From NCBI RefSeq assembly GCF_054482525.1, contig NZ_CM137006.1: a stretch of DNA of 64,000 bases; one strand, given 5' to 3'. The position numbers and the translations under genes are program-made. Shown one piece after another: positions 1-64,000 of this stretch. The notes beneath the pieces are model-generated. The model searched no databases. It was not told where the DNA came from and worked only from the letters and a program-made list of their open reading frames with translations. Position 1 is the first letter of the stretch. Each line of letters starts with the position of its first letter.

Positions 1-157
1 CTTCACGCCAACGTGTTGCTGCATGTTTTTTAAGTTCAGCATTGAGCGCAACCGTAAGGGTGGCGCTCATATTTAAGCCTGCATCACGAGCGCGATTGAC
101 TAACTCACGGTCGACGGTGACGGTCACACTTTGTGTGGTACGTTTTGCAGTCATGAT
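1..157 (-). CDS. ccdA: CcdA-like antitoxin (ribbon-helix-helix), 5' part only; gene runs off the left edge of the window
   Basis: Minus-strand ATG at 155-157 opens a frame translating MTAKRTTQSVTVTVDRELVNRARDAGLNMSATLTVALNAELKKHAATRWRE..., which resembles F-plasmid CcdA (ITVTVD and RxxRWxxEN motifs). It is not in the ORF track because it is cut by the window edge. A chromosomal ccd locus between folA and apaH is known in non-K-12 E. coli. Confidence 0.55.
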   Translation of the reverse strand, partial: MMTAKRTTQSVTVTVDRELVNRARDAGLNMSATLTVALNAELKKHAATRWRE

Positions 158-239
158 ATCGTGCTCCTGTACAATTTATACGTCTAGTAAACACGGATAT
201 CTGCACGTATCAGTGATGCCGGAATTCTAATATACAAAC

Positions 240-2765
<2,526 letters not shown>

Positions 2766-2773
<8 letters not shown>

Positions 2774-3296
2774 GATGTGCCTCCTGCCATTCCAGCAGAC
2801 GTTGCTTATAGTGACGCGCCTGCCCTTCGAGGGTTTCGTCGTCACAAATAAAGGTGCAGTGCATGGCAAACGGTGGCAGCCAGTTCAGCCCGCAGTAGAT
2901 TGCCGTCGCCTGTAGCGGCTGCGACAGCACATCAAAGCCCGGATGCGCACCAATTTCAAAATGGCTTTCCCCGCCGCCGGTCGTCACCGCCCACAGCAAA
3001 TGTTTGCCATGCAGCGCCGTGCCGCCGTGACCGTAAGCCCAGCCGTGCGAGAAGACTTTATCGATCCAAAGTTTAAGAAGCGGAGGAATGCTGTACCACT
3101 GCATCGGGTGCTGCAAGACGATCAGATCGGCGCGAGACAGCGCCTCCTGCTCGGCGGCAATATCGATATTGAAGTCAGGATAGAGTTGATAAAGAGAGCG
3201 AATTTCGACGCCTTCCAGCGTCCTTGCCTGTTCAAGCATCCGTTTATTCGCATGGGAATGATGCGGATATGGATGCGCATAAATTATAAGAATCAT
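2766..3296 (-). CDS. kefF: flavodoxin-like quinone oxidoreductase, KefC ancillary subunit
   Basis: 176-aa ORF starting [23 protein letters not shown]; overlaps the kefC start by 8 bp, which is the known kefFC arrangement. Confidence 0.92.
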
Positions 3297-3403
3297 AGGT
3301 AGCCCGCGTGATTACGCCTTTGTTTTCCCACAAAGTGTAGTCATATATTCACGCAGCTTATAGTCAATAATATTGATTCAGAAAAGAGAGAAATCTGAAC
3401 AAA

Positions 3404-4735
3404 TTACTCCATTCTCTGCCCGCGGATCGTCATATTGCTGGTCTGCGCCAGTGACATCCCTCGAGTCTCCGGGGCAAACGCTACGGAAATCAACAAGCCA
3501 AACAGCGAGATACCCGCCCCCATTAACATCGTGTTACTGATACCGTAATTATTGATAAAGATCGGCAGTGCCCAGGTCGAAACAATGGTGCCAATACGAC
3601 TTAAGGACATAATCACGCCCACGGCAGAGGCGCGGATATCCGTCGGGAAGAGTTCATTAGGATAGAGCCACTGCAAATTACCCGGCCCGCCAGAGAAAAA
3701 GGCATATACCGCAAAGGCCATCACTACCAGCCAGATCCCCATATCCGGGATCAGCCCCAAAACTGCCAGCGCCAGCGTCATCATGGCAAAGCTGCCAATC
3801 AACAATGGACGCCGTCCGGCAGTGTTTAACCACAGCATCGGTGGAATACAGCCGAGCATAAAGAACAGGCTAATCACCACGTTCCCCAGTGCCGCGTTTT
3901 TGCCAACACCCAATCCCAACAAACCAACGATTTGCGGGCCAAAGGTGTAGATGGCGAACATCGGGATCACCTGGCAGGTCCAGATGGCGGCAACAAACAG
4001 AACAAAAGGAAAATGGCGGCGATTAAACAGATCGCGAAAACGGGTTTGCTGCGGCTGCTCTTCATCGAAAGCCACCGGTTCGCCAAACAGTTTGATCATC
4101 ATCTCTTCGCACTCTTTTACTCGCCCTTTGCGTAACAACCAGCGGGGAGATTCAGGCAGTTCGAATCGACCAATCAAAATCAACAAACAGGGGATCGCTG
4201 CGCTACCCAGCATCCAGCGCCAACCACCTTCCACATCATAAAGCCAGTAACCGACCAGATCGGCGCAGGTCGCGCCGACATACCACATCGCGGCAATAAA
4301 GCTGATGGAAAACGCCCGCTGACGGGTACTGGAGAACTCAGTGATCATCGAAGTGGCGATGGGATAATCTGCACCGATGACAATGCCGATGAGTACCCGC
4401 ATCACTAACAGTTCGACGGGGGATGAGACAAACATCGTCGCCACCGATATCACGCCGATGGCGATGATATCGATGAGGAACATTTTGCGCCGTCCGACTT
4501 TATCGGAGATATAGCCAAACAGCGATGTGCCAACGAACAGCCCGGCGAGCGTTCCCGCGCCCAGCAAGCCAATCCAGTCAGCGTCCAGTTTCAGCGCCGG
4601 AGTCAGTTGCTCCAGCGCCACGCCAATCATTACCAGTACATAACCATCCAGAAACGGACCACCGCTTCCCCACAGCAAAATGCGGCGGTGAATAGAAGAG
4701 AATTTAAGATCGTCAAAGTTTCTGGACGGTTGCAT
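3404..4735 (-). CDS. yaaU: MFS-family transporter
   Basis: 443-aa ORF with multiple hydrophobic helices and sugar-transporter-like motifs; position between kefF and fixX matches yaaU. Confidence 0.88.
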   Translation of the reverse strand: MQPSRNFDDLKFSSIHRRILLWGSGGPFLDGYVLVMIGVALEQLTPALKLDADWIGLLGAGTLAGLFVGTSLFGYISDKVGRRKMFLIDIIAIGVISVATMFVSSPVELLVMRVLIGIVIGADYPIATSMITEFSSTRQRAFSISFIAAMWYVGATCADLVGYWLYDVEGGWRWMLGSAAIPCLLILIGRFELPESPRWLLRKGRVKECEEMMIKLFGEPVAFDEEQPQQTRFRDLFNRRHFPFVLFVAAIWTCQVIPMFAIYTFGPQIVGLLGLGVGKNAALGNVVISLFFMLGCIPPMLWLNTAGRRPLLIGSFAMMTLALAVLGLIPDMGIWLVVMAFAVYAFFSGGPGNLQWLYPNELFPTDIRASAVGVIMSLSRIGTIVSTWALPIFINNYGISNTMLMGAGISLFGLLISVAFAPETRGMSLAQTSNMTIRGQRME

Positions 4736-4793
4736 GGGTTATTCCTGTTTTTTTGCAATGAGAGTCAGTACGGCGTTACGTATCAAACCAACA

Positions 4794-5081
4794 TCAGCCG
4801 TAACGGAACTCCACACCAAAGGTGCCGCGCGGGTATTCCCACTGTTCCAGCGCCGCCCCCAGCCCCAGAATGCGACAGGTGCCGCACTCCAGACATCCGG
4901 CGTAATCGAAGCGCACACTGCCGTCATCCTGCTTCTTGTACAGACCTGCGGGGCACGCTTTCACCAGCAGCTCCAGCGCCTGTTTATCGGCATCGGCCTT
5001 CACAACAATGTGCGGATGCTCTTCATCGACATTGAATTTATTGACGCCCAGTTTGACGTCCACATTGACGGGAGAAGTCAT
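4794..5081 (-). CDS. fixX: ferredoxin-like protein FixX
   Basis: 95-aa ORF with Cys cluster (CLECGTCRILG); overlaps the fixC stop by 4 bp. Confidence 0.9.
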   Translation of the reverse strand: MTSPVNVDVKLGVNKFNVDEEHPHIVVKADADKQALELLVKACPAGLYKKQDDGSVRFDYAGCLECGTCRILGLGAALEQWEYPRGTFGVEFRYG

Positions 5082-6364
5082 AAAACGGTCACTCCTTTCA
5101 TGCCATCCTTGATCAGATTGATGAAGCCCACTTTCTTGCCGTGGCGGAGGATTTTCTTGCGCATCAGTTCCGGCGCACTGCCGTCAATGGTGAACAGGTC
5201 ACGCGCCACGCCCACCGCCAGTTCCGGGTAGCCGCTAAACATGCGTGGGTTATCAAGGAACGCCGGTAGTTTCTGGTACATACGCATATCGCGCAGCGGG
5301 CCACTCTCAAGATGCTGACGATATTCCGCCAGTTTTTGCTTACTGAAATCGTCGCTTTTCATCGCTGAAAGCACGGTTTTTGCTGCGGCTTCCCCGGCGG
5401 CAATCGCCAGATCCATACCGCGAATGGTAAAACCGAGGTTCATACACATTCCGGCGGCATCACCGGCAATCAATACGCCGTCACCGACCAGCTCCGGCAG
5501 CATGTTGATACCTGCTTCCGGCACTACGTGAGCGGAATATTCCACCAGCTTGCCGCCCGCGATCAGCGGTGCAACGGCCGGATGTTGTTTGAAATCTTCC
5601 AGCATTTGCGGCACCGATTTTTTCGCGTCATGCAGATGATGCAAACCACAAACCAGCCCCAGCGACAGGGTATTTTCATTGGTATAAAGGAAGCCGCCGC
5701 CCATCAGGCCATCGGTGGGGGAACCCGCAAACAGGCAAGCCGCGCCCTGATTACCCTGCAACTGAAAACGGTCTTCGATTACCGACTTCGGTAACTCGAT
5801 CAGTTCCTTCACGCCAACCGCCACATCCGTCGGTTTGACGCGTTTTGCCATCCCCAACTTTTCGGCAAGGATGGAGTTCACCCCATCAGCAAGGATCACC
5901 GTTTTCGCTTCAATCACATCGCCATCGGCTTCTACACCGACAACTTTGCCATCGCGCTGTACGAGGTTATCGACACGAATCCCGGTAATTAACTGCGCGC
6001 CCGCTTCTTCGGCTTGCTCCATCAACCAGGCATCAAATTTACTGCGCAAAACGGAGTAAGAACGCTGGGATGGCGAGGTTTCGTCACCGTTGCAGTAGTC
6101 CATAGTCATCGCTGACTTTTCCGTCATAAACGCGAGTTTTTCATGGGTGATCAGGCGTTCTACGGGGGCGGATTCGGCGAAACCTGGAATAATGTGTTCC
6201 AGACTGTGGGCATAGAGACGCCCGCCAGTAACGTTCTTGGCACCTGCGGAATTGCCACGCTCGATAACTAACACTTGCGCCCCTTCGCGGGCGAGCACCA
6301 GTGCGGCAACCGAACCGGCAAGCCCAGCACCGACGATGATGGCGTCAAAGATATCTTCGGACAT
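5078..6364 (-). CDS. fixC: FAD-dependent oxidoreductase FixC (ETF-quinone oxidoreductase-like)
   Basis: 428-aa ORF with N-terminal FAD-binding motif (DAIIVGAGLAGSVAAL). Confidence 0.92.
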   Translation of the reverse strand: MSEDIFDAIIVGAGLAGSVAALVLAREGAQVLVIERGNSAGAKNVTGGRLYAHSLEHIIPGFAESAPVERLITHEKLAFMTEKSAMTMDYCNGDETSPSQRSYSVLRSKFDAWLMEQAEEAGAQLITGIRVDNLVQRDGKVVGVEADGDVIEAKTVILADGVNSILAEKLGMAKRVKPTDVAVGVKELIELPKSVIEDRFQLQGNQGAACLFAGSPTDGLMGGGFLYTNENTLSLGLVCGLHHLHDAKKSVPQMLEDFKQHPAVAPLIAGGKLVEYSAHVVPEAGINMLPELVGDGVLIAGDAAGMCMNLGFTIRGMDLAIAAGEAAAKTVLSAMKSDDFSKQKLAEYRQHLESGPLRDMRMYQKLPAFLDNPRMFSGYPELAVGVARDLFTIDGSAPELMRKKILRHGKKVGFINLIKDGMKGVTVL

Positions 6365-6414
6365 AAGAGCTCCCTGTCAGCGGCAGGGCCAAAATGCAGC
6401 CCTGCCAGAGTGGA

Positions 6415-7356
6415 TCAACGCGCTAAAGCTGCGGTCAGTGCCGGAAGGATCTTCACGGCGTCGCCAACAATGCCGTAATCCGCGTACTGGAAGATCGGCG
6501 CATTTTTATCTTTGTTGATGGCGAAAATGGTTTGCGACGCGTTAGCGCCAACCATGTGCTGGATCTGCCCGGAGATCCCCACCGCCAGGTACAGTTCAGG
6601 TTTCAGCATCAGGTTGGAGATACCGACATAGCGTTCGTGCTCCATCCATTTTTCGTTTTCCGCCACCGGACGAGAACAGGCCAACTCCGCACCTATCGCC
6701 TTACAAAGCTGTTCTGCCAGCGCAATGTTATCTTTGCTGCCAATGCCGCGACCGACGCTGACCACCAGACGGGCTTTGTCGAGATCGACGCTGTTGCTCT
6801 GGCGCGCCTGGGTTGCCGTGCGGGTAATCGCCACAGCCGGAGCCTGCCACTCCACGGTGTGCGTTTCGCCAGTGCGTGACGCGTCTGGCTGAGCCGCATC
6901 AAACGTGCCGCTGCTGATGGTCAGTACCGCATACGGCGTGGCAATGCGTTCTTCGCCAATCGCCAGACCGCCGTAAACCATGTGTTTCACTGTCGCTTTA
7001 CCGTCCTGTACGCTGACGGTGCTGGCATCGTTAGACACCGCCGCTTTAAGGCGATAACCCAATTTTGCCGCCAGTAATTTGCCGCGACGGGTGTTTGGCA
7101 GCAGCACCAGACCGTCTGCGCCGTGCTGGCGAATAGTGTCAGCCATGACACCGGCGTAATCTTCGATCATCCGATCGTCCGGTTTGCCGTTTAATTTCCA
7201 GACATGATTAGCGCCGAGCTGGATTGCCCGTGCGCCGTCGGCATCATTGAGGACAAATGTGTTGATTTGATTAGCTAAAGCCTGCGCACCGTTCATCAGT
7301 TCCGGCAGACGAGAAGGGGTATCGCTGAATACCCAGACTTGAGAAAACGTGTTCAT
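6415..7356 (-). CDS. fixB: electron transfer flavoprotein alpha subunit homolog FixB
   Basis: 313-aa ORF, ETF-alpha-like; fix operon context. Confidence 0.92.
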
Positions 7357-7370
7357 AGCATCCCCTGTAA

Positions 7371-8141
7371 TTAAATGACTTTGCGAAGATTTTCAGCAAA
7401 TGCGGCGATCTGTTCTTCGCCGTCGCCTTCAATCACGATGCGCTGACGCTCGCGCTGTTTCGGCGCGGCAACCTGTTGTTCTGACCAGGCTGCCTCTGCG
7501 TTAAAACCGATATCCGCCGCCGACCATACCTGGACTGGCTTTTTCGCCGCGCCGAGAATGGCTTTCATCGAAGGAATTTGTGGGGAGTTGATATCAGTGG
7601 AAACAGCAACAACCGCAGGCAGCGGAATGCTTAAGGTTTCTGTTTCATCTTCCAGTTCGCGCTCAACGGTGAGGGTATCTGCCGTCAGGGAGATAATTTT
7701 GCTGACGCCGTTAACTGCCGGAATATTGAGGATTTCGCCTACCAGCAAACCAACCTGCTGGGCATAAAGGTCGGAAGAACCATCGCCACAGAGGATCAAA
7801 TCAAAGCCTGCTTTCTGGGCGGCTGCAGCAAGTACGCTCGCCGTTTGTTGCGGCAGTGCCTGCTCGAACTGGTCATCAATCACCACAATCAGTTCATCCG
7901 GACCGCGCGATAGCACATCTTTACGCCCTTTGGCGTTGGTCAGGGCTTTACCGCCCACACTTAGGGCCGTCACCTGCGCCTCTGCTGCCTGTTGCTTTAG
8001 CTGGCAAGCCGCTTCAATAGCGTTGAGATCATATTGGCTTATTTTGGCATCGGCTTTACTGAAGTCTAACGAACCATCAGCATTATTGACCGCAATATCC
8101 TGTTCATCAGGCACGCACTTATAGCAAGTAATAATCTTCAT
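7371..8141 (-). CDS. fixA: electron transfer flavoprotein beta subunit homolog FixA
   Basis: ORF 7371..8204; conserved start [18 protein letters not shown] at internal Met gives 256 aa. Confidence 0.92.
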
Positions 8142-8224
8142 TGCATCTCCAGAAATCATGAAGGAAACGTCGTTCATATCGGTGGTGTTAATTACAGATA
8201 TCACGCCCTTTAATTTGGAAATAA

Positions 8225-8365
8225 AACTTTAATCACCAATATTGAAAATGTCACACGCAGATAAATCCAACTTTCAATATTGTTAAGTCCCTCACCAATA
8301 TTGAAAACATGGCGTAGCAAAAAGAAATTTTCAATATTGCTTTATGGATCACCAATATTGAAAGT
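8225..8365. promoter_or_regulatory. divergent caiT / fixA control region with five copies of a CAATATTG core in alternating orientation
   Basis: CAATATTG core at 8237, 8275, 8296, 8332 and 8353, embedded in TCACCAATATTGAAA / TTTCAATATTG units, within the 409-bp gap between divergent fixA and caiT. Consistent with known CaiF/CRP-controlled cai-fix promoters. Confidence 0.5.
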
Positions 8366-8610
8366 CAGATGCTATTTTTTTACTCACAATCAAACTCATC
8401 ACATTGATAAACAATGAATATTTACACAAAGACGCCCTGTTTTTACCCGATAAAAAACTGTGACTAACATCACAGAACGCAGCCAATTGAATACCCATTA
8501 TGAGTTAGCCATTAACGCGTCCACGAGGTTAATAATAATTATATTAAATGTTAACAAAAATAAAACAAACGGGAACGCAAAATAAATATTCGTTTTCACA
8601 GTGGAATTAA

Positions 8611-10128
<1,518 letters not shown>

Positions 10129-10158
10129 TTAACCCCCAAAATATCAAGAGGTTGAAAG

Positions 10159-11301
10159 ATGGATTTTAATTTAAATGATGAGCAGGAACTGTTTGTCGCC
10201 GGTATCCGCGAACTGATGGCCAGCGAAAACTGGGAGGCCTATTTTGCCGAGTGCGACCGTGACAGCGTCTACCCGGAACGTTTTGTCAAAGCACTGGCGG
10301 ATATGGGTATCGACAGTCTGCTGATTCCTGAAGAGCACGGTGGTCTTGACGCGGGTTTTGTTACTCTCGCCGCCGTGTGGATGGAGCTGGGACGTCTGGG
10401 GGCACCAACCTATGTGCTGTACCAGTTGCCGGGCGGGTTCAATACCTTCCTGCGCGAAGGCACACAAGAGCAGATCGACAAGATTATGGCTTTCCGCGGC
10501 ACCGGTAAGCAGATGTGGAACTCAGCGATTACCGAACCGGGCGCGGGCTCCGACGTGGGTAGCCTGAAAACGACTTATACCCGTAGAAATGGTAAGATTT
10601 ATCTTAATGGTAGTAAGTGTTTTATTACCAGCAGCGCCTACACCCCGTACATCGTGGTGATGGCGCGCGACGGGGCTTCTCCGGACAAACCTGTCTACAC
10701 CGAATGGTTTGTTGATATGAGCAAACCGGGCATCAAAGTGACCAAACTTGAAAAGCTCGGTCTGCGTATGGATAGCTGCTGTGAAATCACCTTTGACGAC
10801 GTGGAACTGGACGAGAAAGACATGTTCGGTCGGGAAGGTAACGGCTTTAACCGCGTCAAAGAAGAGTTCGACCATGAACGTTTCCTGGTAGCCCTGACCA
10901 ACTACGGTACGGCGATGTGCGCCTTTGAAGATGCGGCGCGCTACGCCAACCAGCGCGTGCAGTTTGGCGAGGCTATTGGTCGTTTCCAGTTGATTCAGGA
11001 AAAATTCGCCCACATGGCGATCAAATTAAACTCCATGAAAAACATGCTGTATGAAGCAGCGTGGAAAGCAGACAACGGCACCATCACCTCTGGCGATGCA
11101 GCGATGTGCAAATACTTCTGCGCCAATGCGGCATTTGAAGTGGTGGATAGCGCAATGCAGGTGCTGGGCGGTGTCGGGATTGCGGGCAACCACCGCATCA
11201 GCCGCTTCTGGCGTGATCTGCGTGTAGACCGCGTCTCCGGGGGATCTGACGAAATGCAGATCCTGACGCTGGGTCGCGCGGTGCTGAAGCAATACCGCTA
11301 A
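10159..11301 (+). CDS. caiA: crotonobetainyl-CoA reductase (acyl-CoA dehydrogenase family)
   Basis: 380-aa ORF with acyl-CoA dehydrogenase architecture. Confidence 0.95.
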
Positions 11302-11310
11302 GTCCGTGCG

Positions 11311-11388
11311 CTGCCTGATGCGACGCTGACGCGTCTTATCAGGCCTACGGTCGGCCGGATAAGGCGTTTACGCCACATCCGGCAGTCA
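11311..11388. repeat. REP/BIME palindromic units in the caiA-caiB intergenic gap
   Basis: Sequences gcctgatgcgacgctgacgcgtcttatcaggcctac and cggccggataaggcgtttacgccacatccggcag are typical enterobacterial REP palindromes. Confidence 0.6.
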
Positions 11389-11400
11389 TGCGCTACATAA

Positions 11401-12636
<1,236 letters not shown>

Positions 12637-12709
12637 ACGCGTGGCGTCAGTCGGCTTGCCTGACTAGCGCCCGCCCAATAACAAACGAACAACAATGGAT
12701 AGAGGTGCA

Positions 12710-14263
12710 ATGGATATCATTGGCGGACAACATCTACGTCAAATGTGGGACGATCTGGCGGACGTTTACGGTCATAAAACGGCGCTGATTTGTGAATCCA
12801 GCGGCGGAGTCGTTAACCGGTACAGTTATCTTGAGTTAAATCAGGAGATTAACCGCACGGCAAACCTGTTTTATACGCTGGGGATTCGCAAAGGCGACAA
12901 GGTTGCTCTACATCTCGACAACTGCCCGGAATTTATCTTTTGCTGGTTCGGGTTGGCAAAAATTGGCGCGATTATGGTGCCGATTAACGCCCGCCTGTTG
13001 CGCGAAGAAAGCACGTGGATCCTGCAAAATAGCCAGGCATGCCTGCTGGTGACCAGTGCGCAATTTTATCCTATGTATCAACAGATTCAGCAGGAAGATG
13101 CCACTCAGTTGCGGCACATTTGCCTGACAGATGTGGCACTTCCCGCTGATGATGGCGTGAGTTCGTTTACTCAACTGAAAAATCAACAACCTGCCACCTT
13201 GTGCTATGCACCGCCGCTATCGACTGACGATACGGCGGAAATTCTCTTCACCTCCGGCACCACCTCCCGACCGAAAGGTGTGGTGATTACCCATTACAAC
13301 CTGCGCTTCGCTGGATATTACTCCGCCTGGCAATGTGCATTGCGTGACGATGATGTCTACCTGACGGTAATGCCTGCGTTTCATATCGATTGCCAGTGTA
13401 CTGCGGCGATGGCGGCGTTTTCTGCCGGGGCCACCTTTGTGCTGGTCGAGAAATACAGCGCCCGCGCCTTCTGGGGACAGGTGCAGAAGTACCGCGCCAC
13501 CATTACCGAATGTATTCCGATGATGATCCGTACGTTGATGGTACAGCCGCCTTCAGCGAACGATCGGCAACACTGCCTGCGGGAAGTGATGTTTTATCTC
13601 AACCTGTCGGAGCAGGAAAAAGACGCGTTTTGTGAACGCTTCAGCGTTCGCTTGCTGACGTCTTATGGGATGACGGAAACCATTGTGGGCATTATCGGCG
13701 ATCGCCCTGGCGATAAACGACGCTGGCCGTCGATTGGTCGGGCGGGCTTTTGCTACGAAGCGGAGATCCGCGACGATCACAATCGCCCGCTCCCGGCAGG
13801 TGAGATCGGTGAAATCTGTATTAAAGGTATACCAGGGAAAACCATCTTCAAAGAGTATTTTCTCAACCCGAAAGCCACTGCGAAAGTGCTGGAAGCCGAT
13901 GGCTGGCTACATACCGGCGATACCGGATACCGCGACGAAGAGGGCTTTTTTTATTTCGTCGATCGCCGCTGCAATATGATCAAACGCGGTGGCGAGAATG
14001 TCTCCTGCGTGGAGCTGGAAAATATTATCGCCGCGCACCCGAAAATTCAGGACATCGTGGTTGTGGGTATTAAAGATTCGATTCGCGATGAAGCCATCAA
14101 AGCATTTGTGGTGCTGAATGAAGGTGAAACATTGAGCGAAGAGGAATTTTTCCGCTTCTGCGAACAAAATATGGCGAAATTTAAAGTGCCCTCTTATCTG
14201 GAGATCAGAAAAGATCTGCCACGTAATTGCTCGGGGAAAATAATTAGAAAGAATCTTAAATAA
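12710..14263 (+). CDS. caiC: carnitine-CoA ligase (AMP-binding enzyme)
   Basis: ORF 12695..14263; AMP-binding motif [11 protein letters not shown]; start set at ATG 12710 (MDIIGGQHL) for a 517-aa product. Confidence 0.9.
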
Positions 14264-14371
14264 ATGAAACGGTAGGGAACTACCCTGCCAGCTAATAATC
14301 ACGCTCTAAAACAATATGCATTTTTTGCAGAGATGTTGTCGTCCCTGAAAAAGCAAAAATGGAGAAAAGGA

Positions 14372-15157
14372 ATGAGTGAATCATTACATCTGACCCGCAA
14401 TGGATCAATTCTGGAAATTACCCTTGATCGCCCAAAAGCGAATGCTATTGATGCAAAAACCAGCTTTGAAATGGGCGAAGTATTTCTAAATTTCCGTGAC
14501 GATCCGCAATTACGTGTCGCCATTATTACCGGTGCCGGAGAGAAATTCTTTTCCGCAGGCTGGGATTTAAAAGCGGCAGCAGAAGGCGAAGCACCGGATG
14601 CTGACTTTGGCCCGGGTGGTTTTGCGGGATTAACCGAAATTTTCAATCTCGACAAACCGGTTATCGCAGCTGTGAACGGCTACGCCTTTGGCGGCGGCTT
14701 TGAACTGGCACTGGCGGCAGATTTTATTGTTTGTGCCGATAACGCCAGCTTCGCCCTGCCGGAAGCCAAACTGGGCATCGTTCCTGACAGCGGCGGCGTG
14801 CTGCGTCTGCCGAAGATCCTGCCGCCTGCCATCGTCAATGAAATGGTGATGACCGGCAGACGAATGGGCGCAGAAGAGGCGCTGCGCTGGGGGGTAGTCA
14901 ACCGCGTGGTTAGCCAGGCGGAACTGATGGATAACGCCCGCGAACTGGCGCAGCAGCTGGTTAACAGCGCTCCGCTGGCGATTGCGGCGCTGAAAGAGAT
15001 CTACCGCACCACCAGCGAAATGCCGGTAGAAGAAGCGTATCGCTATATTCGCAGCGGCGTGTTGAAACACTATCCGTCGGTTCTGCATTCGGAAGATGCC
15101 ATTGAAGGGCCGCTGGCGTTTGCCGAGAAGCGCGATCCGGTGTGGAAAGGACGTTAA
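14372..15157 (+). CDS. caiD: carnitinyl-CoA dehydratase (enoyl-CoA hydratase/crotonase family)
   Basis: ORF 14333..15157; conserved start [27 protein letters not shown] at ATG 14372. Confidence 0.92.
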
Positions 15158-15162
15158 CAACC

Positions 15163-15753
15163 GTGAGCTATTACGCCTTTGAGGGGTTAATTCCGGTGGT
15201 TCACCCGACGGCGTTTGTCCATCCCAGTGCAGTATTGATTGGCGATGTGATTGTGGGAGCCGGTGTCTACATCGGCCCACTCGCCTCACTGCGTGGTGAC
15301 TACGGGCGGTTGATCGTGCAAGCGGGAGCCAATATTCAGGATGGCTGCATTATGCATGGCTACTGCGACACTGACACCATCGTTGGGGAAAACGGCCATA
15401 TCGGGCACGGAGCGATCCTGCATGGTTGTGTGATTGGTCGCGATGCATTGGTCGGGATGAACAGCGTGATTATGGATGGCGCGGTCATTGGCGAAGAGAG
15501 CATTGTTGCCGCCATGAGCTTTGTCAAAGCGGGCTTTCGCGGCGAGAAACGCCAGTTGTTGATGGGTACGCCAGCCCGCGCTGTACGCAGCGTGAGTGAC
15601 GACGAGTTACACTGGAAACGGTTGAATACCAAAGAGTATCAGGATCTTGTCGGGCGCTGTCATGCATCATTACATGAAACGCAGCCACTGAGGCAAATGG
15701 AGGAAAATCGCCCCCGTTTGCAGGGGACGACGGATGTGATGCCGAAACGGTGA
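15163..15753 (+). CDS. caiE: hexapeptide-repeat (gamma-carbonic-anhydrase-like) protein CaiE
   Basis: ORF 15142..15753; likely GTG start at 15163 ([18 protein letters not shown]); left-handed beta-helix repeats. Confidence 0.9.
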
Positions 15754-15759
15754 TCTTTC

Positions 15760-16581
<822 letters not shown>

Positions 16582-16685
16582 ATCAGCATACTTGTCCTTA
16601 GCCTTCTGCAGTGACAGCTGGTAGTACAGCGTGCTTCTGGCCAGCCCTGCAGCCTTTAACAGGTCAGACTGGCAGTGTCCGCACC

Positions 16686-17216
16686 TCAGGCTCCGGATGA
16701 CTTTCGTTTTTTCTCCAGCTCCTGGCGCTTTTTTTCCAGGAGATGCTCCTGCATGGCTTTCAGATATGCATTTTCTGCGCGAAGATAACGCAGCTCATTC
16801 TTCATCTCTTCCGGCGTCATGTTTGCCTCGTTTTCATGGGTATCATCAGAACGGGTCATGCTTTTCTCCTTCCTGCGCCTGATAAAGGCCTCATTACCAG
16901 ATTTGCGGTAGCCTTTTATCCAGTTTTTAACCGTGTTGTGGCTGGGAATGTTAAACCGGGCAGCTACCCGGGGTAGAGACTCAGAATGCCCGAGAGCATA
17001 AAGAACCACGCAAAGTTTATCTTCAGGAGAATAGCTACGCTTGTGTCTGCAATCCAGTGCCCGAGGACCGTGAAGAAGAAAAAGATTAATCCAGTGTGAG
17101 AGGCTGGTGTGAGAAAGTTGAAAGAGTTTTGCCGTAGAAATGATGCCTGCATGACCAGCCAGGTAGTGATTTACAGCGGCAAGTTTTACTTCAAATGAAT
17201 GTTTCATAAACTGCAC
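16686..17216 (-). CDS. IS3-family transposase OrfA (HTH DNA-binding, leucine-zipper-like C-terminus)
   Basis: 176-aa ORF; helix-turn-helix N-terminal half and coiled-coil KKRQELEKK C-terminus typical of IS3-family OrfA. Confidence 0.8.
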   Translation of the reverse strand: MQFMKHSFEVKLAAVNHYLAGHAGIISTAKLFQLSHTSLSHWINLFLLHGPRALDCRHKRSYSPEDKLCVVLYALGHSESLPRVAARFNIPSHNTVKNWIKGYRKSGNEAFIRRRKEKSMTRSDDTHENEANMTPEEMKNELRYLRAENAYLKAMQEHLLEKKRQELEKKRKSSGA

Positions 17217-17306
17217 CTTCAGATGTCAGATTATGTCCAACATTTGGGGTGCAGTTCACCAGCATCGCATCCGGCGATCAGGTCGCACGGTATCAACGAG
17301 ATAAAA

Positions 17307-17702
17307 TTAACGACGCATACTCTTTGACAACATCATCTGCCACTTCTGCTCGCGGTTAAGTTCCGTGAGCGGAACGGCAGGAATACGCGGCGTCTTTCTT
17401 ACGCCGACTAATTTTTCCCGACTGTTATTGCGCAGGCGCGCGTAAATTTGCTCATCGATATCGACCACTTTAACCAGTCGCTGACACTGGCATCCCCGCC
17501 CTTCCAGCTTATTAGGGATCATCTTAACTTCGCAGCTTATTTCTGTGACTTCCGACAGAATATAAGTCAGGGTATTAACCGCCTTGCTGTGTTCAATATC
17601 GAAATGAATAGAGATCTCTCTTGCTATCACCCACCGATTTTCAGCCATCATCCATTCGGCGATTAACAAGTAGAGTGGTTTTTCAACATATCCTTCACAC
17701 AT
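17307..17702 (-). CDS. caiF: transcriptional activator of the cai and fix operons
   Basis: ORF 17307..17807; conserved 131-aa protein starts at internal Met MCEGYVEKPLYLLIAEWMMAENRWVIAREI. Confidence 0.85.
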   Translation of the reverse strand: MCEGYVEKPLYLLIAEWMMAENRWVIAREISIHFDIEHSKAVNTLTYILSEVTEISCEVKMIPNKLEGRGCQCQRLVKVVDIDEQIYARLRNNSREKLVGVRKTPRIPAVPLTELNREQKWQMMLSKSMRR

Positions 17703-43633: not shown

Positions 43634-45550
43634 TTATTTTTTGTCTTTGACTTCTTCAAATTCAGCGTCGACAACATCGTCATCTTTCGCGTTGTTTGCA
43701 GAAGCATCAGCACCGGCAGTCTGCTGCTGGGCATGTTGCTGCTGGGCGATTTCCATCAGTTTCTGGGAAACCTGTGCCAGTTCCTGCATTTTCGCTTCGA
43801 TAGCGGCTTTGTCTTCACCTTTCAGAGCAGTTTCCAGTGCAGTCAGCGCAGACTCGATAGCAGTTTTGTCGTCAGCCGGCAGTTTGTCGCCTGCTTCTTC
43901 AACCTGCTTACGGGTGCTGTGCAGCAGATGATCGCCCTGGTTGCGAGTCTGAACCAGCTCTTCAAACTTACGGTCAGCTTCGGCGTTAGCTTCTGCGTCG
44001 CGTACCATTTTCTGGATTTCATCTTCGTTCAGACCAGAAGAAGCCTTGATGGTGATCTTCTGCTCTTTACCGCTGTTTTTATCTTTCGCGGAAACGTGCA
44101 GGATACCGTCAGCATCGATATCGAAGGTAACTTCGATCTGCGGCATGCCGCGCGGTGCCGGGTTGATACCATCCAGGTTGAACTGACCCAGAGATTTGTT
44201 ATCAGCCGCACGTTTACGTTCACCCTGCAGCACATGGATGGTTACCGCAGACTGGTTGTCTTCAGCGGTAGAGAACACCTGGCTGTGCTTGGTCGGGATA
44301 GTGGTATTTTTCGCGATCAGCGTCGTCATCACACCGCCCATGGTTTCGATACCCAGAGACAGCGGGGTAACGTCCAGCAGCAGTACGTCTTTTACGTCAC
44401 CAGTCAGAACACCACCCTGAACAGCAGCACCGATTGCTACAGCTTCGTCCGGGTTAACGTCTTTACGCGGCTCTTTACCAAAGAACTCAGCAACTTTCTT
44501 CTGAACCATTGGCATACGAGTCTGACCACCAACGAGGATAACGTCGTCGATATCAGATACGGACAGGCCAGCGTCCTGCAGTGCAACTTTCAGCGGCTCA
44601 ATGGAACGGTTTACCAGATCTTCAACCAGGCTTTCCAGTTTCGCACGAGTCACTTTGATGTTCATGTGTTTCGGACCGGTCGCGTCTGCAGTGATGTACG
44701 GCAGGTTAACGTCGGTCTGCTGAGCGGAAGACAGTTCGATTTTCGCTTTTTCTGCCGCTTCTTTCAGGCGCTGCATTGCCAGCGGATCGTTGCGCAGGTC
44801 AATGCCCTGATCTTTCTTGAATTCTTCAACCAGGTAGTTGATCAGACGGCTGTCGAAGTCTTCACCACCCAGGTGGGTATCACCGTTGGTAGCCAGAACT
44901 TCGAAGGTTTTTTCGCCGTCAACTTCGTCGATTTCGATAATAGAAATATCGAAAGTACCACCACCCAGGTCATAAACCGCGATAGTACGGTTGCCAGTAC
45001 CTTTGTCCAGACCGTAAGCCAGCGCAGCTGCGGTCGGTTCGTTGATGATACGTTTTACTTCCAGACCAGCGATACGGCCTGCGTCTTTGGTTGCCTGACG
45101 CTGAGCATCGTTAAAGTATGCCGGTACGGTAATAACAGCTTCAGTTACCGGTTCACCCAGGTAATCTTCAGCGGTTTTCTTCATTTTTTTCAGCACTTCA
45201 GCAGAGATCTGCGGCGGTGCCATTTTCTGGCCTTTAACTTCGACCCATGCGTCGCCGTTATCAGCAGCAATAATTTTGAACGGCATGATGGAAACATCAC
45301 GCTGTACTTCTTCGTCCTGGAAGCGGCGGCCAATCAGGCGTTTAATCGCAAACAGGGTGTTTTGCGGGTTCGTCACTGCCTGACGTTTAGCCGGCTGACC
45401 AACCAGAGTTTCACCATCCTGGGTATAGGCAATGATAGAAGGCGTGGTGCGATCGCCTTCGGCGTTCTCCAGTACACGAGGAGTGGTGCCATCCATAATC
45501 GCTACACAAGAGTTGGTAGTACCCAGGTCGATACCAATTATTTTACCCAT
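43634..45550 (-). CDS. dnaK: molecular chaperone DnaK (Hsp70)
   Basis: 638-aa [24 protein letters not shown]...; Hsp70 signatures. Confidence 0.98.
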
Positions 45551-45669
45551 CTAAACGTCTCCACTATATATTCGGTCATCATGTGGTTGTGAGTCTGTAA
45601 TAGGGGCGAAACGTCTGGTTTCAACTGCCCAATTTCATTTTTTTGCAGACTCACTCACTGCGGTTGACT

Positions 45670-45702
45670 ACTAAATGGGGTCGTAACCCACGTCATCAAG
45701 GG
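45670..45702 (-). promoter_or_regulatory. sigma-32 heat-shock promoter of dnaK
   Basis: Minus strand reads CTTGAT-N14-CCCCATTT, matching the sigma-32 consensus (CTTGAAA / CCCCATnT); a second similar element (TTGAAA ... CCCCTATT) lies nearer the gene around 45604-45625. Confidence 0.6.
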
Positions 45703-45925
45703 GGAGATGCAAAAATTTTTTGTGCTTTTGCGCAGAAATTTCGCGATATGCCAGAACAAGACACGAAACTGACAGCAATTTTATTCATATAGAGAATGAA
45801 TGACAGCCAAGACATTCATAGAAAAATTGTAATAAAAAGAAAATATTACGTACCTGAATCTTCTCTTTATCAGCAGTAAACTAGTGGGTATTCATCCCCT
45901 ACCTCTCCCCACTAAGAGAATCCTT

Positions 45926-46330
45926 ATGAAATCCGTTTTTACGCTTTCCGCCAGCCTGGCGATTAGCCTGCTGCTGTGCTGCACGGCGCAGGCAAACAAC
46001 CATAAAATCCTCGGCGTCATTGCGATGCCGCGTAACGAAACCAACGATCTGGCGCTGAAACTTCCTGTTTGTCGCATTGTTAAACGCATTCAACTCACTG
46101 CCGACCATGGCGATTTGCAGTTAAGCGGTGCATCGGTTTATTTCAAAGCCGCCCGTAGCGCCAGTCAGAGCCTGAATATTCCTTCAGAAATAAAAGAAGG
46201 GCAAACCACTGACTGGATCAACATTAACAGCGATAACGACAATAAACGCTGCGTCTCAAAAATCACCTTTTCCGGCCATACGGTGAACTCATCGGATATG
46301 GCCACGCTGAAAATTATCGGCGACGACTAA
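45926..46330 (+). CDS. yaaI: secreted protein of unknown function
   Basis: ORF 45884..46330; signal-peptide-bearing product starting [23 protein letters not shown] at ATG 45926. Confidence 0.8.
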
Positions 46331-46355
46331 CGCCAGAATATAGAAGCCACAAAAA

Positions 46356-47069
46356 ATGAATGTTAATTACCTGAATGATTCAGATCTGGATTTTCTCCAG
46401 CATTGTAGTGAGGAACAATTGGCAAATTTCGCCCGGCTGCTCACCCATAATGAAAAAGGCAAAACTCGCCTCTCCAGCGTACTGATGCGCAACGAACTGT
46501 TTAAATCGATGGAAGGACATCCCGAGCAACACCGCCGCAACTGGCAGCTGATTGCCGGAGAATTACAACATTTTGGTGGCGATAGTATCGCCAACAAATT
46601 GCGCGGACACGGTAAATTGTATCGGGCCATTTTGCTCGATGTTTCAAAACGATTGAAGCTGAAAGCCGACAAAGAGATGTCTACGTTTGAAATTGAGCAA
46701 CAGTTACTGGAACAATTTCTGCGTAATACCTGGAAGAAAATGGACGAGGAACATAAGCAGGAGTTTCTGCACGCGGTCGATGCCAGGGTGAATGAGCTGG
46801 AAGAGCTGCTGCCGCTGCTGATGAAAGACAAATTATTGGCAAAAGGCGTGTCGCATTTGCTTTCCAGCCAATTGACCCGCATTTTACGCACCCACGCAGC
46901 AATGAGCGTACTTGGGCATGGTTTGCTGCGCGGCGCGGGGCTGGGAGGCCCTGTAGGCGCGGCACTAAATGGGGTTAAAGCGGTCAGCGGCAGCGCCTAT
47001 CGCGTGACGATTCCAGCCGTACTGCAAATCGCCTGCCTGCGCCGGATGGTTAGTGCCACTCAGGTCTGA
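46356..47069 (+). CDS. yaaW: protein of unknown function
   Basis: 237-aa ORF at the conserved position between yaaI and satP. Confidence 0.8.
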   Translation: MNVNYLNDSDLDFLQHCSEEQLANFARLLTHNEKGKTRLSSVLMRNELFKSMEGHPEQHRRNWQLIAGELQHFGGDSIANKLRGHGKLYRAILLDVSKRLKLKADKEMSTFEIEQQLLEQFLRNTWKKMDEEHKQEFLHAVDARVNELEELLPLLMKDKLLAKGVSHLLSSQLTRILRTHAAMSVLGHGLLRGAGLGGPVGAALNGVKAVSGSAYRVTIPAVLQIACLRRMVSATQV

Positions 47070-47217
47070 TACCGGAAACCGGGGAAAATTTTCATTTTCC
47101 CTTCAAAAGATCGTAGACACTGCCCCACTGGCTGATTATTATGCCGCGCCCTGAAAACACTACAGTTATTCAGGGAAATTATTTCACCATTCATTCGATG
47201 ATGATTTTTGAGGAATT

Positions 47218-47784
47218 ATGGGCAACACTAAGTTGGCTAATCCGGCACCGCTGGGCCTGATGGGCTTCGGCATGACCACCATTCTGCTTAACCTGCACAA
47301 CGTGGGTTATTTCGCTCTTGACGGTATTATTCTTGCAATGGGCATTTTCTACGGCGGCATCGCGCAAATTTTTGCTGGTCTGCTGGAGTACAAAAAAGGC
47401 AACACTTTCGGTTTAACCGCATTCACCTCTTACGGTTCTTTCTGGCTGACGCTGGTTGCGATTCTGCTGATGCCGAAACTGGGTCTGACCGATGCGCCAA
47501 ATGCACAGTTCCTTGGTGTCTACCTGGGTCTGTGGGGCGTATTTACGCTGTTTATGTTCTTCGGCACGCTGAAAGGCGCACGCGTTCTGCAATTCGTTTT
47601 CTTTAGCCTGACCGTGCTGTTTGCCCTGCTGGCGATCGGTAACATTGTCGGTAATGCCGCGATCATCCACTTTGCCGGCTGGATTGGTCTGATCTGCGGT
47701 GCCAGCGCAATCTATCTGGCGATGGGTGAAGTGCTGAACGAGCAGTTTGGTCGCACCGTTCTGCCGATTGGTGAATCGCACTAA
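47218..47784 (+). CDS. satP: succinate/acetate:proton symporter
   Basis: 188-aa six-helix membrane ORF MGNTKLANPAPLGLMGFGMTTILLNLHNVGYF. Confidence 0.92.
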   Translation: MGNTKLANPAPLGLMGFGMTTILLNLHNVGYFALDGIILAMGIFYGGIAQIFAGLLEYKKGNTFGLTAFTSYGSFWLTLVAILLMPKLGLTDAPNAQFLGVYLGLWGVFTLFMFFGTLKGARVLQFVFFSLTVLFALLAIGNIVGNAAIIHFAGWIGLICGASAIYLAMGEVLNEQFGRTVLPIGESH

Positions 47785-47792
47785 TTGTTTTG

Positions 47793-47818
47793 AGATCCCC
47801 CCGCTCGGGGGGATTTTT
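47793..47818. terminator. bidirectional rho-independent terminator between convergent satP and mog
   Basis: Hairpin gagatccccccgctcggggggat flanked by a T-run; lies between two convergent stop codons. Confidence 0.75.
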
Positions 47819-48406
47819 TTATTCGCTAACTTCGCGTCTTGCACTCTTCGGTCTGAATGCAGCAACCACTTCCGGTGCCGTTTCAACGTATGGCCCTTCC
47901 AGCAACTGAATGCAGTACGGTACGCTGGCAAAAATACCGTGCACCACAACGTTACCCTCAGCGTCCTTTACACCTTCCAGCGTCTCTTTAATAGACTTCG
48001 GCTGACCGGGTAAGTTAAGGATCAGCGCCTGTTTGCGAATCACGCCCACCTGACGCGAAAGGATCGCAGTTGGTACAAAATGCAGGCTGATCTGGCGCAT
48101 CTGTTCACCAAAGCCTGGCATCTCGCGGTCCGCTACTGCCAGCGTCGCATCGGGCGTTACGTCACGACGCGCCGGGCCAGTTCCGCCCGTGGTGAGCACC
48201 AGATGGCAACTCATTTCATCCACCAGCTCACACAACGTTTGCTCGATGATCGCCTGCTCGTCGGGGATTAAGCGGGTTTCCAGTTCAAACGGCGTGGTTA
48301 GCGCCGATGTCAGCCATTCTTCCAACGCAGGGATGCCTTTATCCTGATAAACGCCGCTGGATGCGCGATCAGAGATGGAAACTAAGCCAATACGTAAAGT
48401 ATTCAT
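47819..48406 (-). CDS. mog: molybdopterin adenylyltransferase
   Basis: ORF 47819..48409; product MNTLRIGLVSISDRASSGVYQDKG (MoaB/MogA family). Confidence 0.93.
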   Translation of the reverse strand: MNTLRIGLVSISDRASSGVYQDKGIPALEEWLTSALTTPFELETRLIPDEQAIIEQTLCELVDEMSCHLVLTTGGTGPARRDVTPDATLAVADREMPGFGEQMRQISLHFVPTAILSRQVGVIRKQALILNLPGQPKSIKETLEGVKDAEGNVVVHGIFASVPYCIQLLEGPYVETAPEVVAAFRPKSARREVSE

Positions 48407-48520
48407 CAAGATTTTTCCGTTTAAACAGTCTCGTTAAACAGAATGATACACTGCGAAGGGAGTGACAGACAGGCTTCAGAAGAGGTAGCGTGACCGACTT
48501 CCCGGTCACGCTAAGAATGA

Positions 48521-49474
48521 TTACAGCAGATCGCCGATCATTTTTTCCAGTTTTTCCTGGTCAACAGCAAACTTACGGATACCTTCCGCCAGTTTATCTA
48601 CTGCCATTGGATCCTGGTTATGCTGCCACAGGAACTCGGACTCAGTGATACGCGCCGGACGCGCTTTCACTTCGCCGGTGTAAGACAGTTTACGTTCGAT
48701 AGCCCCTTCGCTCTCAGCCAGCTCTTTCAGCAGTGCCGGTGCGATGGTCAGACGGTCGCAACCTGCCAGTTCCAGAATTTCGCCGATGTTACGGAAGCTT
48801 GCGCCCATAACCACGGTTTCATAACCGTGCTCTTTGTAGTACTGGTAGATTTCAGATACAGAAACCACGCCCGGATCTTCTGCCGGAGCGTACTCTTTCT
48901 TATCAGTATTCGCTTTGTACCAGTCAAGAATACGGCCAACAAATGGCGAGATCAGGAACACGCCTGCTTCCGCACAAGCACGAGCCTGAGCGAAGGAGAA
49001 CAGCAGGGTCAGGTTACAGTTGATACCTTCTTTTTCCAGCTGTTCTGCAGCACGGATACCCTGCCAGGTAGAAGCCAGTTTGATCAGAATACGATCGTTG
49101 CTAATCCCTGCATCGTTGTAGAGTTTGATCAGGCGTTTTGCTTTCGCAATTGACGCTTCGGTGTCATAGGAAAGACGCGCATCAACTTCAGTTGAGATAC
49201 GGCCCGGAACCAGTTTCAGGATTTCCAGACCAATATTTACTGCCAGTTTGTCGGTCGCGTCCACGATCTGCTGCGCGCGATCGTTGCTCTGCTGTTTCGC
49301 CCAGGCGACAGCATCATCAATCAACTTACGGTATTCCGGAATCTGCGCTGCGTTAAGAATGAGAGAAGGGTTGGTTGTGGCATCCTGCGGTTGATACAGC
49401 TTCATTGCCGCGATGTCCCCAGTGTCGGCCACTACGGTGGTGTACTGACGAAGGGAGGTCAATTTGTCCGTCAT
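48521..49474 (-). CDS. talB: transaldolase B
   Basis: ORF 48521..49537; conserved start [40 protein letters not shown] at ATG 49472-49474 gives 317 aa. Confidence 0.96.
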
Positions 49475-49752
49475 GATAGTATTTCTCTTTAAACAGCTTG
49501 TTAGGGGGATGTAACCGGTCTGCCCCGATGATATCACGACGCAACGTCAGCGCAACCGCCGACAAGACGGTTATCGCCAGGCGAGACTGTTTCAGATTTC
49601 TGACACTGCGTTGATATCGCCCGCCATTTTTATACAAAACCTCATGTATGCTACGCAGAAGTTATCAAGTACCTCGTAGCGTATATACTTCTTAAACAAT
49701 TGGTAACGTTTACACAGGAAAGTCATCGCGACCGGCAATAAGAGGGATATGC

Positions 49753-51183
49753 ATGCCAGATTTTTTCTCCTTTATTAACAGCGTCCTTTGGGGATCGGTA
49801 ATGATTTACCTGCTCTTCGGCGCAGGTTGTTGGTTCACTTTTCGCACCGGATTTGTGCAGTTTCGCTACATCCGCCAGTTTGGCAAAAGTCTTAAAAATA
49901 GCATTCATCCACAGCCAGGCGGTTTAACCTCATTTCAGTCATTGTGTACCAGTCTTGCGGCACGCGTGGGTAGCGGCAACCTGGCCGGCGTTGCGCTGGC
50001 TATTACCGCCGGTGGACCTGGAGCCGTCTTCTGGATGTGGGTTGCCGCGTTTATCGGCATGGCGACCTCGTTTGCCGAATGTTCCCTTGCACAACTTTAT
50101 AAAGAACGTGACGTTAATGGGCAGTTTCGTGGCGGACCGGCATGGTATATGGCGCGCGGGCTGGGGATGCGCTGGATGGGCGTTCTGTTCGCCCTCTTTT
50201 TGCTCATCGCCTACGGCATAATTTTCAGCGGAGTTCAGGCGAACGCCGTTGCCCGCGCCCTGAGTTTTTCTTTTGATTTTCCTCCGCTGGTGACAGGCAT
50301 TATTCTTGCTGTCTTTGCTCTGCTGGCAATCACTCGCGGTCTTCATGGCGTCGCCCGGCTCATGCAGGGGTTTGTCCCGTTGATGGCGTTAATCTGGGTA
50401 CTGACCAGCCTGGTAATTTGCGTAATGAATATCGGGCAACTTCCCCACGTCATTTGGTCTATTTTTGAGAGTGCTTTTGGCTGGCAGGAAGCGGCAGGCG
50501 GCGCGGCGGGATATACCTTAAGCCAGGCGATTACTAACGGTTTTCAGCGCAGTATGTTTTCCAATGAGGCGGGAATGGGGTCGACGCCAAACGCGGCAGC
50601 GGCGGCTGCGTCCTGGCCTCCGCATCCCGCAGCGCAAGGAATTGTCCAGATGATTGGCATTTTTATCGACACCCTGGTCATCTGTACGGCAAGCGCCATG
50701 CTGATATTACTGGCGGGTAACGGCACAACCTACATGCCGCTGGAAGGTATTCAGCTTATCCAGAAGGCGATGCGGGTGTTAATGGGTTCCTGGGGTGCGG
50801 AGTTTGTTACCCTCGTGGTTATTCTGTTTGCCTTCAGCTCCATCGTTGCCAACTACATTTATGCCGAAAACAATCTCTTCTTCTTACGTCTGAACAACCC
50901 TAAAGCGATCTGGTGTCTGCGAATCTGCACCTTCGCAACGGTCATCGGCGGCACCTTGCTAAGTCTTCCGCTGATGTGGCAACTGGCAGATATCATTATG
51001 GCCTGCATGGCTATTACCAATTTGACCGCCATATTACTGCTCTCGCCTGTGGTTCATACCATTGCCAGTGATTATCTACGCCAGCGTAAACTCGGCGTGC
51101 GCCCGGTGTTTGATCCGTTGCGTTATCCGGATATCGGTCGCCAGCTTTCTCCGGACGCGTGGGATGATGTTTCGCAGGAGTAA
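49753..51183 (+). CDS. yaaJ: sodium:alanine symporter family transporter
   Basis: 476-aa multi-pass membrane ORF. Confidence 0.9.
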   Translation: MPDFFSFINSVLWGSVMIYLLFGAGCWFTFRTGFVQFRYIRQFGKSLKNSIHPQPGGLTSFQSLCTSLAARVGSGNLAGVALAITAGGPGAVFWMWVAAFIGMATSFAECSLAQLYKERDVNGQFRGGPAWYMARGLGMRWMGVLFALFLLIAYGIIFSGVQANAVARALSFSFDFPPLVTGIILAVFALLAITRGLHGVARLMQGFVPLMALIWVLTSLVICVMNIGQLPHVIWSIFESAFGWQEAAGGAAGYTLSQAITNGFQRSMFSNEAGMGSTPNAAAAAASWPPHPAAQGIVQMIGIFIDTLVICTASAMLILLAGNGTTYMPLEGIQLIQKAMRVLMGSWGAEFVTLVVILFAFSSIVANYIYAENNLFFLRLNNPKAIWCLRICTFATVIGGTLLSLPLMWQLADIIMACMAITNLTAILLLSPVVHTIASDYLRQRKLGVRPVFDPLRYPDIGRQLSPDAWDDVSQE

Positions 51184-51252
51184 TCACAACTATCGATCAA
51201 CTCATTCTCTTTTTTTGCTAAAGTCGGCATAAATTTCCTGCAAGGACTGGAT

Positions 51253-52029
51253 ATGCTGATTCTTATTTCACCTGCGAAAACGCTCGATTACCAAAGCCCG
51301 TTGCCCACCACGCGCTATACGCTGCCGGAGCTGTTAGACAATTCCCAGCAGTTGATCCATGAAGCGCGGAAACTGACGCCTCCGCAGATTAGCACGCTGA
51401 TGCGCATCAGCGACAAACTGGCGGGTATCAACGCCGCTCGCTTTCATGACTGGCAGCCAGATTTCACGCCGGAGAATGCCCGCCAGGCGATTCTGGCGTT
51501 TAAAGGTGATGTCTACACCGGCTTGCAGGCCGAAACCTTCAGCGAAGACGATTTCGATTTTGCCCAACAGCATTTGCGAATGCTTTCCGGCTTGTATGGC
51601 GTACTGCGCCCGCTCGATTTAATGCAGCCTTATCGTCTGGAAATGGGGATCCGTCTTGAGAATGCCCGAGGGAAAGATCTGTATCAATTCTGGGGAGATA
51701 TCATCACCAACAAGCTGAACGAGGCGCTCGCAGCACAAGGCGATAATGTGGTGATAAATCTGGCGTCAGATGAGTATTTTAAATCGGTGAAGCCGAAGAA
51801 ATTGAATGCCGAGATTATCAAGCCGGTGTTCCTCGATGAGAAGAACGGCAAATTTAAGATCATCAGCTTCTACGCTAAGAAAGCACGCGGTCTGATGAGT
51901 CGTTTCATTATTGAAAATCGGCTGACCAAACCAGAGCAACTGACTGGTTTTAATAGCGAAGGTTACTTCTTTGATGAAGCTTCCTCCAGCAACGGCGAAC
52001 TGGTGTTTAAACGCTACGAGCAGCGTTAA
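51253..52029 (+). CDS. yaaA: peroxide stress resistance protein (UPF0246 family)
   Basis: 258-aa [22 protein letters not shown]. Confidence 0.9.
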
Positions 52030-52068
52030 GTTTGCAGTCAATGCCGGATGGCAATCCGGCATTGATAT

Positions 52069-52365
52069 TTAGCGATGATGTTTGTCAGGCCCCGGACGAT
52101 GATCGCCACGATGATCATTGTGCTTGTTATGGCGCGGCGATGGCGGCGGTCCATATGGGTGCCAGCGATTGCCTCGCCATTCATAATGTTGTTTCCACCA
52201 GCCGTGGTCGCGCCAGTGACCGCCATCCCAGTAATAGCCACGATTATCACGATCGCCTATCTGTAATTTTACTGACGGGACTAACGTAATTTCCGCAGCC
52301 TGCGCTGCCATGGGAGCGACCAGAACCAGGGAAAGTGCGAGTACGATAGATTGCATCTTTTTCAC
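52069..52365 (-). CDS. yaaX: secreted Trp/His/Arg-rich repetitive small protein
   Basis: 98-aa ORF with signal peptide [23 protein letters not shown] and a W/H/R/G-rich C-terminal half. Confidence 0.8.
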
Positions 52366-52522
52366 AGGTTACTCCTTTTATCATTGCCCGTTATGGGTCG
52401 ATATCCGGAGATTACGCGATGAGAACGGCAGTTGTTATTCTCCGCAATCCTAATCTCTAAGTTACCGCATTTATTGAGAATTTCTCCTTTTTCCCTGTCG
52501 TTTTTCTCCATATTTTCTTCAT

Positions 52523-52557
52523 TAAAAAAGCCGGGCTGTATAAAAGCAAACCCGGCC
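52523..52557 (-). terminator. rho-independent terminator of the thr operon
   Basis: Minus-strand hairpin gccgggtttgcttttatacagcccggc followed by ttttttaatg, 23 bp after the thrC stop. Confidence 0.75.
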
Positions 52558-52579
52558 TGATTGAGATAATGAATAGATG

Positions 52580-53866
52580 TTACTGATGATTCATCATCAA
52601 TTTACGCAACGCAGCAAAATCGGCGGGCAGATTATGCGAAAGCAAGGGTAAATCAGCACGTTCTGCCAGCTCTTTTGGCAGATCCAACGTTTCACCGAGA
52701 ATCGCTTCCACGCTCTCTTTAAATTTCGCCGGATGCGCGGTGCCGAGGAACAAGCCATATTCGCCTGGATGCAACTGGTCACGCAGTGCACGATAAGCTA
52801 CGGCAGCGTGCGGCTCCGAGGTATAGCCCAGTTCTTTTAACTCACGCATTGTCTGTTGCGTGGTTTCATCATCTACGGCTGCATAACCCAGCTCTTTCAG
52901 TTGCCAAATTTTGCGGCGGAACAACTCTTCCACACGCGGCCAGTTGTTCGGTTGACTCACGTCCATCGCGTTGGATAACGTCGCCTGAGTCGCTTTGGGT
53001 GACCACTGCCCGTCGTGCAGGAAACGCGGCACGGTATCGTTCACGTTAGTGGCAGCGATAAAACGCTTCACCGGCAGGCCAAGAGATTTCGCCAGCAGGC
53101 CCGCCGTCAAATCGCCGAAGTTACCGCTCGGCACCGAGACAACCAGCTGGTTGCGCGCTTCCTGCGGCAACTGCGCCACGGCTTCAAAGTAGTAGCAAAT
53201 CTGCGCCAGCAAACGGCTGATGTTAATGGAGTTAGCAGAGTTTAACCCCAGCGCCACTTTCAGTTCTTCATCATCAAACGCCTGCTTCACCAGCGCCTGA
53301 CAGGCATCGAAATCGCCGTCGATGGCAACAGTTTCAATATTGCCGCCCAATGTACAGAACAGTTTTTCTTGCAGTGGACTGATTTTGCCTCGTGGATAGA
53401 GGATAACCACTTTCACATTCGGCAAACCGTAGAAAGCATGAGCCACTGCCGCTCCGGTATCACCGGAGGTCGCGGTCAGAATGGTCACTGGCTTATCGCC
53501 CGCAATATGGGTCAGCATTTGTGCCATAAAGCGACCGCCGAAATCTTTAAATGCCAGCGTTGGCCCGTGGAACAACTCCAGACAACCGACATCGCTTTCA
53601 ACATTGGCGACCGGAGCCGGGAAGGCAAACGCCGCGCGTACGCGCTCTTCCAGGATTTCCTGCGGGATTTCATCACCAATAAACGCCGAGAGGATCTTCG
53701 CACTGCGGGTGACAAAATCCAGCTTCAGCATCTCATCAATTTCAGTCAGGCTGAATTCCGGCAGGTCGTGCGGGAAAAACAGCCCCTGATTTTTGCCCAA
53801 CCCCTGGGTTACGGCTTGCGCAAAGCTGACCTGCTCATTGTGATCTTTCAGATTGTAGAGTTTCAT
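52580..53866 (-). CDS. thrC: threonine synthase
   Basis: 428-aa ORF MKLYNLKDHNEQVSFAQAVTQGLGKNQGLFFP. Confidence 0.97.
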   Translation of the reverse strand: MKLYNLKDHNEQVSFAQAVTQGLGKNQGLFFPHDLPEFSLTEIDEMLKLDFVTRSAKILSAFIGDEIPQEILEERVRAAFAFPAPVANVESDVGCLELFHGPTLAFKDFGGRFMAQMLTHIAGDKPVTILTATSGDTGAAVAHAFYGLPNVKVVILYPRGKISPLQEKLFCTLGGNIETVAIDGDFDACQALVKQAFDDEELKVALGLNSANSINISRLLAQICYYFEAVAQLPQEARNQLVVSVPSGNFGDLTAGLLAKSLGLPVKRFIAATNVNDTVPRFLHDGQWSPKATQATLSNAMDVSQPNNWPRVEELFRRKIWQLKELGYAAVDDETTQQTMRELKELGYTSEPHAAVAYRALRDQLHPGEYGLFLGTAHPAKFKESVEAILGETLDLPKELAERADLPLLSHNLPADFAALRKLMMNHQ

Positions 53867-54799
53867 TTAGTTTTCCAGTACTCGTGCGCCCGCCGTATCC
53901 AGCCGGCAAATATGAACAAAACCTTCCTGATTTTGCAGGTAGTTCTTACCCAACCAGTCGGCAACGCGCTGGGCGGTATCCGGCTTGTCACACAGAGCGA
54001 ACAAAGTCGGGCCGGAGCCGGAGATACCGCTCGCTACCGCGCCGATTTCCGCGACCGCCTGCCGCGCCTGCCGGAAACCAGGCAGTAACCGTTCACGGTA
54101 GGGTTCAGCGATAACATCTTTCATCAGCTTCGCGGCAAGCTCAGGCTGACGGGAATAGCAGGCGTGAATGAAGCCTGCCAGATGTCGCCCGTGCGCAATG
54201 CAATCCTGGCGGCGATACTGTGCCGGTAAAATAGCCCTGGCTTCTGCCGTCGAGACTTTAATCCCCGGATACGCCAGCACCCACAGCCACTCATCAAACC
54301 CTGGCACTTGCTGGCTGATGATGTCGTTTTCTTCGATCATTAACTGCATACCACCAAGAAAACACGGTGCCACGTTGTCGTAATGAATGCTGCCGGAGAT
54401 ACGCCCTTCCAGCTCGCCCATCAAAGCCAGCAAACGGGTGTCATTAAGCGGCTTGCCGCAGTGTTCATTCATCGCCATCAGCGCCGCGACCACTGAACAG
54501 GCGCTGGAGCCTAAGCCCGAACCGATCGGCATATTCTTTTCCAGGGTCATCGCCACTGGAATTTGCTTACCCAGCTCCTGGCAAAAACGCTCCCAACACT
54601 GATAAACGATATTTTCCCGAGGTTCTGACGGCAGCTTATCGGCAAAGCGTCCGAGGTTATTGAGACTGAATGTCTCTGCCGCCTCAACCGTGACTACATC
54701 TCCGAGCAATGCACCATCAACGGGTGTCACCGCCGCCCCGAGCACATCAAACCCGACGCTCATATTGGCACTGGAAGCCGGGGCATAAACTTTAACCAT
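53867..54799 (-). CDS. thrB: homoserine kinase
   Basis: 310-aa [27 protein letters not shown] (GHMP kinase). Confidence 0.97.
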
Positions 54800-54800
54800 G

Positions 54801-64000: not shown

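Follow-up and report, generated by a model that had tools for sequence, protein, structure and literature searches.

Results

A ccdA gene cut by the left edge of the window

The window, a stretch of 64,000 nucleotides, is a piece of an Escherichia coli chromosome. At its left edge the minus strand carries the 5' two-thirds of a ccdA gene, separated by 85 bp from folA, which is transcribed in the same direction (Table 1). Translation of the minus strand from 154 to 2 gave MTAKRTTQSVTVTVDRELVNRARDAGLNMSATLTVALNAELKKHAATRWRE, a frame of 51 codons that continues without interruption and runs off the left edge. The ATG start codon of this frame is preceded, nine bases 5', by the Shine-Dalgarno sequence AGGAG.

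By Pfam analysis, the 51-residue fragment was assigned to the CcdA family PF07362 with 46.9 bits (cut-off 22.4) and E = 3.7e-12, over profile positions 2-45 of 71, indicating that the ccdA observation is far beyond chance. The RefSeq protein WP_000125566.1, which carries the annotation 'type II toxin-antitoxin system CcdA family antitoxin', has exactly these residues at its positions 1-51. [quoted passage not shown] The remaining codons 52-77 in the closest genomes read ENAEAIAALNQLADETGCFSDEYRSF and are followed by a stop codon, all of these 26 codons being located to the left of the window edge. The full-length CcdA of 77 residues, taken from 100%-identical genomes, matched PF07362 with 93.1 bits over profile positions 2-71 of 71. 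As judged by sequence alignment, the predicted layout, an N-terminal ribbon-helix-helix followed by a C-terminal CcdB-binding segment, is that of CcdA, its C-terminal 26 residues being those of the 100%-identical genomes. For F-plasmid CcdA the domain limits were given as residues 1-39 and 37-72 (PMC5389731).

A preliminary description of this DNA, made from the letters alone, had noted a CcdA-like frame open on the minus strand from position 157 and adjoining folA. The family, the open frame and the neighbour were all borne out, but the start codon was found at 154 instead of 157. The ITVTVD motif given there does correspond to the beta-strand motif of CcdA, but its letters are SVTVTVD in the fragment (RITVTVD in the F-plasmid counterpart); for the RWxxEN motif, RWRE lies inside the window and EN lies past the edge. 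The same description had rightly pointed out that the list of open reading frames contains only a plus-strand frame here. The ccdA gene is absent from that list because its minus-strand frame leaves the window.

Table 1. Positions of genes, sites and other features in the window.
Feature	Position	Strand	Remark
ccdA, 5' two-thirds	1-154	minus	codons 1-51 and first base of codon 52
ATG of ccdA	154-152	minus	
Shine-Dalgarno AGGAG	168-164	minus	5' of ccdA ATG
ORF, 62 aa	42-230	plus	TTG start; antisense to ccdA; sole frame listed here
folA-ccdA spacer, 85 bp	155-239	minus	presumed ccd promoter/operator and leader; from the sequence
TATAAA, -10-like	175-180		in spacer; best -10 candidate, by eye
GTATAC-like hexamers, at most 1 mismatch	176-181 (GTATAA); 187-192 (GTTTAC); 230-235 (GTATAT)		in spacer
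Perfect 6-bp palindromes	155-160 and 196-201 (GATATC); 168-173 (TGTACA); 222-227 (GAATTC)		in spacer
folA, dihydrofolate reductase	240-719	minus	ORF; core gene, right flank of islet; identical RefSeq sequence WP_000624375.1
ES003 and tpke11 small RNAs	22395-22447, 43546-43623		Rfam, above gathering score
Fimbrial operon and espX1 stretch	about 31600-38800		by correspondence with PCN033 18196-24620
sok of hokC/mokC-sokC locus	40660-40812		Rfam
IS186-type insertion, 1,337 bp	40986-42322		absent from PCN033, 19KM1776, SCU-102
Transposase ORF, 372 aa	41156-42274	minus	within IS186-type insertion
thr leader	57289-57408		Rfam, above gathering score

Closest genomes and the gene beyond the edge

Positions 1-25000 of the window were 100.0% identical to E. 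coli strains 19KM1776, SCU-102 and PCN033, and the rest of the window was 99.98-100% identical to the same three strains except for one IS insertion. In all three genomes the order at this locus is folA, a spacer of 85 bp, ccdA of 234 bp, a gap of 2 bp, ccdB of 315 bp, and apaH in convergent orientation, with the stop codons of ccdB and apaH overlapping by 4 bp. The ccdB gene is thus on the same strand as ccdA and follows its stop codon after 2 bp, which is the layout of a ccdAB operon. It is intact in each of the three and encodes one and the same protein of 104 residues (WP_001160967.1), for which a match of 100.3 bits to Pfam PF01845 was obtained over positions 1-101 of 101. The expectation, raised in the preliminary description, that a leftward extension would meet ccdB and then apaH agrees with these genomes: an intact ccdB-like ORF is present past the edge, the ccdA frame is unbroken, and apaH comes next.

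Since ccdB is located outside the window, its intact state in this chromosome was inferred from the closest genomes. Genomes with 100% identity to window positions 1-900 include both strains with intact ccdB and strains with frameshifted ccdB. For instance, strain CFSAN061763 is 100% identical over this region, yet 13 bp are deleted from its ccdB, and the annotation marks this gene as frameshifted. The assignment of an intact ccdB is therefore based on the match of 25-64 kb to 19KM1776, PCN033 and SCU-102.

The one IS insertion is of IS186 type, encodes a transposase and is bounded by inverted ends of the type ...GGGAGTGATCCCATAAGCGCTAACTTAAGGGTTG; it adjoins the hokC/mokC-sokC type I toxin-antitoxin locus. 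As PCN033, 19KM1776 and SCU-102 all lack it, the chromosome of the window belongs to none of these three strains. Between nhaR and rpsT, the closest genomes carry a chaperone-usher fimbrial operon and the type III effector gene espX1, a strain-variable stretch. The small RNAs ES003 and tpke11 and the thr leader detected by Rfam are ordinary E. coli features.

The folA-ccdA spacer

Within the spacer, the scan for promoters and terminators detected neither a consensus sigma-70 site nor a terminator-like hairpin, and the terminator-like matches in the scan of the locus were located solely inside ccdB, at chance level. The predicted RNA fold of the spacer together with the ccdA start was unremarkable (z = 0.25), and the Rfam scan of the whole window gave no match in 1-1000. 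As no terminator was found between folA and ccdA, read-through from folA is possible. Transcription of ccd may depend on a weak promoter of its own, on read-through from folA, or on both.

In the F plasmid, the ccd operator is 113 bp long and includes at least eight CcdA sites centred on GTATAC palindromes, GTATAC being the sequence of the central sites; the GTATAC-like palindromes are arranged about 12 bp apart (PMC5389731). CcdA(F) alone binds weakly and discriminates poorly between the palindromes, and the specificity comes from chains in which dimers of CcdA and of CcdB alternate (PMC5389731). The preliminary description had proposed a search for autoregulatory palindromes upstream of ccdA. 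Candidate elements were indeed found, three GTATAC-like hexamers and four perfect palindromes, but they are not significantly enriched: for window positions 155-242, these numbers were reached in 20,000 dinucleotide-preserving shuffles at P = 0.10 and P = 0.18, respectively. The middle hexamer is GTTTAC in the window lineage and a perfect GTATAC in both O157:H7 and ST131.

The folA-apaH site in other E. coli strains

In K-12 MG1655 the gap between folA and apaH is only 77 bp long and contains a REP-like palindrome, and ccd genes are absent, as had been stated in the preliminary description. Alignment with K-12 indicated that the ccd islet stands in place of the REP-like palindromic stretch. 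Homology to K-12 resumes at the apaH stop codon on one side and a few bases past the folA stop codon on the other. The boundary between the islet and K-12-like sequence falls at about 222-231 of the window, and genomes lacking ccd align from position 231 onward.

In contrast to K-12, the islet occupies this site in one O157:H7 and one ST131 genome that were compared, and their CcdA protein is identical to that of the PCN033 type. Its presence in O157, also mentioned in the preliminary description, agrees with the literature: ccdO157 is described as a genomic islet between folA and apaH, and this intergenic region as plastic, with REP there in other strains (PMC3184786, PMC7167474, PMC7232551, PMC2654758; citing Wilbaux 2007, Mine 2009).

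The ccdO157 locus of O157:H7 shares with the closest genomes the insertion site, the gene order, the spacing and the 77-residue CcdA (WP_000125566.1). The difference from the PCN033-type ccdA is 1 of 234 nucleotides, and this change is synonymous; the 85-bp spacer differs from that of the window at 2 positions, including the hexamer noted above. More differences were observed for ccdB, at 8 of 315 nucleotides and 5 of 104 residues relative to the closest genomes. With the residue of the closest genomes given first, the substitutions against the experimentally studied O157 CcdB are G10S, E28V, S32R, I44S and T54P.

One further arrangement was noted in E. coli 2017-02-2CC, for which the folA-apaH region (541-1271) contains a 615-bp gene, annotated as 'IS1096 element passenger TnpR family protein', in place of ccdA and most of ccdB, leaving a 72-bp remnant of ccdB. 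It represents one more state in which the plastic folA-apaH hotspot occurs.

Comparison with the F-plasmid and Vibrio systems

The ccdAB system of the F plasmid is the prototype of post-segregational killing systems. The chromosomal pair shares with it both Pfam families and the order of antitoxin followed by toxin, and both chromosomal proteins align end to end with the solved F structures. By phmmer, CcdA residues 8-75 aligned without gaps to residues 3-70 of F CcdA (2ADL/2H3C) with E = 9e-6, and CcdB aligned to 1VUB/1X75 with E = 6e-9, values that mark a distant relationship. The T-V-T-V-D beta-strand and the R-W-x-x-E-N segment are common to F CcdA and the chromosomal CcdA. The NCBIfam equivalogs for F-type CcdA and CcdB (NF010264/NF010262), however, were missed by both proteins, with 38.6 against 100 bits for CcdA and 54 against 147 bits for CcdB; the 51-residue fragment scored 16.8 against the CcdA equivalog. 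As judged from these sequence scores, the chromosomal proteins are homologous to those of the F plasmid but do not belong to the same equivalogs. Because these cut-offs were missed, properties of the F system transfer to the chromosomal pair by homology only.

The C-terminus of CcdB is LDGI in the closest genomes and WGI, containing Trp99, in F CcdB. A closely related chromosomal CcdB was reported to have 34.7% identity to CcdB(F), with Asp in place of the toxicity-critical Trp99 of F (PMC7232551). Given the missed cut-offs and the LDGI C-terminus, the quantitative properties of the F system should not be assumed for the chromosomal one. The two systems also differ in location, plasmid against chromosome, and in the length of the upstream region, 113 bp of operator in F against 85 bp here. 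Unlike F ccdAB, the chromosomal system reportedly does not confer stability on plasmids (PMC2654758).

The best-scoring solved relative of the toxin was the chromosomal CcdB of Vibrio fischeri (PDB 2KMT, 3JSC), to which the closest-genome CcdB aligned over its full length (2KMT, E = 2.7e-15) and with which it shares the C-terminal GI. This protein comes from another genus and another genomic context, and the comparison applies to the toxin only.

Distribution and decay among complete E. coli genomes

The islet was found in 2,024 of 5,426 complete E. coli genomes (37%), always as one chromosomal copy and with apaH under the match; at megablast sensitivity, none was found on E. coli plasmids. 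Window positions 1-900 matched every complete E. coli chromosome, and the ccdA part was covered in 2,022 of the 5,426. All of the 2,021 genomes carrying ccdA (2,021/2,021) had a ccdA at least 99% identical to the window allele. The conservation of ccdB among the carriers was lower: the identity was at least 99% in 46, 95-99% in 1,906 and 90-95% in 72. Two lesions of ccdB were common. The 13-bp deletion, which falls after codon 61, was detected in 259 genomes; in 413, codon 95 is a stop (GGG/GGA to TGA), the ST131 example being one of the latter. Together these affect at least 672 of the 2,024 carriers (at least 33%). Decay of the ccdO157-type system within E. coli has been reported in reviews (PMC2654758, PMC3920263).

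Divergence was then compared between the PCN033-type locus and those of O157 and ST131. For ccdA, the synonymous divergence was 0-0.02 and the non-synonymous divergence was 0; for ccdB, the respective values were 0.04-0.055 and 0.017-0.021. The abutting ends of folA and apaH in the same genomes gave 0.12-0.17 for synonymous and 0-0.013 for non-synonymous divergence. The pattern is consistent with an antitoxin under purifying selection and a toxin on which selection is relaxed.

In this comparison, the synonymous divergence of the islet among the PCN033-type, O157:H7 and ST131 genomes was four- to five-fold below that of the abutting folA and apaH ends. This suggests that exchange of the islet within the species may postdate the divergence of its flanks. 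An overlapping element was considered as the cause of the nucleotide conservation of ccdA and was set aside, because low neutral divergence islet-wide combined with purifying selection on CcdA gives a simpler fit.

Discussion

The gene arrangement, the protein families and the long-range identity to three sequenced strains lead to one reading, in which we have very high confidence. Window positions 1-154 are the truncated ccdA of a type II toxin-antitoxin islet of the ccdO157 type, beyond the edge an intact ccdB is followed by apaH, and the islet sits in an E. coli chromosome closely related to 19KM1776, PCN033 and SCU-102.

A rival reading is that of an orphan antitoxin, in which an intact ccdA stands beside a ccdB disabled by a frameshift, a nonsense mutation or substitutions abolishing its toxicity, so that CcdA is the sole functional product and the two genes have ceased to work as a toxin-antitoxin pair. 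The frequency of the two ccdB lesions among the carriers, the 13-bp deletion in strains such as CFSAN061763 that are identical over window positions 1-900, the five substitutions separating the closest-genome CcdB from the tested O157 toxin, and the decay in E. coli described in the reviews (PMC2654758, PMC3920263) are all consistent with such a state. Against it, the ccdB frame of 104 codons (WP_001160967.1) is uninterrupted in all three genomes with long-range identity, and its product matches the CcdB profile over its entire length. We consider inactivation of ccdB in this chromosome unlikely. The invariance of CcdA across lineages in which CcdB decays would also be expected if selection acted on the antitoxin alone, as in an anti-addiction role, in which the chromosomal CcdA is kept to neutralise CcdB of incoming F-like plasmids and thereby to block post-segregational killing. 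This role was demonstrated for the chromosomal ccd of Erwinia chrysanthemi against F ccd (PMC10305079, PMC2654758), and cross-protection by the chromosomal CcdA of O157 is stated in one review (PMC10886550). According to other reviews, which come from the laboratory behind the experiments concerned, the F toxin instead evades the chromosomal ccdO157 antitoxin, and neutralisation takes place in the reverse direction, with plasmid CcdA acting on chromosomal CcdB(O157) (PMC3920263, PMC10305079, citing Wilbaux 2007). Wherever ccdB is still toxic, moreover, the antitoxin has to be intact anyway, and purifying selection on ccdA is thereby explained without anti-addiction. A role in anti-addiction is quite improbable here, more so than loss of the toxin. 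The ORF list, which gives the plus-strand ORF only, would agree with a third reading, in which the minus-strand frame arises by chance or the plus-strand ORF is the real gene. That ORF is, however, unannotated in the RefSeq records examined, and the minus-strand frame has a highly significant match to Pfam CcdA and agrees in every residue with a curated RefSeq protein. The profile matches of both the fragment and the full-length CcdA, together with the RefSeq identity, refute this reading, to which we assign practically no probability.

The ccdO157-type islet with intact ccdB thus remains the preferred reading, and its low divergence bears on a separate point. Since the synonymous divergence of the islet is low and ccdA stays at least 99% identical even beside a dead ccdB, the islet could be of more recent origin than the chromosome around it, or ccdA could be constrained beyond protection from its own toxin. 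The former may reflect recent recombinational spread within E. coli; the latter may reflect a toxin-independent role of CcdA, either as a DNA-binding regulator or as a guard against plasmid CcdB. We regard this proposal, with its two branches, as tentative and rather doubtful.

For the mode of action, family membership, gene arrangement and conservation were observed at the ccd locus itself; toxic activity, lability and operator binding are attributed to it by analogy. Gyrase poisoning, the ribbon-helix-helix domain, degradation by Lon and ratio-dependent repression come from the F system (PMC5389731), and gyrase poisoning and its neutralisation, known for F, have been reported for O157 CcdB as well (PMC5389731, PMC10886550). 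By this analogy, ccdA and ccdB would be co-transcribed from the 85-bp spacer, and translation of the two is probably coupled because two bases separate the stop codon of ccdA from the start of ccdB. Dimers of CcdB would bind to GyrA and lock gyrase onto cleaved DNA, and the C-terminal half of CcdA would bind CcdB so that poisoning is prevented or reversed; Lon would degrade CcdA. The N-terminal ribbon-helix-helix dimer, the portion of CcdA encoded within the window, would have a weak affinity for the operator, and repression of the operon would come from chains in which CcdA and CcdB dimers alternate, to an extent set by the toxin:antitoxin ratio.

The ccd islet is already known, having been characterised genetically and surveyed across E. 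coli since 2007-2009, and it is routinely annotated by RefSeq. The present analysis mainly updates the survey numbers: among 5,426 complete genomes, 37% are carriers, at least one third of these have a visibly broken toxin, and the antitoxin is essentially invariant. Beyond correct annotation its significance is slight, a strain-variable toxin-antitoxin islet being flagged at a known hotspot, together with the lesson that an ORF list can miss genes cut by the edge of a window. Across the species the antitoxin remains intact, whereas the toxin undergoes drift and frequent inactivation, so that the islet acts like a selfish element in decay and not like a conserved function of the cell.

Follow-up and report, generated by a model that had tools for sequence, protein, structure and literature searches.

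The yaaX gene of Escherichia coli: a DUF2502 gene with a predicted two-module, envelope-stress-induced periplasmic product

The 64,000-nucleotide stretch of DNA analysed here (the window) contains, on its minus strand, a 98-codon gene which, judged by its sequence and position, is the ordinary chromosomal yaaX, orthologue of b0005, in a phylogroup-B2-type allele. The explanation that best accounts for the observations below, and which we hold with somewhat better than even confidence, is that yaaX is a monocistronic DUF2502 gene whose product is an exported, two-module, stress-induced periplasmic protein. The gene, its family, its signal peptide and its odd composition are already on record in public annotation. 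The initial annotation of this stretch had described the gene as functionally uncharacterised, which stands for the molecular function and falls for the regulation, already published (PMC2731931, PMC3599342, PMC5105897). On the E. coli K-12 map yaaX is gene number five, still without a molecular function, and with its paralog ypeC it belongs to that part of the Rcs envelope-stress output which is understood least. Beta-lactams, colicin M and Lol inhibitors switch this output on. Knowledge of what the conserved Trp-rich domain binds would fill a gap in the picture of enterobacterial handling of envelope damage.

The yaaX locus and its transcription unit

The open reading frame (52069..52365, minus strand) consists of 98 codons and a stop and begins with GTG, 6 nt downstream of a Shine-Dalgarno GGAG (52372..52375, minus strand); the sequence AAGGAGT around the latter is invariant in five genera. 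The name yaaX given in the initial annotation is borne out, as the 701 bases around the gene have 100% DNA identity with E. coli strain 1190, in which a DUF2502 gene is annotated between thrC and yaaA. The peptide quoted at that time matches residues 43-98 exactly. Of 5426 complete E. coli genomes, 5424 matched the region, and the annotation everywhere reads 'DUF2502 domain-containing protein'. Since the protein accession, WP_000738734.1, is identical to that of CFT073, the window carries the allele of phylogroup-B2-type strains. The gene is flanked by thrC (52580-53866), on the same minus strand, and by yaaA (51253-52029) on the plus strand. The order thrC/yaaX/yaaA is the same in K-12, strain 1190, CFT073, Enterobacter, Citrobacter, Salmonella and Kosakonia, and the longer synteny thrABC-yaaX-yaaA-yaaJ-talB-mog is kept in four other genera (Enterobacter, Citrobacter, a Salmonella and Kosakonia).

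One could still read yaaX as non-functional, that is, as a reading frame that arose by chance between thrC and yaaA, or as a pseudogene in decay. Versions of the gene that are frameshifted after the poly-Pro codons do exist in public assemblies, and S. Typhimurium LT2, which is not known to have an annotated copy, would point the same way. Against this stand the near-universal presence among complete E. coli genomes, the synteny conserved across several genera and the strong purifying selection on the core, where pN of 0.06-0.13 against a saturated pS of 0.8-0.93 across genera indicates a real, constrained protein. Transcription and translation are documented as well (PMC3599342, PMC13410324). 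Conservation and expression data have thus already refuted this reading, and we assign it practically no chance. In the same region, a 49-aa open reading frame lying across the upstream region (52362-52511, minus strand) was rejected, as its ATG is lost and stop codons are present in other genera. Two antisense frames within yaaX (52032-52289 and 52075-52266, plus strand) were set aside as by-products. An Rfam search of 51900-52700 gave no match.

The region upstream of the start codon (52366..52520, minus strand), which would hold the promoter and the 5' leader, is strongly conserved across genera. Over these 155 bp, five genera agree in 94 of 158 alignment columns, and the sequences are 77-79% identical to that of E. 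coli, which far exceeds the conservation of the yaaX synonymous sites, which are saturated; such strong conservation is expected from tight regulation. The invariant stretches are CGTAATCTCC and TTAGAGATTAGGATTGCGGAGAATAAC, and the TAATCT at 52409-52414, within the former, is a possible candidate for the -10 element. A scan for the sigma-70 consensus called no promoter on the strand of yaaX; the sigma-70/terminator scan also missed the thr terminator, owing to its long loop. The promoters of yaaX and ypeC have the motifs TTA(A)GAG(A)TTAKGG and CGTAAT in common. In the predicted leader fold, an invariant CUCC at 52407-52410 is able to pair with the Shine-Dalgarno GGAG; the resulting hairpin is no better than that of shuffled sequence (z = -0.78), and transcription may start downstream of the CUCC.

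The intrinsic terminator of the thr operon (52524..52558, minus strand; a GC hairpin followed by U6, -18 kcal/mol, z = -3.8) lies immediately before this region and sets yaaX apart as a transcription unit of its own. On the other side, a perfect 12-bp inverted repeat, TCAATGCCGGAT/ATCCGGCATTGA (52038..52065, -19.1 kcal/mol, z = -4.75), sits between the stop codons of the convergent yaaX and yaaA genes and looks like a terminator from both sides. It is probably a terminator common to the two genes, with no good U-run on the yaaX side. The thr terminator and this 3' repeat would bracket yaaX as a single-gene unit.

In published transcriptomes, induction of both yaaX and ypeC accompanies the Rcs (and RpoS) envelope-stress response. 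The yaaX gene belongs to the RcsB regulon list (PMC2731931), is induced by colicin M with a log2 value of 4.1 (PMC3599342) and rises 8-12x under a LolCDE inhibitor; ypeC, which ranks with the genes that this inhibitor induces most, responds far more strongly, by 42-60x (PMC5105897). The label 'RpoS stress induced' comes from the latter study (PMC5105897). In an rcsB-disrupted O157 strain ypeC is 24x lower (PMC5343319), and the promoter of a Serratia homolog was picked among three Rcs reporter promoters (PMC8470065). We searched for the RcsB homodimer box with the consensus TN(G/A)GAN4TC(T/C)NA (PMC7913699) and found none with two or fewer mismatches in the 165 bp upstream of E. coli yaaX, which suggests that Rcs control may be indirect or need a partner. 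The upstream regions of orthologues have a conserved RcsB-box-like site with two mismatches, GCAGAAATTCCCAA. The window as a whole holds three perfect boxes, against 2.8 expected by chance, all away from the yaaX promoter. The perfect match TTAGACAATTCCCA at 51334-51347 (plus strand), inside yaaA, is probably meaningless.

Signal peptide, Trp/Tyr-rich core and His-rich tail

The initial annotation had proposed a small protein with a signal peptide, and the predictions agree with it. Codons 1-23 (52297..52365, minus strand) have the hydropathy and charge layout of a signal peptide: MKK is followed by a 14-residue hydrophobic stretch and then by P-M-A-A-Q-A|A-E, with predicted signal peptidase I cleavage at AQA|AE. 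The -3/-1 rule holds across the family, as position -3 is A, V or T in 157 of 159 relatives and position -1 is A or G, again in 157 of 159. The Sec/SPase-I signal thus appears classic and family-wide, and cleavage may be expected from its layout. YaaX has zero Cys, hence no lipobox, and is therefore not a lipoprotein. Outer-membrane beta-barrel proteins typically end in a C-terminal aromatic residue, which YaaX lacks. Taken together, the Sec/SPase-I signal, the missing lipobox and the missing aromatic end strongly support a soluble periplasmic location of the predicted 75-aa mature protein. The start of the mature protein, EITLV, recalls TonB-box strands; it is not conserved in distant relatives. 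Two things had been named on which this reading depended, expression and a cleavable signal peptide. The signal looks cleavable by prediction, and expression is documented by the published induction and by a proline-related ribosome pause within yaaX, from which it follows that the gene is translated (PMC13410324).

The mature part was said to be dominated by W, H, R, G and P, and these five residues indeed make up 56% of it (G 12%, P 11%). Relative to the long open reading frames of the window, it is enriched in Trp (8.0% vs 1.3%, binomial P = 4.5e-4), in His (13.3% vs 2.3%, P = 8.8e-6) and in Arg (12.0% vs 5.9%, P = 0.03). Its GRAVY value is -1.91, and its calculated net charge is +4.7 at pH 7 and +14 at pH 5. 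The description of the protein as repetitive, on the other hand, did not hold: TRF and a repeat search of the DNA found no tandem repeat and no notable direct-repeat family, the sole yield being the 3' hairpin. At the protein level there is a degenerate echo between YYWDGGHW (residues 44-51) and YEWRGNRW (residues 61-68), of the pattern Y-x-W-x-G-x-x-W, and this W-x4-W echo is the sole repeat-like feature.

Alignment, AlphaFold2 models and selection delimit a core of about 47 residues, residues 24-70 (52156..52296, minus strand). A domain search for a DUF assignment, proposed with the initial annotation, returned Pfam DUF2502 (PF10697) over residues 25-72, with 52.9 bits against a cut-off of 27 (E = 4.5e-14); NCBIfam gave sub-threshold matches only, on the signal peptide. 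The family motif hxhxhP[GSA]hxhxhGDRDxxGxYWDGxxWRDxxWW is present at residues 26-57, after the signal peptide. Across 26 enterobacterial sequences the core has 22 invariant positions, and G37, D40, G43 and W46 are invariant in an alignment of 100 sequences. Within 44 core residues there are six Trp and three Tyr, and every Trp is invariant or nearly so. Two independent AlphaFold2 runs, with alignments of 26 and of 100 sequences, agreed with each other and put the core at pLDDT 87-94 and residues ~34-70 at 84-94. Besides short bridges, the model shows a helix over residues 54-60, a hairpin over 61-70 and a less certain N-terminal hairpin. The six Trp and three Tyr probably form the hydrophobic interior of the core. 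A search of the PDB by sequence profile found no match at E <= 10, and Foldseek against the PDB found a single meaningless match (E = 6.4).

The remainder of the protein is a tail of residues 71-98, which with the stop codon corresponds to 52069..52155 (minus strand). It consists of His, Arg, Asp, Pro and Gly, contains a PPP stalling motif and had pLDDT < 50 in both AlphaFold2 runs, that is, predicted disorder. The tails of 178 relatives contain on average H 17%, R 13%, D 12%, G 11% and P 9%, with no positional conservation, and commonly end in ...RPGPDxKHH. The His content is 23% in the tail of the window allele and 33% in that of the K-12 allele. His positions are poorly conserved: the mature window allele has 10 His, with one HH and no HxH, and the K-12 allele has three HH and two HxH. 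A two-module architecture, with a folded Trp/Tyr-rich core and a disordered tail, is therefore strongly supported by modelling. It follows that the view of the protein as low-complexity fails for the W-rich half, a conserved domain with pLDDT of ~90. The tail evolves fast, is predicted to be disordered and is conserved in composition. The statement that the protein is conserved likewise applies to the core, with its strong purifying selection, and not to the sequence of the tail, where composition alone is kept.

At the poly-Pro codons CCGCCGCCATCGCCG (52130-52160), many public yaaX versions shift frame just past the GPPP codons, and the frameshifted homologs P0003, P0005, P0021 and P0022 continue reading through the 3' hairpin. 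Such versions in assemblies could be either sequencing errors or real inactivating variants.

The DUF2502 family is small and taxonomically narrow. A word-indexed search found 157 relatives, all from Enterobacteriaceae and all DUF2502, and a profile run exhaustively against 1.84 billion cluster representatives matched 106 clusters only, with a range that includes Pantoea, Rouxiella, Chimaeribacter and a few Betaproteobacteria (Jeongeupia, Deefgea, Azonexus). All relatives found carry PF10697. Distant members, including betaproteobacterial ones (P0138, P0144, P0219 and others), have two tandem GDRDxxGxYWDGxxWRDxxWW units. A CPPGQAKKGxC C-terminus occurs in 10 of 219 DUF2502 proteins, all distant ones; enterobacterial proteins are without this motif. 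The paralog YpeC (P0127/P0129) resembles YaaX in having a signal peptide, a DUF2502 core and a basic H/R/G/D tail, although its tail is richer in Arg, Gly and Tyr. Its locus also differs, as ypeC adjoins mntH/nupC, in Pantoea and Rouxiella too, mntH being the gene of a Mn transporter. Unlike yaaX, ypeC is a direct MarA/SoxS target (PMC5684230). In eight homolog loci, yaaX and ypeC are solitary, convergent with their neighbours and have no operon partner, so that the neighbourhood is uninformative on function.

Proposed function and alternatives

Several known systems resemble YaaX in part. Spy, CpxP and ZraP are, like YaaX, small, exported, basic and envelope-stress-induced. They are unrelated to it in sequence (no Pfam match at E <= 1), and the single NCBIfam Spy match, confined to the signal peptide, reached 12.4 bits where the cut-off is 174. 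The folds differ as well: all-helical cradles in Spy and CpxP, and in the YaaX model a small mixed domain with a disordered tail. RcnB and YohN are also small periplasmic proteins and are linked to Ni/Co/Cu homeostasis, and many members of that group carry low-complexity stretches rich in H, D and R, similar to the YaaX tail. At E <= 1, neither YaaX nor any of 10 distant relatives matched Pfam RcnB; DUF2502 was the only family reported for them. The conserved core motifs of RcnB and YaaX are unrelated, and the likeness is compositional only.

As a mechanism we tentatively suggest that YaaX could be a stress-induced periplasmic binder or protectant, a proposal we consider less likely than not. 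The folded core would provide specific docking, and the tail would act as a polycation titratable by protons and metals. The tail might tether the protein to anionic envelope material such as LPS or phospholipid head groups and glycans; alternatively, it might chelate divalent metals upon envelope damage. The latter function could also be the whole of it. Metal binding, which the initial annotation had read from the composition, is plausible on compositional grounds for the tail alone, and YaaX would then be a periplasmic metal binder or buffer whose His/Asp tail chelates Zn, Ni, Cu or Co entering a damaged envelope, much as His-rich segments do in other periplasmic metal proteins. The His content of the tail in both E. 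coli alleles and the H and D averages of the 178 relatives fit this, as does the adjacency of ypeC to mntH in E. coli-like, Pantoea and Rouxiella genomes. In silver-adapted cusS mutants grown in LB, yaaX is among 23 common differentially expressed genes, a list that also includes cusCFBA and zraP, the gene of the metal-linked ZraP (PMC10920338). However, no known metal-binding family was matched at E <= 1, the ypeC-mntH adjacency is convergent and not operonic, and the tail has just as much Arg/Lys, residues that repel cations. With its single HH, no HxH and poorly conserved His positions, the Arg/Lys-rich tail of the window allele speaks against strong cation chelation. Moreover, regulation is reported to be by Rcs and RpoS, and in the case of ypeC by MarA/SoxS, and not by metal sensors (PMC2731931, PMC5684230). 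We consider metal buffering as the main function unlikely, with a real though minor chance of being correct.

The remaining alternatives place the function in either the core or the composition as a whole. The aromatic core might stack on sugars of peptidoglycan, colanic acid, periplasmic glucan or the LPS core and so mark or protect a damaged wall. The density of Trp and Tyr in the core, with Trp invariant or nearly so, and the co-regulation of yaaX with colanic-acid genes agree with this idea; lysozyme inhibitors are a further part of the Rcs regulon. The gene is induced by agents directed against peptidoglycan or the outer membrane (PMC3599342, PMC5105897). On the other hand, in a disulfide-free domain of ~45 residues the aromatics would more probably be buried than form an exposed binding face, and there is no similarity to known carbohydrate-binding folds, so that we regard glycan binding as improbable. 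A protein of this composition might instead be a hydrophilin-like, non-specific shield under conditions of water deficit, cold or surface growth that activate Rcs/RpoS. Hydrophilins are defined by Gly > 6% and a hydrophilicity index > 1, and the Gly content and GRAVY of mature YaaX fall within these operational limits, which amount to a compositional label only. The 'RpoS stress induced' label (PMC5105897) and the rise of a DUF2502 gene by log2 5.4 following a 4-week stay in soil at 4 degrees C (PMC10667640) agree with such a role. Yet over half of mature YaaX is a conserved, confidently folded domain under strong purifying selection, and a non-specific shield would not need so precisely conserved a folded core. 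This leaves the shield slightly more improbable still than glycan binding. We therefore keep the two-module, stress-induced periplasmic protein as our preferred reading, with core docking and a titratable tail as its tentative mechanism.

Allelic variation of the tail

The window allele and K-12 YaaX (b0005, WP_000738719.1) have 91% identity overall, with 100% over residues 1-69. Codons 1-69 have just two synonymous DNA differences (dS 0.046, dN 0, the core included), and the promoter region has a single difference, at window position 52416. In contrast, the last 29 codons of the K-12 gene differ from the window allele by ~10 replacements and two 2-codon indels, both in frame. For the tail we obtained dS ~0.54 and dN ~0.18, which are rough values, with few sites and a low-complexity alignment; the surrounding 3.5 kb diverges from K-12 by 2.1%. 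The window has PPPSP against PPPPP in K-12, and the K-12 protein ends in ...KAPHDHHGGHGPGKHHR. Behind the yaaX stop, K-12 has a 112-bp REP/BIME element that is missing from the window. The K-12 tail type is linked to this insertion, whose place is right after the hairpin, at window position 52050/52051.

By their tails, complete genomes fall into two sharply separate groups: 1387 have an identity of 95% or more to the window allele and 3998 one of 60-80%, with only 5 intermediates. The window type, which is that of CFT073, thus represents ~26% of complete E. coli genomes and the K-12 type ~74%. The dimorphism spans window positions 52050-52157, that is, yaaX codons 70-98 and the 3' hairpin. 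In other species of the genus, E. albertii has the K-12 tail type, E. marmotae has a window-type end (...HRPGPDxHHR) and E. fergusonii is a mosaic. The dimorphism may reflect either an old recombination patch or a long-kept polymorphism. Within thrC, a patch of ~100 bp at 53041-53130 has 85-88% identity to K-12, compared with the background divergence of 2.1%, and looks like a second small recombination patch.
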